Below are positions 1 to 64,000 of a DNA stretch of 64,000 nt, piece by piece; within the stretch, counting starts at the first letter, position 1, and every line of letters starts with the position of its first letter. The position numbers and the translations under genes are program-made. The DNA comes from Candidatus Aminicenantes bacterium (GTDB lineage: Bacteria; Acidobacteriota; Aminicenantia; Aminicenantales; Aminicenantaceae), in contig CP070750.1 of assembly GCA_020348385.1 (NCBI GenBank), forward strand, positions 1,829,244 through 1,893,243, given 5' to 3'. A model generated the notes under the pieces. That model made no database searches and had not been told where the DNA came from. It worked only from the letters and a program-made list of their open reading frames with translations.

Positions 1-1
1 T

Positions 2-661
2 GGGACGTTCATTGTGGGCAGTTTTCTCCCTTCTCTCCTGTATGGAGTTGCGCTTGGGAATGTAATCATAGGAATTCCTCTCGATGCCAACATGGATTTT
101 GGCGGAAATTTTTTCACGCTTCTCCGTCCTTTTCCGCTCTTGCTCGGGCTTTTCGGTTTAGCCGCCATCCTGCTTCAGGGAGCCACCTATGCCGCGATGA
201 AAACAGAAGGAGAAATTCAAGTAAGAGCAAGGAAAATTGCCCAAAAATTGTGGATCAAATATGCCATCCTTTTGGTTATATCTCTAGGTATATCGATCGC
301 CATCATTCCGGAAGCGTCCCAGAAATGGTTGGCCTGGATATTCACAGCCATAGTTATGGTTTGCCTTCTTCTTATCAGAAACGCACTTTTCAAAGGGAAC
401 GATGGTCAAGCTTTCCTATTCTCCTCTATTTCCTTTGGCGGACTATGGGGCATCGCAGGCGCTGTTCATTTTCCCAATCTCGTGAAAGCCAGTAACAATC
501 CCACATTAAGCCTGACAATACATAACTCATCCTCCTCCGAACTCACTCTAAAAGTGATGTTGATCATAGCGATTATCGGGATGCCCATCGTCATCGGCTA
601 CACGATTTATCTCTTTAAAGTATTCAAAGGTAAGGTAAAAACAGAAGATAAATCTTATTGA
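2..661 (+). CDS. cydB: cytochrome bd-type quinol oxidase subunit II, C-terminal part (5' end outside window)
   Basis: The frame is open from the window edge. The polytopic membrane sequence (GNVIIGIPLD...GGNFFTLLRPFPLL...GATYAAMKTEGE) matches the conserved C-terminal half of CydB. Confidence 0.75.
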   Translation, partial: GTFIVGSFLPSLLYGVALGNVIIGIPLDANMDFGGNFFTLLRPFPLLLGLFGLAAILLQGATYAAMKTEGEIQVRARKIAQKLWIKYAILLVISLGISIAIIPEASQKWLAWIFTAIVMVCLLLIRNALFKGNDGQAFLFSSISFGGLWGIAGAVHFPNLVKASNNPTLSLTIHNSSSSELTLKVMLIIAIIGMPIVIGYTIYLFKVFKGKVKTEDKSY

Positions 662-723
662 TTAAGCAGGCAAACAGGGGCACGCTTGACAGGATTTACT
701 ATGCCCCATATAATCAGCACACC

Positions 724-1110
724 ATGTCTGAGCCGGTGGAAAAAACCAAAACAGTAGAAGCTCCCCAAGAAAAAAGGCCTTTGTTTTCTTCCGCAAGATT
801 GGGTTCAACCGCAAAATTAAAAGGTGAATGGGTTTGTGATGAAGATGTGATCATCCAAGGCCATTTTCAGGGAAAAATCGATTCAGGAGACCATGACCTC
901 CACATCGAAAAAGAGGCCATAGTCAAAGCCGATATTCAAGGAAAAAATATCACGATACTCGGGAAAGTCACGGGCAATGTCAAAGCTTCCGGAAAGATCA
1001 CTATTGGAAATGAGGCCAAAATGATCGGGGATTTAACAGCCCCTCAAATCAACATCCAGGAAGGCGCCAATTTCATGGGCACTATCAAGATGTTCCCAAA
1101 AACCATTTAA
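724..1110 (+). CDS. bactofilin-family cytoskeletal protein
   Basis: It has the repetitive beta-helix pattern typical of bactofilin/DUF583 (DVIIQGHFQGKIDSG..IVKADIQGKNITILGKVTGNVKASGKITIG). The track start at 658 is TTG; I prefer the first ATG at 724. Confidence 0.7.
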   Translation: MSEPVEKTKTVEAPQEKRPLFSSARLGSTAKLKGEWVCDEDVIIQGHFQGKIDSGDHDLHIEKEAIVKADIQGKNITILGKVTGNVKASGKITIGNEAKMIGDLTAPQINIQEGANFMGTIKMFPKTI

Positions 1111-1258
1111 AATCAGCTACTTGGAGAATTCACGACCCAGCCCGCTCCTCCCCAAGCCATCCCACCCCACCCCAATCTAAAGGTAATATACAATTCATAG
1201 TGTTGTATACCTGAAAAGGAATGTGTGGGTAGCAGCTTTTTTTTATGCTCTGAAAATA

Positions 1259-2008
1259 TTATTTGTGGCGATAGTATTCAGCTGGCGTCTGGCTTACGAT
1301 ATATTCGACAGCTTTTTGAATGCACACTCTAATCGCCTTTTCAATCGGCGTATTGCTGAATCCGCCTAAAGAAACAGGCAGACTACCACCTACCCAGGTG
1401 GATCCCGAAACGCCAAAACTTGTTGAATCCCCTTCAACGCTAGTGGCAGCAACGATCTGAGAGGTCTTGGTGTCTATGATGCGGATATCAATAGCAATAT
1501 GTCCTTTTTTCACGCCTCCTCCAATGTTAACGCCCAATATTCTCGTTCCTCCTCCTACACCCTTTGCGCTTCCTTTAAACTCCGTCACTGAGGCGGTAAT
1601 CAAAAGCTCTGCACCATAAATTTCTCCTATCGGAGCCTCTGTCCCTTTTTTCACGCGCCCGGATTCTCCTAGGTCTTGCTCAGCCAACACCTCACCCAGC
1701 TGCTCTCTCTCGAGAACAATGTACCGATTGCTGTTGAACAACGACGTGGTCAGCATGTCTCTCATGCCTTCCCCGATCTGGCGCCATTGGAGACCGTACA
1801 TGCCATACCAACCTCCGGTCCATCCTCCCTTTGCCGTCTTATCCTGAAACTCTCCGACAGCAAGTCTGGCTTTGGGGCCGTCATATCGTTCCGCTTGAGC
1901 TTGATCTATTGAGGGGCCACCTGTGGATGTGACTTGGGCCGTTGGGGCACATGAATGAAGCCAAACAACGACCGCAATACAGGCTATCAATGTTAGGATT
2001 TTTTTCAT
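1259..2008 (-). CDS. CsgG-family periplasmic lipoprotein (curli-type secretion channel/LpoB-like fold)
   Basis: It has a lipoprotein signal (MKKILTLIACIAVVVWLHSC). The ARLAVGEFQDKT...MLTTSLFNSNRYIVLEREQL..LAEQDL...GAELLITASVTEF pattern matches the CsgG family. Confidence 0.65.
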   Translation of the reverse strand: MKKILTLIACIAVVVWLHSCAPTAQVTSTGGPSIDQAQAERYDGPKARLAVGEFQDKTAKGGWTGGWYGMYGLQWRQIGEGMRDMLTTSLFNSNRYIVLEREQLGEVLAEQDLGESGRVKKGTEAPIGEIYGAELLITASVTEFKGSAKGVGGGTRILGVNIGGGVKKGHIAIDIRIIDTKTSQIVAATSVEGDSTSFGVSGSTWVGGSLPVSLGGFSNTPIEKAIRVCIQKAVEYIVSQTPAEYYRHK

Positions 2009-2089
2009 GATACCTCCTTTTTTCCTAGCTTATATTCGAATTCAAGGCTTGTCAATCACCTCTTGGGAGGAATTTTAATCATCCTTTTC

Positions 2090-2098
2090 TGTTATAAT
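2090..2098 (+). promoter_or_regulatory. extended -10 element TGtTATAAT in front of uvrB
   Basis: TG at 2090-2091 and TATAAT at 2093-2098. The hexamer overlaps the first ATG (2097) and ends 7 nt before the second ATG (2106). No SD is present. Confidence 0.35.
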
Positions 2099-4100
2099 GG
2101 CTCTTATGAAATCTTTTGTGCTGCGCTCGGAATTCACTCCCAAAGGGGACCAGATTAGCGCAATCACACAACTCACCGAAAGCCTGAATAAAAGATCAAA
2201 GCACCAGGTTTTGATGGGAGTGACGGGCTCGGGAAAAACTTTCACCATGGCTAACATCATCAAAATGGCTGTCAGGCCCGTTCTCGTTATCTCTCACAAT
2301 AAGACATTGGCTGCCCAGCTCTACCAGGAGTTCAGGAATTTTTTCCCCAAGAATGCTGTGGAGTATTTTGTCAGCTATTACGACTACTACCAACCCGAGG
2401 CCTTTATCCCAGCCAGCAACACTTATATCGCAAAAGAAGCCACGATAAATGACGAAATCGACCGGCTTCGGCTTTGTGCCACCAATTCTCTTTTCCAGAG
2501 GAAGGATGTCATCATCATCGCCTCTGTCTCCTGTATTTACGGGATAGGATCTCCAGATACATATTTTTCCATGCGTTTCACCTTGGAAAAGGGCCAAGCC
2601 ATCTCGAGAAAAAAAATCCTCAAATATCTGGTCGATATTCAATACGAAAGACAGGAATCAAATTTTCAGAGAGGAACCTTACGCGTGAGAGGGGACATCA
2701 TCGAGGTTTTTCCCTCCTACGAGGATTATGCCTACCGGATCGAATTGGGCGATGACAAAATCACAAATATTTCATCGATAGACCCGCTTCTTGGCACGGT
2801 TCAAGAAAACTTCGAAAAAATCGTCCTTTTCCCAAGGACGTTCTTTTCGACACCGCGGGACATCCTCGATTATGCCATCGAAAATATCGAAAAAGAAATG
2901 AAACAGAGAACAGATTTTTTCCAAAAACAGGGAAAAATCATCGAGGCCAGCAGGATCGAGGAAAAAACACAGTATGACTTGGAGTTATTGAGGGAACTCG
3001 GCTGGTGCCCCGGCATTGAAAATTACTCTCTCTATTTGAGCAGGAGAGAGCCTGGGCAACCGCCCTACACATTGCTTGATTATTTTCCAGAAGATTTTCT
3101 GATCATCATCGACGAATCCCATGTGACAATCCCTCAGATCGGGGGAATGTTCCATGGAGATCGATCACGGAAGCAAACTCTGATCGAACATGGTTTTCGG
3201 CTACCTTCAGCGCTGGACAATCGACCACTGAACTTTACAGAATTCGAAGAGCGCGCGAATCAAGTTCTTTACGTCTCCGCTACTCCAGGAATGTATGAAC
3301 TAAAAAAAACAAATAACAAAGTAGTGGAACAAATCATCAGGCCCACCGGTCTCATCGATCCTGTGGTGGATGTCCGACCGATTAGAGGGCAAGTCGATAA
3401 TCTGATGGGAGAAATCGAAAAAAGAGCCAAAAAGCAGGAAAGAACGCTAGTGACCACACTGACAAAAAAAATGGCAGAAAACCTGACCAGATACTACCAC
3501 GATCTCGGCCTCCATGTCCGTTACCTCCATTCAGAAATCAAAACGCTCGAGCGCGTGCAAATCCTTCGGGATCTGAGAAAGGGAAAATTCGACGCCCTTA
3601 TCGGGATAAACCTTTTGAGAGAGGGTTTGGATCTCCCAGAAGTTTCTCTTGTCGCTATTCTGGATGCTGACAAAGAAGGGTTCCTGCGTTCCTCCACTTC
3701 TCTGATCCAGACCTTCGGGAGAGCGGCTAGGAATGTCGATGGTATGGTCATCCTGTATGCCGACACAATCACCGGATCCATCAAAGAGGCCATGAATGAA
3801 ACCAACAGAAGGAGAGTATTGCAAAAGGAATACAACAAAAAAAATAATATCACTCCCCAATCCATAATGAAGCGCATCGATGAGGTCTTGACCAGTGTTT
3901 ACGAAAGGGATTATTTTGACTATTTGAAGATATCCGAAGATAAAGATATCTATCTCTCTCCAGAAAAGAGAAAAAAGAGGATGGAGGAGCTAGAAAAACT
4001 GATGAAAGAAGCTGTCCGAAACCTAGAATTCGAAAAGGCAGCTTCGATGAGGGATGAACTCAAAAAATTGAAAAAGCGAGAATTAGAACTTGTCGGATAA
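2097..4100 (+). CDS. uvrB: excinuclease ABC subunit B
   Basis: Full-length UvrB with the Walker A motif GVTGSGKT, helicase motifs and the C-terminal UVR motif (EFEKAASMRDELKKLK). The true start is probably ATG 2106 (MKSFVLRSEFTPKGDQ). Confidence 0.97.
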   Translation: MALMKSFVLRSEFTPKGDQISAITQLTESLNKRSKHQVLMGVTGSGKTFTMANIIKMAVRPVLVISHNKTLAAQLYQEFRNFFPKNAVEYFVSYYDYYQPEAFIPASNTYIAKEATINDEIDRLRLCATNSLFQRKDVIIIASVSCIYGIGSPDTYFSMRFTLEKGQAISRKKILKYLVDIQYERQESNFQRGTLRVRGDIIEVFPSYEDYAYRIELGDDKITNISSIDPLLGTVQENFEKIVLFPRTFFSTPRDILDYAIENIEKEMKQRTDFFQKQGKIIEASRIEEKTQYDLELLRELGWCPGIENYSLYLSRREPGQPPYTLLDYFPEDFLIIIDESHVTIPQIGGMFHGDRSRKQTLIEHGFRLPSALDNRPLNFTEFEERANQVLYVSATPGMYELKKTNNKVVEQIIRPTGLIDPVVDVRPIRGQVDNLMGEIEKRAKKQERTLVTTLTKKMAENLTRYYHDLGLHVRYLHSEIKTLERVQILRDLRKGKFDALIGINLLREGLDLPEVSLVAILDADKEGFLRSSTSLIQTFGRAARNVDGMVILYADTITGSIKEAMNETNRRRVLQKEYNKKNNITPQSIMKRIDEVLTSVYERDYFDYLKISEDKDIYLSPEKRKKRMEELEKLMKEAVRNLEFEKAASMRDELKKLKKRELELVG

Positions 4101-5874
4101 AACAAAAAATTCCTTGAGGGCAAAACTCGATACTTTTCCTAAAAAACCGGGCATTTATTTTTTCAAGGATAAATTCCAAAATATCATCTATATCGGCAAA
4201 GCCCGTTCACTTAGAGACCGAGTCAAATCCTATTTCATTCCTTCCACAGATGCGAAAGTGAACAATCTCCTGGGAGAAACAAGAGATATTGAATATATTC
4301 TCACCGGATCAGAAAAAGAGGCCAATTTTCTGGAAAACAATTTTATCCAACAATATCAACCGAAATTCAATCTGCGACTCAAGGATGACAAAAGTTTTCC
4401 CTATCTGAAATTATCCCTCCAAGATCGGTATCCAGGAATATATCTGACACGCCGCGTCAAGGCGGATGGCTCAAAATATTTTGGGCCGTTCTCCCCTGCC
4501 CATCAAGCCAGGCAGACCATCCATCTCATCTCCAAATTTTTTGGGATTCGGACATGCACAGAAAAGCTCCCTGGAAAAAGAAAGCGTCCCTGTTTGGAGT
4601 ATGACTTGAAGCTCTGCTCAGCTCCTTGTACTGAATTTATCAGTGAGATCGAATACAAGGAGAACGTAAACAATGCACGCCTTTTTATGGAAGGCAAAGT
4701 CGATGAATTATTAAAAATTGCCAGAGCGGGTATGAAAGAATCGGCGGAACAACAAGAATTCGAACAAGCTGCGCAATGGAGAGATCTCATCCACACACTT
4801 GAAAATATCAAAGAGGAACCAAAAATGATCTCTGTGGGACTGGATGACAAAGACATCATCGGATTTGCCCATCAGAAAGACAGAACCGCTTTGTATGTTT
4901 TCGTGATGAGGAAAGGAAAAGTGAGCGAATCCGAGAGTGTCTTGAGTAAAAAAATCGATAAAACATCCCCAACAGATCCACTGTCCTTTCATTTGTCCCA
5001 ATTCTACAAAGATCGGAAAAACTGGCCAGACAAAATCCTGCTCCCTTGCCCACCGATCCACAGGCAAAAATTGCAAGATGAGATCTCTTTTCTGGCCAAA
5101 AAAAGTGTCAAACTTATGGTCCCACACAAAGGGAAAAACAGAAAACTGGTGGAACTCGCCGACAGAAATGCGGAAATCATCCTTAAGGAAACAAGCAATG
5201 GACGTTTACCACTCAGGGAAACACAAGAGATATTAGATCTCGAGAGGATTCCCCGCCGCATTGAGGGTTTTGACGTATCCAATACAGGAGGAGAAGAATC
5301 AGTAGGATCTGTCGTGGTCTTTGAAGAGGGGCATCCCAGAAAACAGGAATACAGAAAATACAAGATCAAAACAGTCAAAGGGCCCGATGATGTGGCATGC
5401 CTCCAAGAGGTCATTCGGAGGAGATACACTAGGCTAAAACGTGAAAAAAAAGCTCTCCCTGATCTTATTCTAGTCGACGGGGGAAAAGGACAGCTCAACA
5501 TCGCAAGGAAAACTCTGAAACAACTAGGTTTGGAAAACCTGCCAGTAATCTCCTTGGCAAAAAGAGATGAGATAATTTTTGCGCCCTCCCATTCACAGGG
5601 CCTCAAGCTAGATAGGACATCACCTGTTTTGAAGCTCTTCCAACATATTCGGGATGAGGCTCACCGTTTTGCCATTACCTATCACCGGATGAAAAGAGAT
5701 AAAAGAAGCTTCGAATCCAAACTCGATGGGATTCCGGGATTGGGTCCAAAACGGAAATCTCTGATCTTCAAAAAATACAGAAGCCTTGCAGAGATCAAAA
5801 ACTCTTCGCTTGACGAATTAGCAAAAACTGTAGGGAGTAAAATCGCTGTTGAAATATTAAAAATCCTCAAATGA
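4090..5874 (+). CDS. uvrC: excinuclease ABC subunit C
   Basis: It has the GIY-YIG N-terminus (PGIYFFKD...IIYIGKARSLRDRVKSYF), a UVR motif, an endonuclease domain and a C-terminal HhH. It has no ATG start. It uses TTG at 4090 (overlapping the uvrB end) or TTG at 4117. Confidence 0.93.
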   Translation: MSDKTKNSLRAKLDTFPKKPGIYFFKDKFQNIIYIGKARSLRDRVKSYFIPSTDAKVNNLLGETRDIEYILTGSEKEANFLENNFIQQYQPKFNLRLKDDKSFPYLKLSLQDRYPGIYLTRRVKADGSKYFGPFSPAHQARQTIHLISKFFGIRTCTEKLPGKRKRPCLEYDLKLCSAPCTEFISEIEYKENVNNARLFMEGKVDELLKIARAGMKESAEQQEFEQAAQWRDLIHTLENIKEEPKMISVGLDDKDIIGFAHQKDRTALYVFVMRKGKVSESESVLSKKIDKTSPTDPLSFHLSQFYKDRKNWPDKILLPCPPIHRQKLQDEISFLAKKSVKLMVPHKGKNRKLVELADRNAEIILKETSNGRLPLRETQEILDLERIPRRIEGFDVSNTGGEESVGSVVVFEEGHPRKQEYRKYKIKTVKGPDDVACLQEVIRRRYTRLKREKKALPDLILVDGGKGQLNIARKTLKQLGLENLPVISLAKRDEIIFAPSHSQGLKLDRTSPVLKLFQHIRDEAHRFAITYHRMKRDKRSFESKLDGIPGLGPKRKSLIFKKYRSLAEIKNSSLDELAKTVGSKIAVEILKILK

Positions 5875-5928
5875 TTTTGAATTTTTGTATTTTTTAGCAT
5901 ACTATGGATAGATCATCGGAGCGATAAA

Positions 5929-6282
5929 ATGATATTCGGTATCGGAGTGGACATCATCGAAGTGGGAAGGATACAAAAGTTAGCCGAAAAAAGTCCCCGT
6001 TTTCTCAAAAGGATCTTCACCGACGAAGAAATCAAATACAGCAACGGAAAAAAGAACAAATACCAACACCTGGCCGCTCGTTTTGCGGCCAAGGAGGCAT
6101 TTTTCAAGGCGCTGGGGAGAAAAATCAAATGGACAGACGTTGGGATCATCAATCTCCCCTCAGGGAAACCGGAACTGGATCTAAAAACACAAGAATCTTT
6201 ACCTTTCGATAGAATCCAGGTTTCTCTTTCTCATCTCCAGGATTATGCGGTCGCCTATGTCGTTCTCGAAAAAATCAAATAG
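5929..6282 (+). CDS. acpS: holo-[acyl-carrier-protein] synthase
   Basis: The N-terminus MIFGIGVDIIEVGRI and the motifs AARFAAKEAFFKA and SLSH give the classic AcpS pattern. Length is 117 aa. Confidence 0.9.
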   Translation: MIFGIGVDIIEVGRIQKLAEKSPRFLKRIFTDEEIKYSNGKKNKYQHLAARFAAKEAFFKALGRKIKWTDVGIINLPSGKPELDLKTQESLPFDRIQVSLSHLQDYAVAYVVLEKIK

Positions 6283-6388
6283 TCTGAACGCAATATCATC
6301 ACGAAAAAATTAAGAGACTTGGTTACTCCAAAGGAAAAAATCATACGGCAGTTAATAATGAACAAGGTATTTAAATAAGGAGGTATCC

Positions 6389-9300
6389 ATGAAAAGACTA
6401 AATATCTCATTGTATTGTGTTTTTCTTATCTTTGTCAGCAACGCTATCGCTGTGGCTGCAACGCGACTTCTGCATGAACCGGATATCCAAGCTGACAAAA
6501 TTGTTTTTGTCAAAGCTGGGGACTTATGGACCGTGAGCGACAAAGGAGGAGAAGCGAAGAGACTCACCGTGCACCAAGGAATCGAGGCCTCGCCTAAGTT
6601 TTCCCCTGATGGAAAATGGATAGCGTTTTCTGGAGAGTATGATGGCAACAGGGATGTTTTTATCATCCCATCAAATGGAGGGGAGCCAAAAAGGCTCACC
6701 TACCATCCTTATCCTGATACAGTTCTCGGCTGGATTCCTGATGGGACAAGGATTCTTTTTAAGTCATCGCGAAGCAGTTACAGCGGCTTCAACCGTCTCT
6801 TCACAATCAGTACGGAGGGAGGATTTCCCGAGGAACTGCCTATTCCCATGGTTGAATATGCTGATTACTCTCCTGAAGGAAGCCGCCTTGCTTATAATCC
6901 AATAAGGCATTTTCAAAAGTGGAGACGGTACCGAGGCGGATCCACACCGGCAGTGTGGCTGCTCAATCTCTCCGATTTCTCCTACGAAGAAATACCCCAT
7001 GAAAACGCCAGTGACATTTCTCCTGTGTGGATGGGAAACACGGTATATTTTCTTTCCGACAGAGATAGAACTCTGGACATATATGCTTATGATGTATCCG
7101 GGAAAGTGCTTGAACATCTAGTGAAGAACGGAGATTTCGACATAGAAAACTTATCTGGTGACGGAAAACGATTGGTGTATGAAAGCAATGGGGACTTGTA
7201 TGTTTACGATCCCGCTGTGGGCAATCCACAAAAGCTGCGTATAACAGTTCCCGGGGATCAACTATTCGTAAGGAAACACCACAAAAATGTCTCGAAGGAA
7301 ATAATGAATTATGATCTCTCTCCGACAGGAGCACGGGCAGTCTTTGAAGCACACGGGGAGGTATTAACTGTTCCAGCAAAAAAGGGTAACATCCGGAACT
7401 TGACGAGGTCCCCGGGCGTTATGGATAGAGATCCAGCATGGTCGCCGAATGGGAAATATATATCTTACTTTTCAGATAAAGGCGGAGAATATGCTCTTTA
7501 TATCATAGACCAGAAGGGTATGGAGCCAGCAAAGAAAATAGAATTCAAAAAACCTTCCTTTTATTACAGCCCAACTTGGTCACCGGACAGTAAAAAATTG
7601 GTTTTCACAGATAAGCACATGAATATCTGGTATGTTGATATCGAAAAAAAGAATCCTGTGAAAGTCGATACGGATCTCTTTTCCCATCCATTCCGCACAC
7701 TGGACCCTGTGTGGTCCCCAGATAGCAACTGGATAGCATATGTACGGAAACTCGATAATTACTTCCGTACAGTGTTTGTCTATTCACTGGACGAAAATAA
7801 ATCTTACCAGATTACCGATGGAATGAGTGATGCTCTCTATCCGGTCTTCGATCCAGAGGGCAAATATCTGTACTTCACGGCAAGCACAAATGCTGGACAA
7901 TCCACCGGCTGGCTTGACCTCACCGCCTTTGATAGAAATATCAACATGCATATTTACCTCGTCGTATTGCGGAAAGATCTGCCTTCACCCCTTGCCCCTG
8001 AAAGTGATGAGGAAAAGCCTGAAGAAGAACAAAAAAAAGACCCTCCTAAAAAAGAGGAAAAAGAATCCGAAAAAAAGGATCCTGAAAAGAAAAAGGATGA
8101 ATTCAGAATCGACCTTGAAAACATTGATCAACGCATAATCGCCCTGCCTGTACCGCCAAAGGTCTATTCTCATTTGAGAGCGATCAAAGGAAAATTCTTC
8201 TTCTTGGAATCATCAACGACAGCATTTTTCGGCCCTCCCCAGGGTACAATCATGTTGTTTGACTTTGAATCAAGAAAATCAACCACATATTTGACTAATG
8301 TGACAACATTCAATGTTTCGGCTGACGGGAAAAAACTGCTGTACCTTTCCGGAGACAACTGGGGAATCATTGACACCTCAAATAAGCCAAAACCAGGAGA
8401 TGGAAAACTTAATCTGACCACTATGGATATACAAATAAACCCTAGGGCGGAGTGGAAGCAGATGCTTATCGAAGCATGGCGGATCAACAGAGATTTCTTC
8501 TACGATCCTGGTATGCACGGTGTAGACTGGGAGGCCATCCGTAACCAATACACGGCTTTCCTGCCATATGTTGCCCACAGAAGTGATCTTAATTTTCTGA
8601 TCACAGAAATGATCAGCGAGTTATGCGTCGGGCATGCTTATGCAGGTGGAGGCAACTACCCGGATGTAGAGAGAGTACTTGGCGGACTTCTTGGAGCAGA
8701 TTATGAAATTGAAAACGGACGTTACCGCATTAAGAAAATTTATAGCGGATTGAATTGGAACCCAAACCTTCGCGCGCCGCTCACCGAACCAGGTGTGGAT
8801 ATCTCAGAGGGAGACTTTATAATCAAGGTTAACGGCAAACCGTTGCACGCCCCAACAAATATATTCTCGCTTTTCGAAAAAACAACGGAAAAACAAGTGA
8901 CACTGACTGTCAATTCTTCCCCTGAAGAAAAGGGAAGCAGAACGGCAACTGTCGTGCCGATATGGAACGAATACAGTCTGAGAAACCGGGCTTGGGTTGA
9001 AGGTAATAGAAGGCGGGTCGAAGAATTATCCGGAGGAAGGATCGGGTATGTATACTTGCCGGATACAGGCGGGGGAGGTTATACGTACTTTAACCGGTAT
9101 TTTTTCTCCCAACTGGATAAAGATGGACTCGTTATTGATGAGCGGTTTAATGGTGGTGGATTTGTAGCTGATTATATTATCGATTACCTGGATCGCCCGC
9201 TCTTAAGCTACTGGGCAACCCGCGATGGGAAACCTTTTGCCACTCCGTTTGCCTCGGTATTAGGCCCGAAAGCGATGATCATCAATGAATACGCAGGTTC

Positions 9301-9637
9301 TGGAGGAGATGCATTACCATGGATGTTCAGAGAAAGGAAAATTGGCCCTCTTGTAGGAAAGCGCACATGGGGTGGACTTGTTGGCATATACGATTATCCC
9401 CGCCTTATGGATGGTGGTTCTGTGACCTCGCCAAGGGTCGCCATATTCAGCAAGGACAGCGAATGGATCGTTGAAAACGAAGGTGTTGCTCCTGATTATC
9501 CTGTTGAATTGATCCCTGCTGAGGTTATAAAAGGTAAGGATCCGCAGCTGGAAAAAGCAGTGGAGCTAGTTATGGAGTCCCTCAAAAAGAGCCTGATTCC
9601 GAAACCAAAACGCCCGAAACCGGCAATCAAGAAGTAG
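6389..9637 (+). CDS. tricorn-type protease homolog (PD40/TolB-like propellers + PDZ + S41 peptidase domain)
   Basis: It has a signal peptide, repeated SPDGK/SPDS propeller motifs and a C-terminal S41 core (GYVYLPDTGGGG..DERFNGGG..YAGSGGDALP). AAGGAGG lies 6 nt upstream of the ATG. Confidence 0.85.
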   Translation: MKRLNISLYCVFLIFVSNAIAVAATRLLHEPDIQADKIVFVKAGDLWTVSDKGGEAKRLTVHQGIEASPKFSPDGKWIAFSGEYDGNRDVFIIPSNGGEPKRLTYHPYPDTVLGWIPDGTRILFKSSRSSYSGFNRLFTISTEGGFPEELPIPMVEYADYSPEGSRLAYNPIRHFQKWRRYRGGSTPAVWLLNLSDFSYEEIPHENASDISPVWMGNTVYFLSDRDRTLDIYAYDVSGKVLEHLVKNGDFDIENLSGDGKRLVYESNGDLYVYDPAVGNPQKLRITVPGDQLFVRKHHKNVSKEIMNYDLSPTGARAVFEAHGEVLTVPAKKGNIRNLTRSPGVMDRDPAWSPNGKYISYFSDKGGEYALYIIDQKGMEPAKKIEFKKPSFYYSPTWSPDSKKLVFTDKHMNIWYVDIEKKNPVKVDTDLFSHPFRTLDPVWSPDSNWIAYVRKLDNYFRTVFVYSLDENKSYQITDGMSDALYPVFDPEGKYLYFTASTNAGQSTGWLDLTAFDRNINMHIYLVVLRKDLPSPLAPESDEEKPEEEQKKDPPKKEEKESEKKDPEKKKDEFRIDLENIDQRIIALPVPPKVYSHLRAIKGKFFFLESSTTAFFGPPQGTIMLFDFESRKSTTYLTNVTTFNVSADGKKLLYLSGDNWGIIDTSNKPKPGDGKLNLTTMDIQINPRAEWKQMLIEAWRINRDFFYDPGMHGVDWEAIRNQYTAFLPYVAHRSDLNFLITEMISELCVGHAYAGGGNYPDVERVLGGLLGADYEIENGRYRIKKIYSGLNWNPNLRAPLTEPGVDISEGDFIIKVNGKPLHAPTNIFSLFEKTTEKQVTLTVNSSPEEKGSRTATVVPIWNEYSLRNRAWVEGNRRRVEELSGGRIGYVYLPDTGGGGYTYFNRYFFSQLDKDGLVIDERFNGGGFVADYIIDYLDRPLLSYWATRDGKPFATPFASVLGPKAMIINEYAGSGGDALPWMFRERKIGPLVGKRTWGGLVGIYDYPRLMDGGSVTSPRVAIFSKDSEWIVENEGVAPDYPVELIPAEVIKGKDPQLEKAVELVMESLKKSLIPKPKRPKPAIKK

Positions 9638-9662
9638 GATAATCCCTATTTATTTAACGAAG

Positions 9663-11630
9663 TCATAGTTTCAGGATCAATCTCATCACCAAACTGATAA
9701 CAACAGCAACCCCTGTATTCAAAGCAATCGAGAGCAAAGCGATCTTTCTTCCGACTTCTCTCCAGATAATGGCAACGGTGGAGAGGCAGGGGATAAAAAA
9801 GCTTATGAATACCACAAATATGATCATTTGCTGGTAAGTTATGACATTCATCAAATCCTGGTAGTTCACACCGAGCGCCTGGAGCATCATAACCAGGGAA
9901 AGCTCTTTTCGTAAAAAACCAAAAACGAGAGTGACTCCCAATTCTTCGGGCAATCCAAGCGCTTTTCCAACCAAAGGGGAAAGGACAAGGTTGACATATT
10001 TATCTAGCTGAAAATATTGCATAAGGGCCAAAACGACACTTCCTGCAATCAGAATTGGCCAGGCAAATTTGACGAAGGCTTTTAGCTGAACAAAAGTCTT
10101 TCTGGCCATGTTTTTCACAGAGGGCAGTCGGAGGGTAGGGATTTCCAGGATCAATCCAGGCGAGGGCTGTTTATAAAAGAAACTGAGGATGCGTCCCAAC
10201 ACACCTAATAAAAAAATGTTGAAAACATAAAATCCAAGAGCCCATAAAGGTCCCAGATAAAAAGCGACAAGAGCCAAGATGATTGTGGTGCGTGCGGAGC
10301 AAGGGACAAAAGGTATGAGAAGGGTCGTGATAATCCTATCCCTGCGGGATCCCAATATTCTCGTCGATACGACAGCCGGAACGTTGCAACCAAACCCCAA
10401 GATGAAAGGTGAGACCGAATTCCCGTGAAGACCGATACGGTGCATGAAAGTGTCCATTAAAAAACTAGCTCGAGCCAGGTATCCAATGTCTTCAAGCAAA
10501 GACATCAAGAAAAGAAGGGGAATAAAATAGGGCAAAACGATCGCAATCCCTCCACCGATTCCCTGTATCAGGCCTTCGGCCAAATAAAACAGCAGGCTGC
10601 TTCCCAATTGCTCGGCGAGAAAACTCCTAAGGCCGTTCAACGGCCCCAGAAGAAGTTCTTCGAGAGGATTCCCCACTTTAAAGATAATGAAGAAAAAGGC
10701 GAGGAACACCCCAAGCAAGATTACATAACCCAGAAGAGGATGCATGATGATATCATCCACCCTCTTCGGCCAGTCGATTTTTTTTCTTCTTGTGACTCGG
10801 CTGCTCTCTTCAAAAATTTTTAAAGCAAGATGGTGCCTTTCTGCTGCAATGACTTCATAGGCAGGAGCATTATGTCGCGCTTCCAGTTCCTTGCGGATTT
10901 CTTCGAGGCTCTTCATCAGGGGGGGATTGATCTCCTTGAGCATTTTGTTAAATACGAGTCTTTCTGTCTCGATCATTTTGATAGCAGTAAATCTTTTATT
11001 TGACACAACGGGAAAATCGGGAGGGATCAGCTCTTCCAGTTCCACTATCTTATCTTCCACATCTTTGGACAACTCAATCAGTGCCAAAGTCCTTTTTTCG
11101 CTGAGCGTGGTTAAAACTGCGTCTAAAAGTTCTTTAATACCGCGACCATGAGTCGCGATCGTGGGGACCACAGGAACACCAAGGATTTCTTCCAATTTTT
11201 CAATATCGATCTCGATTCCCTTTTTTTCCGCCAGATCCATCATGTTCAATACCACAACCAAAGGATATCCCAACTCAATGAGCTCCAGCGTCATTTCCAA
11301 ACTTCGCCCCAAGATGGAAGCATCTATTACATTGACGACCAAATCAGGTCGCTCGACAAATAAATGTGTGAGGGCTACTTTTTCAGCTTCACCGGATGGA
11401 TTCAGGGAATAAGTGCCCGGAAGATCTATGATATTCAACAGATTCCCTTCGTGGTTGACCTTGCTGTGGGTGTGTTCAACCGTGGTTCCGGCAAAATTGG
11501 ACGTTTCTGCTTTAAAACCTGCAATCGCATTGAAGAGAGTGCTTTTGCCAGAGTTTGGCTGACCAATAAAAATGATGTCAGGAAAATTATTCTGTTTCGC
11601 CAACGATTTCAACCATAATTTTTTGGGCAA
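9663..11630 (-). CDS. feoB: ferrous iron transporter B
   Basis: It has an N-terminal G domain (GQPNSGKSTLFN, DLPG) followed by a polytopic permease. The start given is TTG and overlaps the feoA end, so the exact start is uncertain. Confidence 0.95.
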   Translation of the reverse strand: MPKKLWLKSLAKQNNFPDIIFIGQPNSGKSTLFNAIAGFKAETSNFAGTTVEHTHSKVNHEGNLLNIIDLPGTYSLNPSGEAEKVALTHLFVERPDLVVNVIDASILGRSLEMTLELIELGYPLVVVLNMMDLAEKKGIEIDIEKLEEILGVPVVPTIATHGRGIKELLDAVLTTLSEKRTLALIELSKDVEDKIVELEELIPPDFPVVSNKRFTAIKMIETERLVFNKMLKEINPPLMKSLEEIRKELEARHNAPAYEVIAAERHHLALKIFEESSRVTRRKKIDWPKRVDDIIMHPLLGYVILLGVFLAFFFIIFKVGNPLEELLLGPLNGLRSFLAEQLGSSLLFYLAEGLIQGIGGGIAIVLPYFIPLLFLMSLLEDIGYLARASFLMDTFMHRIGLHGNSVSPFILGFGCNVPAVVSTRILGSRRDRIITTLLIPFVPCSARTTIILALVAFYLGPLWALGFYVFNIFLLGVLGRILSFFYKQPSPGLILEIPTLRLPSVKNMARKTFVQLKAFVKFAWPILIAGSVVLALMQYFQLDKYVNLVLSPLVGKALGLPEELGVTLVFGFLRKELSLVMMLQALGVNYQDLMNVITYQQMIIFVVFISFFIPCLSTVAIIWREVGRKIALLSIALNTGVAVVISLVMRLILKL

Positions 11631-11832
11631 TCCCCCGACCCAAAGCGACTGATGTATCTGAGGTCAAATCTTTCACAAGTATGGGACCTTTCAAGATGCT
11701 ACGAGAATCCAACTCGATGATGTGATTCTTATGAAATCCCAGAGAGAGAAGCCGGCGACGAACATTATGTCCACCCAGTATATCCACGATTTTCAGTTGT
11801 TTATCATAGGGCGCTTGGGTTAAATTTATCAT
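11587..11832 (-). CDS. feoA: ferrous iron transport protein A
   Basis: Small SH3-like FeoA pattern (LKIVDILGGHNVRRRLLSLGF..GPILVKD..SVALGRGIAQKIMV) directly upstream of feoB. I place the start at the internal ATG (MINLTQ) rather than at 11907. Confidence 0.85.
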   Translation of the reverse strand: MINLTQAPYDKQLKIVDILGGHNVRRRLLSLGFHKNHIIELDSRSILKGPILVKDLTSDTSVALGRGIAQKIMVEIVGETE

Positions 11833-11877
11833 TTTAGGTGAATTGTCCTTGTTTGAATGAGTGAAAATATTACAGAA

Positions 11878-11891
11878 GATAATAATGAAAT
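11878..11891. promoter_or_regulatory. GATAAT-type (Fur-box-like) site upstream of feoA
   Basis: GATAATAATGAAAT lies 46-59 nt upstream of the feoA ATG. It sits next to a minus-strand TG+TAATAT -10-like element (11867-11874). It matches the Fur 19-mer only partially. Confidence 0.25.
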
Positions 11892-11918
11892 CCGCTGAAA
11901 AAAGCAAACCCTTTAGAG

Positions 11919-12002
11919 AAAAAGGGGACGGTTCTATTTTTTTGAGTGAACAAATTTAGGTGAGATTACCTGTGGAATAAAAAAATAGAACCGTCCCCTT
12001 TT
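11919..12002. repeat. 84-bp palindromic element: perfect 24-bp inverted arms around a 36-nt spacer
   Basis: AAAAGGGGACGGTTCTATTTTTTT (11919-11942) is the exact reverse complement of 11979-12002. It lies between divergent feoA and secA. Confidence 0.9.
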
Positions 12003-12011
12003 CCCTCTTGA

Positions 12012-12040
12012 TTGACAAGGATTGGGGTTTCTGCTACAAA
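12012..12040 (+). promoter_or_regulatory. sigma70-type promoter candidate for secA (TTGACA-N17-TACAAA with TGc extension)
   Basis: TTGACA at 12012-12017, TG at 12032-12033, TACAAA at 12035-12040. The ATG at 12049 lies 8 nt after the -10 hexamer. Confidence 0.35.
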
Positions 12041-12048
12041 TGTGTCAA

Positions 12049-14658
12049 ATGTATAAGTGGCTGATTCAAAAAATTTTCGGGACGAAAAACGAAAGAGACC
12101 TCAAACAACTACAGCCGTATGCTTCGGCTATCAACGAGCTGGAATCCGGAATTAAGAAACTATCAAACAGCCAGCTCCAAACCAAAACAAACGAATTCAA
12201 AGAAAAGCTGAATCAGGGAGCAACGCTGGATGATGTCTTGTTCGAATCCTTTGCCGTCGTCCGTGAAGTTGCCAGAAGAACAGTGAACATGAGGCACTTT
12301 GATGTCCAATTGGTGGGCGGCGTCGTTTTGCACCAGGGGAAAATCGCGGAGATGAAAACTGGAGAGGGAAAAACCCTGGTGGCGACACTTCCGGCCTACC
12401 TCAATGCTTTATCCGGAAAGGGCGTCCATATTGTCACGGTGAATGATTATCTGGCAAAAAGGGACACCGAATGGATGGGCCCCATATATAAATTCCTGGG
12501 CCTCAAAGTGGGGACCATTCAGCACGAAATGCCGGATCACGAAAGAAATGAAGCCTATCGAAGTGACGTCACATACGGAACGAACAATGAATTCGGGTTT
12601 GATTATCTCAGGGATAACATGAAATTCCGCTGGGCAGATATCGTGCAAAAAGAACACAACTATGCCATCGTCGATGAGGTGGACAGTATCTTGATCGACG
12701 AAGCAAGAACGCCGCTCATCATATCCGGCCCCACAGAGGAATCGACAGCAATTTATTACAAAGTGGATAATCTCATCCGGCGTCTCAAAAAAGAGCAACA
12801 CTTTTTGGTGGATGAAAAGTCCAGAACCGTGGCCTTGAACGAAGAAGGAGTTGCTCAAGCAGAAAAATTCTTGAATGTCGGGAACCTGTACGATCTTACC
12901 CACATGGACACCATCCATGCCATAAACCAGGCCCTAAAGGCTCATCATCTGTTTAGAAAAGATGTCGATTATATGATCAAAGAGGGCAAAGTTATCATCG
13001 TGGATGAATTCACAGGCCGCCTGATGCCTGGGAGACGGTACAGCGACGGACTTCATCAGGCCCTGGAAGCGAAAGAAAAAGTCCGCATTGAAGAAGAATA
13101 CCAGACCCTCGCCTCTGTCACATTCCAAAATTACTTCCGGATGTACGAAAAGCTTGCCGGGATGACCGGAACAGCTGTCACTGAGGCCACGGAGTTTCAA
13201 TCCATCTATGAGCTCGATGTTGTGGAAGTCCCGACCAATAAAACCCTCATCCGGCATGAACACCCGGATGTGGTTTACCGGACAGCCAAGGAAAAATGGG
13301 ATGCTGCCTGCGACGAAATCATCGAAAACAATGAAAAAGGCCGGCCAGTGCTTGTCGGAACAATATCGATCGAAAACTCCGAACACCTGAGTTCCCTCCT
13401 AAGAAAAAAAGGGATAAACCATGTTGTCCTCAACGCAAAATACCACGAATCCGAAGCTAAAATCATCGCTCAAGCTGGACGGGTCAGCTCGGTAACCTTA
13501 GCCACAAACATGGCGGGAAGAGGGGTGGACATCCTGTTAGGGGGAAATCCTGAACATTTAACAAAGGAAGACTTTTTGAAAAAAGGCATAGACCTTGAGG
13601 AGAATCACAAAGAGGAATTCGAACGGGCCCTAACTGAAACAAAAAAGACCACAGACCTTGAGCATAATAAGGTCATCGATCTAGGCGGTCTTCATATCAT
13701 AGGGACAGAAAGGCACGAAGCCCGCCGAATCGATAACCAGCTTCGGGGTAGAGCTGGCAGACAGGGAGATCCAGGGTCTTCACGCTTTTACCTTTCCCTG
13801 GAAGATGACCTGATGCGCATATTCGGCAGCGACAGGATCTCGAGCCTGATGGCCAGGATCGGCATGGAAGAAGGCACCCCGATCGAACACAACATGGTGT
13901 CAAAAGCCATAGAGAGAGCACAAAGACAAGTTGAAGGGCAAAACTTTACCATCCGGAAGCACCTTTTGGAATACGATGATGTGATGAACAAACAAAGGGA
14001 AAGCATATACAGTCAGAGAAGAGAGATCCTCAAAGGAAAAAACCTCAAAGAGCAAATTTTAGGACTGATCGCTACCATCGTTGATTGGGTGATGGAAACA
14101 GAAACGCCCAAAGAACAATCGCCAGACGATTGGGAAATCGAAGGATTCCAAAAGGCCATTGGCGCCCAGTTCGGAGTTGATGTATCCGAATGGGGCATAG
14201 ATTGGGATACCATCAATTTTGATGAGCTGCGAGAAAAGACTCTTCAAAATCTCAACCAAATTTACGAGGACAAGGAATCCCAACTTGGCACAGAAAGGAT
14301 GAGAGAGTTTGAAAGGGTCATCATGATTCAGATCATAGATGCCCAATGGAAGGACCACCTTTTGGGGATGGACTACCTTAAAGAAGGCATCAGTCTGCGT
14401 GGATACGGTCAAAGAGACCCTCTGATCGAGTACAAAAAGGAAAGCTACGATATGTTTCAGGCGATGATGGATAGAATCGAAGACGAAACGCTGCGCTACC
14501 TGTTCTTGATCCAACCGGTAGTGGAACAAGAGATGCCGGAAAGAAAAGAACAGCCGATGTATTACCAGCGGGCACAAGGAGGAGGCCAAGTCCAAGCATC
14601 CCGAAAAGCGAGATCGGTCATCCCGAAAAAAAGAAAAAAGAAAAAAAGGAAGAAATAG
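12049..14658 (+). CDS. secA: preprotein translocase ATPase SecA
   Basis: Full-length SecA ([43 protein letters not shown]). I place the start at ATG 12049 ([11 protein letters not shown]), which matches canonical SecA N-termini. The track start 12022 is TTG. Confidence 0.97.
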
Positions 14659-14668
14659 GGAGGGATAA

Positions 14669-16132
14669 ATGCTGGATGACAAAATTAAAGAAGGACTTAC
14701 TTTTGATGACGTGCTGATTCTCCCTGCCAAGTCCAAAGTTTTGCCTGCAGAAGCGGATGTCTCGACCAAACTCACCCGGAACATCCCTCTCCCTATCCCG
14801 ATCATTAGCTCTGCCATGGATACGGTTACCGATTCAAGAATGGCTATCGCGTTGGCACAAAAAGGAGGCATCGGTATCGTGCACCGGAACATGCCCATCG
14901 AAAAACAAGCGGAAGAAGTGGACAAAGTAAAAAGACATGAGAGTGGAATGATTGTCGATCCTATCACCGTCAGGCCAGAGAACAAAATCTTCGAGGCTAA
15001 AGAAGTGATGAAAAAATACAGGATTTCAGGCCTTCCGATAACGGATAAAAACAACAAACTGGTAGGAATCCTGACCAATCGCGACATCCGGTTCGAAACA
15101 CGGCTCAACTTGCCGATAAGTAAAGTGATGACAAAGGAATTGATCACCGTTCCGTTGGGAACGTCACTTAAGGAAGCGGAAAAACTCTTCCACAAACACA
15201 AGATCGAAAAGCTTTTGATGGTGGACGAAAATTTCAATCTTAAAGGCTTGATCACGTATAAAGATATCCTGAAACGGATCCAGTACCCTAATGCTTGCAA
15301 AGACGATTTTGGCCGATTGAGAGTGGGAGCAGCTGTCGGAGTAAGTGGGGAAACCCTGGAAAGGGCCAAAGCTTTAGTTCAGGCGAAAGCGGATGTGTTG
15401 GTGATCGATACGGCCCATGGCCACTCACAGAAAGTCATGGATACAGTGAAAATGATAAAAAAAGAGCTTCCAGAACAGGACCTCATTGCCGGAAACATCG
15501 GGACAACAGAGGCGGCCAAGGAACTGATCGCACTGGGCGTCGATGCTGTGAAAGTTGGCGTAGGGCCAGGCTCGATCTGCACAACTCGCATTATTTCAGG
15601 AGCGGGCATCCCACAGATCACGGCAATATCTGATGTTTTCAGAGTTACCAGGGAAAAAGATATTCCTCTTATCGCCGATGGCGGGATCAAATACTCAGGA
15701 GATATCACCAAGGCTATCGCAGCAGGGGCCAGCTCTGTCATGTTGGGAAATCTCCTGGCTGGCACCGACGAATCCCCAGGGGAAGTTGTGATATTCCAAG
15801 GGCGTTCATACAAAACTTACAGAGGAATGGGATCGATCGAAGCCATGCGAGAAGGAAGCCGCGACAGGTATTTTCAAGAGACTGCACCGGGTGTGAGCAA
15901 ACTCGTCCCTGAAGGAATTGAGGGAAGAGTTCCGATTAAAGGCAATGCTTTTCACATCATAGAAATGATGGTAGGAGGCCTCAAATCGGGCATGGGGTAT
16001 GCCGGATGTGGAACCATCCCTGACCTCCAGGAAAAAGCCAAATTCATAAAAGTGACGGTATCAGGTATGAAAGAGAGCCATGTTCACGATGTCGTCATCA
16101 CAAAAGAAGCGCCGAACTATTATCTAGAATAG
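14669..16132 (+). CDS. guaB: IMP dehydrogenase
   Basis: It has the TIM barrel plus CBS pair and the catalytic loop [11 protein letters not shown]. Length is 487 aa. Confidence 0.97.
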
Positions 16133-16147
16133 CCTGGATTATTCAGG
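16133..16147. promoter_or_regulatory. 15-bp near-perfect palindrome CCTGGATTATTCAGG (TGAAT-N-ATTCA motif family)
   Basis: It starts immediately after the guaB stop and ends 14 nt before the next ATG. One half-site mismatch. Confidence 0.3.
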
Positions 16148-16161
16148 ATCACGTATTTCAT

Positions 16162-16866
16162 ATGAATACCATAAATATTTTTGCACTCAGTTTGGGAATT
16201 ATACTTGGGATTATTCACTTCTACAGCGAAAAACTAAAACTTCCAGATGGGGCCAACCGCTATCGCGTCATTTCATTTGCTGCGGGGATCTCTATCGCCT
16301 ATTTATTTCTCAACCTCCTTCCCCATACTTATGCCGCAGCCGATCATCTCAAGAATTTTGTTTTTGTATTTCTCCTTCTGGGTTTCGTTCTATTTCATCT
16401 CGCTGAAAAATTCATCTATAAGCATGCAGACCAAAAAAAGCTCGCCAGGGAATTAAAGGAAGTTCATTCCATCTCTTTCTTCTTTTATTATTTTATGATT
16501 GGTATCGTTCTTTATGACAAAGTTCTCACAAGTCAATTGGAGGGGATATTGTTTTTTATCCCGATCGGACTCCACGCTTCTCTGAGCACTGCTTCCTTAT
16601 CTCAAATACATGGGGATATTCGAGAGGGCTTCGGGACAAAAATTCTTCTGTCTCTATCCACAATTTTGGGCGTGATATTCGCCTTGCTCGTATCCGTCCC
16701 GAATATTCTGGACAATATACTCGTGAGCATGATAGCCGGCATACTGCTTTATATCATCGTTAAGGAATTTTTGCCTGAAAAAGAAAAGGGACAACCCATG
16801 TTTTTCTTGTCAGGAATTCTTGTGTTTATCGGATTTTACATATTAATCGAATCTATCCTTATGTAG
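16162..16866 (+). CDS. polytopic membrane protein, divergent ZIP-like divalent-metal permease
   Basis: About 7-8 TM segments. The C-terminal IAGILLYIIVKEFLPEKEK resembles the ZupT/ZIP C-terminal helix. The classical HExxxxGD motif is not evident, so this call is weak. Confidence 0.4.
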   Translation: MNTINIFALSLGIILGIIHFYSEKLKLPDGANRYRVISFAAGISIAYLFLNLLPHTYAAADHLKNFVFVFLLLGFVLFHLAEKFIYKHADQKKLARELKEVHSISFFFYYFMIGIVLYDKVLTSQLEGILFFIPIGLHASLSTASLSQIHGDIREGFGTKILLSLSTILGVIFALLVSVPNILDNILVSMIAGILLYIIVKEFLPEKEKGQPMFFLSGILVFIGFYILIESILM

Positions 16867-16875
16867 GAGAAAGAT

Positions 16876-18642
16876 ATGAGAAAATGGAAATGTTCGGTTT
16901 GCGGTTATGTTTATGACGAAAACAAAGAGGGAGTCCTGTTCGAAGAGTTACCCGCAGATTGGACATGCCCGCAGTGCGGAGCACCAAAATCAGCCTTCAA
17001 GGTCATCGAAGGTGAGGGCACAACTAGAAAGGGGAAAACAAACGTCGCGGAAAAAATCGTGGACCAGCTTGTCGCCTATGGAGTAAAGAGAGTCTACGGA
17101 ATACCAGGAGATTCCAACCTCCCCTTGACCGATGCCATACGGAAGAATGCGAATATCGACCTGGTGCTCACCCGACACGAACAGGCGGCAGCCTTTATGG
17201 CCTCGGCCCATGCCAAACTCACAGGTGAGATCGGAGTATGCATATCCATCGCCGGCCCGGGCGCGACAAATCTGATCACCGGTATCGTGGATGCGGCCAC
17301 GGATAGAGCACCTGTTCTCGCCTTACTCGGGCAAGTGCCGGAGGTTTTTTTGGGCAGCGAATCCCTACAAGAAATCCCGGAGGTGGATATTTTCAAGACA
17401 TTTTGTGTTTACGCCGAACAGCTAAGTGCAGCCGGCCAGGCTCTGAAAATCGTTAATTTAGCAATCAAAAAAGCCTACTCATCTCCAGGCCCTTCGGCTT
17501 TGAGCCTCCCGACAGATGTCTTGGTCGAACCTTTGGATGAGGCTATATGGCCTCCTAAGGCCCATTTTTTCAAACCCGATCTCCGACCGGGAGAAGCGGT
17601 CAAGGATGCGGCAGAACTGATCGCCCAGAGCAAAAGGCCTGTCCTTTTTGCGGGTTGGGGCTCCCGCGATTGCGGACCTGAGCTGCTTGAATTTGCCCGC
17701 CACATCGGAGCTCCCATCGCCACCACGTCTCGGGCTAAAGGAATAGTCCCAGAATCGGACGAACTCGTCCTCGGCGTTTTGGGATCGATCGGGAACCGGT
17801 TTGCTCCCCAAATTGTGGCTCAATCAGATTTGATCATCATTCTAGGAAGCGGTTTCAGACAACGCAATCTTGTTCCAGATATCGATATTATTCAGGTGGA
17901 TATCGATGCGACACGGGTAGGTAAAACATTTCCAGTCAATATCGGAATTGTGGGGGATGCCCACCGAGTCATCGAAATGCTGAACGAAGTTGCGAAACCC
18001 AAAAAGATGGATCCTGAATTTTTAGAATCTATCCGATCTGCCGATAAAAAGTACAAAGATTTGCTCCATCAGGACACACAGAAAACACAAATCCCTATTC
18101 ATCCGGGGGCGGTGATTCAAGCGTTGAAAAAAAAGGCCGCTAACAACGCCATTATTTGTTCGGATGTGGGAGACCATACCTATTGGTTCTATAAACGTTT
18201 TGTCTGTGATCAGCATCAAACCTTTTTATGCGCTAACATGGCAGGAATGGGATTTGGGATACCCGCTGCTGTGGCCTGCCAGTTTGCCCAGCCAGACAGG
18301 CAAGTTATCGCTATAACGGGCGATGGCGGTTTCGGGATGGCGGGGATGGAGTTTATGACAGCTGTGTATAACAAACTTCCGATCACCGCCATCGTGTTTA
18401 ACGACGGCAAATTGAAAAATATAAAAAAAGAGCAAGAAAGCTATGGCTATCCCGAGTACAGGGTGAGTTTTACCAATCCCAACTTAGCTGAAATGGCCAA
18501 TTCTTCAGGAGCTATAGGATTCCGGGTTTCGGATCCTAAGAAGCTCGAATCGGCCTTAACAGAAGCTTTAAGTTCTTCGAAACCCGCGATTGTGGAGGTT
18601 TTGGTCGCCCCTGATATCTATATTAAAGCTGTCCGCCGTTAG
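16876..18642 (+). CDS. rubredoxin domain fused to a pyruvate-oxidase/acetolactate-synthase-family ThDP enzyme
   Basis: Residues 1-48 are a rubredoxin ([10 protein letters not shown]...[10 protein letters not shown]). The rest matches PoxB-like Pyr, central and PP domains ([35 protein letters not shown]..x..FNDG). Confidence 0.85.
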
Positions 18643-18691
18643 GAGCTGGAAGGCATGAAAATGATTTTGTTGTTATTTTTTGCCATATCAG

Positions 18692-18703
18692 GATAATATT
18701 CAT
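18692..18703. promoter_or_regulatory. GATAATATTCAT, GATAAT-type half-palindrome
   Basis: It shares AGGATAATATT with the site at 43851. It lies 80 nt upstream of the DUF2769-like gene. Its TATTCAT can pair with ATGAATA at 18737. Confidence 0.2.
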
Positions 18704-18737
18704 GTTGATGGAATGAAAGATGTTCCAGAATCTTTTA

Positions 18738-18748
18738 TGAATAACTCA
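18738..18748. promoter_or_regulatory. TGAATAACTCA (TGAAT-N-ATTCA motif family) followed by TATAAT at 18750-18755
   Basis: It lies 34 nt upstream of ATG 18783. One mismatch to the palindrome. Confidence 0.3.
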
Positions 18749-18782
18749 ATATAATGGATTAAAAAGAAGAAAGGAGGTAAAC

Positions 18783-19007
18783 ATGGCAAAAGTGCCCGAT
18801 ACACAGGAGACGACCATACAATGTATTTGTGGGGGATGTCCCTCGTATGACGATTGCATGAGAAATAACGACGAAATTTTGTACTGCGCTAGGGAAAAGA
18901 GCACATGCGAAGTTCCGAGGAACGGCTGCCTATGTGGAGCTTGTCCCCTGGCATCGGAATTCGATTTGGATAAATTGTATTATTGTGTCTCCGGTGCGGC
19001 TGAATAA
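18783..19007 (+). CDS. small Cys-rich protein, DUF2769-like
   Basis: 74 aa with 10 Cys. It has two C-x-C-G-x-CP motifs (CICGGCPSY and CLCGACPL). AAAGGAGG SD. Confidence 0.6.
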   Translation: MAKVPDTQETTIQCICGGCPSYDDCMRNNDEILYCAREKSTCEVPRNGCLCGACPLASEFDLDKLYYCVSGAAE

Positions 19008-19025
19008 TCATAGGAGGTATACCTG

Positions 19026-19742
19026 ATGTCGTTTTTTCTGATAAAATCCATTCTAGCCCTGTTTTTGCTGGCTACTGCTGTCAGTGCAGTCATAAGCATG
19101 TTCACCATAATGGGTAAAGCAGAAAAAAAAGCCGATCCTAAAACATTGAGGAAGATTCACAAGATATCTGGTCGTATCTTCCTGCTCTTGCTTCTCCCCC
19201 TCATAATCCTGGGATTGAGGCATTGGGCCAATGTCGGCGACCAGGCCTCTCTCCGGGCTGTGTTCCACGCCGTGTTGGCTCTGGGACTCATCGTCATCTT
19301 CCTGCTCAAGGTGTCCATCGTCAAGTTTTACAAACAATTCCTTCGTTTCGCTCCTGTCCTAGGCATGTTGGTTTTTAGTTTTGCCTTTGTCGTGTTCAGC
19401 ATTTCGGCAGGATATTACGCTGTGAGAACATTGAGCGCTTCGCCGCCCCAACCTGAGGAGCGCCAAATGGATTCTCCTGAAATCGTCGGAAATGCAGACC
19501 AAGGGGCCTCTTTTTACAACACCAATTGTCTCTCCTGCCACCATGCAGATTCAGAAGAAAAAAAACTCGGACCCGGACTCAAAGGCCTCTTCAAAAACGA
19601 AAAATTACCGCACACTGGGCGTCCAGCAACCGTTGAAAACGTCAAGCAACAGCTCATCCGGCCAGCACTGGTTATGCCTTCTTTTACTAAATTAACCGAG
19701 CAGGAAATAGCAGACCTCATCGCTTATCTCAAAATCCTGTAG
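19026..19742 (+). CDS. 4-TM membrane protein with C-terminal mono-haem c-type cytochrome domain
   Basis: It has four hydrophobic helices with conserved His (KIHKISGR, LRHW, FHAV). These are followed by a CLSCHH haem-binding CXXCH motif and a distal Met (LVMPSF). TAGGAGG SD. Confidence 0.7.
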   Translation: MSFFLIKSILALFLLATAVSAVISMFTIMGKAEKKADPKTLRKIHKISGRIFLLLLLPLIILGLRHWANVGDQASLRAVFHAVLALGLIVIFLLKVSIVKFYKQFLRFAPVLGMLVFSFAFVVFSISAGYYAVRTLSASPPQPEERQMDSPEIVGNADQGASFYNTNCLSCHHADSEEKKLGPGLKGLFKNEKLPHTGRPATVENVKQQLIRPALVMPSFTKLTEQEIADLIAYLKIL

Positions 19743-19772
19743 AGCAAATCCCTACTAATTTTATAGAATAAA

Positions 19773-19801
19773 TTGACAGAATGTTCGATTTTACCTAGAA
19801 T
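19773..19801 (+). promoter_or_regulatory. sigma70-type promoter TTGACA-N17-TAGAAT
   Basis: TTGACA at 19773-19778 and TAGAAT at 19796-19801, 25 nt upstream of ATG 19827. The 19773 start in the ORF track is the TTG of the -35 box. Confidence 0.45.
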
Positions 19802-19826
19802 AAGCAAAAATACAGCAGGAAAAAAA

Positions 19827-20249
19827 ATGAAAAAATATTGGCGATGTCATGTTTGCAGCGATGTTCATTACGGCGTTAATCCGCCTGAGTTATGCCCGAC
19901 CTGCAAGGTCTTGAACGCCTTCGTGGAAATTTCTTCGGCGGAAGCGGAAAAAATCTGTGGCATCGCCGAAACCACGATGGACGAGGTCGAATTCTGCGAT
20001 GCCATCGAAAGATTTACCGTAGGGAACAAATTCCAAATCAATCCCGATAAAAATAGGGTAAAAACGCTTTTGGAAGGGATTTTCCAAAACGAAAAAAACT
20101 ACGGGATGAAATACTGCCCATGCCGCTTGACTACGAAAAAGTTCGAAGAAGATCTGAAGCTCGTGTGCCCTTGCAATTTCCGGATTCACGACACCTACAA
20201 AGACAAAGAGGATGGTGAGTGCTGGTGCGGACTTTTTATCAGGAGATAA
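19827..20249 (+). CDS. ferredoxin:thioredoxin reductase catalytic-subunit-like protein with N-terminal rubredoxin-type ribbon
   Basis: The N-terminus has CHVC-x12-CPTC. The C-terminus has INPDKNRVKTLLEGI..YGMKYCPCR..LVCPC..ECWCGLF, which matches the FTR CPC/CPC/CxC cluster and disulfide motifs. AGGA SD lies upstream of ATG 19827. Confidence 0.75.
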   Translation: MKKYWRCHVCSDVHYGVNPPELCPTCKVLNAFVEISSAEAEKICGIAETTMDEVEFCDAIERFTVGNKFQINPDKNRVKTLLEGIFQNEKNYGMKYCPCRLTTKKFEEDLKLVCPCNFRIHDTYKDKEDGECWCGLFIRR

Positions 20250-20253
20250 TCAC

Positions 20254-20532
20254 ATGAATAATTTACTAATGTTTCACGGACGGGAATGCCCCCATTGCAT
20301 CGTCATGATGCCGATTGTTGACAGGCTTGAAAATGAAACAGGCATAAAAATCGAAAGGCTCGAAGTCTGGCATAACGAGAAGAATGCGGATTTGATGAGA
20401 TCTTATAGAGAAATTATCGAACCGAAATGTGGTGGCCAACTGCGAACTCCTACTTTCATGAATACGGAAACGAACGATATTCTTTGTGGAGAAGTCAAAT
20501 ACGAAGAGTTGAAAGATTGGGCCAGTGAATAG
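20254..20532 (+). CDS. small thioredoxin/glutaredoxin-fold protein, CPHC active site
   Basis: 92 aa. FHGRECPHC is followed by the cis-Pro region (LRTPTF). AGGAGA SD. It starts 4 nt after the FTR-like gene. Confidence 0.75.
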   Translation: MNNLLMFHGRECPHCIVMMPIVDRLENETGIKIERLEVWHNEKNADLMRSYREIIEPKCGGQLRTPTFMNTETNDILCGEVKYEELKDWASE

Positions 20533-20533
20533 G

Positions 20534-21928
20534 TTATAGATTCGGCTCTGTCATCTTTTTCGCGTCCAAAATTTTTTGGATTTCTTCCTCTGTCAGCAAA
20601 CCCATTTCTAAGACTATTTCGATAAGCGATTTTCCTTTGGCAAGGGACTGCTTAGCAACCTCTGCGGCTTGAGCATATCCAATGAAGGGAGAAAGAGCGG
20701 TTGCCAGCCCCAGGGTATTATTGGCGTAATACCGGCATCTCTCCACATTCGGTTCGATACCTTTTATGCATCGCGCATTCGCCTGCTTCATTCCATTTGT
20801 CAGGATTTCGATCATAAAGCACAGGTTGAATGCTATCACCGGCATCATCACGTTTAGCTCAAGTTGACCGGCCTGAGCCGCGCCAGTTACTGCAAGATCA
20901 CACCCAATAACCTGGTAACACACCATGTTCATCATCTCGAGCATGGAAGGATTGACCTTTCCCGGCATTATGGATGAACCAGGCGCAACCGCTGGTAGCA
21001 TAATCTCTGCCAATCCTGTTTTTGGTCCAGAGGAGAGCAGGCGAAGATCATTGGCGATGCGATTCATCTCCAGGGCCAGGTTGCGGAGCGCTGCGCTAAC
21101 CTCAGCCATTGGCCGCATGCTCTGCATGGCTTCCCTCAAGTCTTGGGATCCTTTCAACTTAAGCCCTGTCAATTGGCTTAGATTGCTAATCATGTGTTCT
21201 GCAAATCCAGTAGGGGTATTGAGTCCTGTTCCAACGGCTGAACCCCCTATACCTATTTCAAGAAGGGACCGGGCAGCGTGTTCAAGAAAATGTCGACATC
21301 CGGCCATGGTTTTGGAATAGGCTAGGAATTCCTGCCCCAACCGGACTGGAGCTGCATCCTGGAGATGAGTCCTCCCGGATTTCAAAACTCTGTCGAATTC
21401 ATTGGCTTTTAACTGGAAAGTCTTCTCTACATCTTTCAGTACGCCAATCAGGTCTTCAAGTAGAAAAAGAGCAGAAATTTTCATTGCCGTCGGGAAAACA
21501 TCATTTGTGCTCTGTCCCATATTCACATCATCATTCGGGTGGATTGATCGATATTGGCCTCGCTTTCCTCCTAAGATTTCCTCTGCGATGTTAGCCAACA
21601 CCTCATTGCAATTCATGTGGAAGGATGTTCCCGCTCCCATTTGAAACACATCCACCACAAACTGTTCCTGATATCTTCCGTCCAAGATTTCATCGCAAGC
21701 TTTGCCAATAGCATTTGATTTTCTTTTTTCCAATCTACCAAGAGCGTGATTAGACAGGGCAGCTGCTTTTTTTATTAAAACCACAGCTCGCACCATTTCA
21801 GGATGGCTATGGAGACCGCTGATCGGAAAATTGGCCAAGGCTCTGGCCGTCTGGGCACCGTAAAAGGCGATTGCAGGAACATTGACTATCCCCATTGTAT
21901 CTTTTTCCATTCTTTTTGTTTTTGCCAA
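20534..21928 (-). CDS. aspA: aspartate ammonia-lyase (class II fumarase/aspartase family)
   Basis: It has the GSSIMPGKVNP signature. GAGTS (aspartase-like) replaces the fumarase GSGTQ. The track start is TTG; an alternative ATG lies at 21910. Confidence 0.8.
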   Translation of the reverse strand: MAKTKRMEKDTMGIVNVPAIAFYGAQTARALANFPISGLHSHPEMVRAVVLIKKAAALSNHALGRLEKRKSNAIGKACDEILDGRYQEQFVVDVFQMGAGTSFHMNCNEVLANIAEEILGGKRGQYRSIHPNDDVNMGQSTNDVFPTAMKISALFLLEDLIGVLKDVEKTFQLKANEFDRVLKSGRTHLQDAAPVRLGQEFLAYSKTMAGCRHFLEHAARSLLEIGIGGSAVGTGLNTPTGFAEHMISNLSQLTGLKLKGSQDLREAMQSMRPMAEVSAALRNLALEMNRIANDLRLLSSGPKTGLAEIMLPAVAPGSSIMPGKVNPSMLEMMNMVCYQVIGCDLAVTGAAQAGQLELNVMMPVIAFNLCFMIEILTNGMKQANARCIKGIEPNVERCRYYANNTLGLATALSPFIGYAQAAEVAKQSLAKGKSLIEIVLEMGLLTEEEIQKILDAKKMTEPNL

Positions 21929-21979
21929 GGTGTAACTCCTCTACAGAATTAGATCCAAAGATCCAATCAAGGAAACGAT

Positions 21980-22156
21980 TTAGGACTTTTTGCGCTTGTG
22001 ACCTTCTTTTTTCCCAGACTGGGACATCTTTTTCTCGAGGGCATCCAACGATTTTATCATCTTTCGCAGCATGTCATTTTCCTTTTCGATTAGCTCGCGG
22101 AGCAAGTTCAATTCCTTGTCCAGGTCTTTCGAGGGCCTTTTTTTTTGCTGACGCAT
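21980..22156 (-). CDS. possible 58-aa basic coiled-coil protein (below the ORF-track length cutoff)
   Basis: ATG..TAA frame MRQQKKRPSKDLDKELNLLRELIEKENDMLRKMIKSLDALEKKMSQSGKKEGHKRKKS fills the panD-aspA gap on the same strand. No clear SD. Confidence 0.3.
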   Translation of the reverse strand: MRQQKKRPSKDLDKELNLLRELIEKENDMLRKMIKSLDALEKKMSQSGKKEGHKRKKS

Positions 22157-22168
22157 GCCGAATTTATT

Positions 22169-22519
22169 TTATTTTTTTATTTTATTATTCTTATCCACCA
22201 GGACAACTTTCGGACAAAAAAAACTGCTCTCCTCATCATCCATAAGGGTATATGCGGCAATAATCAACACATCCCCCGAAGAGGCCTTATGAACTGCTGC
22301 TCCATTCACCCCTATCATGCCGGAATCCTTTTCGCCTTTGATAATGTGCGTGACGAATCTTTCTCCGTTAGTGATATTATACACATGAACCTGCTCGAAT
22401 GGAACCATGTCTGCCGCTTTCAACAAACTCTCGTCCACTATGAGACTTCCTTCATAATCGATGTCCATCTCAGTTACAACAGCTCGATGGATTTTTGACT
22501 TCAATATATTTCTTTTCAC
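22169..22519 (-). CDS. panD: aspartate 1-decarboxylase
   Basis: KSKIHRAVVTEMDIDYEGS with the Gly-Ser self-processing site. Length is 116 aa. Confidence 0.95.
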   Translation of the reverse strand: MKRNILKSKIHRAVVTEMDIDYEGSLIVDESLLKAADMVPFEQVHVYNITNGERFVTHIIKGEKDSGMIGVNGAAVHKASSGDVLIIAAYTLMDDEESSFFCPKVVLVDKNNKIKK

Positions 22520-22525
22520 GGTATC

Positions 22526-23401
22526 TCACTCCTTGCTCTGAACGATCATATTGTCGATCAACCTAACCTTGCCAAAATACACAGCAACCGCAATCAACGC
22601 TTCTTTTTTTATTTTATCCAAAGGTTCGAAATTACCCACATCGACAATTGCGATATAATCAAGATCAGCTAGAGTTTGCCTGCCGATCATGCGGGTCATC
22701 TCCTTTGTAATGACATAAGGATCCTTTTCACCCGCCTCTACCATGTTCTTTGCTTTCCTCAAGCAGTTAACCAAAATCGAGGCTGCCTTCCTTTGATCCT
22801 TTGTGAGATAGACATTCCGAGAACTCAGAGCCAATCCATCTTTTTCCCTAACAGTCGGAAGAACTTGGATTTCCACATCCAGGTTGAGATCGCCCACCAT
22901 TTTTTTGATGATCACAGACTGTTGGGCATCCTTCTGGCCAAAATAGGCAACATCCGGATTGATAATTTCGAAGAATTTTAGGACAACCGTACACACTCCC
23001 CTGAAATGCCCCGGACGGGATCGTCCCTCGAAGTTGTCCTGCAAATCTGTCACCTCCACGTAGGTTTTGAATCCCTCAGGATACATCTCCAGAGTATCGG
23101 GAATGAATACCAGATCTACACCTAGCTCCTCTAAAAAAGCCATATCTTTCTCCAGGTTCCGGGGGTATTCTTGAAGATCTTCTTTGGGACCGAATTGAGT
23201 GGGATTGACGAATATGCTCACGACCGTGTAACCTGTCCGCCGCAAGGATTCCCTCACAAGGCTTAAGTGCCCCTCATGAAGAAAACCCATTGTCGGAACA
23301 AAACCAATACTCTTCCCAGAGGATTTTTGTTTTTCGATGGCCGCTTTAACAGCGCTTATCTTCGCAATAACTTCCACGCTATTTTCTTTCTTTATTCTCA
23401 C
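22526..23401 (-). CDS. panC: pantoate--beta-alanine ligase
   Basis: It has the PTMGFLHEGHLSL HIGH-like motif and FGQKDAQQ. Confidence 0.95.
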   Translation of the reverse strand: MRIKKENSVEVIAKISAVKAAIEKQKSSGKSIGFVPTMGFLHEGHLSLVRESLRRTGYTVVSIFVNPTQFGPKEDLQEYPRNLEKDMAFLEELGVDLVFIPDTLEMYPEGFKTYVEVTDLQDNFEGRSRPGHFRGVCTVVLKFFEIINPDVAYFGQKDAQQSVIIKKMVGDLNLDVEIQVLPTVREKDGLALSSRNVYLTKDQRKAASILVNCLRKAKNMVEAGEKDPYVITKEMTRMIGRQTLADLDYIAIVDVGNFEPLDKIKKEALIAVAVYFGKVRLIDNMIVQSKE

Positions 23402-24251
23402 CTATTATTTGTTCCAGAACTTCTGTCTTTTTTAAGTGATAGGAGTGCTGGTCATCGGGAAATTTCCCGTTTTTCACATCTTCTACATATTCTGTCAACG
23501 CTTTATTCAGACCGCCATGGATATCCGCGTATCTTTTGACGAACTTGGGAAGATAGCCATTGGCATATCCGACTAGGTCATGAAACACCAGTATCTGACC
23601 ATCGCAGTAAGGACCGGCTCCGATGCCGATGCTCGGAACGTTTAAACTGTGGGTGACTTCTCGTGCCAGCTCCATCGGTATACATTCCAGAACGATGCTA
23701 AATACACCGGCCTTTTCCAAATCTTTGGCATTTTGGATGATTGTTTTGGCCTCTGCGATTTCTTTTCCTTTCACCTTGAACTGCCCGAGATGATAGATTG
23801 ATTGGGGTGTCAATCCCACATGGCCCATCACCGGAATTTCAGCCTCCACAAGCGTTTCGATGAGCTTCAGCCTTTTTTTTGAAGCCCCTTCAATTTTTAC
23901 GGCCTGTGTTCCTGCTTCTTTGAGAAAACGCGAGGCATTCCGGACTGTTTCGTCCACAGACATATGGAAGGAAAAGTAGGGCATATCTCCCACGATCAGA
24001 GGCCTTTGTGCTCCCCTCACCACAGCTTTGGTGTGATGGATCATTTCCTCCATCGTCACCGGGATCGTGTTTTCATAACCAAGAACAACCATCCCCAACG
24101 AATCTCCGACCAGGATAAGATCTATTCCTGCCTCATCGACTATTTTGGCTGTGGGAAAATCATAGGCTGTAAGGGCGACTATCTTTTCTCCCTGCTTCTT
24201 TTTTGCATGAAGATATGGAATCGTTATTTTCGGAATTTTTTTTTCGGCCAT
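23379..24251 (-). CDS. panB: 3-methyl-2-oxobutanoate hydroxymethyltransferase
   Basis: It has the motifs LTAYDFPTAKIVDEAGIDLILVGDSLGMV, VKIEG and GHVGLTPQS. Confidence 0.95.
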   Translation of the reverse strand: MAEKKIPKITIPYLHAKKKQGEKIVALTAYDFPTAKIVDEAGIDLILVGDSLGMVVLGYENTIPVTMEEMIHHTKAVVRGAQRPLIVGDMPYFSFHMSVDETVRNASRFLKEAGTQAVKIEGASKKRLKLIETLVEAEIPVMGHVGLTPQSIYHLGQFKVKGKEIAEAKTIIQNAKDLEKAGVFSIVLECIPMELAREVTHSLNVPSIGIGAGPYCDGQILVFHDLVGYANGYLPKFVKRYADIHGGLNKALTEYVEDVKNGKFPDDQHSYHLKKTEVLEQIIGENKERK

Positions 24252-24312
24252 TTTTAATCCTTTCTCCCCATCTCGCCTTTAAGTCATCGAGATTGAGGTA
24301 AAGTCTAATTCT

Positions 24313-24534
24313 TGAGTTATTCATAAAAACTGCCGATGCTACCTTTACTTCTCAAGAAAAACAACTCTTCAAATTCTTTCATTGTATAGATCGCCAGTTT
24401 TTACCCTTCAGGCGAGCCAAAATTGCTGGGCGGGGAAGATCGGCAGCTTCGTTGCAGCCCATTTGGGATAGCTTTCTACAGCTTCATGGGCCGCTGCCTT
24501 GCTGTTCCAGCAATCTTGGCTCGTGAATAATCCA
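24313..24534. repeat. about 222-nt intergenic element, copy 1 (paralog of 42654-42866), bracketed by TGAGTTATTCA / TGAATAATCCA
   Basis: It shares an ungapped 84-nt core with copy 2 (hand count 64/84 identical). It has a terminal inverted repeat and an inner 8-bp stem (24330-24337 with 24439-24446). It could be a MITE-like repeat or a structured RNA. Confidence 0.8.
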
Positions 24535-24550
24535 ATTAATATTCTCTTTT

Positions 24551-25207
24551 TTATTTATTGCTTTTACTAAGAGGCACATAGAACAACGGGCTTTTTTTCA
24601 TCTGCTTGATCTTATTGATCAGATCGAATATTTCCTCTTCCCTATCGAAATCCAACTCGTCGGCCCTCACCACAAGCAAGGGTGCGACCTGGTAATTGAA
24701 GAAAAAATAGTCAAAGGCTCCGATAACATCCTCCAAATATTTCTCAGCAATATTTTTTTCCAACTCTGAACCTTCTTTGTTTATTCTCCTGAGTAAAGTC
24801 GGGAGGGAGATCTGAAGATATATGACTAAATCCGGTTTGGCCACTCTCTCGGTCAAGATGCTATAGATCCTATCATAAACAACGAGTTCATCATCCGTTA
24901 GAGTTTGATAAGCATAAATCTTGTCTTTCTCGAACATATAGTCACAGATCACCCGTTCTTCGAAAAGGTCTCTCTGGAGAAGCCTTGACTGCTGGTGGTA
25001 TCTGTTCACCAGAAATACCAGTTGGGCAAGGAACGCAGCCCCCTCCAGTTCATCATAAAAATCCTTTATATACGGATTTTCCAAACGGTCGAAAATCACT
25101 TTCCCACCTATTTTCTGCGCCAGGATGTTTGCCAAGCGGGTTTTGCCGGACTTCATAATTCCTTCAATAGCGATGTGCCTGAAGGGAATATCCTGTTTGG
25201 TTATCAT
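24551..25207 (-). CDS. deoxynucleoside kinase family protein
   Basis: It has the P-loop IAIEGIMKSGKT and an ERS-like region. Size and layout fit dCK/dGK-type kinases. Confidence 0.8.
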   Translation of the reverse strand: MITKQDIPFRHIAIEGIMKSGKTRLANILAQKIGGKVIFDRLENPYIKDFYDELEGAAFLAQLVFLVNRYHQQSRLLQRDLFEERVICDYMFEKDKIYAYQTLTDDELVVYDRIYSILTERVAKPDLVIYLQISLPTLLRRINKEGSELEKNIAEKYLEDVIGAFDYFFFNYQVAPLLVVRADELDFDREEEIFDLINKIKQMKKSPLFYVPLSKSNK

Positions 25208-25318
25208 GGTTTTCGACTGTACCTGTCCACCCGTTTATCAAAAGGTCTTCGGAACAGCATAAAAATAGCGGATAATCAAGGAGAAGTCAAACAATTAATA
25301 GGGGACACCCCCATAGGT

Positions 25319-25537
25319 TTACTTTTTCTTGGTCGGAGGAGGCGCTTTCTCACCAACAGGAATCACGATCCAGGCGACCACATAAAAAACCAACATCGGA
25401 AACATGACAGTTATCAAGCCAATAGCCACGAATATGAGGCGAACAAGAGTGTAGTCGATATTAAAATAATCTCCGAATCCAGCGCAAACGCCACCGATCA
25501 TTTTGTTATCTTCAGAGCGAGTTAGTTTTTTCGTCAT
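25319..25537 (-). CDS. PspC-domain membrane protein
   Basis: LTRSEDNKMIGGVCAGFGDYFNIDYTLVRLIFV is the PspC N-terminal domain, followed by one TM segment. I place the start at the internal ATG (MTKKL). Confidence 0.8.
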   Translation of the reverse strand: MTKKLTRSEDNKMIGGVCAGFGDYFNIDYTLVRLIFVAIGLITVMFPMLVFYVVAWIVIPVGEKAPPPTKKK

Positions 25538-25585
25538 TTTATCCTCTCTATATAGAACTACGAATTTGAATCGGGAAATGTTCAA

Positions 25586-25792
25586 TTATCTCAGGAACTT
25601 ATTTAACTCTTCCACCCCGTTTTGTGGATCAGAGATTCCCTCTTCTTCAAACAATTCGCCCAACGTACACCAGAGAGGCTCGCCGCACCGGATACATCGG
25701 ATCCCTTTTCTGGTCAGGAAACCAACTGCTTCAGGATACCTTTGGACAAGATCTTCGATCGGGATGTCCAGTGTGACTTTTGGATCGATCAA
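25586..25792 (-). CDS. DUF1858-like small redox-disulfide domain protein
   Basis: DLVQRYPEAVGFLTRKGIRCIRCGEPLWCTLGE is a DUF1858-type pattern. The track ORF (to 25876) overlaps the upstream ALDH gene by 88 nt. A TTG at 25792 overlaps the ALDH stop (TTGA). The start is uncertain. Confidence 0.55.
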   Translation of the reverse strand: MIDPKVTLDIPIEDLVQRYPEAVGFLTRKGIRCIRCGEPLWCTLGELFEEEGISDPQNGVEELNKFLR

Positions 25793-27312
25793 TCTCCAAA
25801 TTTTATTCCTTGGGCGAGGGGGAGCTCCTTGGACCAGTTGATGGTGTTGGTCTGTCTTCGCATATAACCTTTCCATGCATCAGAGCCCGACTCTCTTCCC
25901 CCTCCGGTTTCCTTCTCCCCTCCGAAGGCTCCGCCTATTTCTGCCCCGGAAGTTCCGATATTGACATTGGCGATCCCGCAATCCGAACCTTCATGGGAAA
26001 GGAATTTTTCAGCAGTCAAAAGATTGGTGGTGAAAACAGCACTGGACAACCCCTGAGGAACTTCGTTGTGCAACTGGATGGCCTCCTCGATGTTATCGTA
26101 TTCCATAAGGTAAAGAATCGGAGCGAAGGTTTCGATGTGGACGATTTCTGTCTGATCCGGCATTTTAACGATGGTGGGTTCGACAAAGCGTTCGCCAATA
26201 TCAGAAAGACGATTCCCGCCATAGAGGACCTCCCCACCCTGCTCTTTTGCCTCCTCTAGAGCTGCCATCATGTCTTCAACCGCACCTTTGGTTACCAGCG
26301 GTCCCATCAAGGTTTTTTCTTTAATCGGATCACCGATGATCACCTGCTTGTAGGCATTCACGATTCGCCCGCTTAATTCAGAAGAGATGGATCTGTGCAT
26401 GATAACACGCCGGGTTGATGTGCAGCGCTGGCCTGCTGTTCCTACAGCTCCGAAAAGGATGGTGCGCACCGCCATCTCCAGGTCGGCATCTTCGGCCACG
26501 ATCACGGCATTATTGCCACCCAGCTCCAGTATGGTGCTGCCAAAACGCCGTGCCACAGCCTCGGAAACACGCCGTCCCATTTTTGTCGATCCGGTGAATG
26601 ATATGAGCGGCAGCCTCGAATCGTTTATCATTCGTTCGCCAACAACCGCTCCTCTTCCGATAGTGATGTTGAAAATTCCTTTCAGGCCATGATCTGCCAT
26701 GACCTGATTAGCGATATGTTGGATAGCGATAGCCGTTAAAGGCGTCTCAGAAGAAGGCTTCCAGACAGTCGTATCCCCACAGACCGCAGCGATCGCCGCA
26801 TTCCATGCCCAAACTGCCACCGGGAAATTGAAGGCCGTGATGACACCGATGGCCCCAAGGGGGTGCCACTGCTCATACATCCTGTGTCCTGGGCGCTCGG
26901 AATGCATACTCAGGCCATAGAGCTGGCGCGAAAGACCGATTGCGAAATCACAGATGTCGATCATCTCCTGAACTTCACCATGACCTTCAGCCCTTATCTT
27001 TCCCATCTCAAGAGTGACCAGGTCTCCTAGAGGCTCTTTATTCTCCCTCAACGCTTCTCCCAAATCCCTGACTATCAGTCCCCTTCTTGGAGCCGGTAAC
27101 ATCCGCCAGGATTTGAAACCCTCTACAGCCAAACGCAGGACCTGCTCGTAGGTTTTTTCTGTAGTTTGAAGCACTTTGGCGATAGGCTCACCTGTTGTCG
27201 GGTTATAGGAGACGATCTCCTCACCTGTGGGATCTTCGTACCAATCATCCGGGCCAGCACAGGCGCCTACGTTGACGTCTTTAATCTTAAGTTTCTCCAG
27301 TAATTCTTTCAC
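25789..27312 (-). CDS. ALDH7-type (alpha-aminoadipic semialdehyde / piperideine-6-carboxylate) dehydrogenase
   Basis: GEVQEMIDICDFAIGLSRQLYG..ERPGH..EQWHPLG..ITAFNFPVAVWAWN closely follows the antiquitin/ALDH7 pattern. It has the catalytic Cys region GQRCTS. Confidence 0.8.
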   Translation of the reverse strand: MKELLEKLKIKDVNVGACAGPDDWYEDPTGEEIVSYNPTTGEPIAKVLQTTEKTYEQVLRLAVEGFKSWRMLPAPRRGLIVRDLGEALRENKEPLGDLVTLEMGKIRAEGHGEVQEMIDICDFAIGLSRQLYGLSMHSERPGHRMYEQWHPLGAIGVITAFNFPVAVWAWNAAIAAVCGDTTVWKPSSETPLTAIAIQHIANQVMADHGLKGIFNITIGRGAVVGERMINDSRLPLISFTGSTKMGRRVSEAVARRFGSTILELGGNNAVIVAEDADLEMAVRTILFGAVGTAGQRCTSTRRVIMHRSISSELSGRIVNAYKQVIIGDPIKEKTLMGPLVTKGAVEDMMAALEEAKEQGGEVLYGGNRLSDIGERFVEPTIVKMPDQTEIVHIETFAPILYLMEYDNIEEAIQLHNEVPQGLSSAVFTTNLLTAEKFLSHEGSDCGIANVNIGTSGAEIGGAFGGEKETGGGRESGSDAWKGYMRRQTNTINWSKELPLAQGIKFGD

Positions 27313-27329
27313 AGTTTTATCCTTTCGTT

Positions 27330-28958
27330 TTAATCTTCATCCATATACGGATAACGATAATCCCCCGGTGGATTCAAATTTTCCTTGATGGTCCGAGCGC
27401 TAACCCAGCGAAGAAGGTTGAGGTAAGATCCAGCTTTGTCATTGGTGCCGGAGCCGCGAGCTCCCCCAAAAGGCTGTTGTCCCACAACCGCCCCTGTCGG
27501 TTTGTCATTGATGTAGAAGTTTCCGGCCGAATGGCGTAGCGCTTTGGAGGCCACTTCAATAGCTTTTCGATCGTTGGCAAAAATAGAACCAGTCAAGGCA
27601 TACGGCGACGTCGTATCGCACAATTGGAGGGTTTTGGCATACTCATTCTCCGGATACGAAAAAATGGTTAGAACAGGGCCGAAGATCTCTTCTTCCATGA
27701 GTTTGAATTTGGGATTTGTAGTGAGTACGACAGTGGGTTCGATGAAATACCCTTTGGAATCATCGTATCCCCCCCCGACGATGATCTCTGCTTCGCTCGA
27801 GCTTTTCGCATAGTCAATATACTCCACAATGCTATCATAGGCCGCCTTATCGATCACCGCACCCATAAACATAGAAAAATCGTTGATATCACCCATCTTG
27901 ATCGTCTTGACCTGATCCACTAAACGCTCTTTCAAAGCGGGCCACAAGCTCTGGGGGATATACGCGCGACTGGCAGCCGAACACTTCTGGCCTTGGTATT
28001 CGTAGGCCCCTCTTACCAAGGCAGTCGCCGTAATCTCTAAGTCAGCGGATGCATGAACAAATACATAGTCTTTCCCTCCAGTTTCGCCGACGATTCTCGG
28101 ATAGGAGCGGTAGTTCATGATGTTTCCGCCTATAGTTTTCCACATTCCTTGGAACACGGCCGTACTCCCTGTGAAATGGACACCAGCCATGTCCTCTTTT
28201 TCTAGAACGGGATCTCCAACGTATCGCCCAGGGCCGGGGATAAAATTGATCACTCCATCGGGCAAACCAGCTTCTTTCCACAATTGCGTGCAAAAATAAG
28301 CCGAGTAGACAGCAGAGGAAGCGGGTTTCCAGAGTACCACATTTCCCATCATAGCGGGAGAAGTTGGCAGGTTCCCTGCAATGGAAGTAAAATTGAAAGG
28401 TGTCACAGCAAAAACAAATCCTTCGAGGGCTCGGTATTCCACATAATTCCAGCTATCTCCTACCGAATCAGGCTGTTCAGCGTATATCTGTTTCATGTAA
28501 TATGGATTATAGCGGTAAAAATCTATCAATTCACAGGCCGCATCGATTTCGGCTTGATGAGGGGTCTTGGATTGCCCGAGCATGGTCGAAGCATTCAGGA
28601 TGTCCCGATATTTGGTCGCCAAAAGCTCTGCGGCTTTTAAAAACACAGAGGCACGCGAAACCCAATCCATTTCAGACCAATCTTTCCAGGCCTTTTTGGC
28701 CTCTCCAACAGCCATCTTGATTTCTTCTGGACCAGCTTTGTGATACTGGGCCAGTAGATGATTGTGATCGTGAGGACATCGACAATCTGCCAAGTTCCCA
28801 GTTTTCACTTCTTTTCCCCCTATTATAAGGGGAATTTCTACCGTCTCACCAAGCATTTTTTTTAGCTGCGCTTTCAATGATGCCCTCTCAGGAGTTCCAG
28901 AGGCAAAGCTGAATATGGGCTCATTCGAAGGACGCGGAACCTTTACGATAGCGTTCAT
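27330..28958 (-). CDS. pruA: L-glutamate gamma-semialdehyde (1-pyrroline-5-carboxylate) dehydrogenase
   Basis: The ALDH4-type N-terminus (NEPIFSFASGTPERASLKAQLKKM) and GQKCSA are present. AGGAGG lies 5 nt upstream of ATG 28958 (MNAIVK). Confidence 0.85.
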   Translation of the reverse strand: MNAIVKVPRPSNEPIFSFASGTPERASLKAQLKKMLGETVEIPLIIGGKEVKTGNLADCRCPHDHNHLLAQYHKAGPEEIKMAVGEAKKAWKDWSEMDWVSRASVFLKAAELLATKYRDILNASTMLGQSKTPHQAEIDAACELIDFYRYNPYYMKQIYAEQPDSVGDSWNYVEYRALEGFVFAVTPFNFTSIAGNLPTSPAMMGNVVLWKPASSAVYSAYFCTQLWKEAGLPDGVINFIPGPGRYVGDPVLEKEDMAGVHFTGSTAVFQGMWKTIGGNIMNYRSYPRIVGETGGKDYVFVHASADLEITATALVRGAYEYQGQKCSAASRAYIPQSLWPALKERLVDQVKTIKMGDINDFSMFMGAVIDKAAYDSIVEYIDYAKSSSEAEIIVGGGYDDSKGYFIEPTVVLTTNPKFKLMEEEIFGPVLTIFSYPENEYAKTLQLCDTTSPYALTGSIFANDRKAIEVASKALRHSAGNFYINDKPTGAVVGQQPFGGARGSGTNDKAGSYLNLLRWVSARTIKENLNPPGDYRYPYMDED

Positions 28959-29088
28959 ATTTCCTCCTTTATTTTTGCTCTTAGAATCCAACATTATACA
29001 TCAATAGAAACAATACTTCACCATAATGAAGCAGATAGCGAGCATTGTTGTTTCTTGTCACGGTTTTGGGAATATATCCAGCAGGATG

Positions 29089-29634
29089 TTAGAGGCCCAG
29101 CTCCTTGTCGATCCCTTGCATTGCCCCCAAGCAAACTTCTATGAAATCATCCAGGTCCATTCCGATATTTTTTATTTGTTCGATATCCTCTCTCCTGGCT
29201 CCCCGAGCAAAACTCTTTTCTTTGTACCTCCGTTTCACGAAGGGTAGGTCCACTTCTTTGAGCCTTTTGCTGGGATGCATCAGGGTGGCCGCGATGATCA
29301 AGCCCGTGAGAGGATCGATGGAAAAAATGGACCATTCCATCTCATTCTGGCACTCTACCTGACCGGCATGGGCTTGAACAGTCCGAATAATGTCTGCTTC
29401 CACTCCCTTCTCCTCCAAAATCTTGACGGTTTCCGTGGTATGCAGCTCCGGGCTTTTTTCAGTGATCTCATAATCCAGATCATGAAGGATCCCTGCCAGC
29501 CCCCACTTTTCCTCATCTTGATTGAGTCTGCGGGCCATCGCTCTCATGCAGGCTTCCACAGCTAAGCAATGTTTGACGAGGTTTTTGTTCTTTAAATGCG
29601 CTTTTACCAGCTCCAAAGCTTTATCTCTATTCAT
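29089..29634 (-). CDS. HD-domain (HDIG-type) phosphohydrolase
   Basis: HCLAVEACMRAMA...GILHDLDYE has the HD motif. Length is 181 aa. Confidence 0.75.
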   Translation of the reverse strand: MNRDKALELVKAHLKNKNLVKHCLAVEACMRAMARRLNQDEEKWGLAGILHDLDYEITEKSPELHTTETVKILEEKGVEADIIRTVQAHAGQVECQNEMEWSIFSIDPLTGLIIAATLMHPSKRLKEVDLPFVKRRYKEKSFARGARREDIEQIKNIGMDLDDFIEVCLGAMQGIDKELGL

Positions 29635-29650
29635 TCTTCCCTCCTAGTTC

Positions 29651-29661
29651 TGAATTATACA
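29651..29661. promoter_or_regulatory. TGAATTATACA (TGAAT-N-ATTCA motif family)
   Basis: It lies 17 nt upstream of the HD-gene ATG. The flanks (CTGAATTATACATAAAACCGGCCGAT) resemble the left end of the 24313 and 42654 elements. Confidence 0.3.
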
Positions 29662-29675
29662 TAAAACCGGCCGAT

Positions 29676-31397
29676 TTATTCTTTTTTTATAACAAAGGCC
29701 ATTTTGGCAGTTGCTGATCCCTGCCCATTCTGCCCAATGACTCTGATCAAATACAACCCCTGGCTTCCCGGAATCCATGTCCAGGAGTTCTCTTCCGATG
29801 TTTCTTGGACAACCTCCTCATCCTGAAAGCATAAAACGGGAAATTTGGCGCCCACATTTATTCTTTTTAAACGGCTGAGACGGAATTCAAATTGAGGAGT
29901 GACAAATCCGGAAAAATCTACCGTAAAAACAATCTCTTGGCCGACGTTCTGCGGCGATTCCAACGATGATGTCACAGAGAGATGGATATCCACTTTCTGA
30001 ATTAAAAAAGGAAGCTTCGCTTGAGCCTTTTCTTTTTCATCGACAACCACAACACCCACGCTGTAGAACCCTTCTTCCTGAGGAAACCAATCCCAGGTGT
30101 TCAGCTCCGAACTCTCTTGGACCACTTCCCCTTCTCCCTGTTGAAACAGGAGAAGAATATCAGGATAAAACCTCGCCATGGCATAACGGATCAAAGAAAA
30201 TTCAAATTTTGGGAGATGGAATCCCGTATCTCTTGCCCTGAAGGTGATCTCTTCATCCGGTTGGTTGGGAGACTTTTTCGAGGAAGAAAGGGTAACCTGC
30301 ACCGTTTTTTTGAGAAATTGCAATAGTCCAGAATCTTTTTCCGGATCATGGAGGTTGATCAACAGGAAGGGCGCTAACCAGGTCGGATTTGACTTGATTT
30401 CTTGGGCGGCAGAAAAGCTCCCTTTATTTTCTCCTGTTAGTATGTCAAAACAAATGAGCTCTGGAGAAAAAGAAGAAACCACTACCTTCTTTTCGATGAC
30501 TTCCACCCGATAATAACTCCGAGAGGGAATAGAATTCCACCAAAGTATCGTCCCGTTATTTTTATTCAGACAGTATAAAACACAGTTCCAGCACAGAAAA
30601 AATATCCGTTTCCCGGCCACAACGGGAGGAACAAAAGTGGCACCACCAGAACGAATCCTCCATTTTCTTTTTTGTCGATTTAAATTCACACAATGAAGGT
30701 ACCGATCTTCTGTACCGAAAAACAGGAGGTTTTCAGCAACAGTCAAGGTTTTCCCCGTTTTTCCCCCGGCATGATATTTAGCCGAAAGCATTCCTCTGTT
30801 GTCTACAAGATAGACATGGAGATCATCACATCCAAAGAGCAATTTGTCTTGCCAAATGACAAGGTTGGACCGAACCGCATCTTCGGCCTGAAATTGCCAA
30901 AGTTCTTTCCCCGTATCAGCATTCAAACTGAAGAGAAGCCCATTTTCAATGCCGAGGTAGACCTGCCCCCCACTCTCTGCAATCCCACTAGTGATCTTGC
31001 CCTTGAGTGTCGTTTCCCACAGAAACTTTCCGGCTCGATCGACACAATACAGAGTGTTCTTGTTGTCATTGACATAAATACGGCTCTCTGTGAGATACGG
31101 GGGGGATGCTAAAGAAGCGGGGATGTCAACTTCCCACAACATCTCTCTTTTTTGACCATCGATACAGTAAATCTTCCCTTTTCTCGTTGAAAAATAAAGG
31201 AAGTGATCTTCTGTTTGAATCAGGGAAACGATTTCTCCTTCATACGAGAGTTCATGTTCTTTCTCGACGGGAAAAATCACCCCCATCGGATAGGGAACAA
31301 CCCTGGCTTTAAAGATGGAGCAAAAATGTCCGAATAGGATGACACAAAGAAGGATTGCGGATTTTTTCATGCCTTCTAAAAGATCGTATGATAGCAT
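29676..31397 (-). CDS. secreted PQQ-like (BamB-type) beta-propeller protein with two C-terminal Ig-like Y_Y_Y-type repeats
   Basis: It has repeated ..LYCVD..GK..W.. propeller blades. The C-terminal tandem repeats carry FEF(S/R)L...W.W.P...G.Y. A signal peptide is present if the start is ATG 31370 (MKKSAILLCVILF). Confidence 0.65.
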   Translation of the reverse strand: MLSYDLLEGMKKSAILLCVILFGHFCSIFKARVVPYPMGVIFPVEKEHELSYEGEIVSLIQTEDHFLYFSTRKGKIYCIDGQKREMLWEVDIPASLASPPYLTESRIYVNDNKNTLYCVDRAGKFLWETTLKGKITSGIAESGGQVYLGIENGLLFSLNADTGKELWQFQAEDAVRSNLVIWQDKLLFGCDDLHVYLVDNRGMLSAKYHAGGKTGKTLTVAENLLFFGTEDRYLHCVNLNRQKRKWRIRSGGATFVPPVVAGKRIFFLCWNCVLYCLNKNNGTILWWNSIPSRSYYRVEVIEKKVVVSSFSPELICFDILTGENKGSFSAAQEIKSNPTWLAPFLLINLHDPEKDSGLLQFLKKTVQVTLSSSKKSPNQPDEEITFRARDTGFHLPKFEFSLIRYAMARFYPDILLLFQQGEGEVVQESSELNTWDWFPQEEGFYSVGVVVVDEKEKAQAKLPFLIQKVDIHLSVTSSLESPQNVGQEIVFTVDFSGFVTPQFEFRLSRLKRINVGAKFPVLCFQDEEVVQETSEENSWTWIPGSQGLYLIRVIGQNGQGSATAKMAFVIKKE

Positions 31398-31640
31398 TTA
31401 ATCGGCGCACAGGCCAGGGTTTACATAAGAAATGTAAGCTGATATCATTCGGATAATTACAGATCATGATAAATTACATCCTGCTCTATAAGATCAGAAA
31501 ACGAGTTAAGAGAATCATCAAAGAAAAAATTGAGGATGAAGAGATTGCTACCACGGAAAAATCATGTATCGGATGTCTGGCTGATGAAATAAGCTGGGAA
31601 ATTTATTACCTTCTCAAAGAGAACAAAGGAGAAAAATAGA

Positions 31641-32951
31641 TCAGGTTTTCGCTTTAGTCTTCTTTTTCAAGTCATTCCACCAAGCGATTCTCTTCTTGAT
31701 CTCCTTTTCCAATCCCAAATGGCCTGGATCATAATATTTGCGACCTTTGAATTTTTTGGGGAAAGTTTCCATATCCGTGGTCACGTGCTCGAAGTTGTGG
31801 GCATACTTATAATCTTTTCCGTATCCCACTTCTTTCATCAATGAGGAGACAGGATTGCGCAACTGGAGAGGCACGGGCTCGAAAGGACTGGATTCCACAT
31901 CTTTCATGGCTTTTGCAAACGCAAGATAAGCTCTGTTGCTCTTGGGAGCTGAGGCAAGATAGATGACAGCCTCTGCCAAAGCCAGTTCTCCTTCCGGAGA
32001 ACCGATAAAATCATAAGCATCCTTGGCGTTGAGCGCAAGGGTTAGGGCTTGGGGATCCGCCAGGCCGATATCCTCCGATGCAAAACGGACAAGCCTTCGG
32101 GTAATATACAGGGGATCTTCTCCGGCAACGATCATCCGAGCCAGCCAGTAAAGGGAAGCGTCCACATCACTGTTGCGGAGGCTTTTATGCAGTGCCGAGA
32201 TCAGATTAAAATGTTCTTCTCCCCTTTTATCATACAGGAGGATTCTTTTTTGCAGGGCTTCCTTAACCTCTTCCACGGTAATTTTCCCTTTATTCGCAAG
32301 GTTGGCTGAAATCTCCAAGGTATTCAATGCCCGGCGGGCATCGCCGTTTGCATAATCGATGGTCATTTTAATCGCCTGGTCCCCTATCTTCAGATTCATC
32401 TTTCCCAAGCCGTCTTTTTTGTCCTTTATGGCCTCTTTTAGGATATGGACCAAGGTCTTATCTGACAACGGTTTCAGCACCAGAACTTTCATCCTCGAGA
32501 GTAGGGGCGCGATGACTTCAAACGAGGGATTTTCCGTTGTCGAACCAAACAATATGATGTCCCCCTTTTCCACATAAGGAAGGAATGCGCCCTGCTGGGC
32601 CTTGTTGAATCGGTGTATTTCATCAATAAATATTATTGTCGGCTGGCCGTACATTTTTTTATGACTTTCGGCTTTGGCCATAACCTCTTTGACTTCCTTG
32701 ATCCCGGAAAGAACGGCGCTGAAAAACAAGCAGGGAAGATTGAACTGTTGGGCCAGGATGTATCCCAGGGTCGTTTTCCCAGAACCGGGCGGACCCCAGA
32801 ATACGATCGAAACGAGGTGATCTGACTCGATGAGTTGAGACAGGATCTTACCTTGGCCTATGAGGTGATCCTGGCCGCAGAATCGCTCTAACGATTTAGG
32901 CCGCATTCTCTCCGCCAGAGGAACACGTTCCTGACCAGTCTTATCTGTCAT
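31641..32951 (-). CDS. rarA: replication-associated recombination protein A (AAA+ ATPase)
   Basis: It has the motifs GPPGSGKTTL and IFIDEIHRFNK plus the MgsA C-terminal domain (DASLYWLARM). Confidence 0.95.
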   Translation of the reverse strand: MTDKTGQERVPLAERMRPKSLERFCGQDHLIGQGKILSQLIESDHLVSIVFWGPPGSGKTTLGYILAQQFNLPCLFFSAVLSGIKEVKEVMAKAESHKKMYGQPTIIFIDEIHRFNKAQQGAFLPYVEKGDIILFGSTTENPSFEVIAPLLSRMKVLVLKPLSDKTLVHILKEAIKDKKDGLGKMNLKIGDQAIKMTIDYANGDARRALNTLEISANLANKGKITVEEVKEALQKRILLYDKRGEEHFNLISALHKSLRNSDVDASLYWLARMIVAGEDPLYITRRLVRFASEDIGLADPQALTLALNAKDAYDFIGSPEGELALAEAVIYLASAPKSNRAYLAFAKAMKDVESSPFEPVPLQLRNPVSSLMKEVGYGKDYKYAHNFEHVTTDMETFPKKFKGRKYYDPGHLGLEKEIKKRIAWWNDLKKKTKAKT

Positions 32952-33015
32952 GCTCCCGATTATCCTCGGCAGGAATTATAACAGATATAAATTAAAATGG
33001 GGAATTTTCTCCACC

Positions 33016-33044
33016 TTGACGAATAGGAGAATCCATGTTATTTT
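33016..33044 (+). promoter_or_regulatory. sigma70-type promoter candidate TTGACG-N17-TATTTT with TGt extension
   Basis: TTGACG at 33016-33021, TG at 33036-33037, TATTTT at 33039-33044. It lies 38 nt upstream of the MerR-family gene. Confidence 0.35.
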
Positions 33045-33082
33045 ACAGGCTGATACACCCGAATACACAGGGTTAGACTCGG

Positions 33083-33436
33083 ATGAAAAGCGAAAACATT
33101 CCTGAAAAGCTTGTATACAAGCTGGACGAGATCAGTCGCATAGCCAAACTGGATCCCGAGATCATTGACAATTGGGAAAAGGAATTTTATTTCATCCATG
33201 CCGGTCAAACAGCCACAGGGCACAAGATATTCCGGAAAAAGGACTTGGCAATCATCCTCCGGCTCAAAGAGCTGGTCGAAACACAAGGCCTTACTCTTGC
33301 CGGCGCTAAAAGGCGTATCGAGGAAGAGTTCGGATTGAAAAGTTCGTCATTGGTTCACTCCGATCGGCTGAGGAAAGCTCTTTATGATGTTAGGGAGCAG
33401 TTGAAAGACCTTGCCGCATCTCTCGAGAAAAAATAA
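33083..33436 (+). CDS. MerR-family HTH transcriptional regulator
   Basis: YKLDEISRIAKLDPEIIDNWEKEF...GHKIFRKKDLAIILRLKELV matches the MerR HTH plus wing pattern. Confidence 0.7.
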   Translation: MKSENIPEKLVYKLDEISRIAKLDPEIIDNWEKEFYFIHAGQTATGHKIFRKKDLAIILRLKELVETQGLTLAGAKRRIEEEFGLKSSSLVHSDRLRKALYDVREQLKDLAASLEKK

Positions 33437-33450
33437 AGCTTTCTCCCCAC

Positions 33451-33478
33451 TTGCTTGATTTTCAATCTTTGTTATAAT
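33451..33478 (+). promoter_or_regulatory. sigma70-type promoter candidate for tRNA-Pro (TTGCTT-N16-TATAAT with TGt extension)
   Basis: TTGCTT at 33451-33456 and TGtTATAAT at 33470-33478, 16 nt upstream of the mature tRNA 5' end. Confidence 0.45.
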
Positions 33479-33494
33479 AAATGGTCCTTTTGGT

Positions 33495-33571
33495 CGGGAC
33501 GTGGCGCAGCCAGGTAGCGCACACGCTTGGGGTGCGTGGGGTCGGCGGTTCAAATCCGCCCGTCCCGACCA
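33495..33571 (+). tRNA. tRNA-Pro (anticodon GGG), CCA encoded
   Basis: I folded the cloverleaf by hand. Acceptor stem CGGGACG/CGTCCCG, D arm GCGC/GCGC, anticodon stem CACGC/GCGTG with loop TTGGGGT, T arm GGCGG-TTCAAAT-CCGCC, discriminator A plus CCA. Confidence 0.9.
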
Positions 33572-33624
33572 TCCTTAAGATTGTGACGGCCAAATGCTAA
33601 AGTGCCTGTTTCATTATTGATAAA

Positions 33625-34401
33625 ATGAAAAAACCGCTGATTTTATTGACCAATGATGATGGTTTGTATGCAGAAGGAATCTCTGTTCTATCCGATGAAC
33701 TCACAAATTTGGGCCAAATTTATATTGTCGCTCCCGATCAAGAAAAGAGCGCCTCATCCCTGGCCCTAACGCTCCATCATCCTTTGCGTGTTAAGCAAAT
33801 CAAAAAAAACAGGTATGCCGTAAACGGGACGCCAGCAGACTGTGTTTACTTGGCTGTCCAGAAGTTCCTACCTCGTCTTCCTGATCTGCTCATCTCCGGA
33901 ATCAATCATGGTCCGAATCTCGGTCAACAGGACACATCCTACTCCGGGACCGTCGCGGGCGCCAAACAGGGAGCTTTTCTCGACATCCCCTCGATGGCTG
34001 TCTCTCTTATTCCCGATAATGAAGGCCAGTTTTCCTTCGCTGCGGCTGCCAAAATCGTGCACGCCCTCGCCACGAATATCTTGGAAAATCCCCTCCCTCA
34101 GGGAATATTCCTGAACATCAATATTCCCGCTCCTCCCTTGAAGGGCATTAAAATCGCCCAACTCGGCCAAAAAAGATACAATCCGCGGGTGATAGAAAAA
34201 GAAGATCCTAGAGGACGACTTTATTATTGGATCGGGACGGGGAATCCCAAGGCTCTCGGGGATTCAGATAGCGATGTCATGGTCATTAAAGAGGGATACA
34301 TAACCGTGACACCTCTCCAAAACGATTCCACTGATCTTTCCTCTGTCCAATCCTCCAAATTCCATAAAATGTTGGAATCATTTGAAGCAGAAATACTCTA
34401 A
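33625..34401 (+). CDS. surE: 5'/3'-nucleotidase SurE
   Basis: The N-terminus ILLTNDDG and the motifs GTPADCV and SGINHGPN are present. Confidence 0.95.
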   Translation: MKKPLILLTNDDGLYAEGISVLSDELTNLGQIYIVAPDQEKSASSLALTLHHPLRVKQIKKNRYAVNGTPADCVYLAVQKFLPRLPDLLISGINHGPNLGQQDTSYSGTVAGAKQGAFLDIPSMAVSLIPDNEGQFSFAAAAKIVHALATNILENPLPQGIFLNINIPAPPLKGIKIAQLGQKRYNPRVIEKEDPRGRLYYWIGTGNPKALGDSDSDVMVIKEGYITVTPLQNDSTDLSSVQSSKFHKMLESFEAEIL

Positions 34402-34442
34402 ATCTTAAGATCGTGAACAATCAGGATTAGTCAAAAGGCTAA

Positions 34443-34922
34443 CTAGAATATCGACACAAAAGCGGAAACAAGAACTCCAGCAATAGTCACCCCTAAGATG
34501 ATCGCCGGAAAAGCATAACGAGGTTTGATATCGAATAGAATGGCTACCACGGAGCCCGTCCACGCTCCTGTTACAGGCAAAGGAATAGCGACAAAAAGGG
34601 AAAGGCCGATAGCCCCCCATTTCATGACTCTCTTGCCTCGTCTGTAGGTACGGGCATAAAACCAATCAAAAAATCTGCGGACTATTTTGATATGCGACAG
34701 CATTTTTCTTATCGGCTCTAAAAAATAGATAATAGGTAGGATAGGTATCAAATTGCCCAACCAGGATAGTAGGAATGCGGAAAGCACCGGCATTTCAAAA
34801 TGCAGCACAGCAAGCGGAATGGCCCCCCTGAGTTCGAATATCGGGAGCATGCTCACGATCAGGACGATAAACTCCCGGTTCAATTGAAAATTATTCAGGA
34901 ACTCCACAAAATCATTCAGCAT
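34443..34922 (-). CDS. small multidrug-export-like membrane protein (COG2426 type)
   Basis: It has PIFELRGAIPLA near the N-terminus, four TM segments and IPLPVTGAWTGS. Confidence 0.6.
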   Translation of the reverse strand: MLNDFVEFLNNFQLNREFIVLIVSMLPIFELRGAIPLAVLHFEMPVLSAFLLSWLGNLIPILPIIYFLEPIRKMLSHIKIVRRFFDWFYARTYRRGKRVMKWGAIGLSLFVAIPLPVTGAWTGSVVAILFDIKPRYAFPAIILGVTIAGVLVSAFVSIF

Positions 34923-35038
34923 TTGTCCCTACTATAACCGATCAAAGCGGAATGTCAATCAGGCTTTTGGGCTATTTACGTGTGGAGGAGAAATAATTAT
35001 AGTAGAGGAGAACCTGAAGACAGGAAAAGCGTGCTGGA

Positions 35039-36034
35039 ATGTCCAGACGAAAACGAAATAAAATCGAAGAAGCTCTGTATCATCTAGCTAAACACGAGAC
35101 AGAGTGCAAGCTCTGCCCGAGAGAATGTGGAGTCGACAGAAAATCCGACGAAAAAGGATATTGCCAAACAACGAACCAAGCCTTCCTTTCTCACGCCGTC
35201 CTCCATTTCGGAGAAGAGCCTGTACTAAGCGGCATGCATAATTGTGCAAGAGAAACGGGGAAATCGAAAGTCCCTCGGTCTGGTTCAGGGGCTCTTTTTT
35301 TCTCCGGATGCAACTTGAAATGTCGTTTTTGTCAAAATTACCAGATCAGTTGGTTCAACCAAGGAGAGAAATTGAGCTCGGATGAGTTGGCGGCGCAAAT
35401 GATCGGGCTCCAGAAAAAGGGGGCGCTGAACATCAACCTAGTCTCCCCTACCCATATTCTTATCCCCATTTTAAGAGCCTTACAAAAAGCTTATGATCAG
35501 GGGCTCCATATCCCGTTGGTATACAACTCGAACGGGTATGAAAAAGCCGAAATTATTCAATATCTGGATGAGATCGTGGATGTCTACCTCCCCGATTGCA
35601 AATACTTCTCCTCCCAGTTGAGCCAGACTCTTTCTCAAGCACCCGATTACTTCCTTTTTGCCAGAGCTTCGATCCAAGAAATGTATCGCCAACGGCCAAG
35701 GTTTAAATGTGATGACCATGACCGCGCTCAGAAAGGGCTGATCATTCGACACCTGGTTCTGCCCGGACAAAACAAAGATTCGATAAATATCCTCAAGTGG
35801 CTGTCCCAAAATTGCAGGGATGGAACCGCTCTGAGTTTGATGAGCCAATACATCCCCTGCTACAAAGCTCCCCACAGCCTCCAACGATCCCTGGAGGGCG
35901 AGGAATACAACAAGGTGGTGGAGAAGGCGATCGATTGCGGATTCGAAACCGTGTTTATCCAACCCGAACCTTTCACATCAGGAGAGAACCGAATCCCGGA
36001 TTTTAATCGCAAAAATCCTTTCGATTGGAGTTGA
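35039..36034 (+). CDS. radical SAM enzyme, PflX/AmmeMemoRadiSam-like activase family
   Basis: It has the N-terminal C-x-LCPReCGVDR...GYC motif and the CX3CX2C cluster CNLKCRFC. No SPASM-type C-terminal Cys clusters are seen. Confidence 0.8.
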   Translation: MSRRKRNKIEEALYHLAKHETECKLCPRECGVDRKSDEKGYCQTTNQAFLSHAVLHFGEEPVLSGMHNCARETGKSKVPRSGSGALFFSGCNLKCRFCQNYQISWFNQGEKLSSDELAAQMIGLQKKGALNINLVSPTHILIPILRALQKAYDQGLHIPLVYNSNGYEKAEIIQYLDEIVDVYLPDCKYFSSQLSQTLSQAPDYFLFARASIQEMYRQRPRFKCDDHDRAQKGLIIRHLVLPGQNKDSINILKWLSQNCRDGTALSLMSQYIPCYKAPHSLQRSLEGEEYNKVVEKAIDCGFETVFIQPEPFTSGENRIPDFNRKNPFDWS

Positions 36035-36035
36035 T

Positions 36036-36833
36036 ATGAGCAAACTTAACATTTTGGCTTTGATTCTTTTTATCCTGAATCCCCTTTTATTTTGTGCAGA
36101 CAAATCCTCTGTGATCCTGGAAGATCTCACATGGATGGAAGCGGAAAAGGCACTCCGAGAATATGAGGTCGTCTTGATCGCCCTGGGTGCACGCACAAAA
36201 GAACACGGCCCTCATCTCCTTCTAAAAAACGATTATGTCATGGCCGAATACTTGAAAGAACGGGTCATCAAGGAAGTCCCAGTTATCGTGCTGCCGACCC
36301 TTCAGTACGGATATTATCCTGCCTTCCTGGAATACCCTGGCTCCGTTTCGATCCAAGCTCAAACTTTCAAGAACATCATCGTGGATATCTGCCGATCGAT
36401 GAACGGTTACGGGAGCAAAAAATTCTATGTGCTCAACACAGGCGTATCCACGCTCCGGCCTTTGGCTCAGGCAAAAGAAGAACTCAACAAAATCGGAATT
36501 TTACTTGACTACCTGAATATCCTCGAGGTGGACGAAAACCTTCCTCCAGGATTAATGAAACAAGAAGGGGGAACCCATGCGGACGAAGGGGAAACGTCCA
36601 TGATGCTCTACCTTGCTCCAGAAACGGTTGATATGTCCAAGGCCGTGAAGGACTATGATTCCCGGCCGAATCGAAGAGGTTTGACGCGCTATCCTGAGGG
36701 AGAAGGGCACTACAGCCCGACAGGAATATGGGGGGATCCAACCCTGGCAACCAGAGAGAAAGGTAAGATCATCGTTGAAAATACGGTTTCTGCCATCGTC
36801 AAACAGGTAAAAGAGCTCATCGCCCGGAAATGA
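36036..36833 (+). CDS. creatininase-family amidohydrolase with N-terminal signal/anchor
   Basis: It has EHGPHLLLKNDY and GGTHADEGETSMML. It carries a 25-aa hydrophobic N-terminal extension. It starts 1 nt after the radical SAM gene. Confidence 0.8.
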   Translation: MSKLNILALILFILNPLLFCADKSSVILEDLTWMEAEKALREYEVVLIALGARTKEHGPHLLLKNDYVMAEYLKERVIKEVPVIVLPTLQYGYYPAFLEYPGSVSIQAQTFKNIIVDICRSMNGYGSKKFYVLNTGVSTLRPLAQAKEELNKIGILLDYLNILEVDENLPPGLMKQEGGTHADEGETSMMLYLAPETVDMSKAVKDYDSRPNRRGLTRYPEGEGHYSPTGIWGDPTLATREKGKIIVENTVSAIVKQVKELIARK

Positions 36834-36897
36834 ACTTGGGTTTTCCCTTCATTTATATTGCTGGACAAAACCAGTCTGATTCTGGTATGAAAGTGCG

Positions 36898-38133
36898 ATG
36901 ATGAAGATCTTGATAGCCTGCAAGGAATTCCCCCATTCAAAAGTTATCGGCGGGCCGATTCTGATCTACAACAGATTGAAACATCTTGCCAAAAATCACT
37001 TGGTCTCTCTCACAGCATTCAGCCAGCCGGGAGACGAGGACCACATTCCTTCAGTTCGGCCATTATGCCATGATCTCAGGCTTGTTCCCTTGCCTCCCAG
37101 ACGTGATCCCATAAAAACGATTGTTGACTTTTTCACATCCCCTGTTCCCCATTACTTTCTCCGGGTTCACGATTCCAAAGAAATGGCTCGTACCATCGCT
37201 GAAATGGTGAAAAAAGATGAATACGATTTTGTTATCGCCGAATATTCGGTCATGGGCCAATTTATCCACCACAATCCTGAATTGCTACCTACAAGAAGGA
37301 TCATGTCCGTCCACGAATGTTATTATTTAGCCCGATTCAAGAGCTTTCAGCACAATAAATGGGGCCTGAACAAATTAAAGGAAGCGGTCAACCTAAAGGG
37401 ATTGAAAAAATATGAATTCGATATGTACCGCAACGCCGATAAAGTCCTCACCCTGACTTCACAAGGAAAGGACGAACTTTTGGCGATCTGCCCAGATCTT
37501 GACATTTCCATCGTCCCCCATGGCGTGGACGTTGATACCTTCGCCTTTTCTCCTCAAGCTGAAGAAGAGAACAGCCTGGTGTTTCTTGGCAATTACCTCC
37601 ACTATCCCAATGTGGATGCTGTCCTATATTTCCATGGAGAAATATGGCCGCATCTGAAAAAAACGCTGCCGGATTTGAGATTCTATGTGGTGGGCCAATC
37701 TCCCCCTCCAGAAATCTCTCGTCTTGCCGCGGATGAATCCATAGTCGTGACAGGCACGGTGGACAATGTTACCCCTTACTTGAGGCGAGGGAAAGTTTTC
37801 ATCTGTCCCGTGCGGCTCGGGGGCGGATTCCGGGGAAAAATACTGGAGGCTATGGCGCTCGGCCGTCCCGTGGTTTCCACCCGATTGGGAGCCGAAGGAA
37901 TCCCCGCTTCCAATGGTGAAAACATCATCCTGGCAGATAGGCCCGACGATTTTGTCAAAGGAATAGCGGATCTAATCGCGAACGCTGATCTCTACCAGAG
38001 GATTCAGAACAATGCCCGAAAGCTCATGGAGGACCACTATGCCTGGGATAAGGGAGTGGCCCAGCTGGAGTCCGTACTGGAGGGCATGATGTCCAAGCCT
38101 CCTTCGGATCAAAAGGAAGGGAGAAAAAAATGA
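36898..38133 (+). CDS. glycosyltransferase family 4 (GT-B)
   Basis: The C-terminal half has the typical GT4 EX7E region (GGFRGKILEAMALGRPVVST). Confidence 0.85.
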   Translation: MMKILIACKEFPHSKVIGGPILIYNRLKHLAKNHLVSLTAFSQPGDEDHIPSVRPLCHDLRLVPLPPRRDPIKTIVDFFTSPVPHYFLRVHDSKEMARTIAEMVKKDEYDFVIAEYSVMGQFIHHNPELLPTRRIMSVHECYYLARFKSFQHNKWGLNKLKEAVNLKGLKKYEFDMYRNADKVLTLTSQGKDELLAICPDLDISIVPHGVDVDTFAFSPQAEEENSLVFLGNYLHYPNVDAVLYFHGEIWPHLKKTLPDLRFYVVGQSPPPEISRLAADESIVVTGTVDNVTPYLRRGKVFICPVRLGGGFRGKILEAMALGRPVVSTRLGAEGIPASNGENIILADRPDDFVKGIADLIANADLYQRIQNNARKLMEDHYAWDKGVAQLESVLEGMMSKPPSDQKEGRKK

Positions 38134-39350
38134 AAATCACCATGATTATTCCCAGCTACTGGGGACGGAAAAAAAAGGATAGGCGCAAAGAAACAGACAC
38201 CATCTATGACCATCCCACGCCTTTGGACGAAAAAGGTACCCTCGGCCGCCTTCTGGAAAGTCTTGCCATCATCAAAAACAAGAATTTCCAACTTGTGATA
38301 CTAGGGGTGGCTACGGCACCGGACATCCAGGAAGATGTGGAGAACAAAATCGCTTCCATCATCAAAGACTGCGCTATGGATGTGGAAACTCATCTCTTTT
38401 CTTATTCGCATCTTTCCAAAATTCATCAATTCTTGTCCCAGAAAAAAAAGCAAGAGATGACTTCCCTTCTCAAGCTCGATGGATACTCCAATGTGCGCAA
38501 CCTCTGTACTTTTGTTCCGCATCTGCTGGGATCTGAAATAGCTGTCCTGATCGATGACGACGAAATATTCGAGGATCCGGATTTCATGGATAAGGCCGTT
38601 GAATTCATCGGTCACGAAAAACACGGAGACAGAATCCTGGCAGTGGCTGGTTATTACATCAATCCTGATGATGATTTTCTCCTCAATAAGGAAATCCATC
38701 CATGGATGACCTACTGGAACAAAATCGATTGCATGAACCGGGCATTCCAACAGATCATCGCAGAAGAACCGAGGATCAAAGTCACTCCCTTTGCGTTCGG
38801 GGGAAACCTGGTTTTGCACAAAGATCTTTTTACCCGGATTCCGTTCGATCCTTCCGTTCCCCGGGGAGAGGACATCGATTTTCTGATCAATGCCCGGATG
38901 TACGGATTCAAGACCTACCTGGATAATCAACTTGCAATAAAACACAAAGCTCCACCAAAAACTTCACCCAAATGGGAACAAATCCGGGAAGATATCTCCC
39001 GATTCGTTTTCGAAAAAAAGAAGCTGGAAGGACAGGAAGGATATCCAGGTTTGCACCCTCTCAACGCCGCAGAACTGGATCCCTACCCAGGAGAATTCCT
39101 AAAGGATGACCTCGAAGAGAAAATATACCGATCCAACCAAATGTTGGCGCTGGATTATCTAGGTACAGGGGACACTGAAGGTGCTTCGGAGTGCATGAGG
39201 AATATCTACCTGGCAAAAACACAAGCAGACTCTGATGATAATCCCTATTACAATCTGCTTCGTCTCCAACCAGATTGGGAACAACTGATGGACTTTTTTT
39301 CCTCGAAAAAAGTGGCAGTTGAAGCGATCGCCCTTGCAGGATTGGCATAA
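38130..39350 (+). CDS. GT-A-fold glycosyltransferase-like protein, family unassigned
   Basis: It has a DxD-like VLIDDDEIF and a later PRGEDIDF. The N-terminal IIPSYW beta-strand is as in GT-A enzymes. It overlaps the GT4 stop by 4 nt (ATGA). Confidence 0.5.
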   Translation: MKITMIIPSYWGRKKKDRRKETDTIYDHPTPLDEKGTLGRLLESLAIIKNKNFQLVILGVATAPDIQEDVENKIASIIKDCAMDVETHLFSYSHLSKIHQFLSQKKKQEMTSLLKLDGYSNVRNLCTFVPHLLGSEIAVLIDDDEIFEDPDFMDKAVEFIGHEKHGDRILAVAGYYINPDDDFLLNKEIHPWMTYWNKIDCMNRAFQQIIAEEPRIKVTPFAFGGNLVLHKDLFTRIPFDPSVPRGEDIDFLINARMYGFKTYLDNQLAIKHKAPPKTSPKWEQIREDISRFVFEKKKLEGQEGYPGLHPLNAAELDPYPGEFLKDDLEEKIYRSNQMLALDYLGTGDTEGASECMRNIYLAKTQADSDDNPYYNLLRLQPDWEQLMDFFSSKKVAVEAIALAGLA

Positions 39351-39429
39351 CCAAGCCTTTGGGGCATAAAACCGCTCTCCCCCCTGATTTTTATCGTATT
39401 TAAATAAAATGTCGAAATTTCGTTGTTTT

Positions 39430-40206
39430 CTACTCCATGAAGCCCAATAATACGGCCATCTCACGGAGTTTTCCTTGGATAACTCGGACGTTGTCTGGCC
39501 CCATTCGCAAAAGATGTTTTTGGGCAGAACTCAGGGATTCCAAATCGGTATCAACCATAGTATAGGTCACGACCTTCTTTTCCAGTCGGATGTCTTGTTT
39601 GACGACGGGAACCTTGAGAAGTTCCATCAACGCCGTTTTCAATGTGTTGTCAAATTCTGCGTCTGGATATCCCAAATCTTTATAGGCCTCCTGGATGGCT
39701 GGTTTCAGTTGTTTATACAGAGTGGTACTTCCCTTGGAATCCAATGATGCGAATACTTCAGCAATGAGGTCATACCGCTTATAGCTTTCCGGATCAATGA
39801 AGTATTCCCCTACTTCATCTAGAACTTTGAAGTCTGCATCCGGTTTGAAAAAATCGATCTGCGGCCCTGGGCTTTGGCCATTGGCAATGTTATCAACAGC
39901 TGCCACGAATTTTCGGATCAATTCTTCGCTCATCAACCACAAAGCCAGTTTAGGATGGGAGGATAACTCTCCGGCAAGCTTCCGGACCAGATCATCGCTT
40001 TCATTCAAAGGCACATCCAGTGGCTCGACCTTTTCATCCTCGGGCTTGATCTTCTCCTCGACCACAGGTTGCTCTTGGACGATTTGAGATGTTTCTTCGG
40101 ATTCTTGAGGCTTAGAATAGATAAAAAAGTAATAAATGATGGCTGCAGCCGCTATCAACAAAATAAAAATGATTCCAGCTACAATGACTTTTTTTTGTTC
40201 TTCCAT
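39430..40206 (-). CDS. DUF3014-like membrane-anchored protein
   Basis: It has one N-terminal TM segment. Then come LIRKFVAAVDNIANGQSP...F..ESYKRYD...LYKQLKPAIQEAYKDLGYP..FDNTL..A...LL..P and SAQKHLLRMGPDN. I place the start at MEEQKK. Confidence 0.65.
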   Translation of the reverse strand: MEEQKKVIVAGIIFILLIAAAAIIYYFFIYSKPQESEETSQIVQEQPVVEEKIKPEDEKVEPLDVPLNESDDLVRKLAGELSSHPKLALWLMSEELIRKFVAAVDNIANGQSPGPQIDFFKPDADFKVLDEVGEYFIDPESYKRYDLIAEVFASLDSKGSTTLYKQLKPAIQEAYKDLGYPDAEFDNTLKTALMELLKVPVVKQDIRLEKKVVTYTMVDTDLESLSSAQKHLLRMGPDNVRVIQGKLREMAVLLGFME

Positions 40207-40232
40207 GTATTTTCTCCTTAAAAAAAAGACAT

Positions 40233-41033
40233 TCAATACCTAGTGACTTTTTCGATCCTTATATTGCCCCTCAACGCTGTTAACGAAATGCGGGGGCCAT
40301 TTTTGCCCCATTGGGTATCGATCTTTTTTTCATCCGCCGGTATATCGATTTCAAATTCGCTGTTGATCTCCCCCTCAGGAAATGCGGCCACCAAATGGGC
40401 ACTGGCCTTTTCTTGGAGGGATAAGGTGATGTTTCCCTCCCTGGACGTGATGACAATTTCATCCTGTTCCCGAAGGTCAAACAGGTTAGCATATACTGAG
40501 CCTCGATTGGTGGATGCTGTCAGAGATCCGGAAAAATTTTCCACCGTGATTTCCCCTTCGGTCAAATCCAAATAAGCGTCGCCGTAAACTTCAGAGATAT
40601 GTATATCCCCGTTTCTCACCACGATGTCTTTCAGATGGATAGAATGGGGAACATCGATGAAGTAATCCACAAACCCAAATTCCCTATTTTCTGAGACGTT
40701 CTTTGTTCTTATTTTGACAAAATTCTCGAACTTGTCAAAAACTATTCCAGGGGCAAAATTTTTCCTGGGGTATACATAAAATTTGGTCCGATCGGGAAGT
40801 TGAATCATTTTTTCTGCATACACTTCCAGCTCTTCTCTCTCCCATCCGTGAATTTCGACATTCCCGTTCACGCTTGCCAAAGAAAGAGTGCCGCCTGGAG
40901 AAAGAGGAACATTTTTGCGAAATTCGTCCACGGGAGTCTTTCCCCTCTCTGGCGGATACTCGACTCGAATGTAAAAGCAAGAACTGAAGAAAAGCATGGA
41001 AAGGAGAAGTAAAAAAACGGTCGTGTACTTCAT
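40233..41033 (-). CDS. DUF4097-type beta-helical lipoprotein (putative adhesin fold)
   Basis: It has a lipoprotein signal (LLSMLFFSSC) and repeated GN(V/I).I...G.. strands. Its stop overlaps the start region of the downstream gene. Confidence 0.6.
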   Translation of the reverse strand: MKYTTVFLLLLSMLFFSSCFYIRVEYPPERGKTPVDEFRKNVPLSPGGTLSLASVNGNVEIHGWEREELEVYAEKMIQLPDRTKFYVYPRKNFAPGIVFDKFENFVKIRTKNVSENREFGFVDYFIDVPHSIHLKDIVVRNGDIHISEVYGDAYLDLTEGEITVENFSGSLTASTNRGSVYANLFDLREQDEIVITSREGNITLSLQEKASAHLVAAFPEGEINSEFEIDIPADEKKIDTQWGKNGPRISLTALRGNIRIEKVTRY

Positions 41034-41113
41034 CGTTCCTCCTTCTCTTGTATTTTTATTATACGATTTTTCGTAAACAAAGTTCCATTATTAGATTTTC
41101 TGATGTTTTTTCT

Positions 41114-41142
41114 TGAAACAAAAATTGAATTTTGTCATAGTG
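41114..41142 (+). promoter_or_regulatory. sigma70-type promoter candidate TTGAAA-N17-CATAGT with TGt extension
   Basis: TTGAAA at 41114-41119 and CATAGT at 41137-41142. It would give a leader of about 100 nt before ATG 41250. Confidence 0.3.
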
Positions 41143-41219
41143 AGTTCTCATGAGATTTATCACGCCCTGCCTAGGATGGTGGAGAAGAAATGGCCCCAGA
41201 ATGTCATCGGTAGCATTTG

Positions 41220-41230
41220 TGAATAACTCA
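41220..41230. promoter_or_regulatory. TGAATAACTCA (TGAAT-N-ATTCA motif family)
   Basis: It lies 19 nt upstream of the purF-like ATG. The flank GGTAGCAT..TTTGTGAATAACTCAA matches the reverse complement of the copy-1 left end (24311-24345). Confidence 0.3.
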
Positions 41231-41249
41231 AAAAAACAAGGAGGAACAT

Positions 41250-42650
41250 ATGGGCGGCTTGTTCGGAGTCATCTCTGATAAGGATTGTGTCCACGACCTT
41301 TTTTTCGGAACGGATTACCACTCACACCTCGGAACAAAAAGGGGCGGACTCACGGTCAAAAATGAAACAGGATTTACCCGATTTATCCACAACATAGAGA
41401 ATGCTCAATTTCGCTCTAAATTCGAAACCGACATAATCCAGATGTCCGGGAATATGGGTATCGGAGTTATCAGCGACTTTGACGACCAACCTCTATTGAT
41501 CCGATCACACCTCGGGAACTATGCCATCGTCACTGTTGGAGTAGTCCAGAATATAGCTGATCTTGTCAATAAAGCTTTTCGAGAGAAAAAAACCCATTTC
41601 CGAGAAATGAGTGGAGGAGAGATCAATCCGACCGAGCTCATTGCCACATTGATCAACCAAGAATCGACATTTGTGGAAGGGATAAAAAGCGCCCATGAAG
41701 CCATCGAGGGATCCTGTTCTCTCCTGTTGTTGACGGAAGATGGCATCTATGCGGCAAGGGACAAACTGGGACGAACCCCAATCGTCCTCGGAGAAAAAGA
41801 AGGGAGTTATGCTGCCTCCCTCGAGACCTGTGCTTTCCCGAACCTCGAATTCAGCGTCAAGCAGTATCTCGGGCCTGGAGAAATTGTGCTTTTGAAGCAT
41901 GACGAGATCGAACAAAAAAAGCCACCAGAGGATAAATTGCAGATATGCGGCTTCTTGTGGGTCTATTATGGATACCCGGCATCAAACTATGAAGGCGTCA
42001 GTGTCGAGGATGTCCGTAACCGATGCGGGGCAAAGCTAGCCAAAAGGGATACGATCGAGGTTGATTTTGTGGCTGGCATCCCCGACTCAGGAACAGCCCA
42101 TGGTTTAGGATATGCCAGCGAATCCGGAATCCCATTCAAAAGACCCTTCGTGAAATACACGCCGACTTGGCCGCGAAGCTTTATGCCGCAGGATCAGGAC
42201 ATCCGGAACTTGGTCGCAAAAATGAAACTCATACCGATCCAAGAATTCATCAGAGGCAAGCGATTGCTGTTTTGCGAGGATTCCATCGTTAGAGGAACAC
42301 AACTCCAGGATACCATCCAAAGGCTGTACGATGCTGGAGCCTTAGAGGTGCACATGAGACCAGCCTGTCCTCCTCTTGTTTATGCCTGCAAGTTCTTGAA
42401 CTTTTCTAGATCGAGATCAGAATTGGACCTGGCTGCAAGGACGGCTATCCATGAGTTGGTTGGAGAAAATGTGGGGGATTTGAGTGAATACGCCCAAGCG
42501 GGTTCTGAAAAATACAAGGCCATGGTCGAAAGTATCAGGAAAAGACTCAACTTGACATCCTTGCAGTATCAAAGACTGGGAGATCTTGTGGAGGCTATCG
42601 GTCTCCCCAAGGAAAAACTGTGCACGTACTGTTGGGACGGCACTGAATGA
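41250..42650 (+). CDS. amidophosphoribosyltransferase-like protein lacking the Ntn catalytic cysteine
   Basis: The PRTase domain is intact (GIPDSG, LLFCEDSIVRGTQ) and C-terminal Cys residues are present (CPPLVYAC, CTYC). The N-terminus reads MGGLFGV instead of MCG, behind a strong AAGGAGG SD. Confidence 0.8.
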   Translation: MGGLFGVISDKDCVHDLFFGTDYHSHLGTKRGGLTVKNETGFTRFIHNIENAQFRSKFETDIIQMSGNMGIGVISDFDDQPLLIRSHLGNYAIVTVGVVQNIADLVNKAFREKKTHFREMSGGEINPTELIATLINQESTFVEGIKSAHEAIEGSCSLLLLTEDGIYAARDKLGRTPIVLGEKEGSYAASLETCAFPNLEFSVKQYLGPGEIVLLKHDEIEQKKPPEDKLQICGFLWVYYGYPASNYEGVSVEDVRNRCGAKLAKRDTIEVDFVAGIPDSGTAHGLGYASESGIPFKRPFVKYTPTWPRSFMPQDQDIRNLVAKMKLIPIQEFIRGKRLLFCEDSIVRGTQLQDTIQRLYDAGALEVHMRPACPPLVYACKFLNFSRSRSELDLAARTAIHELVGENVGDLSEYAQAGSEKYKAMVESIRKRLNLTSLQYQRLGDLVEAIGLPKEKLCTYCWDGTE

Positions 42651-42653
42651 ATA

Positions 42654-42866
42654 CCTGAATTATTCATAAAAAAATTCCGAGCCTTTCTCTTAAAACCACA
42701 AAAACATAAATTCCATATTCATTATTATTCATCGGAATTTTTTCACCCTTTGGGCGAGTCGATCTTACTACATCGTCTTCGTTGCAGCCCATTCTCGGTA
42801 TACAAATACAGCTTCAAGGGCCACTGCCTTGACGCTGCAGCAGTCTCAACTCGTGAATAATTCAGG
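42654..42866. repeat. about 213-nt intergenic element, copy 2 (paralog of 24313-24534), perfect 13-bp terminal inverted repeat CCTGAATTATTCA
   Basis: The outer stem pairs 42654-42666 with 42854-42866 (13/13). The inner stem pairs 42669-42680 with 42732-42743 (12/12). It shares the 84-nt core with copy 1. It sits between convergent genes and is flanked by ATA on both sides. Confidence 0.8.
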
Positions 42867-42893
42867 ATAAAAGTTGATGGGATAAAATCTGGA

Positions 42894-43775
42894 TTACCAG
42901 ATAGAAAGCTGGCTCTGTGCTCTCACTTTTTTTGTCAGATCCATGTATTCGAGTCCGGAGTACAACGCCACAAGAAATACTCTACCTCTTCCTCCATACA
43001 CCCTGAGCTGTACTTCTGTTTCCGAATCCTTCCAAAGAGAACTGAACTCGAGATGACCCTGGCTGAGAGCCAATCCCCAGTTTGAATGATCACCTTGATA
43101 TCGTTTATCGTGCCACAGAACCTTTTCCGATTTGGGTTTTCCATATTTTTGTTGCAAGATATTTTTTATTTTTTCGAAACTGTGGATGTACTGATTTTTA
43201 TCCTTGTATTTGGCGAGGAAACTATACTTGGCCTTGGCCAATTTATTATAAGCAAACACATACCCTATCATACAATCCATGTTCAATATTTTCTGGGAAT
43301 ATTGTATGATGTCCAGCCCTCCTGAATTCTCGCGGTGATTAGGATACCCCTCAATCCGCACAACCTGCGCTTTGTCCATTCCCCATCGCGTGTTCCTGAA
43401 ATTCTTTCTTGAATCAGCTTGGTTTCCTGTTTTTTCCCCTTCTCGTTGAATGGTCGACTTTTTTGTGACTTCGAAGAGTTTTTCAACCAAGGTATCAAGG
43501 ATGTATCCCGACTTTATCCGGCCAGATTTCTCCGAAGTGAAATAAACGTAGTTCCAATTTTTCCGGAATTTACGCTCACTGCCAAGAGACACTAGAGTGC
43601 CCATATCCAACATGGCGACCACAGTGCTTTTTTTGTCTGGATCAAGATGGACAGAAGCTTTATCGACGATGACTTTTAATTTTCTGGAGGCCGAATAAAG
43701 CATGCCCGAATGCAACCCCAATATAAATAAAAAAAGTATGGAAAGCCCGATAATTTTTTTTCTTTGTCTATTCAA
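42894..43775 (-). CDS. secreted hypothetical protein, possible N-terminal SH3b-like domain
   Basis: It has a signal peptide. KVIVDKASVHLDPDKKSTVVAMLDMGTLVSL...WNYVYF...GYIL resembles bacterial SH3. I do not recognise the rest. Confidence 0.45.
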   Translation of the reverse strand: MNRQRKKIIGLSILFLFILGLHSGMLYSASRKLKVIVDKASVHLDPDKKSTVVAMLDMGTLVSLGSERKFRKNWNYVYFTSEKSGRIKSGYILDTLVEKLFEVTKKSTIQREGEKTGNQADSRKNFRNTRWGMDKAQVVRIEGYPNHRENSGGLDIIQYSQKILNMDCMIGYVFAYNKLAKAKYSFLAKYKDKNQYIHSFEKIKNILQQKYGKPKSEKVLWHDKRYQGDHSNWGLALSQGHLEFSSLWKDSETEVQLRVYGGRGRVFLVALYSGLEYMDLTKKVRAQSQLSIW

Positions 43776-43852
43776 ATGCTTTCCCCTTCCTGTATCCTTC
43801 TCATTCTCGTTCCTTAATCAGGGCCCGATATCCAGCCCTAATCTTATTCTAG

Positions 43853-43864
43853 GATAATATTATC
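43853..43864. promoter_or_regulatory. perfect 12-bp palindrome GATAATATTATC (Fur-box-like hexamer pair)
   Basis: It lies about 80 nt upstream of the 43775 gene start. Confidence 0.3.
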
Positions 43865-43929
43865 GGCAACATAGGCACAATTTGACAATCCCCTTTAGGG
43901 GTGAAATTTAAAACTATATATTCACCCCT

Positions 43930-44379
43930 CTAAGGGAGCGCATTTTCAGTAGTTTCGGCTCGGATTTTAAGCGCATCGTTCATCGCTTTAAAACCTTGAG
44001 TTGTAGCATCTTTTATCGAACGCAAAAATAACGAAGCCAGGATTCCTGTGAATTTTTCCTTCTGAACAAAATTGATTTTGTGTTCGCCCAGAGGTTCGAT
44101 GGCTAGGATATGTTCTCCATCGAAAATTCCGGGGATCACAAGATGTCCGATCCAACGGAATTCTTTTTCCGGTTCGACGTTCAATACCTTAGGTCGAAAC
44201 CTCATCTCCTTTTTTTCAGGGAGCTTTAGAAAAACATCGAGACGTGCCCCATTTTTTATTTCACCTTCAATCCGTTGGATGAATGGATTCCATTCGGGAA
44301 ATGAACGAAAATCTGTAAGAATATGCCAGATACGTCCGGCCGTGGCATTGATTTCAACCTCTGTGCGAATCTCTTTCAC
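43930..44379 (-). CDS. SRPBCC (START/polyketide-cyclase-like) domain protein
   Basis: VEINATAGRIWHILTDFRSFPEWNPFI... is present. I re-set the start to GTG 44379, behind AGGAGG-N7, overlapping the upstream stop (GTGA). Confidence 0.75.
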   Translation of the reverse strand: MKEIRTEVEINATAGRIWHILTDFRSFPEWNPFIQRIEGEIKNGARLDVFLKLPEKKEMRFRPKVLNVEPEKEFRWIGHLVIPGIFDGEHILAIEPLGEHKINFVQKEKFTGILASLFLRSIKDATTQGFKAMNDALKIRAETTENALP

Positions 44380-45521
44380 TTTAATTCCTCCTGTTCTATA
44401 GCTTTTTTCTCTGCCATTTTGAGCCTCTCGCCGATCGGCGGATGAGAATAAAACATGACTTTTATCCACTTTTCCGGATAAGCATTGGATAGGTTTCGGT
44501 TCGCCAATCCCGCGATAGCTGTCAGAAAAGGACTGTTATCTTTTATATTGGCCAGTGAATACCTGTCGGCCTCTTTTTCGAAACTTCGGGAAAGGTAATT
44601 ATTCAGCGGAGCAAACAGAAATCCTGAAAATCCCCCCAATAGAATGGCAAACAGAGGAAAAAGGGAAAGATTCTCTTGTGTCGAGGATAGAAAGAGAGGG
44701 AACGCCCCTTTTAATATAAAATGGATGGCGATAAAAATCAGTAACTGTTGCAGCGTCCCAATCCAAATATTTTTCCAGATATGGCGATATTTATAATGAC
44801 CGACTTCGTGGGCAATGATCGATTCTATCTCGTGAATCGTCATATTTTTGAGCAAATTATCCCCCAATACTATCCGTCTCGTTTTGCCCAATCCGGCCAG
44901 GAATGCATTTTCCTTTTTGGTTTGACGACTCATGTCTTCCATGAAAATTCCACTGCTCTTAAGTCCTCCTCGTACGAGTATTTCATCCAGTGCCGCAGTT
45001 AATTCCTCATTTTGGATTGGCGTGTATTTATTGAAAATCGGAGCAATAATAATCGGAAAAAGGGTGGCAAAAACAACACTCACAAAGGCCATCACCAATG
45101 CTGCCACCAGCCACCACCATTTTGGAGATATGGCCATGATCCAAAGTAACAATCCCGAGAGAAAAATAAAAACGATCAAACCTATAAAAAAGGACTTGAT
45201 CTGTTCCCACAACCAGCTTTTCACCGTGTGGTTGGAAAAGTCCCATTTGTGCTCATGAATATAGCCACTAAAAAATGCCAGAGGAAGACCGAGAATCATC
45301 ATGGCCGAATAAAAGGTAACCATATAAACAAAGAATGTCCCTATGATGGAATGGGCGATATGGAGGTTTGCCAGCAAAGAACTCATCCCACTGAAATAAA
45401 AAACAAGGAGATAGACGAGGGATAGAATCAAGCTCGCAAATCCAAGGAGACGTTTCTCTTTTTCATACAAGCGGGCCTTCTCCTGGCTTTGTTTATCTAA
45501 AAGAGGATGGATCGTTCGCAT
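44376..45521 (-). CDS. M48-family (Ste24/HtpX-like) membrane zinc metallopeptidase
   Basis: It has multiple TM helices, HEVGHYKYRH (HExxH) and a distal E in EKEADRY. Confidence 0.85.
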   Translation of the reverse strand: MRTIHPLLDKQSQEKARLYEKEKRLLGFASLILSLVYLLVFYFSGMSSLLANLHIAHSIIGTFFVYMVTFYSAMMILGLPLAFFSGYIHEHKWDFSNHTVKSWLWEQIKSFFIGLIVFIFLSGLLLWIMAISPKWWWLVAALVMAFVSVVFATLFPIIIAPIFNKYTPIQNEELTAALDEILVRGGLKSSGIFMEDMSRQTKKENAFLAGLGKTRRIVLGDNLLKNMTIHEIESIIAHEVGHYKYRHIWKNIWIGTLQQLLIFIAIHFILKGAFPLFLSSTQENLSLFPLFAILLGGFSGFLFAPLNNYLSRSFEKEADRYSLANIKDNSPFLTAIAGLANRNLSNAYPEKWIKVMFYSHPPIGERLKMAEKKAIEQEELK

Positions 45522-45659
45522 GTCGAATCTCTATCATATAGTACTCCTCCTTCGGAAACTGATCAATGTGTTTCGCTTTTTATCTCATGTGTCGTGCATT
45601 GCGTTTTTTCGAGACTGTAGGTATGATGCCTATGAAATTCTTACCCTCAGGAAGAGTGG

Positions 45660-46406
45660 ATGGATTATTGGAACTGGTTGCTTTTATTCGGGGTCGGCTT
45701 GATAGCAGGATTCATCAACGTGAATGCTGGCGGCGGATCGAGCCTCACTTTGCCCACGCTGATATTCATGGGCCTTGACGGCGCCCTGGCTAACGGCACA
45801 AACCGCGTCGCTATTTTTATCCAGAATATCTTTGCCATAGCTTCTTTTAAAAAAAACAAAATGCACCAGTTCCGCACAAGCTCAGAGCTTTCCCTGTTCA
45901 CCCTTCCTGGCGCTGTCCTCGGTGCCATCCTGGCCGCACGGATAAGCAGCGTATTGTTCGAACGCATCTTGGGGGGAGTTTTGATATTTATCGTGATATC
46001 CCTATTCTTTTCACGTTCCTACAAGGAAAGGGATCTCGATCAGAAAGAGCAGAGGAGCTGGTGGATTTATCCCGCCCTTTTGGGAATCGGATTTTACGGT
46101 GGATTTCTCCAAATTGGCGTAGGTTTTTTGTTTATGGCCGCTCTCTACCACCTTCTCCGTGTCGATCTGATAACAGTCAACATGCACAAGGTGTTTATCA
46201 TTTTGATCTACACATTACCTGCATTGCTGATATTCATGTGGACAGGCAATGTGAACTGGAAATACGGGCTCGCCCTTGCTGCGGGGAATGCCTTAGGAGG
46301 TTGGTGGGGCGCTCATGTGGCGGTCAAGGGTGGCGAAAGAGTTATCCGTATCATTCTTGGCGTGGCCATCAGTATCATGGCTCTCAAGCTCTTCGGGCTT
46401 TTTTAG
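45660..46406 (+). CDS. TauE/SafE-family anion exporter
   Basis: FGVGLIAGFINVNAGGGSSLTLP is present, with a repeat of it in the second half (LGIGFYGGFLQIGVG). Confidence 0.85.
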   Translation: MDYWNWLLLFGVGLIAGFINVNAGGGSSLTLPTLIFMGLDGALANGTNRVAIFIQNIFAIASFKKNKMHQFRTSSELSLFTLPGAVLGAILAARISSVLFERILGGVLIFIVISLFFSRSYKERDLDQKEQRSWWIYPALLGIGFYGGFLQIGVGFLFMAALYHLLRVDLITVNMHKVFIILIYTLPALLIFMWTGNVNWKYGLALAAGNALGGWWGAHVAVKGGERVIRIILGVAISIMALKLFGLF

Positions 46407-46505
46407 CCCTATGGTTCCTAGAAAAATTTCAATGCGAAACATACTTTATTAAAACCAAAAACCAGCATGGAGTATTATTGCTGAAGAAAATCATCGGTAT
46501 TTTTA

Positions 46506-48275
46506 ATGAATAATCCAGTTAGGGAGAGGATAAGCAAATTGATACATGAATACGATGTGGTGATCGTCGGAGCGGGAGGAGCGGGCTTATACGCTGCCTT
46601 GGAGGCTAGCAGGCAAGTAAAAACAGCGGTTATCTCGAAACTCTATCCGATTCGTTCGCACACAGGAGCCGCCCAAGGCGGAATCGGAGCGGCCCTCGGA
46701 AACGTGGAAGAAGATAAGCCGGAATGGCATGCTTTTGACACTGTCAAAGGCGGTGATTATCTCACAGACCAAAAGGCCGCCTGTCTATTAGCCGATGAGG
46801 CTGTCCAAGCTGTGTATGATCTGGAAAACCACGGCCTCCCCTTCAACCGCACTTCTGAAGGAAGAATCGACCAGAGGCGTTTTGGGGGCCATACGCGGAA
46901 CTTTGGGGAAGCCCCTGTCCGCAGGGCTTGTTACGCAGCAGACCGGACTGGCCATATGATCCTGCAAACTCTTTATCAGCAATGCATTAAAAACAAGGTA
47001 TCCTTTTTTGATGAGTTTCATATCATTGATGTTTTATTACAGGGCCACAAATGTGCTGGTCTCGTGGTTATCGAATTGGCCTCCGGTGAGCTTCACGTCT
47101 TCAAAGCCAAAGCAGTATTGTTCGCCACTGGAGGATTTGGCCGCATGTTTGGGATAACTTCGAATGCTCATGCCAATACGGGAGACGGGCCCGCTCTCGT
47201 AGCACGAAGAAATGTCCCTCTGAAGGACATGGAGTTCTTCCAATTCCATCCGACCGGTATTCGAGGGATGGGTATATTGATCACAGAAGGTGTTCGGGGT
47301 GAAGGCGGCATACTGAGAAACAATAAAAACGAGCGTTTTATGGAACGCTATGCTCCCAAACTCTTGGATCTGGCTCCTCGCGACATGATTGCCCGAGCCA
47401 TCATCACAGAAATTCGGGAGGGAAAAGGAATAAAACGGGACACCGCAATAGATGATTATGTGCATCTGGATGCCACTCACTTGGGCCGAGAGGTGATCGA
47501 AGAAAAATTACCGGAGATCGCAGACTTTTCCCGCACCTATTTGGACATCGACCCGGCAGAAAAACCCATACCTGTCCATCCTACTGCTCACTACGCCATG
47601 GGGGGGATTCCCACAGACGTGCACGGTAGAGTTCTTGCCGATGCAGAGGGGAACCTGATCGAAGGCCTGTATGCTGCGGGAGAATGCGCCTGTGTTTCGG
47701 TACATGGAGCAAACCGGCTGGGAACAAACAGTCTTGTGGATTTGATCGTTTTTGGCCGCCGGGCGGGGCTCCATATCGTCGATTTTGTTAAAAAAGTCGC
47801 CTTGTCCCCTCTACCGAGGGACGCCATCGAACCGGCCCAGACTATTGTAAACCGACTTTTCGATGGAAAAAAAGGCCCTCTACCAGAAGAGTTACGACAA
47901 TCCATGCAGGACTTGATGATGAAAAACGTGGGGATTTACCGGAGTGGCAAAGAGATGGCTGATGCCGTGAAAAAACTTGAAGACTTGAAACAGGACTACA
48001 GAGAAGTCAGGATAAAAGATAAAAACAAAAGTTTCAACACTAACCTGCTCGAAATCCTGGAATTGGGAAACCTCCTGGACCTTGCTTATATAACAGCAAC
48101 ATGTGCCCTGAACCGCACCGAAAGCCGCGGCGCGCATGCCCGAGAAGATTATCCGGAAAGGAACGACGACAAATGGCTCAAACACACTCTTGCATGGCTG
48201 AGGGACAAGAAGGTTGAGATCGATTACAGTCCTGTGGATGTGTCTGTGTGGGAACCAAAACCGAGGAAATACTAG
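46506..48275 (+). CDS. sdhA: succinate dehydrogenase/fumarate reductase flavoprotein subunit
   Basis: It has [10 protein letters not shown], the covalent-FAD His in [14 protein letters not shown] and RLGTNSL. Confidence 0.95.
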
Positions 48276-48287
48276 CAAAGGAATGCG

Positions 48288-49028
48288 ATGAAAATATATC
48301 TCCAAATTCAGCGTTTTAATCCCGAAAAAGATAAAGAGCCGGTCTACCGAAAATACGCCGTCGAGGTGGATCCGAAAGACCGTTTGCTGGATGCTCTGAT
48401 GAAAATAAAAAATCGCGAAGATCCCTCATTGGGATTCCGGAAAAGCTGCGCCCATGGTGTGTGCGGCTCGGATGCGATGGTCATTAATGGTAAAGAGCGA
48501 TTGGCGTGTAAAACATTGATCAAAGACGTGGCCAAAAAGGACGGAGCTACCGTCAAGGTGGAACCTCTGCGGAACCTTCCGTTGCAACGAGACCTGATGG
48601 TGAATCAATCTCCATTTTTCCAAAATTATCGTCAGGTGAAACCTTACCAGATCAACCCTGAATCTGTTCGAGAAAAAGAGCGCATCCAGAGTCCTGAAAA
48701 AAGAAAACAATTCGACGATGCCACCAAATGCATCCTTTGCGCTTCCTGTTTCTCAGCATGTCCGGTAAAACAGGAAGTGAACCCAGAATTCTTGGGACCA
48801 GCAGCCGTTATTCAGGCTTCCCGGTTCATCGATGACGACCGGGACAAAGGATTCGAAGAGAGGCTCCCTGAGCTGGATTATCCTGACGGCATATGGCCTT
48901 GCGAAAACCGATTCGAATGCACTCGGGTTTGCCCGAGAAACATCAAGGTGACAAAGCTCATCAACCTCACCAAAAGAAGAATCACAGAGCTCCGAAAAGA
49001 CAAGGAAAAAACAAAACCGCGAATATAA
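48288..49028 (+). CDS. sdhB: succinate dehydrogenase/fumarate reductase iron-sulfur subunit
   Basis: It has 2Fe-2S (CAHGVCGSD...C), 4Fe-4S and 3Fe-4S Cys clusters (CILCASCFSACP, CTRVCP). Confidence 0.95.
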   Translation: MKIYLQIQRFNPEKDKEPVYRKYAVEVDPKDRLLDALMKIKNREDPSLGFRKSCAHGVCGSDAMVINGKERLACKTLIKDVAKKDGATVKVEPLRNLPLQRDLMVNQSPFFQNYRQVKPYQINPESVREKERIQSPEKRKQFDDATKCILCASCFSACPVKQEVNPEFLGPAAVIQASRFIDDDRDKGFEERLPELDYPDGIWPCENRFECTRVCPRNIKVTKLINLTKRRITELRKDKEKTKPRI

Positions 49029-49036
49029 AAGTATGC

Positions 49037-52000
49037 TTAGAATCCGGGCATGATCGTGAACTGAAATACCCAGTTCTTGTTCGGTCTGTTGAAAGGTTTC
49101 ACCGCATTGAAACCCAGGATCAGGTATCCCATCAGATTCATCCTGACTCCTATGCCGGCACTCGTCAGAGGTTTGCGATTGCCGCCTAAAAAGAACGGTT
49201 TGTTTTCCGAGTCGTCATCAGCTTCTAATCCCCAGGCAATTCCGACATCGTAGAAGGCCACAAAATCCAACGGAAGAATGCCATAATATCCCCTTCCCAA
49301 ACCGAGGATTCCAAACAGCGGAAAACGAAGTTCAAAATTGGCGATGGCCAGCTTGCTCCCGAACAACTGGGCATAAACATCGATCTCGTTGACGTCAAAA
49401 GAGGATGAATTGTAGCCCCGGAGTAGAGTTTCATAGCCTAGAAACAGCGGATAAAAACGGTTGTCTGAGGCATTCTTCCCATAACGGCCATAGTGCATGA
49501 TGCGGAAAGCGAGTGTGAACGGCCGCACGGGCATGAAGTACCGGCGATAATCGGCAAGGATAGAGGAAAAATTCAAATTGCCGCCAAAATAAGGTGTATA
49601 CTCCAGGCGGTAGCTCTGTCCAAGGATGGGAGCGGTGGCCCCAAAAAACGAGCTATCATACACATAGGCTGCCGTAAAATACCCGAAATACATACTTTCA
49701 GGCGCATCCAATTCCTGCTTGTACCGATCAATAAAGAACCCATCAATCGTATAAACACGTGTGTGGACTTCTTGCTGATAATCGATAAACCGGTACCCCG
49801 CAGACAGTTCAAAACGACGGGATTGATTAAAAGGATAAAAGGCAAATATAGATGCTTGATAATTGACCTGACGAAAAATGAGTTCCTGTTCGAGGAGCGC
49901 CGTTTGTCCGAAATAATCATCATATCCCACAGAGTATCCGCCATACACATAGGGTATCCGCTGGACTACAGCTCCCCAGTTCAATCTGCTCCTCATGTTC
50001 TGGTATCCCGCTAACAGGGCTGAATCCTCGACCCGATTGCTAACCTGGGCCATGGTGAACAGGTTGTGGTAGCCGAGCATGTCGCTAAAGTTCAGTGTGA
50101 TTCCTCCTCCAGCGTACATCCCGAATCGATCTGTACCCACAGCCATCTGGCTGGGGCTGATATAATCCAGAGCCAGTTTGGGCTTATAATTGGAAATTTC
50201 GAAATCGGCTTCTTCAGGTAGTCCATACAATGGGTTGTTGAGGAGAGCGATTACTTCCCCTTCACCTGTTTTTCTTGGCGGGAGCAGGGAGGGTGAGATT
50301 TCTCCAAAATCCCCATTGGGCTTTTCCCCGGAAAGAAGTTCAAAAGAATCGATAGCGTAGATGCTGTAATTATTTTCCGTATAGACGCTGAAGGCCATGT
50401 GGCCGGTCTCTTGCGATATGGAAAGGGCGGGACTTTCGGCCATGATACCGCTCACGCCGGTGTAGAGATTTGTCACTTGGGATATTTCCTCGCTGGCGAG
50501 ATCCACTCTATACACATTGGAAATGCCGTTGCGATCGGACATGAAGAAAAGGCTTTTCGAATCGGGAGCCCACTGAGGATTGATATTTTTTGCTCCGAGA
50601 AATCCCCGAATCCGCTGGATATCGCCTGTGTCGGGATTTAGTAAAGCCAATTGAAAATCCCCGATGCTGAGGATCGAGAGATCACTGGAAAAACGGTCGG
50701 TGACAAAAGCAATGGTTCGGCCATCCGGAGACCAAGCTGGATACAGGTCGGAAAAGGGATCGTCTGTCAGCTTTTTCAATTCATCGGTTTCGAGGTCGAA
50801 TAAAAAAATGTCCGATAATCCGCCATCAAGAGCAGAAAAGGCAACGAAACGACCATCCGGAGACCACGTCGGGTTCAAGATCTCTCCCAATTGCTTGAAA
50901 ACGACCTCTTTCTCCCTATTACCTGTTTTTGTGTTGACCACGACAAGAACAGGCTCACTTTTAGTAATACCGCCAAAAACGAAACGCTCCCCCTTTGAAT
51001 CCCAAGATCCGGAGGAATTGAGGAACTGCAGACTTTCAAAATGAGGGTTGGTCGCTGTTTTGATCAATCGACGAATGATTTTTCCCGTCTTGGCATCGGC
51101 CAGATACATATCGATCGAAAACAGATCTCGGCTCGAGAGGAAAACAACCTGGCTACCATCCGGGCTGAGGGCAGGAGAAACATTCACTCTCTTTTCCTCA
51201 GTCGCCATGAAAAGAGGCCGGCTATTCCTCTCGATGAGCCGGGTTTTCTCGGCAATGGGATTATATGTTTCGTTCATGGCCTGGTGCCATTCTTTTGTCA
51301 ACGTTTCGAAGTCCATATTCAAGACCCTTTTCAACACGGCCTCCAATTCTCCGACACGGCTTGCCTGTTTTAATAAGGCTGCCACAGCCTCATCCCCATG
51401 CTTCCCCGTGATATAGGCCCAGACTGACTGACCATACCTGTAAGGAAAATACTTATAAGGATCATCGAGTTTTTTAATGGTGGGAAGTTTTTTCCTCTGT
51501 GTCACATCTCGCATCCACATGGCTGTGTTGGGGTCGATGGAACCGATAGAAAGGTATTCGGCCAATCCTTCAACAAACCACAACGGAAGACGCGCAATCC
51601 CTGGGCTCGCTCCGGCATAGCTGGAACGACTTTGGGAAGTGATATCATACTGGAAGGCATGGACGAGTTCGTGACCGATCACACGATCGGTTGCCATAAG
51701 GGAGCCTCCTACAGGAAGTATGATCCTCCTCTTGAACGACTCGGTAACACCTCCTGTTCCTTCTCCGATGATCCCGGAGATCGTGGTCGTCTGCTGGAAA
51801 TGGGAAGAGCTCGCATACAAAATCAAAGGCTGACGACCTTTAAGCTTATGGTCAAAAACCCTGGATAGACGAGCATACCAACGCTCTGCCATCCTCGCAG
51901 CCAGCTGAGCCGACTCTTCCATCTCAGGATAAAAATAAACATCGAAGTTCTGTGTCTTCAGTATGTTAAAATCGAACTTGTCATACTGTACCTTGTTCCG

Positions 52001-52099
52001 CCCAAAATATTGGGCATGAACAAGAGAAGTCGAAGACACGATTCCAAGACAGATAATCGTGAATATCACGATTAACCTTGAGACGTTACGGGCAAACAT
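49037..52099 (-). CDS. outer-membrane multidomain protein: HExxH gluzincin-like peptidase domain + PD40/TolB-like propeller + C-terminal Omp85-type beta-barrel
   Basis: It has a signal peptide (start at ATG MFARNV; the track TTG is at 52129). The peptidase motif is GHELVHAF..WFVEGLAEY. There are several SPDG PD40 repeats. The C-terminus has LLRGY...NFELRFPL and a terminal Phe. Confidence 0.7.
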   Translation of the reverse strand: MFARNVSRLIVIFTIICLGIVSSTSLVHAQYFGRNKVQYDKFDFNILKTQNFDVYFYPEMEESAQLAARMAERWYARLSRVFDHKLKGRQPLILYASSSHFQQTTTISGIIGEGTGGVTESFKRRIILPVGGSLMATDRVIGHELVHAFQYDITSQSRSSYAGASPGIARLPLWFVEGLAEYLSIGSIDPNTAMWMRDVTQRKKLPTIKKLDDPYKYFPYRYGQSVWAYITGKHGDEAVAALLKQASRVGELEAVLKRVLNMDFETLTKEWHQAMNETYNPIAEKTRLIERNSRPLFMATEEKRVNVSPALSPDGSQVVFLSSRDLFSIDMYLADAKTGKIIRRLIKTATNPHFESLQFLNSSGSWDSKGERFVFGGITKSEPVLVVVNTKTGNREKEVVFKQLGEILNPTWSPDGRFVAFSALDGGLSDIFLFDLETDELKKLTDDPFSDLYPAWSPDGRTIAFVTDRFSSDLSILSIGDFQLALLNPDTGDIQRIRGFLGAKNINPQWAPDSKSLFFMSDRNGISNVYRVDLASEEISQVTNLYTGVSGIMAESPALSISQETGHMAFSVYTENNYSIYAIDSFELLSGEKPNGDFGEISPSLLPPRKTGEGEVIALLNNPLYGLPEEADFEISNYKPKLALDYISPSQMAVGTDRFGMYAGGGITLNFSDMLGYHNLFTMAQVSNRVEDSALLAGYQNMRSRLNWGAVVQRIPYVYGGYSVGYDDYFGQTALLEQELIFRQVNYQASIFAFYPFNQSRRFELSAGYRFIDYQQEVHTRVYTIDGFFIDRYKQELDAPESMYFGYFTAAYVYDSSFFGATAPILGQSYRLEYTPYFGGNLNFSSILADYRRYFMPVRPFTLAFRIMHYGRYGKNASDNRFYPLFLGYETLLRGYNSSSFDVNEIDVYAQLFGSKLAIANFELRFPLFGILGLGRGYYGILPLDFVAFYDVGIAWGLEADDDSENKPFFLGGNRKPLTSAGIGVRMNLMGYLILGFNAVKPFNRPNKNWVFQFTIMPGF

Positions 52100-52409
52100 T
52101 GTATCCCTCCAAATTATGTGTTGTTCCAAATCCTATAAAACCTACATGTTTAATAACATTCAATACCGGAAAAAAGTTGCAAATCCTGTGGGCATAATAT
52201 CCTTCATCCCACTTAATGGACCATATATACATGTTAATCTATTCCATCCTGTCATTCAACGGTGACCATTTAACTTTAAAAGATAAAGCAAAAAACATGC
52301 CAAGTTGTCTTCTCCCTTTTTCAGAGAGCATGAAATCCGAGTGTGTATAAATTACAGGTCACCTGTCCTCAAAAATTCATTTGAAAAAATCAACTGTTGA
52401 TGTAAAATC

Positions 52410-53168
52410 GTGCTGCCGCATACACCAATGAAAGTGTTGACTTTATTCAAGCGATGGTTTTTATTTGTTATTCTAGCACTTATTACAACTACGGTTGCTG
52501 TTGACTCGGCACAGGAGGCCTCGGTTATGCTTCTCAAAATCACGGAACTCAAGAGCGGTCTGAAACTGAGGTATACCCTTTCTCTTCCCCGGCGTTATAC
52601 ACCCACAACATCCTATCCCCTTGTGGTCGCTCTCCATTACGGCGGCAATGTGACACCATTCTACAGCAAAGATTTTTTGGCATCCTTTGTGGAACCTGCG
52701 CTGGAAGACCTGTACGCAATCATGGTCGCACCGGACTGCCCCTCGGAGGGTTGGATAAATCCTGTCAGCGAAACGGCAATCCTGGAATTGATGATTCTCC
52801 TGATGGAGGAATATAATATCGACTCAAATCGCATTATTCTTCTCGGTTACAGTATGGGAGGAGCAGGGACATGGTACATGGTAGCGCGACATCCCGACCT
52901 TTTCTCCGCGGCCGTTCCCATATCCGCCCCTGCTGATATGCCCGCTATCCCCACCATACAAGACGTCCCTCTGTACATCATCCACGGAGAAAAGGACGAG
53001 CTCTTCCCTTCACTGGATGTAAAATCACTTTGTCAAAAACAAAAGAACAACGGTGCGGAGATAGAAATGATAACCGTTACAGGTGCGAGCCACTACCAAT
53101 TGGCCCGGTTCATCAGCCCTCTCAAAGCCACCATTCCCTGGATCAGAAAGATTTGGGAAGACCGATAA
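52410..53168 (+). CDS. secreted alpha/beta-hydrolase (esterase/peptidase S9-like)
   Basis: It has a signal peptide, the nucleophile elbow GYSMGG, and the acid and His region IIHGEKDELFP ... GASH. Confidence 0.7.
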   Translation: MLPHTPMKVLTLFKRWFLFVILALITTTVAVDSAQEASVMLLKITELKSGLKLRYTLSLPRRYTPTTSYPLVVALHYGGNVTPFYSKDFLASFVEPALEDLYAIMVAPDCPSEGWINPVSETAILELMILLMEEYNIDSNRIILLGYSMGGAGTWYMVARHPDLFSAAVPISAPADMPAIPTIQDVPLYIIHGEKDELFPSLDVKSLCQKQKNNGAEIEMITVTGASHYQLARFISPLKATIPWIRKIWEDR

Positions 53169-53184
53169 GAGGAGGCCTCTAATA

Positions 53185-54702
53185 ATGGATGTTTTTGCCA
53201 CCAACTTCCAAACAATCGACTGGGTTATCGTCTGCGTCTACATTTGCATCCCTGTTGTAATCGGGATAATCGTCAAGAAATACATCCGGCAATTGAGTGA
53301 TTTTATCGTGGCAGGCCGTTCCCTCAAGCTCTTCATTGCCATAGCTACGCTGACGGGAACAGAGTTAGGTTTGGTAACAGTCATGTATAATTCCGAACTG
53401 GGATTCAAACACGGGCTTTCGGCCTTCCATGTGGGGATCATCGAAACCTTTTGCATTCTGGCCATTGGTTTGACAGGTTTTATCGTCTACAAGCTTCGCC
53501 AGCTGCGTGTCATGACCATCCCGGAGTTCTACGAGATGCGTTTCGGAAGAAATGTGCGGATAGTCGGCGGTATCATTCTGGCCTTGGGAGGGATCTTGAA
53601 CATGGGTCTTTTTCTTCAGGCAGGCGCCCGGTTCATGATGGGTGTTACCGGGTACAGCAATCCGGCAGGATTGAAACTCTTTATGTCTGCCATGTTGATT
53701 ATGGTGCTGGTCTACACGGTTTTGGGCGGAATGGTCTCTGTGGTTTTGAACGATTTCATGCAATTCGTGGTCCTGTCTATAGGGATGCTCATCGGGTCCC
53801 TGTTCGCCATCTCAAAAGTGGGTTGGGAAAATCTCTTTAAGGCACCAGCTACTGTCGACAGCGCCTCTTGGTTCAACCCCATCAGCGAAGGGTCGGGATT
53901 CGGCAGCCTGTACGTTATCTTTATGGTCATCCTCACCTTTTCCGCAGGAGCTTTATGGCAGTCCGGGACTCTCCGCGCCCTTTCTGCCAAATCACCCAAG
54001 GTGGCCAAGCAACTTTACGCATGGAGCTCTGTTTCCTATCTGGCCCGCCGGGTCATCCCGATGCTCTGGGGCATATGCGCTTTTATTTTCATCTCCCAAT
54101 CACCCAAGCTGTTGGCCGCATTCCAAGGACCAGATGCTTTGAACAGCCAGTTCGGCATGCCCGTCTTTATCGCCAAGGTTTTACCAAGCGGTTTTTTGGG
54201 ACTGATCGCTGCCGGCATGTTCGCCGCCTTCATGTCCACCCATGACAGCTACCTGCTCAGCTGGAGCTCGGTGATCACACAAGACATCGTTGCTCCCCTG
54301 AAAAAAGACAAACTCTCGGACAAAAGCCGTCTCCTGATCACGCGTATCTGCATCGTTGCCATCGGCATGTTTTTGCTTATCTGGGGATTGTGGTTCGAAG
54401 CGCCTGTATCGTTATGGAATTACATGGCTGTCACCGGCACCATTTACTTGGCGGGGGCCTTTACCGTGGTCACAGCGGGCTTGTACTGGAAAAAAGCCAG
54501 CAAAACAGGAGCAAAGATCGCGCTTTATGCAGGCCTGTTGGCCATACTGGGAATCGGGCCCTGGACAACAGGTGAAAATGTTCCCTTTTATTTAAGCGAC
54601 AAGTTTATCGGTGTTATGACTTTTGCTATCGCATTCTTGGGGATGATCATCGGGTCCCTGATATTCCCGGATAAAACCAAACAAGGGGAGGCAGCGAGAT
54701 GA
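53185..54702 (+). CDS. sodium:solute symporter family transporter
   Basis: It has about 13 TM segments with SSF-like motifs. AGGAGG lies 10 nt upstream of ATG 53185. The upstream extension in the track overlaps the esterase gene. Confidence 0.85.
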   Translation: MDVFATNFQTIDWVIVCVYICIPVVIGIIVKKYIRQLSDFIVAGRSLKLFIAIATLTGTELGLVTVMYNSELGFKHGLSAFHVGIIETFCILAIGLTGFIVYKLRQLRVMTIPEFYEMRFGRNVRIVGGIILALGGILNMGLFLQAGARFMMGVTGYSNPAGLKLFMSAMLIMVLVYTVLGGMVSVVLNDFMQFVVLSIGMLIGSLFAISKVGWENLFKAPATVDSASWFNPISEGSGFGSLYVIFMVILTFSAGALWQSGTLRALSAKSPKVAKQLYAWSSVSYLARRVIPMLWGICAFIFISQSPKLLAAFQGPDALNSQFGMPVFIAKVLPSGFLGLIAAGMFAAFMSTHDSYLLSWSSVITQDIVAPLKKDKLSDKSRLLITRICIVAIGMFLLIWGLWFEAPVSLWNYMAVTGTIYLAGAFTVVTAGLYWKKASKTGAKIALYAGLLAILGIGPWTTGENVPFYLSDKFIGVMTFAIAFLGMIIGSLIFPDKTKQGEAAR

Positions 54703-54842
54703 ATTGGGAATTGTTATGGAAATGTCTGTTGATCTTTACTCTTGTCGGCTACTCTCTGCTGGTGATTATCGTCATTTTCGGCGGAGCTAGAAACATCGTG
54801 GATATGCTCCGTGACCTCACCAAACCTCCCGACCAAAATTGA
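54699..54842 (+). CDS. possible 47-aa single-TM protein translationally coupled to the symporter (below the ORF-track cutoff)
   Basis: ATGA start/stop overlap with the symporter gene. The sequence is MNWELLWKCLLIFTLVGYSLLVIIVIFGGARNIVDMLRDLTKPPDQN. Confidence 0.4.
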   Translation: MNWELLWKCLLIFTLVGYSLLVIIVIFGGARNIVDMLRDLTKPPDQN

Positions 54843-55125
54843 CCACGTCTATTCTTTTCCATCAGGAATGTCTGAAGCGACATTGAGGATCTAGCCATTA
54901 CGTCCGTCTCTTCGAGTGAATCTGACGAAGTCAGTCGGCTTGGCTGTATTGAGCAAGACATTGCCTAAGGATCAGCGATGCAGGCAGGCTCTGGAACAGA
55001 GGTTGAAGGGGTAAAGTTTGAAGTTAACGGGCACAGTTCACAGCTGCCGAGAAGGGCGGTGAGGAATGGCGTAAAAGATCTTCACTAGAGCAGAGGATAT
55101 AACTGATGGAAAAAAGCAATGCGGA

Positions 55126-57243
55126 TCAGCGGTTGGTTTTTTGGATCCAGATAAAATCCACTCCGATCTCCGGCCTTTCCACAGCAGCAGGAGCTCCCTC
55201 GAACTTGAGAACCAATGTATGGCGACCCGGCTCTAGCTCTGTAGCTGGCAGGGTAAAATTACGCAAGAGCGTTCGATAGGGCCGGTTCAGATCTATGATC
55301 TTCTCATTATTGGTCAACGAAGTGAATTGATCGTTCAAAGAAACGGAAATTCTGCCTGCGTTGGGAGTCAGAGCGACCGCAAAATGTACCCGGTATGTTC
55401 CTTTCTCATCGATGCGGAAGGAGAAGGCTTTGCTTTCTGCGGAATTTCGAGGATACCAGGTCTGGATCCTAGCTCCCGACCATAATCTTCCCCGTAACAT
55501 GCGGGTGTGAATGCGCTCGCTTATGATTTGTTCGGCCTCATAAAAAACAGAATTGCGCGCTCCCATCCGGTTGGCGGGCTTCCATATCTCTGGGAGTTCG
55601 AGGTGGCGTAAATCCTCCGGCATGATGGCCAAATGGTCATCACTTACTCCGGGACGGGCATAATGATAGCCCATCCGGGCATAGCTCAAGCCTGGGGTGC
55701 GCTCATGGCTGAACAGTTCCATATAGAACCGGATATTTTTTTGAAATGGGAGAGGATCCAGGATATGCCAGCGGAAATTGGTGACAAAACCTCTATTTCC
55801 AGGCCCGTCGTTCCGGGGCTGACCGCAATAGGGATAATAAAAAATATCCGGAGAAGACCAGGAATAATTGTAATAATCTTCCGACCCAGTGCCGAACACC
55901 GAGGGCACGACATCGTCATCCACGAAAATCTTTTCATCCCCTTCTCCCCACCAGCTCCCATAAGGTGTGGGTACATCATTGGGATTGAGGAGATAAGACG
56001 TGGTTCCCACATAAACACCTTTGCCGTGAGCGACGATGAACGGCAAATCTTGGACGGCCCGGTTGGAAGCGATTATGTTGTGGTCAGCGCGCCAACGGGC
56101 CCGGAAACGCATGGATCGCTCCGCATCCCAAGCGTAGGCCATCGCCAGAGCTGTCCCTTCGATCCCAACGGCCTGTTCTCCCTGATTGACCATTTTTACC
56201 TTTATATTTTTTTCGAAAGGCATCACGAATCGACAGATCATCGTACCGTCTGGCTGAACCGTAAAAGGAAGGGACTGATATGGATTGATTCCCGGAGCGG
56301 CACCGAATAAGTCCCCCACAGGAGACTGTACCTGACCCCATGGATAGTCGTCACAGATGATGTTGATAAGGGTTTGGCGTAAAGCTTTGTCCATGTCTCC
56401 TGCGCTAAGTTTAACTGTCAATCTTTCTATGGCCTGCATTCCCTCGAGTGAGAAAATTTCTTTCTCCTCGCCAGGTTGAAGGGTCATAGCAAATATGACC
56501 GGCGATTCTGAGGAAATCTGGTCGAGGTTTTCATCCGGATCGGCCAAAGCATTTATCACCTTATTTATAGGGTCCTTGTAGGTGACCAGATCTTGGGGAG
56601 AAAAAGATTGGAGCGCCGTGTTCTCCGGATACAATCGCACCCCAACCTGATAGAAATGGATTTCCTTCAAATTACCGATCCAAACGAGACGCATCCTTGC
56701 GGCGAACGGAATCGGAGTGTAGGAAGCATCCCGTTGGTAGACTGTTTTTTCCATTCGTTCTCTGTCTAAATTTTCAACCTCCGCAAAAAGGTCATATGTT
56801 TTTTGGAAAAAATCCTGAGCCAGCCCATCATACACAGGGTCCGCATGGTCATCCAAAAAAAGCTTTATTTGCCCGTTTATTCGGGCCGTCCACAAACGAA
56901 CGATTGCTCCCGGCCCATGCACATCCGCGATCAGGTATTCACCGATCCCATCTTCTCCGGGTTCCTGGATGACCTCTTCGAAATTCGGGTTGGGCTCCCC
57001 CCCGAAACCATCGGAATTGGCGTACCAATTCGGCCCTCCAGGAAGAGTGCTGCGGCGGTCGAACGAGGAATACTGAACCGTCTTATATGGAGGCTCGGGA
57101 AAATAGGTAAGTCCCACCATATCTATCATCTCCAAGAAAAGTGTTTCTGTCGTTATGATTTCTGTTTCATCAGGTTTTGGCGTGCAGGAATACGATCCGA
57201 CAATTATGAACACAATCAATAATAAAGATCCGAAGCTTCTCAT
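55126..57243 (-). CDS. DUF2961 / GH172-family glycoside hydrolase-like lipoprotein
   Basis: WWGEGDEKIFVDDD..PSVFGTGSEDYYNYSW is the DUF2961 signature. It has a lipoprotein-like signal after ATG 57243 (GGAGGG SD). Confidence 0.75.
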   Translation of the reverse strand: MRSFGSLLLIVFIIVGSYSCTPKPDETEIITTETLFLEMIDMVGLTYFPEPPYKTVQYSSFDRRSTLPGGPNWYANSDGFGGEPNPNFEEVIQEPGEDGIGEYLIADVHGPGAIVRLWTARINGQIKLFLDDHADPVYDGLAQDFFQKTYDLFAEVENLDRERMEKTVYQRDASYTPIPFAARMRLVWIGNLKEIHFYQVGVRLYPENTALQSFSPQDLVTYKDPINKVINALADPDENLDQISSESPVIFAMTLQPGEEKEIFSLEGMQAIERLTVKLSAGDMDKALRQTLINIICDDYPWGQVQSPVGDLFGAAPGINPYQSLPFTVQPDGTMICRFVMPFEKNIKVKMVNQGEQAVGIEGTALAMAYAWDAERSMRFRARWRADHNIIASNRAVQDLPFIVAHGKGVYVGTTSYLLNPNDVPTPYGSWWGEGDEKIFVDDDVVPSVFGTGSEDYYNYSWSSPDIFYYPYCGQPRNDGPGNRGFVTNFRWHILDPLPFQKNIRFYMELFSHERTPGLSYARMGYHYARPGVSDDHLAIMPEDLRHLELPEIWKPANRMGARNSVFYEAEQIISERIHTRMLRGRLWSGARIQTWYPRNSAESKAFSFRIDEKGTYRVHFAVALTPNAGRISVSLNDQFTSLTNNEKIIDLNRPYRTLLRNFTLPATELEPGRHTLVLKFEGAPAAVERPEIGVDFIWIQKTNR

Positions 57244-57367
57244 ACTTTTCCCTCCACATAAGCAGGATTTCTCCGCGGTAAAGGCGTTCATCTCTTTCTT
57301 TTTTCGGTAACATCCTATCATTTTTCAGCTGTATCGGAAACATAACCGATCTAGGAACGATTTCCGA

Positions 57368-58480
57368 TTAAATCTTGAAAAAAATTCGTTTCTTGTAGAA
57401 AGGAATCAACATGATGATCCAGATCAAGACAAAAAGCAGAGCAAAGATCAGGGAGCCATTAAGATCTCCGGCGAGGGGCGAAAAAAAATGTTGAAAAAGG
57501 TAGGATTGAAGGGCGATCCTGCCAGCGGCTGTGGGAACCTTGATAAGAACCAGAATCTTTGCCATAAGAATAGAGGTAGCATAGGCAAATATGGCATTCG
57601 TACCCAAAACCAGAAACGGGAAGGCCCATTTTTTCACTCCTATCCCGTCTATCAGGACATAACACATCCCTAAAAGAAGCAGAGCTGCCCCTGCCGTGAA
57701 CAGAACAAAGGTGCTTGTCCACAGTTGTTTGTTTATCGGAAACACAGGGTGAAGCAGAAGCCCTGTAGCCGTCATCAGAAACCCGGCCACAAAAATCCCG
57801 GTGAATTTTTGCATCCTATTCCTGGAAGACCGGAGCCAGTCTCCGGTCAGGGTGCCGATCAAAACGGTCGCTATGGCCGGAAACGTGCTGAGGATTCCTT
57901 CCGGATCGAAACGAGGTTTGTAAAGGTGTCCTCCCAAAAGCTTGGCATCGATATACCCGCAGAGATTTCCCTGACAATCCAACACTCCTGCTCCATATCC
58001 CGGTACCGGTACAAATTTCATTACCGAGTAATATCCAGCCAAAAGAAAAAAAACGATGGCTACCCTCATCTTTGGGCCCACTTTATAAAATATCACGGAT
58101 GACACCAAATAACAGAGGGCAATGCGTTGGAGAACCCCAGGGATTCTAAGGTTTTCGAAATCGAATCGAAAAAGAAGTCTCAGGAAAATCCCTATGGCAA
58201 AAAGGATCAGGCTCCTCTTGAATATTTTGAGATACACAGAAGAAAGGCTGTCTCCCCGCGCTATTCTGTTGGATAAGGCCAGAGAGACAGAAACTCCAAC
58301 GATAAACAAAAAAAATGGGAAAACCAGATCCGCAGGAGTCCAACCATGCCACTCAGCATGACCGAGAGAAGAATAGACATGCTTCCAGCTCCCGGGATTG
58401 TTCACCAATATCATCCCGGCTATGGTTATGCCACGGAATGCATCCAGTGAAGAAAGACGGTTTTTCGTCTGAGCTGTCAT
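57368..58480 (-). CDS. heparan-alpha-glucosaminide N-acetyltransferase-like (DUF5009/DUF1624) membrane acyltransferase
   Basis: The N-terminus has RLSSLDAFRGITIAGMILVNNPGSW...HAEWHGWTPADLVFPFFLF, followed by about 11 TM segments. Confidence 0.7.
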   Translation of the reverse strand: MTAQTKNRLSSLDAFRGITIAGMILVNNPGSWKHVYSSLGHAEWHGWTPADLVFPFFLFIVGVSVSLALSNRIARGDSLSSVYLKIFKRSLILFAIGIFLRLLFRFDFENLRIPGVLQRIALCYLVSSVIFYKVGPKMRVAIVFFLLAGYYSVMKFVPVPGYGAGVLDCQGNLCGYIDAKLLGGHLYKPRFDPEGILSTFPAIATVLIGTLTGDWLRSSRNRMQKFTGIFVAGFLMTATGLLLHPVFPINKQLWTSTFVLFTAGAALLLLGMCYVLIDGIGVKKWAFPFLVLGTNAIFAYATSILMAKILVLIKVPTAAGRIALQSYLFQHFFSPLAGDLNGSLIFALLFVLIWIIMLIPFYKKRIFFKI

Positions 58481-58586
58481 AATCGTGCGTTCTCTTAAAT
58501 CATAGGGAATTTCCTCCCGATGTCAATCTTCTCTTAAACACTGGCAAAATCAGACCACAATCGACTAAAATAACTCCATCACAACA

Positions 58587-59093
58587 ATGGATGGAATAAT
58601 CATCATTCTCGGATCGCCGAATGACGATCAGGGGAATCTGTCCGAAATGGCTACCGGAAGACTTGCGCAGGGACTGGCTGAATTTCGGCGTCACAAGGGG
58701 TATAAGATTCTATGCACTGGAGGCTTCGGGGAACATTTCAACACCACAGACAAACCCCATGCCCTTTATGCTATTCGACACCTCATCCGCGAAGGTGTCC
58801 CGGAGAGCGACATCCTGGAGATCGTAAAAAGCCGGAACACAGTGGAAGATGCCCTCCTCTCTAAACCCATAATCGCAAAACACGGTGTCCGCTCCTTGAT
58901 CGTTGTCTCATCGGATTTTCATATGAAGCGGGTCAAGCATATTTTTAAAAAGGTGTTTACGAGTCGCGACCTGGCCTTTTCGAGCGCAAAGGCCTCCTTT
59001 TCGAAAGAACGAATTCGGGCCCTCAGGAATCATGAGAAAAGGGAGCTGGATAGCTTAAAGAAAAATGGGATTCCCGGCCTCCGAGACGGATAA
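58587..59093 (+). CDS. YdcF/DUF218-family protein
   Basis: It has IIILGSPN, ILCTGG, SRNTVEDA and IVVSSDFHMKR. Confidence 0.75.
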   Translation: MDGIIIILGSPNDDQGNLSEMATGRLAQGLAEFRRHKGYKILCTGGFGEHFNTTDKPHALYAIRHLIREGVPESDILEIVKSRNTVEDALLSKPIIAKHGVRSLIVVSSDFHMKRVKHIFKKVFTSRDLAFSSAKASFSKERIRALRNHEKRELDSLKKNGIPGLRDG

Positions 59094-59108
59094 TTCTGTT
59101 CCCTTCAT

Positions 59109-60167
59109 CTAATAAGCAGACTCCATGGCGGCTGCTTCCATCAAAAGGAAAAAAGCTTGCCCCTCTACAGCCGTGCCCGGCGAATTGAAATTAGGAGCTC
59201 CGCAAACATCCTGAACCAACCCGAATTTATCCACTTTCCGTAGAACCGCTTTCCTCATCCGATCTGCGTGATCTTTGTAGGATTGATCCAACCACTCTCC
59301 CTGGAGGCCTCTGTAGATTGCATAGGCCAACATCTGAGCAAGGTTGGTTTCCACAAAAGTTTCGGATTTATCCACGACGTCGTGGAAAAGACCATCCTTT
59401 CTTTGATGGGCCAGACATCCATCGATCACATCCTTCACATATCCCACGAGAAGCTCCTTTTCTGCAGACATCTCTGTTGGTAAAGATCTTATCACCCTGG
59501 TTATACCTGCCGCAGCCCAACCGTTTCCCACTCCCCAAAAGTCTTTCCGGTAAAAATCATTCTTTCTCTCATCCCAGATGTGGGAGAAAAGCTTCCTATC
59601 CCGATTCCACAACAGTTTTCGGAATCCTTCGATCTGCTTAACCGCCTCATCGGGATGGCCTGCCACAGCCAGAAAAGGAGGTGCCATGTGGGCGGAATCG
59701 ATCCAGACTTGGGGTTTGTCTGCGATATGATGCAATGTCCCTTCTTTTGTCCGCGGCGCCCTGTGCAGCAAGTAATCGAGCATCTTTTCTGCACCACTAC
59801 GGAGGATGGGATCATCGGTCACTCTCGCTGCATAAAGGACCGACTCTCCGTTTGCCGCAGGATCGGTCACTCCTTGAAAAGAGCTGACAACAGCCAAGCG
59901 GCCATCTTCCTGTTGGCGGAGAACGGCATCTTTTGCCATCAAAATCACTTCTTTTGTATCTCCTCGTTCAAGCAATGCCTGAGCCGCTACTCCTTGCTCC
60001 CACGCGTACCGCTGCATGCATAGCATCGCCCTCTTCACTTTTTCCTGCACAAGGGCTATCTCTTCGGGGGCTTGAAATTCAGAGATTCTTTTTCCGGACT
60101 GATTGGGTATTGCCAGGGGAAAAATCCCACAAGATAAAACTAGTGTTAAAAAGTTCCGTCTCTCCAT
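59109..60167 (-). CDS. GH88/GH105-family unsaturated glycuronyl hydrolase, Tat-type signal
   Basis: It has the alpha6/alpha6 family pattern (YAWEQGVAAQALLE, VWIDSAHMAPPFL, FWGVGNGWAAAG). The N-terminus MERRNFLT follows a GGAAGGAG SD. Confidence 0.7.
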   Translation of the reverse strand: MERRNFLTLVLSCGIFPLAIPNQSGKRISEFQAPEEIALVQEKVKRAMLCMQRYAWEQGVAAQALLERGDTKEVILMAKDAVLRQQEDGRLAVVSSFQGVTDPAANGESVLYAARVTDDPILRSGAEKMLDYLLHRAPRTKEGTLHHIADKPQVWIDSAHMAPPFLAVAGHPDEAVKQIEGFRKLLWNRDRKLFSHIWDERKNDFYRKDFWGVGNGWAAAGITRVIRSLPTEMSAEKELLVGYVKDVIDGCLAHQRKDGLFHDVVDKSETFVETNLAQMLAYAIYRGLQGEWLDQSYKDHADRMRKAVLRKVDKFGLVQDVCGAPNFNSPGTAVEGQAFFLLMEAAAMESAY

Positions 60168-60202
60168 ATTCTTCTCCTTCCCAGGGGAACGATCTTCCCG
60201 GC

Positions 60203-61048
60203 TCAGCCCATCGAAACACAATCCGTCAACAAATCATCCACCCTCGAAAATCCATAGCCTAGAGATATCAAATAGTCGATCAATTCATCCAGCCGGTGAT
60301 AAAACTTGTCTTCCCGGTCCGGGTGAGTTCCGATATGCAGCAACAGCAAAAACCCATTCAATCCGTCCGGATCCTTTTTTTCGTATTCAATAATACTTTT
60401 ATATATCTTCTCTGAGGGCTTGTATTCAGGCATGGAAGGCGTTGTGTAATCCGCATTCGACCCTGTTCCCGGGGAAAAATTGATGAGGATCAGGCCGATT
60501 TCTTTTGCCCAACCGACGATTTTTTCATTGTACCACTCGTAAGGAGGGACGAAATACGCGGCATCTCTTTTGGTGATCCCGAACTTCTCCATCTCTCCAT
60601 AATTATTCCTGATATCCGAGACGAATTCCTGCTTGTTCACGAGCAGACGATCCCGGTTTTCCCATGAACAATATAAAAGATGCTTATCCGAGTGAGGACC
60701 CAGGTAATGGCCGTCAGCAACCAACTTCGAAATAAGGCTTCTATTGGAGGAATTCCTATAAAAATTGCCCGTAAAAAAGAAGTTTGCCTTGATTTTTTTC
60801 CGGGATAGCACTCTTCGGATCAGGTTTCCCCCCTCGGCATAATCCCCTCCGGTGAATATCAAGGCAATCTTTTTTTCCGATGTCAGACCGCGGATGATAC
60901 CTCCATGCTCAAAAGCGCATGTTCGGATGCTCCTTTGCGCAAATTGAGTAATCCGATTTGTAACGGCGGACTGAGCACAGAAAGCAGCGGCGGACGAAAA
61001 CAGGATATACGTGGCGATAAGTGTGGAAAATTTATCGGAAAACATCAA
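60203..61048 (-). CDS. polysaccharide deacetylase (CE4-like)
   Basis: It has a signal peptide, IALIFTGGDYAEG, ANFFFTG and GHYLGPHSDKH. Confidence 0.7.
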   Translation of the reverse strand: MMFSDKFSTLIATYILFSSAAAFCAQSAVTNRITQFAQRSIRTCAFEHGGIIRGLTSEKKIALIFTGGDYAEGGNLIRRVLSRKKIKANFFFTGNFYRNSSNRSLISKLVADGHYLGPHSDKHLLYCSWENRDRLLVNKQEFVSDIRNNYGEMEKFGITKRDAAYFVPPYEWYNEKIVGWAKEIGLILINFSPGTGSNADYTTPSMPEYKPSEKIYKSIIEYEKKDPDGLNGFLLLLHIGTHPDREDKFYHRLDELIDYLISLGYGFSRVDDLLTDCVSMG

Positions 61049-61072
61049 GAGAATTCCACCAAGAGAAAGGTC

Positions 61073-62065
61073 TTAAACAGGGCACCCGTCGACATAACCG
61101 GGCTGCATCCAGGGCAACTTATTGCCAACGAATAAGGATTCCAGTTCCCCCCTGATTTTGGCCATCTCCTCCGGATTCATCCGGGTAAAATTCATCAGCA
61201 GTTCCCTGTTCTTGTCCACAATCTCGAGGCTATCTGTCCCGATCACAGCCACATGGGGCTGTTCGAGGCTCAAGGCATAGCGGATCAGATCCTCTGCAGA
61301 CAAACTGGCGACCGTTTCTCTAGGGCGGATCAGTTTCATCACGATTATCCCCATATTTTTTTTTGCGGCCTTGGGAATGGCATGATTTTCCATGTCTCCC
61401 TTTCTCTCGGCATAATGATTCAACGCGATCAGCATGGTGTCGAAGCCAAACCGGTTCGCCATTTCAGCCATGGCTTCCGCATTGCTGTGGCCAGAAAAAC
61501 CGATGAACTTCGTGACCTTCTCACCCTTCATTTTTCGGAGAACGTGCAAAACACCATCTTTGGCTCCGATCGCGTCCACATCTTCAAGTGCACCGACACT
61601 GTGGATCTGGAGAATTTCCAGATGATCCGTATTCAATCGTTTCAAACTCTCTTCGATATGGCGCATGGCTCCGTCATAGGTGCGCTCCCCGACCTTCGTG
61701 GCTAAAAAAACTTCCTTTCTTCGGTGTTTCAAGACAAGGCCAAGACGCTCTTCGCTGACAACATCGTTATAGGCATAGTCATGGGCCGTATCCCAGTAAT
61801 AGAATCCCTGGTCAAGAGCGTGATTGAGGAGTTCCTGGCTTTTTTCCGGATCCTGAAGCGCACAGAATCGGCTCCCGCAACCGATAGCCAAACGCGGTAC
61901 CCTGGCTCCTGTCTTTCCGTAAATGACAGTGGGCAGTCCTTTTGCATCATAAGGAGAATCTGTTTTACCCGAAAACAGGCTTTTTGGGGATACGGCGCTG
62001 ATGGCCGCCGCACCCATCGCACACTTTTTCAGAAAATCCCGTCTATGAATAGTTAATTTTTTCAC
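61073..62065 (-). CDS. aldo/keto reductase with twin-arginine signal
   Basis: The Tat motif HRRDFLKKCAMGAAA is followed by an AKR core (FYYWDTAHDY, GFSGH). Confidence 0.8.
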   Translation of the reverse strand: MKKLTIHRRDFLKKCAMGAAAISAVSPKSLFSGKTDSPYDAKGLPTVIYGKTGARVPRLAIGCGSRFCALQDPEKSQELLNHALDQGFYYWDTAHDYAYNDVVSEERLGLVLKHRRKEVFLATKVGERTYDGAMRHIEESLKRLNTDHLEILQIHSVGALEDVDAIGAKDGVLHVLRKMKGEKVTKFIGFSGHSNAEAMAEMANRFGFDTMLIALNHYAERKGDMENHAIPKAAKKNMGIIVMKLIRPRETVASLSAEDLIRYALSLEQPHVAVIGTDSLEIVDKNRELLMNFTRMNPEEMAKIRGELESLFVGNKLPWMQPGYVDGCPV

Positions 62066-62099
62066 TGACAGTCCTCCTATTGCTCAAAGTTATTCTAAT

Positions 62100-64000
62100 T
62101 TACTGTTCATGTATTTTCCCCCAGAGCTGGATGTCGTCAAAACTTCCCGTATCATCGAATGACCCCACTCCCACAAATCCGTGATCCAAAGAGGTATCCT
62201 TTGCTGTCAAAATGGGCGTGCTCATGTCATCAAAGTAAACTTTGATCTCCCCGGTCTCCGTATTGCAGGTCACCTTGAACTCATGAAATCGCATGTCCAT
62301 CAACCGAGCGACTGATTCTCCAGGGGGTTCCTTATTGATCTTCACTCGGTCGGCTCCATTCACCAATCCTATGATATTATGGAGCTCATCACTTACAGCC
62401 GAAAGATGAACATAATAAAAGTGGGTGGGGTCTTGATAGTGGAAAACGATGATCATGTCTCGATGAGGATTGTCGACAGGCGATGCGCTTTTGAGACGGC
62501 CGGTGAGTATAAAACTGGAAACATCGTACTCCTTGAGCAGCGACCAAGAGGTGGGAGCTCTTATCTCGCCATTGACACCAGGGGCTGTAAGCTTATAAAT
62601 CTTGGTCCCACGTTCTTCACCGATCTGCCAGTTCTCTGGGATATTCGGTTCCCATCCCTGACTTTCGCCATCCTCAAAATCATCGAATACTAGAGGGGGA
62701 CGCGCATTTTCGATCAACTTTTCGATACCTGGCGTAATCATGATCAACAGCTCATGCTTAGGCTTTGGGACAGGTTTCAAAAGAGGCAGCACTTCATCCA
62801 TGAGAGAGAGGGGCGTTTCCTGACCATTTTCTATGTATTCCATAACCTGGATACCCGCCTCTGCCAGGGCCGCGATATCCTCCGAGAGAGGGATAATCTC
62901 TTTCAATAGAGGAGATTCTGTAAGGACGGGTTTTAAAATCTCGTGATTATCCCGCCATTTGTGTAGCCATTCCCGTATCGTCTCCCTGTTGGCCCTAAAC
63001 TCGGGGGCATCTCCTAGATATTCATCGACCATGTCCCGGAACTTTCGGGCCTGTTGGCTTTCAGGACGGGCTGCATCGACCAAACGGGTGAGCGGTGTCA
63101 TCTGGGTATATTCTCGGGTCCCCGGTCTTGTGTAATACCTGACGGGCTCCACAATATCCGCAAGAACCTTCAATGTATCGATGGGTTGTTCCCCGGTCAA
63201 ACGTTGCAGCATCAAAGCGTAATTCGCATTGTGCTGCAATCCAACAGAATCCAGGTTCCGATTCAAGACCTCCAGCCTGCGGTACATGCTGTCCACATCG
63301 GTTACTTCTTGGGGAGACCAGAATCTTTCCGCGACCGCCGCTACCCTCGGCCAAATCCTGGAATCTATGGTTTCCGGCGTGACGAACTCGGCCCACATGC
63401 AGGCTTCGCCTCCCAAGATTCTCTCTTTCTCCTCATCGCTCAGTTCAGCCGCGTCCCCACTCAGGGGTTCCACGCCGTAATGCTGCACGGCTGATAAGAT
63501 ATGATCCAGATAGTACCCGTTGGAAAGAATTCCCATGTAACCCTGGCGGGCAGCTTCGGCCAATGATTTCGGGCCTCGCCAGCTGTGCACGACCACATCC
63601 TTGGGAAGATCGGGATGAAAGATCTCATCCCATCCGATCATTTTTTTCCTGTGTTTCTGGATGATGGCCAATATCTTCCTATTGAAATAAGCCTGAAGGT
63701 CATGGTTGTCCTTCATGCCCTGCTCTCTTTTAAAAGCTACGATGCCCGGATTGCTGTTCCAGAGCTTGCCGTTCACCTCATCTCCCCCGATGTGAAAATA
63801 GGCATCGGTGAAGAGCCCGGCCATCTCTCCTATGAACGTATCCAAAAAGGCATAAGTTTCTTCTCGCGTGGGATCCATGCAAGGATCGTGCACTCCCCAG
63901 CGGCGCTCGATGGCAAATGGCCCGGGGCTGCTAGCGAACTCTGGGTATCCGACAAACCATGATGTTGTGTGCCCGGGTATGTCGAACTCGGGGACAACTC
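62100..64000 (-). CDS. GH20 beta-N-acetylhexosaminidase with C-terminal DUF1080/LamG-like domain (N-terminus outside window)
   Basis: The frame stays open to the window edge (..EFDIPGHTTSWFVGYPEF..). The catalytic HIGGDE is present. The C-terminal 200 aa look like a DUF1080-type lectin fold. The track start 63893 is an internal GTG. Confidence 0.85.
   Translation of the reverse strand, partial: VVPEFDIPGHTTSWFVGYPEFASSPGPFAIERRWGVHDPCMDPTREETYAFLDTFIGEMAGLFTDAYFHIGGDEVNGKLWNSNPGIVAFKREQGMKDNHDLQAYFNRKILAIIQKHRKKMIGWDEIFHPDLPKDVVVHSWRGPKSLAEAARQGYMGILSNGYYLDHILSAVQHYGVEPLSGDAAELSDEEKERILGGEACMWAEFVTPETIDSRIWPRVAAVAERFWSPQEVTDVDSMYRRLEVLNRNLDSVGLQHNANYALMLQRLTGEQPIDTLKVLADIVEPVRYYTRPGTREYTQMTPLTRLVDAARPESQQARKFRDMVDEYLGDAPEFRANRETIREWLHKWRDNHEILKPVLTESPLLKEIIPLSEDIAALAEAGIQVMEYIENGQETPLSLMDEVLPLLKPVPKPKHELLIMITPGIEKLIENARPPLVFDDFEDGESQGWEPNIPENWQIGEERGTKIYKLTAPGVNGEIRAPTSWSLLKEYDVSSFILTGRLKSASPVDNPHRDMIIVFHYQDPTHFYYVHLSAVSDELHNIIGLVNGADRVKINKEPPGESVARLMDMRFHEFKVTCNTETGEIKVYFDDMSTPILTAKDTSLDHGFVGVGSFDDTGSFDDIQLWGKIHEQ

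Follow-up and report, generated by a model that had tools for sequence, protein, structure and literature searches.

Six same-strand genes in an Aminicenantes genome are tentatively read here as two redox units, with a membrane cytochrome as a hub that both use or simply lie beside, and not as one linear pathway. In the proposed scheme, in which the cofactors and topology are predicted, as is every electron-transfer step with its direction, unit A (zip-rdpox-duf2769a-tmcytc) would probably be read through from guaB. Its Rd-POX would act as a PoxB-like ThDP (presumably FAD) 2-oxoacid dehydrogenase with the rubredoxin as a built-in one-electron outlet; electrons from the oxidation of pyruvate, or a related 2-oxoacid, would leave through this fused domain and pass to the DUF6529-cytochrome c protein TMcytc, possibly with the help of DUF2769a, and then to the periplasmic cytochrome pool, or alternatively exit to SdhAB and fumarate. 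Unit B (rdftr-trx) would stand under its own conserved promoter, where an FDR-type [4Fe-4S] disulfide reductase would reduce (or oxidise) its dedicated CPHC redoxin in one-electron steps via the fused rubredoxin. TMcytc would be the likely common docking partner for both rubredoxin domains; therefore, pyruvate-derived electrons could reach the FTR-like enzyme, as one of several possible inputs. The observations that bear on this reading are the identities of genes and domains, their conservation and separate loss, the promoter, and gene pairs that recur.

Locus layout and gene calls

The window, i.e., the whole stretch of 64,000 nucleotides that was analysed, contains the six ORFs (Table 1) with successive gaps of 9, 140, 18, 84, and 4 nt. 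The coordinates, Pfam searches, and a promoter scan bear out the original prediction with respect to these ORFs, their gaps and domain fusions, and the TTGACA-N17-TAGAAT promoter; likewise, Pfam matches were obtained for Rd-POX, the DUF2769 protein with 10 Cys, the CXXCH 4-TM cytochrome, and Rd-FTR. The rubredoxin knuckle pair occurs in two of the 62 non-overlapping ORFs in the window, only Rd-POX and Rd-FTR. Two longer ORF starts in a mechanical ORF list (TTG 19773 and ATG 20212) were rejected as artefacts because of the starts of homologues and the −10 box ending at 19801; Rd-FTR homologues begin at MKKYW... and are 140–144 aa long, and the Trx-like homologue in L080 (related loci are cited by L numbers) is called as a 92-aa product.

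Table 1. Features of the redox locus and its context genes in the window.
Feature	Position	Strand	Evidence
ZIP-family metal permease, short, 234 aa	16162-16866	+	Pfam Zip 39.9 bits, cut-off 35.1
Rd-POX, N-terminal rubredoxin::PoxB/pyruvate-oxidase-like ThDP enzyme	16876-18642	+	Pfam Rubredoxin (residues 3-41) 41 bits; TPP_enzyme_N/M/C 124/116/130 bits
DUF2769a, cytoplasmic Cys-rich, 74 aa	18783-19007	+	Pfam DUF2769 61 bits
TMcytc, 4-TM DUF6529 + C-terminal class-I cytochrome c domain	19026-19742	+	Pfam DUF6529 32 bits, Cytochrom_C 44 bits, Cytochrome_CBB3
Sigma-70-type promoter of RdFTR-Trx unit	19773-19801	+	TTGACA-N17-TAGAAT, 11/12 match
Rd-FTR, N-terminal rubrerythrin-type rubredoxin::FTR-catalytic-subunit-like domain	19827-20249	+	Pfam RUBY_RBDX 29 bits, FeThRed_B 58 bits
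Trx/Grx-like redoxin, 92 aa	20254-20532	+	Weak Trx-family HMM matches: Thioredoxin_9 19 bits (below cut-off), TIGR00411 E 0.0024
Aspartate ammonia-lyase/fumarase class II lyase, context gene	20534-21928	-	NF008909 (aspartate ammonia-lyase subfamily) 625 bits, cut-off 510
SdhA, context gene	46506-48275	+	TIGR01816 831 bits, cut-off 727
SdhB, context gene	48288-49028	+	NF004616 283 bits, cut-off 228

The ZIP permease, whose gene ends 9 nt 5' of Rd-POX, is an accessory rather than a core part: the full-length gene is found in only a few relatives, and in many loci it has decayed to a C-terminal remnant of ~70 aa, with or without Rd-POX 3' of the remnant.

Rd-POX, DUF2769 proteins, and the membrane cytochrome

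The rubredoxin domain of Rd-POX carries CxxCG...CPxCG, and the top matches of the protein are the pyruvate oxidase model PRK08611 in NCBIfam (460 bits, under the 742 cut-off) and E. coli PoxB in the PDB (3EYA, 5e-79). The alignment stops at residue 530 of the 572 of PoxB, having begun at residue 3, and the membrane-binding tail is therefore missing; whereas E. coli PoxB has a C-terminal membrane peptide (lipid/quinone-binding), Rd-POX carries the N-terminal rubredoxin instead, which is likely its electron outlet. The rubredoxin::POX fusion is kept at >65% identity within Aminicenantes, and the same fusion occurs at 51–55% identity in Bathyarchaeia, Methanosarcinales, Methanoperedens, and Coatesbacteria. 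Phe465 of PoxB helps electron transfer from ThDP to FAD, the presumed cofactor of Rd-POX as well; Asn replaces this residue in Rd-POX, so that its redox chemistry may differ.

Eight of the Cys residues counted in DUF2769a are conserved in the alignment, in two CxCxxCP...C repeats. Of 62 evaluable loci, 30 have a DUF2769 gene directly 5' of TMcytc, and in two loci of Bathyarchaeia (L011 and L018) such a gene lies directly 3' of Rd-POX. The paralogue DUF2769b, which precedes RdFTR-Trx in most relatives and has been lost in this genome, bears an RR(D/E)FF Tat motif and mostly also an L(T/S)SC lipobox; of the redox proteins of the operon, one would thus be periplasmic and two cytoplasmic, with a membrane cytochrome gene beside them. 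Because of the conserved Cys repeats and the Tat-exported paralogue, DUF2769a may be a small metal or Fe-S carrier, in which case the earlier statement that the locus encodes no ferredoxin may be wrong.

The cytochrome c domain of TMcytc is predicted to be periplasmic and has C168-x2-C171-H172 (motif CLSCH) and M217. In the membrane part, H45, G49, R77, H81, and K95 are invariant, even against a 26%-identical homologue from Coatesbacteria, and the estimated topology puts both of these His on opposite faces of the membrane; any binding of heme b or quinone by this domain would be putative. An AF2 model (pLDDT 72.7) comprises four long helices and a small domain, and the TM domain yields no significant structural match (best Foldseek E 0.1). 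The suggestion that the membrane cytochrome may be a partner is strengthened by its pairing with Rd-POX in L082, as a two-gene pair with a 20-nt gap in a different genomic context, and in another phylum, where the Coatesbacteria locus L019 is a tight operon in the order TMcytc-like, SdhA, SdhB, Rd-POX. L082 also holds a second pair, in which a DUF6529-like 4TM protein with two CXXCH motifs comes after a rubredoxin-fused flavoenzyme (Rd::Glu_synthase-FMN). Orphan TMcytc genes have as neighbours a GSDH-like dehydrogenase, cytochromes of the periplasm, or a beta-barrel protein that combines CXXCH with DUF5777, which fits a membrane electron conduit. A TMcytc homologue is absent from 16 of the 17 non-Aminicenantes Rd-POX loci, which counts against the hub view.

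Rd-FTR, its redoxin, and their promoter

Rd-FTR combines a rubredoxin knuckle pair (C7, C10, C23, and C26) with the motifs of a predicted [4Fe-4S]/disulfide domain (CPC97-99, CPC114-116, and CWC132-134); 28 sequences show no variation in any of its Cys residues or in W133. Its PDB matches are 4TPU (6e-16) and 7PWE (4.5e-12), which are also the best Foldseek matches, and it belongs in the FDR family, with its domains permuted: in contrast to Methanosarcina FDR (PDB 4TPU), the rubredoxin is N-terminal and CWC stands instead of CYC/CHC. This architecture and the CWCGLF motif are common to about 10 further 50%-identity clusters. Hence, calling the module undescribed was too strong for the FTR half, which belongs to the family of 4TPU and 7PWE.

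Typical rubredoxin potentials of about 0 mV are unfavourable for the reduction of a Trx disulfide, which counts against the proposed scheme. The proposed CPHC thioredoxin-fold protein does contain its motif (GRECPHC), together with a TP (cis-Pro-like) motif and C59 and C78, and HMMs support the fold weakly. Its gene follows Rd-FTR after 4 nt and is found in 34 of 44 evaluable loci, and in the unrelated context of L164 a 47%-identical Rd-FTR precedes a 53%-identical redoxin; judged by these associations, the redoxin appears to be a dedicated partner of Rd-FTR.

Across 8 kb, no 11/12 match other than this promoter occurs. Among 14 related loci, most have the same motif 33–40 nt past the stop codon of TMcytc, and in L080 and L097 the distance is about 270–350 nt; in L085 and L092 the hexamers are invariant and the spacer is variable. 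The conserved promoter precedes DUF2769b-RdFTR-Trx in related loci, and it appears to start a separate unit composed of the Tat-exported DUF2769b, RdFTR, and Trx.

Co-occurrence across genomes and competing explanations

Co-occurrence of Rd-POX and Rd-FTR was proposed as a check in the original prediction. Of the related loci, 27 could be evaluated on both sides; nine have both genes, 12 Rd-FTR only, one Rd-POX only, and five neither. The Rd-FTR-only class keeps Rd-FTR and Trx without an intact Rd-POX, and in two of the 12 (L105 and L114) decayed Rd-POX remnants adjoin an intact RdFTR-Trx; in the complete Aminicenantes genome of L080, the order is GuaB-TMcytc-DUF2769b-RdFTR-Trx, with Rd-POX absent at the locus. 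Rd-POX and Rd-FTR have been lost independently. Outside Aminicenantes, none of the 17 Rd-POX loci has an FTR-like gene; an apparent match in L020 proved to be Rd::FMN_dh. Similarly, Rd-POX, TMcytc, and DUF2769 are all missing from the four genomic contexts in which distant N-Rd::FTRc proteins occur. These distant proteins also have no DUF6529 or cytochrome neighbour, an observation that counts against the two-unit hub view. The links that recur in independent contexts join Rd-POX with the DUF6529-cytochrome c protein, with DUF2769, and with SdhAB and an aspartase-like lyase, and Rd-FTR with the CPHC redoxin.

These distributions bear on the self-contained chain originally proposed, from Rd-POX by rubredoxin-to-rubredoxin transfer to the FTR-like and Trx-like proteins with need of neither ferredoxin nor NADPH. 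It can point to the only two rubredoxin fusions among the window ORFs, within 3 kb, to the nine loci with both genes, and to an overall reaction that is thermodynamically downhill, the pyruvate/acetate+CO2 couple being far more negative than Trx. However, 12 of 21 RdFTR loci lack an intact Rd-POX, the complete genome of L080 has no copy at the locus, the RdFTR-Trx promoter is separate, and co-occurrence is nil in the 17 outside and four distant contexts; the comparative data already weaken an obligate chain, and the claim as made is not upheld, leaving this explanation improbable. A possible, although somewhat unlikely, account is that the units are functionally independent and are neighbours only by inheritance in the variable region that separates guaB from panDCB, Rd-POX (with DUF2769a and TMcytc) acting as a 2-oxoacid dehydrogenase module in respiration or fermentation and RdFTR-Trx serving cytoplasmic FDR-type thiol maintenance, supplied, as in Methanosarcina, with electrons from ordinary ferredoxin. 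Conservation of the cluster extends across Aminicenantes, but the synteny of GuaB and PanDC equals that of the redox genes, so that adjacency there is weak evidence of coupling, including for the TMcytc-RdFTR link, which is confined to Aminicenantes. Separate loss, the promoter of RdFTR-Trx, and distant N-Rd::FTRc genes standing alone or with a redoxin only agree with independence, as does M. acetivorans FDR, which takes electrons from ferredoxin and reduces Trx (PMC6262447). Against it, the Tat-exported DUF2769b that normally heads the RdFTR operon points to the membrane or periplasm and is hard to fit to a purely cytoplasmic ferredoxin-fed system, and the four-gene set TMcytc-DUF2769b-RdFTR-Trx stays intact where GuaB or PanD has moved away (L110, L129, and L160).

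An unlikely further explanation is that Rd-POX works with SdhAB and the aspartase-like lyase in a Stickland-like pyruvate:fumarate oxidoreduction, in which 2-oxoacid oxidation would be coupled to fumarate reduction, with aspartate or malate as the source of the fumarate, and TMcytc would be the missing membrane anchor of SdhAB. Five loci, drawn from four or more lineages, have Rd-POX clustered with SdhA and SdhB: L017 and L020 (both bacterial), L018 (Bathyarchaeia), L019 (Coatesbacteria), and L021 (Halobacteriota). An AspA/FumC-like lyase adjoins them in all but L019, where a TMcytc homologue takes the place of sdhCD and the genes meet in 4-nt and overlapping junctions. The lyase of the window lies directly next to the cluster, convergent with the Trx-like gene, and is possibly linked to Rd-POX; SdhAB lies 26 kb off with no adjacent membrane-anchor genes (sdhCD) and is a possible partner of Rd-POX and TMcytc. 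Nevertheless, about 80 Aminicenantes-type loci yielded no SdhAB within 10 kb of TMcytc, the presence of the lyase is not correlated with that of Rd-POX, TMcytc is missing from the archaeal loci that have SdhAB, and genes for Sdh anchors could lie elsewhere in the 4.35-Mb genome. The SdhAB explanation is compatible with the preferred two-unit reading as far as unit A is concerned.

Gene layout and proposed transcription units

The six same-strand open reading frames, separated by gaps of 9, 140, 18, 84, and 4 nt, agree exactly with the original prediction, and the domain assignments that had been read from the sequence are borne out by Pfam for the first five proteins. For the sixth, which had been described as a thioredoxin-fold protein, the CPHC motif is indeed present (GRECPHC), preceded by a β-strand-like LLMFHG stretch and accompanied by a TP motif, but matches to thioredoxin families are sub-threshold or weak, with TIGR00411 at 17.9 (cut-off 92.75) and 1NHO at E 0.2. 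The rubredoxin knuckle pair, claimed for two fusion proteins, is confined to Rd-POX and Rd-FTR among the 62 non-overlapping ORFs of the window, and the locus likewise holds no FTRv-like gene for a variable subunit, as had been stated. The cluster is flanked upstream by the housekeeping genes secA and guaB, and downstream by a convergent aspartase-like lyase, followed by panD, panC, and panB. This lyase was considered as a fumarase and rejected, being above the cut-off for the aspartate ammonia-lyase subfamily alone. At the window edge, the truncated gene for subunit II of a cytochrome bd oxidase indicates that the organism has a quinol oxidase and hence a quinone pool.

Coordinates of the features in the window and in homologous loci (L handles) of other genomes and metagenomes
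Source	Positions	Strand	Feature	Pfam match or remark
Window	14-661	+	Cytochrome bd oxidase subunit II, C-terminal part	Cyt_bd_oxida_II 149 bits
Window	16162-16866	+	ZIP	Zip 39.9 bits
Window	16876-18642	+	Rd-POX, 588 aa	Rubredoxin; TPP_enzyme_N/M/C 124/116/130 bits
Window	18783-19007	+	DUF2769a, 74 aa	DUF2769 61 bits; 10 Cys
Window	19026-19742	+	TMcytc, 238 aa	DUF6529 32.1 bits (gathering cut-off 23.3); Cytochrom_C 44 bits (cut-off 21); CLSCH
Window	19745-19772		28-nt stretch 5' of the -35 box	Nearly invariant over three loci
Window	19773-19801		Promoter	TTGACA-N17-TAGAAT
Window	19827-20249	+	Rd-FTR, 140 aa	RUBY_RBDX 29 bits; FeThRed_B 58 bits (cut-off 22)
Window	20254-20532	+	Redoxin, 92 aa	Thioredoxin_9 19 (cut-off 25)
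Window	45660-46406		TauE/SafE-family membrane protein	Upstream of SdhA
Window	46506-49028	+	SdhA and SdhB, two-gene unit	Both above NCBIfam cut-offs
L014	9965-11779		Rd-POX homologue in two ORFs	397 + 202 aa
L019	6849-11809		Operon of TMcytc-like, SdhA, SdhB, Rd-POX	Coatesbacteria chromosome
L020	8136-9305		RUBY_RBDX fused to FMN_dh	Directly 3' of lyase
L080	~11130-11592		DUF2769b	Between TMcytc and Rd-FTR
L082	3261-5472		Rubredoxin::Glu_synthase-FMN protein and DUF6529-like protein	442 aa and 290 aa
L096	7852-9422		Rd-POX	Frameshifted
L105	8040-8195		Rd-POX	Fragment
L114	8066-8275		Rd-POX	Internally deleted, two ends remain
L152	8051-10690		Divergent TMcytc homologue context	No rubredoxin protein
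L153	3897-5856		Divergent TMcytc homologue context	No rubredoxin protein

The promoter that had been proposed upstream of Rd-FTR is the sole 11/12 match within 8 kb. Promoter-like sites overall are as numerous as expected from shuffling, and the case for this one therefore rests on conservation: the motif lies 3' of the TMcytc stop in 14 related loci, at a distance of 33–40 nt in most of them, with both hexamers invariant and the spacer variable in L085 and L092. The genes 3' of it are duf2769b-rdftr-trx or, in loci that have lost duf2769b (the window among them), rdftr-trx. Rd-FTR and its redoxin thus probably form a transcription unit of their own (unit B) next to zip-rdpox-duf2769a-tmcytc (unit A), and read-through from upstream is possible. 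An Rfam scan of 15900-20700 at E ≤ 1 returned a chance miRNA as its sole match and therefore no riboswitch in the 140-nt or 84-nt gap, and inverted-repeat and terminator scans of the intergenic gaps found nothing. The 28-nt stretch adjoining the -35 box (consensus CTAATTCCTACTAATTTTATAGAATAAA) includes a second TAGAAT; its possible roles are those of an operator, an UP element, or an alternative -10 box.

Comparison with characterized enzymes

The closest solved structure to Rd-POX is that of E. coli PoxB (3EYA, 5e-79), the 'pyruvate dehydrogenase [cytochrome]' or pyruvate:ubiquinone oxidoreductase (3EY9/3EYA), with all three ThDP-enzyme domains covered by the match. The alignment with 3EYA contains HE (the catalytic Glu) and GDGGF...FND, as in three-domain ThDP enzymes of the POX/ALS family; the sequence of Rd-POX itself shows HEQ around the catalytic Glu and GDG...N(D/N) as its ThDP motif, and the rubredoxin is canonical (CxxCG...CPxCG). 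Rd-POX nevertheless scores below each NCBIfam equivalog cut-off, with 460 vs 742 for PRK08611, 349 vs 792 for PRK09124, and 342 vs 638 for TIGR02720. The C-terminal ~40 residues of PoxB form a lipid-activated, membrane-binding peptide, which is absent in Rd-POX, where the last PoxB residue to be aligned is 530 of 572 and the protein ends 8 residues further on. PoxB F465 is replaced by Asn, and the TPP_enzyme_M domain is complete, although such a domain need not bind FAD. PoxB is a peripheral enzyme delivering to a membrane acceptor, as Rd-POX is predicted to be; Rd-POX differs, however, in its added N-terminal rubredoxin and in its neighbors, which are a membrane cytochrome c and DUF2769 instead of a quinone system.

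By its sequence, the POX half is a PoxB relative with a new and widespread fusion. The fusion is common in uncultured Aminicenantes, abundant inhabitants of sediments, and recurs at 51–55% identity in Bathyarchaeia, cultured Methanosarcinales (Methanohalophilus, Methanococcoides), Methanoperedens, and Coatesbacteria. If the rubredoxin is the electron outlet, anaerobes would be able to run PoxB-type chemistry with neither oxygen nor quinone, perhaps by coupling it to a membrane cytochrome or to the reduction of fumarate. A literature search for rubredoxin and pyruvate oxidase in Aminicenantes or Bathyarchaeota returned nothing relevant, and no paper on an Rd-POX fusion was found. In the cultured Methanohalophilus sp. 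RSK (L014), the homologue is split into two ORFs by a frameshift, a sequencing error, or pseudogenization.

Homology of Rd-FTR to the FTR catalytic subunit is evident from its FeThRed_B score, and its best PDB matches are the FDR of M. acetivorans (4TPU, 6e-16) and the Grx-FDR fusion of Desulfotalea psychrophila (7PWE, 4.5e-12), which also head the Foldseek results for the Rd-FTR model (pLDDT 69.5) at marginal E values of 1.5e-3 to 9e-3. These proteins share with Rd-FTR an FTRc-like domain with CPC...CPC...CxC, the lack of a variable subunit, a fused auxiliary redox domain (rubredoxin in 4TPU), and a small Trx/Grx-like substrate, which is predicted for Rd-FTR. Across 28 sequences there is no variation in C97-P-C99, C114-P-C116, or C132-W-C134, nor in C7, C10, C23, and C26 of the rubredoxin. 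The rubredoxin is nonetheless C-terminal in 4TPU and N-terminal in Rd-FTR, and the third motif, which is CYC in 4TPU and 7PWE and CHC in plant FTR, is an invariant CWC in Rd-FTR, a variant with Trp instead of Tyr/His in the middle. Unlike FDR, Rd-FTR has its redoxin gene directly downstream as a conserved pair, and in most relatives its operon includes a Tat-exported DUF2769 and adjoins a membrane cytochrome gene. One published study (PMC6262447) describes FDR as reducing a Methanosarcina Trx with ferredoxin as the donor; a search for literature on 7PWE found nothing relevant.

The plant and cyanobacterial FTR, a heterodimer of FTRc and FTRv, is a more distant comparison, its catalytic domain being homologous even though the match to 7BZK is weak (E 0.098). 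Rd-FTR differs from it by having no variable subunit gene, Trp in place of the active-site His (CWC vs CHC), a fused rubredoxin, and a partner redoxin with a non-canonical CPHC rather than a WCGPC thioredoxin. Rd-FTR presumably uses the FTR-like [4Fe-4S]-plus-disulfide chemistry, the adjacent conserved CPHC redoxin is its obvious candidate substrate, and the FTR half is a domain-permuted Trp variant of the known FDR family. Approximately 10 further 50%-identity clusters carry the N-Rd::FTRc architecture with a CWCGLF motif; the N-Rd::FTRc/CPHC-redoxin pair adds a Trp active-site variant to that family, and, being linked to the Tat-exported DUF2769 and the membrane cytochrome, it may point to a thiol/disulfide system coupled to the membrane.

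The cytochrome domain of TMcytc has the CXXCH and distal Met of a class I c-type cytochrome, with C168, C171, H172, and M217-P218 invariant; H45, G49, R77, H81, and K95 are invariant even in comparison with the 26%-identical L019 protein. In the AF2 model, which like the Rd-FTR model is of moderate confidence (pLDDT 72.7), four long helices precede a small C-terminal domain, and from the four TM helices and the K/R-rich first loop the cytochrome c domain would be predicted to lie in the periplasm. A Foldseek search of the PDB with this model found nothing below E 0.1; its matches are four-helix bundles of a generic kind that include heme-binding ones (Hyd-1 cytochrome b, STEAP, NOX5), from which heme b is not claimed. 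DUF2769 occurs as two paralogues with eight conserved Cys arranged as two CxCxxCP...C repeats: the window paralogue, DUF2769a, lacks a signal peptide, and DUF2769b, which is absent from the window, always begins with MKRR(D/E)FF, mostly with an L(T/S)SC lipobox, which argues for a Tat-exported periplasmic lipoprotein that is probably cofactor-bearing. DUF2769b lies between TMcytc and Rd-FTR in L080, L084, L087, L090, L091, L095, L104, L109, L121, and L138; the L080 gene call begins too late and omits the twin-arginine signal. Literature searches found no paper that mentions DUF6529 and passing mentions only of DUF2769, with no function assigned to either family, for both of which testable roles are now proposed.

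Conservation, decay, and recurrence in other genomes

The entire cluster is found again in five species-representative genomes (L001, L002, L004, L005, and L016), and the ancestral layout is guaB-(zip)-(rdpox)-(duf2769a)-tmcytc-duf2769b-rdftr-trx-(lyase)-panDC. L001 and L016 are GTDB representative MAGs with an Aminicenantes-type cluster and Rd-POX identities of 74–86%; their records are titled 'uncultured Eubacteriales bacterium', a label that is probably wrong. A metagenome scan anchored on TMcytc yielded 80 loci, whose neighbors were tabulated by tblastn. Among the 27 loci evaluable on both sides, which are phylogenetically non-independent and in which absence refers to the locus and not to the whole genome, Rd-POX and Rd-FTR occur together in 9, Rd-FTR without an intact Rd-POX in 12, Rd-POX without Rd-FTR in 1 (L082), and neither in 5. 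Reductive decay is visible in the remnants of Rd-POX at L096 (where Rd-FTR is also gone), L105, and L114, and in those of ZIP, of which many loci (e.g., L100, L102, L104, L106, L124, and L125) retain just the C-terminal ~70 residues. In the complete genome CP070825 (L080), the order is secA-guaB-tmcytc-duf2769b-rdftr-trx-panDCB, with Rd-POX absent at the locus.

The best 120 homologues in each search all belonged to one lineage, and more distant contexts were gathered from a representative search and contig look-ups. An Rd-POX and TMcytc pair with a 20-nt gap stands in an unrelated neighborhood (L082/L083), and 6 kb from it in L082 lies a second pair of rubredoxin-flavoenzyme and membrane cytochrome, in which the gene for the rubredoxin::Glu_synthase-FMN protein ends 11 nt before that for a DUF6529-like 4-TM protein containing CXXCH twice. 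The Coatesbacteria operon (L019) has junctions that are 4-nt or overlapping. Outside Aminicenantes, Rd-POX is clustered with SdhA and SdhB at five loci of at least four lineages (L017–L021), joined by an aspartase/fumarase-class lyase in all except L019, and DUF2769 lies directly 3' of Rd-POX in two Bathyarchaeia (L011, L018). Rd::Glu_synthase-like proteins also occur in L013 and L015. An apparent Rd-FTR beside Rd-POX in L020 was rejected, being a rubredoxin fused to an FMN-dependent α-hydroxyacid dehydrogenase that follows Rd-POX-SdhA-SdhB-lyase; flavoenzymes tagged with an N-terminal rubredoxin seem to recur among these anaerobes.

In L164, the gene for an N-Rd::FTRc (47% identity) and, 4 nt after it, that for a protein sharing 53% identity with the window redoxin occur in a context with no other cluster gene. 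Divergent TMcytc homologues without any rubredoxin protein are found in L152, L150, L163, L153, L141, and L159; one group adjoins a SoxA/TsdA-like cytochrome c, a GSDH-type dehydrogenase, and DUF2769a, and in the other, the next gene encodes ~390 aa with CXXCH and a DUF5777 membrane β-barrel. These contexts hint at periplasmic or outer-membrane electron transfer.

Proposed electron flow and rival readings

The reading tentatively preferred here, at somewhat below an even chance, is that of two redox units with a membrane hub in common, in which every electron-transfer step is one that we infer. Unit A would oxidize a 2-oxoacid, most likely pyruvate, with the fused rubredoxin of Rd-POX handing out electrons singly to the DUF6529-cytochrome c protein and/or SdhAB-fumarate, and unit B would be a disulfide reductase of the FDR type that has a redoxin of its own. 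With the periplasmic DUF2769b predicted in its transcript and the membrane cytochrome beside it, unit B might exchange electrons across the membrane. Typical rubredoxin and cytochrome c potentials would favor thiol oxidation, and unit B might run in either direction. Against a shared hub stands the reading of independent units that are neighbors by descent, which is somewhat unlikely: GuaB and PanDC are approximately as syntenic as the redox genes, so that adjacency within the lineage is weak functional evidence, and no independent context was found that links TMcytc, or Rd-POX, with Rd-FTR.

The direct chain from Rd-POX through Rd-FTR to Trx, proposed in the original prediction as independent of ferredoxin and NADPH, would suit the loci in which both genes are kept, but its expected co-occurrence failed outside the lineage, with an FTR-like gene in none of the 17 non-Aminicenantes Rd-POX loci and with no Rd-POX, TMcytc, or DUF2769 near distant N-Rd::FTRc in four contexts; it is thus considered very unlikely. 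A pyruvate:fumarate system in which TMcytc would anchor Sdh is compatible with the role suggested for unit A, and recalls the SdhAB clusters; as the account of the locus it is unlikely. In the window, no sdhC/D-type anchor gene adjoins the SdhA-SdhB unit; the anchor could be the DUF6529-cytochrome c protein or the product of a gene located elsewhere.

For the preferred two-unit reading, analogies exist in HdrDE, DsrMK(JOP), and TmcABCD, in which a membrane cytochrome is joined by a cytoplasmic subunit with a special [4Fe-4S] cluster for disulfide reduction; some of them also have a small dedicated disulfide protein (DsrC) and, in the periplasm, a Tat-exported subunit that is either an Fe-S protein or a cytochrome. 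The likeness is one of layout and function alone, here read from genes; there is no sequence homology, and the catalytic unit is instead FTR-like with a rubredoxin. The HdrD/DsrK CCG domain and the NarI-like cytochrome b have no Pfam or NCBIfam match on any of the six proteins. In a bolder and, on the whole, improbable extension, DUF6529-cytochrome c proteins would be a previously unrecognized transmembrane electron conduit, docked by cytoplasmic enzymes with an N-terminal rubredoxin 'plug' (PoxB-like, Glu-synthase-FMN-like, and FTR-like). In Aminicenantes, the conduit would join 2-oxoacid oxidation, a periplasmic cytochrome pool (including the Tat-exported DUF2769 as a metalloprotein), and an FTR-type cytoplasmic thiol/disulfide switch, in a minimal system comparable to HdrDE/DsrMKJOP without homology to them; the conduit of Coatesbacteria would, in addition, anchor SdhAB in the membrane and so represent an anchor of a new type.

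Follow-up and report, generated by a model that had tools for sequence, protein, structure and literature searches.

The well-known routes for the oxidative decarboxylation of pyruvate are the PDH complex, which passes electrons to NAD+, PFOR, which passes them to ferredoxin, and the POX/PoxB enzymes, which use O2 or quinone. Within the last group, the pyruvate oxidases (POX) of Lactobacillus plantarum (LpPOX) and Aerococcus are O2 and phosphate dependent. Tethered rubredoxin (Rd) domains occur in other enzymes, and in AlkB-Rd (PMC10113152) and flavodiiron-Rd-NROR (PMC9364112), as in rubrerythrin, they serve as the enzyme's own one-electron carrier and supply a catalytic metal site with electrons. 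Here, we analyzed a 64,000-nt stretch of the genome of a Candidatus Aminicenantes bacterium (contig CP070750.1; hereafter, the window), in which one gene joins Rd to an enzyme of the pyruvate-oxidase type (Rd-POX). By contrast with the above proteins, the Rd of Rd-POX would withdraw electrons from a ThDP/flavin dehydrogenase.

Rd-POX is a single ORF of 588 aa in which Pfam recognizes Rubredoxin (aa 3 to 41), TPP_enzyme_N (56 to 167), TPP_enzyme_M (242 to 369), and TPP_enzyme_C (430 to 575). A linker of ∼14 aa leads from Rd into the complete ThDP enzyme, whose PYR, central, and PP domains follow in that order, each scoring well over its Pfam cutoff (Table 1). The Rd domain reaches 41.1 bits against PF00301 (curated cutoff, 23) and carries both CxxC knuckles (C6/C9 and C31/C34) and the usual aromatic core, with a 21-residue loop between the Cys pairs that is shorter than in classical Rd. 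The ThDP motif consists of G482-D483-G484 followed, after 24 residues, by N509. A preliminary description of the locus had recognized the complete N-terminal Rd, the linker to a full PoxB/ALS-like enzyme, and the GDG-x24-N motif, all of which are borne out by these data. In the predicted structure (pLDDT 92, pTM 0.88), Rd is folded, and the tether is modeled with low confidence. The host contig is a single, closed-looking molecule of 4.35 Mb, and Rd-POX holds the sole Pfam-level rubredoxin of this genome. JGI labels the gene "pyruvate oxidase," which wrongly suggests O2 dependence.

TABLE 1 Features of the Rd-POX locus (positions counted from the first nucleotide of the window)
Feature	Position	Strand	Description or evidence
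Rd-POX gene (P0001)	16876..18642	+	588 aa: rubredoxin, tether, ThDP/FAD-type pyruvate-oxidase-like enzyme
Rubredoxin (Rd) domain, aa 3-41	16882..16998	+	Pfam 41.1 bits, pLDDT about 77-88
Flexible tether, aa 42-55	16999..17040	+	pLDDT below 50 at aa 47-50
PYR (TPP_enzyme_N) domain, catalytic Glu102	17041..17376	+	Pfam
Central (TPP_enzyme_M, FAD-type) domain	17599..17982	+	Pfam; putative FAD binding
PP (TPP_enzyme_C) domain: GDG 482-484, N509-D510, N515, E519	18163..18600	+	Pfam, alignment
DUF2769 small Cys-rich protein, 74 aa	18783..19007	+	Pfam 61 bits; candidate metal-binding redox partner
Membrane protein, DUF6529 four-helix TM domain + C-terminal (periplasmic) cytochrome c domain	19026..19742	+	Pfam
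Rd-FTR: rubredoxin-like Cys4 knuckles + ferredoxin:thioredoxin-reductase catalytic domain	19773..20249	+	Pfam FeThRed_B 57.6 bits, RUBY_RBDX 29.1 bits
Thioredoxin-fold protein, CPHC motif	20212..20532	+	Weak Pfam and NCBIfam thioredoxin matches

The fusion of rubredoxin to a pyruvate-oxidase-type enzyme is confirmed as real and is conserved in many anaerobes. Full-length fusions account for 106 of the 120 best clusters, and these keep the four Cys with the 21-residue spacing of the pairs, the motifs CxxCGY(I/V)YD and W(T/V)CPxCG, and a tether of 19 to 23 aa (counted from the last Cys); the remaining 14 clusters consist of fragments or of proteins with mis-called starts. Relatives as distant as 33% identity still have all four Cys. 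Within the class, 27 of 301 genomes carry Rd-POX, none with a stop at the junction. Matches in these genomes that are not cut by a contig end span residues 1 (or 2) to 578-588 free of stops, and the sole broken copy is split within the enzyme, near aa 286 to 298, away from the junction. The two concerns raised by the preliminary description, namely, loss of the Rd Cys in orthologs and a stop between two genes in relatives, are thereby settled in favor of a genuine fusion. An artifact of assembly, frameshift, or gene calling, to which we give practically no credence, is ruled out by the closed-looking contig, the 106 independent clusters, the 27 genomes with an intact junction, and the occurrence of the fusion in archaea and several bacterial phyla. 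A few database entries lack Rd; these are mis-called starts or fragments.

Structure searches supported the earlier assignment of the enzyme body to the pyruvate-oxidase family, since the closest solved folds are LpPOX, E. coli PoxB (EcPOX), and C. glutamicum PQO (TM 0.83 to 0.87), with values of 0.80 to 0.87 across solved members of the POX/ALS superfamily. The LpPOX and Aerococcus structures (PDB 1POX, 2EZ4, and 1V5E) provide the top fold match (TM 0.85), and PoxB and PQO (PDB 3EY9/3EYA and 9EV3-6) share the three-domain ThDP/FAD-type fold (TM 0.82 to 0.87) at ∼30 to 32% identity. The top NCBIfam profiles are likewise pyruvate oxidase and pyruvate dehydrogenase models, but scores stay under the equivalog cutoffs: 460 bits versus 742 for the best profile, PRK08611 (pyruvate oxidase), 349 versus 792 for PRK09124 (PoxB), and 342 versus 638 for TIGR02720 (SpxB). 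All ALS equivalogs in NCBIfam also fall below cutoff, and ThDP carboligases such as BbmA, as well as AHAS, score nearly like PoxB. A biosynthetic acetohydroxyacid (acetolactate) synthase of the IlvB/G/I type was rejected because the genome (single contig; CheckM completeness, 83%) has no TIGR00119 match for ilvN and a best TIGR00465 score of 32.7 bits (cutoff, 226) for ilvC. We also discarded the argument that AckA occurs without Pta and that the enzyme must hence supply acetyl phosphate; a PduL-type phosphotransacylase shares the 774-aa open frame of AckA.

At the residue level, Rd-POX shares with PoxB and PQO the catalytic Glu (E102, aligned with EcPOX E50 and kept in 49/49 fused sequences), the GDG motif, the central-domain glycine motifs, and a Glu (E519) aligned to EcPOX E469. 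In the central domain, G260, G303, G306, and G324 are invariant and G262, D318, and D342 nearly so. The conservation of these Gly/Asp motifs, which are common to PoxB, together with placement next to flavoenzyme families, leads us to infer that the domain binds FAD. E519-Q520 presumably stand at the place of LpPOX E483-Q484, and the IKxEQE segment appears to resemble the LpPOX stretch around E483. Unlike PoxB and PQO, Rd-POX has Asp510 where the Mg2+ motif has its second Asn (44 of 49 fused sequences) and N515 instead of Phe465 (Asn in 45, Met in 2, and Lys in 2 of the 49); EcPOX F465 and LpPOX F479 are the aromatic residues located between ThDP and FAD. It further differs in its added N-terminal Rd, its separate clade in the tree, and the absence of the C-terminal amphipathic membrane anchor (PoxB residues 531 to 572), as the alignment stops at PoxB residue 530 and Rd-POX ends 8 aa later. 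LpPOX is set apart by the PRK08611 shortfall, by F479, which is not kept in Rd-POX, and by the anaerobic host of the latter; the Rd domain, too, hints that the acceptor is a protein and not O2.

The tree placed 11 of 11 Rd-fused sequences in one 15-member clade apart from PoxB, within which Rieske-fused P0204 and P0160 are sister to Rd-fused P0137 and P0176 (support, 100). The N-terminal position in this clade is taken by Rd in anaerobes and by Rieske or CDGSH+Rieske in aerobes, and Fer4+CDGSH+Rieske also occurs (Fer4_19, two CDGSH, and Rieske in P0185). Among named genomes, the 80 closest loci comprise 45 Rieske-fused, 16 Rd-fused, and 19 bare enzymes; CDGSH stands in front in some loci. Moreover, in 22 of 82 distant loci the POX-like gene adjoins one for a glutamate-synthase (GltS)-type FMN protein, which often bears the matching carrier (Rieske with Rieske and Rd with Rd, as well as DUF2769 and CDGSH variants), a pairing that supports a role in electron transfer. 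Judging from these architectures, Rd-POX is part of a larger family with different predicted iron carriers at the same position. The uncharacterized Rieske-fused enzymes resemble it in ThDP-body clade and carrier position and likewise lie near genes for a membrane redox protein and a GltS-type partner, but they differ in their Rieske [2Fe-2S] carrier, their mostly aerobic hosts, and their membrane partner, which is a ferric-reductase-type TM protein with Rieske (also heme-b/Rieske) rather than DUF6529 with cytochrome c. A literature search found no publication on Rd- or Rieske-fused POX-like enzymes; as the preliminary description had surmised of the Rd architecture, the fusion appears to be unstudied.

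In Aminicenantia, the cluster downstream of Rd-POX is kept even where the upstream genes differ, with synteny counts that are drawn largely from related genomes and so are not independent. The DUF2769 protein has 11 conserved Cys; its gene adjoins Rd-POX in Methanobacteriaceae, Bathyarchaeia, and Stahlbacteria as well, and at one locus (L061) DUF2769 is fused to a GltS-type FMN domain. In 17 of 20 related loci, the DUF6529-cytochrome c gene follows directly after Rd-POX, and H45, H81, M25, M29, C168-x-x-C171-H172, and M217 of its product are invariant. The DUF6529 TM helices were modeled at pLDDT 77 to 91, and a structure search with this model returned generic four-helix bundles only (Z about 14, ordinary for helical bundles). 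Look-alikes in the Atlas include the heme-b TM families ferric reductase/NOX, DUF4405, COX15, and FDH gamma, with scores that make them leads only. Rd-FTR, which probably starts at Met19 (position 19827), has C25/C28/C41/C44 and CPC...CPC...CWC invariant in 16 orthologs. The thioredoxin-like gene overlaps its end, may start at Met15 (20254), and encodes an invariant C26-P-H-C29; it always accompanies Rd-FTR, and 15 of 20 loci have the pair, encoded on the strand of Rd-POX. At distant Rd-POX loci outside Aminicenantia, the cytochrome and Rd-FTR neighbors are not conserved. A promoter/terminator scan of positions 16000 to 21000 gave counts at or under shuffled expectation and is uninformative on operon structure; one near-consensus promoter-like site lies just before the Rd-FTR start in this chance-level scan.

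We consider it slightly better than an even bet that Rd-POX is a soluble cytoplasmic 2-oxoacid:rubredoxin oxidoreductase of the pyruvate-oxidase/PoxB/PQO lineage whose electrons leave via the tethered Rd. Pyruvate is the most likely substrate and is assumed here. ThDP would decarboxylate the 2-oxoacid, giving acetate or acetyl phosphate, and the two electrons from hydroxyethyl-ThDP would flow to a central-domain flavin and exit singly via the N-terminal Fe(Cys)4 rubredoxin rather than to quinone (PoxB/PQO) or O2 (Lactobacillus POX). Swinging on its tether of ∼14 to 20 aa, Rd could pass electrons to co-encoded partners, among which the DUF6529-cytochrome c membrane protein, perhaps reached via DUF2769, is the best-linked acceptor candidate in this lineage. 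Further clients may be the Rd-FTR/thioredoxin-like pair and the Rd-fused GltS-type FMN/[3Fe-4S] protein of the genome. Such an enzyme would resemble PFOR/OFOR in coupling ThDP-dependent oxidative decarboxylation of 2-oxoacids to one-electron iron carriers, whereas PFOR has an unrelated architecture, uses [4Fe-4S] clusters and CoA, lacks flavin, and is O2 sensitive. The absence of the PoxB anchor (the route to quinone), carrier swapping, and the matched partner carriers favor Rd as a built-in one-electron acceptor, as the preliminary description had proposed, and the finding that the genome's sole Pfam-level rubredoxin resides in Rd-POX also speaks for a 2-oxoacid:rubredoxin oxidoreductase. Against this reading stand the Asn that replaces the PoxB/LpPOX Phe in 45 of the 49 fused relatives, the unmet equivalog cutoffs together with the near-PoxB scores of BbmA-type carboligases, the lack of conservation of the cytochrome and Rd-FTR neighbors outside Aminicenantia, and the location of the Rd-GltS-like gene ∼600 kb away with only partial co-occurrence. 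Furthermore, the cytochrome c domain is necessarily periplasmic, so transfer from Rd-POX to the cytochrome would need the putative heme in the TM domain.

The same chemistry could feed another sink, with O2-robust pyruvate oxidation driving disulfide reduction through the Rd-FTR/thioredoxin-like pair in oxidative stress, when the seven O2-sensitive 2-oxoacid:ferredoxin oxidoreductases of the cell fail. The same-strand arrangement in 15 of 20 loci, the invariance of all catalytic Cys, and a plausible Rd-to-Rd matching are consistent with this idea, as is a genome that encodes a bd oxidase along with seven POR_N enzymes and thus points to an anaerobe exposed to O2. We nevertheless hold it improbable, since the pair is absent from three related loci (L052, L053, and L057) and from all distant Rd-POX loci, the promoter-like site precedes Rd-FTR (with the reservation given above), the genome has a canonical TrxB, and typical Rd potentials are well above those of thioredoxin-type disulfides. 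Donation to the Rd-fused GltS-type FMN/[3Fe-4S] enzyme, e.g., for the synthesis of glutamate from 2-oxoglutarate and NH3 without NAD(P)H or ferredoxin, is unlikely to a similar degree. It would account for the adjacency of the two genes with matched carriers in 22 of 82 distant loci, for an unfused archaeal pair near Amt and P-II genes, and for the C-x5-C-x4-C-P cluster motif retained in the genome's own Rd-GltS-like protein; in the family of the window, moreover, the Rd-GltS-like gene is present in 15 of the 26 genomes that carry Rd-POX and in 5 of the 57 that lack Rd-POX. However, the genes are not adjacent in the host genome or its relatives, and 24 of the 67 genomes of a sister family carry the GltS-like gene, while none of the 67 carries Rd-POX. 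In addition, canonical GltS centers, at about −240 to −280 mV (PMC8097209), lie under typical Rd, so electrons would leave both enzymes more easily. Obligate coupling of the two genes in the class was not supported, as co-occurrence is only partial.

A further possibility is that the N-terminal module acts as a structural zinc ribbon, or as a redox/O2 sensor, gating a nonoxidative ThDP carboligase or decarboxylase. Carboligases (BbmA and AHAS) do score close to PoxB, Asn replaces the PoxB Phe, and AHAS-type enzymes retain FAD without net redox chemistry. Yet the module is a canonical rubredoxin over the Pfam cutoff, its replacement by Rieske, CDGSH, or Fer4 and the matched partner carriers are hard to square with a structural ribbon, if less so with a sensor, and the genome lacks ilvC and ilvN, which together make this role quite unlikely.

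Beyond the 2-oxoacid:rubredoxin oxidoreductase itself, it is conceivable, if rather doubtful, that Rd-POX represents, in anaerobes, an electron-transfer system that is widespread but undescribed. In such a system, POX-like and GltS-like FMN/[3Fe-4S] enzymes with matching small iron carriers (Rd, DUF2769, Rieske, or CDGSH) would share a docking site on a dedicated heme membrane protein, which would be DUF6529-cytochrome c here and the ferric-reductase-TM protein with Rieske in aerobes. If so, the oxidation of 2-oxoacids and amino acids in the cytoplasm would send electrons across the membrane independently of NAD(P), ferredoxin, and quinone. The matched carriers on partner enzymes also provide a natural case of modular redox wiring. 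A ThDP/flavin enzyme equipped with a one-electron iron carrier of its own would add a further route of pyruvate oxidation, as O2 robust as POX yet tied to protein acceptors as PFOR, and Rd-POX is small enough for direct testing. Its hosts include sediment lineages that are abundant but uncultured (Aminicenantia, Bathyarchaeia, ANME-2, and methanogens) and whose carbon and electron flow is modeled solely from gene content.

The gene under study, Rd-POX, is one open reading frame of 588 aa that joins a rubredoxin (Rd) to a pyruvate-oxidase-like ThDP enzyme (residue numbers refer to its product). The frame and its Pfam matches bear out the two CxxC knuckles, linker, and GDG-x24-N motif of the preliminary description. 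More than 100 clusters with 61 to 87% identity, lengths of 587 to 594 aa, and the same four Pfam domains came out of a word-indexed search; their named members are mostly Aminicenantes/Acidobacteriota MAGs, with one from Eisenbacteria. The full-length fusion occurs in 106 of the 120 best clusters, the other 14 being fragments or mis-called starts, and in all 106 the two Cys pairs enclose 21 residues and the tether measures 19 to 23 aa. Sampling 301 genomes of the class turned up Rd-POX in 27, of which 25 are among the 82 from the window's own family; apart from matches cut by a contig end, each spans residues 1 (or 2) through 578-588 and is free of internal stops. The sole broken copy among the 301, in genome G275, breaks mid-enzyme and not at the Rd junction; it is split into two frames near aa 286 to 298, by a frameshift or as a pseudogene. 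The preliminary description had allowed for an assembly or frameshift artifact and for nonconserved Rd cysteines. Both possibilities fail on these cluster and class-genome results, since the window sits inside a single 4.35-Mb contig, the class genomes lack a stop at the junction, and Cys-pair spacing is identical in the 106 full-length clusters. A relative at 73% identity carries a free-standing 47-aa rubredoxin gene between IMPDH and Rd-POX, a position occupied in the window by a ZIP-family transporter gene.

Coordinates of the features discussed
Feature	Location	Strand	Remark
Rd-POX gene	window 16876-18642	+	
Rubredoxin domain	aa 3-41		Pfam, 41.1 bits vs cutoff of 23
TPP_enzyme_N domain of Rd-POX	aa 56-167		Pfam
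TPP_enzyme_M domain of Rd-POX	aa 242-369		Pfam
TPP_enzyme_C domain of Rd-POX	aa 430-575		Pfam
ZIP-family transporter gene	window 16162-16866		
Sigma-70-like site	window 19773-19801		11 of 12 positions
Rd-FTR gene	window 19773-20249		likely true start 19827
Cytochrome bd oxidase subunits I and II	window 2-661 and G000:C1:1827569-1828852		
Rd-GltS-like gene	within L002:235-2673	-	
Apparent AckA-PduL fusion	L059:4428-6197 (G000:C1:3161427-3163196)	+	
Free-standing rubredoxin gene	L003:5786-5929	+	
Broken Rd-POX copy (L035/L037)	G275:C13:55996-57829		
Nearest unfused (archaeal) relative	within L008:264-7641		
Methanohalophilus sp. RSK Rd-POX	L072:6001-7755		in-frame TAG, codon 386
Ferric-reductase-type TM + Rieske membrane protein	L086:8246-9313	+	example locus
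Rieske-GltS-like with Rieske-POX	L093, L109, L124		
CDGSH-GltS-like with Rieske-POX	L114		
Rd-GltS-like with Rd-POX	L116		
DUF2769-GltS-like with Rd-POX	L061		

The best solved relatives by sequence are Escherichia coli PoxB (5e-79), the ThDP carboligase BbmA, Corynebacterium glutamicum PQO, and Lactobacillus plantarum POX. An AlphaFold model based on an alignment of 70 sequences (mean pLDDT, 92; pTM, 0.88) has a folded Rd domain (pLDDT about 77 to 88), with aa 47 to 50 below 50, and POX, PoxB, and PQO take the top Foldseek ranks (TM, 0.83 to 0.87). Pyruvate oxidase and pyruvate dehydrogenase models are the top NCBIfam profiles, none of which reaches its equivalog cutoff (best, 460 versus 742). 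When 49 fused rows were aligned against PoxB, E102 (PoxB E50), Q165-E166, V431, D483, and E519 (PoxB E469) were kept in all 49, and the second Asn of the Mg2+ motif was replaced by Asp510 in 44. PoxB Phe465, which like Phe479 of L. plantarum POX lies between ThDP and FAD, corresponds to Asn515, with Asn in 45 of the 49 rows. The last aligned residue, 580, matches PoxB 530, and only 8 residues follow; Rd-POX thus lacks the membrane-binding C terminus of PoxB (residues 531 to 572). Gly/Asp motifs of the central domain common to both proteins are conserved in relatives, suggesting that this domain may bind FAD. The body is predicted to work like PoxB, PQO, and POX, whereas it departs from them in equivalog score, the membrane anchor (of PoxB), and the Phe.

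Rd-POX is the sole TPP_N/M/C enzyme found in the window's genome. Acetolactate synthase was rejected as its identity: neither an ALS small subunit nor an IlvC above the cutoff (best, 32.7 bits versus 226) was found in this genome, while control genomes scored as expected. Seven POR_N 2-oxoacid:ferredoxin oxidoreductases, a cytochrome bd oxidase encoded ∼16 kb upstream of Rd-POX, and no haem-copper oxidase found in the genome are the profile of an anaerobe meeting some O2. Acetate kinase and a PduL-type phosphotransacylase (matches of 505 and 253 bits, respectively) also share one open frame of 774 aa in this genome, an apparent fusion; canonical Pta (PF01515) gave a single marginal match (24.5 bits).

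When 50%-identity representatives were searched exhaustively, the most distant Rd-fused relatives had 33% identity, and bare forms lay at 40 to 42%. In a tree of 133 rows, with the Rd columns removed and the overlong P0185 left out, all 11 Rd-fused rows fell within one 15-row clade (SH-aLRT, 84), apart from PoxB. Two of its four non-Rd members, P0204 and P0160, bear an N-terminal Rieske [2Fe-2S] domain and are sister to the Rd-fused P0137 and P0176 (support, 100); P0185 itself starts with Fer4_19, two CDGSH modules, and Rieske. By source name, the Rd forms come from ANME-2, Dehalococcoidia, and Methanomicrobiales, and the Rieske forms from Marinimicrobia. Among the nearest 80 loci in species-representative genomes, 45 were Rieske fused, 16 Rd fused, and 19 bare. 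Hosts of the Rieske forms, in some of which CDGSH modules precede Rieske, are Roseobacter-group and other Alphaproteobacteria, Flavobacteriaceae, Actinomycetes including Amycolatopsis, Acaryochloris marina, and Chloroflexota; Rd forms occur in Bathyarchaeia, Methanobacteriaceae, Methanoregulaceae, Methanosarcinaceae, Methanohalophilus sp. RSK, Coatesbacteria, and Stahlbacteria. Because chemically different one-electron carriers share this position, these sequences argue for a role of the Rd in electron transfer rather than as a structural zinc ribbon. The TAG in the gene of the cultured Methanohalophilus strain aligns with Asp in its Methanosarcinaceae relative L116; it marks either a pseudogene or a codon that this lineage may translate as pyrrolysine. 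In other chains, of about 1080 to 1190 aa, two POX/ALS-like ThDP enzymes stand in tandem (P0124, P0139, P0147-P0149, P0154, P0158, P0159, P0175, P0217, P0234, and P0249; Pfam checked in P0124, P0148, P0154, and P0217), and P0233 joins a D-2-hydroxyacid dehydrogenase to a ThDP enzyme.

Synteny was compared at 20 Aminicenantia loci with wider flanks, from related genomes whose counts overstate independence. Rd-POX is followed on the same strand by a DUF6529-cytochrome c membrane protein in 17 of them, a downstream pair of Rd-FTR (rubredoxin-like knuckles plus a ferredoxin:thioredoxin-reductase catalytic domain) and a thioredoxin-like protein is found in 15, and DUF2769 was detected in 11. The cytochrome linkage is kept despite an upstream insertion of ∼6.5 kb (L047 and L049) and with a different upstream gene (L052). 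The cytochrome protein conserves CxxCH, Met217, and the transmembrane (TM) residues H45, H81, M25, and M29; its TM domain was modeled as a confident four-helix bundle, for which structure searches gave generic matches; the haem-b families that resemble it in the Atlas are no more than leads. Rd-FTR conserves four knuckle Cys and CPC...CPC...CWC, and the thioredoxin-like protein conserves CPHC. Classical FTR catalytic subunits have CHC in place of this CWC; a separate His139 is invariant. A sigma-70-like site lies just before the likely true start of Rd-FTR, in a promoter scan at chance level overall.

Across phyla, DUF2769 adjoins Rd-POX in Methanobacteriaceae, Bathyarchaeia, and Stahlbacteria, and a glutamate-synthase-type FMN-domain (GltS-like) protein is encoded next to the POX-like gene in 22 of 82 distant loci, its N-terminal carrier matching that of the POX-like enzyme. 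Downstream of Rieske-POX-like genes at seven loci, mostly alphaproteobacterial, lies a membrane protein that joins a ferric-reductase-type (haem b) TM domain to Rieske, a parallel to the window's membrane cytochrome. The window's genome encodes a 468-aa Rd-GltS-like protein (Rd-like N terminus, glutamate-synthase FMN domain, C-x5-C-x4-C-P cluster motif) ∼600 kb from Rd-POX, directly beside rubrerythrin and a Fur/PerR-like gene in an apparent oxidative-stress locus. Across the class the two genes co-occur only in part: within the window's family, the Rd-GltS-like gene is present in 15 of 26 genomes with Rd-POX versus 5 of 57 without, and a sister family has it in 24 of 67 genomes but Rd-POX in none of the 67. 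The nearest unfused relative, archaeal, directly follows a GltS-type FMN gene; genes for an ammonium transporter and P-II lie upstream, and one for an acylphosphatase lies downstream.

No published work on Rd- or Rieske-fused POX-like enzymes came up in literature searches, in keeping with the preliminary description, to which no characterized enzyme of Rd plus POX-like architecture was known. Fused Rd serves as a built-in carrier in AlkB-Rd (PMC10113152), flavodiiron-Rd-NROR (PMC9364112), and rubrerythrin, where it feeds a catalytic metal site, whereas that of Rd-POX would drain a dehydrogenase. New here are the Rd and Rieske forms within one clade, the covariation of carriers, and the Aminicenantia with their own cluster. 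Typical Rd potentials are higher than those of canonical GltS centers. Since the latter lie at about -240 to -280 mV (PMC8097209), thermodynamics would favor electrons leaving both flavoenzymes for a higher-potential, possibly membrane-bound acceptor over reduction of the GltS-like enzyme by Rd. The best-supported reading of the sequences is that Rd-POX acts as a soluble 2-oxoacid:rubredoxin oxidoreductase, in which ThDP would decarboxylate the 2-oxoacid substrate, a flavin would split the electron pair, and single electrons would reach partner proteins by way of the tethered Rd, with the membrane cytochrome, DUF2769, Rd-FTR/thioredoxin, and the Rd-GltS-like protein as candidate acceptors in this organism.
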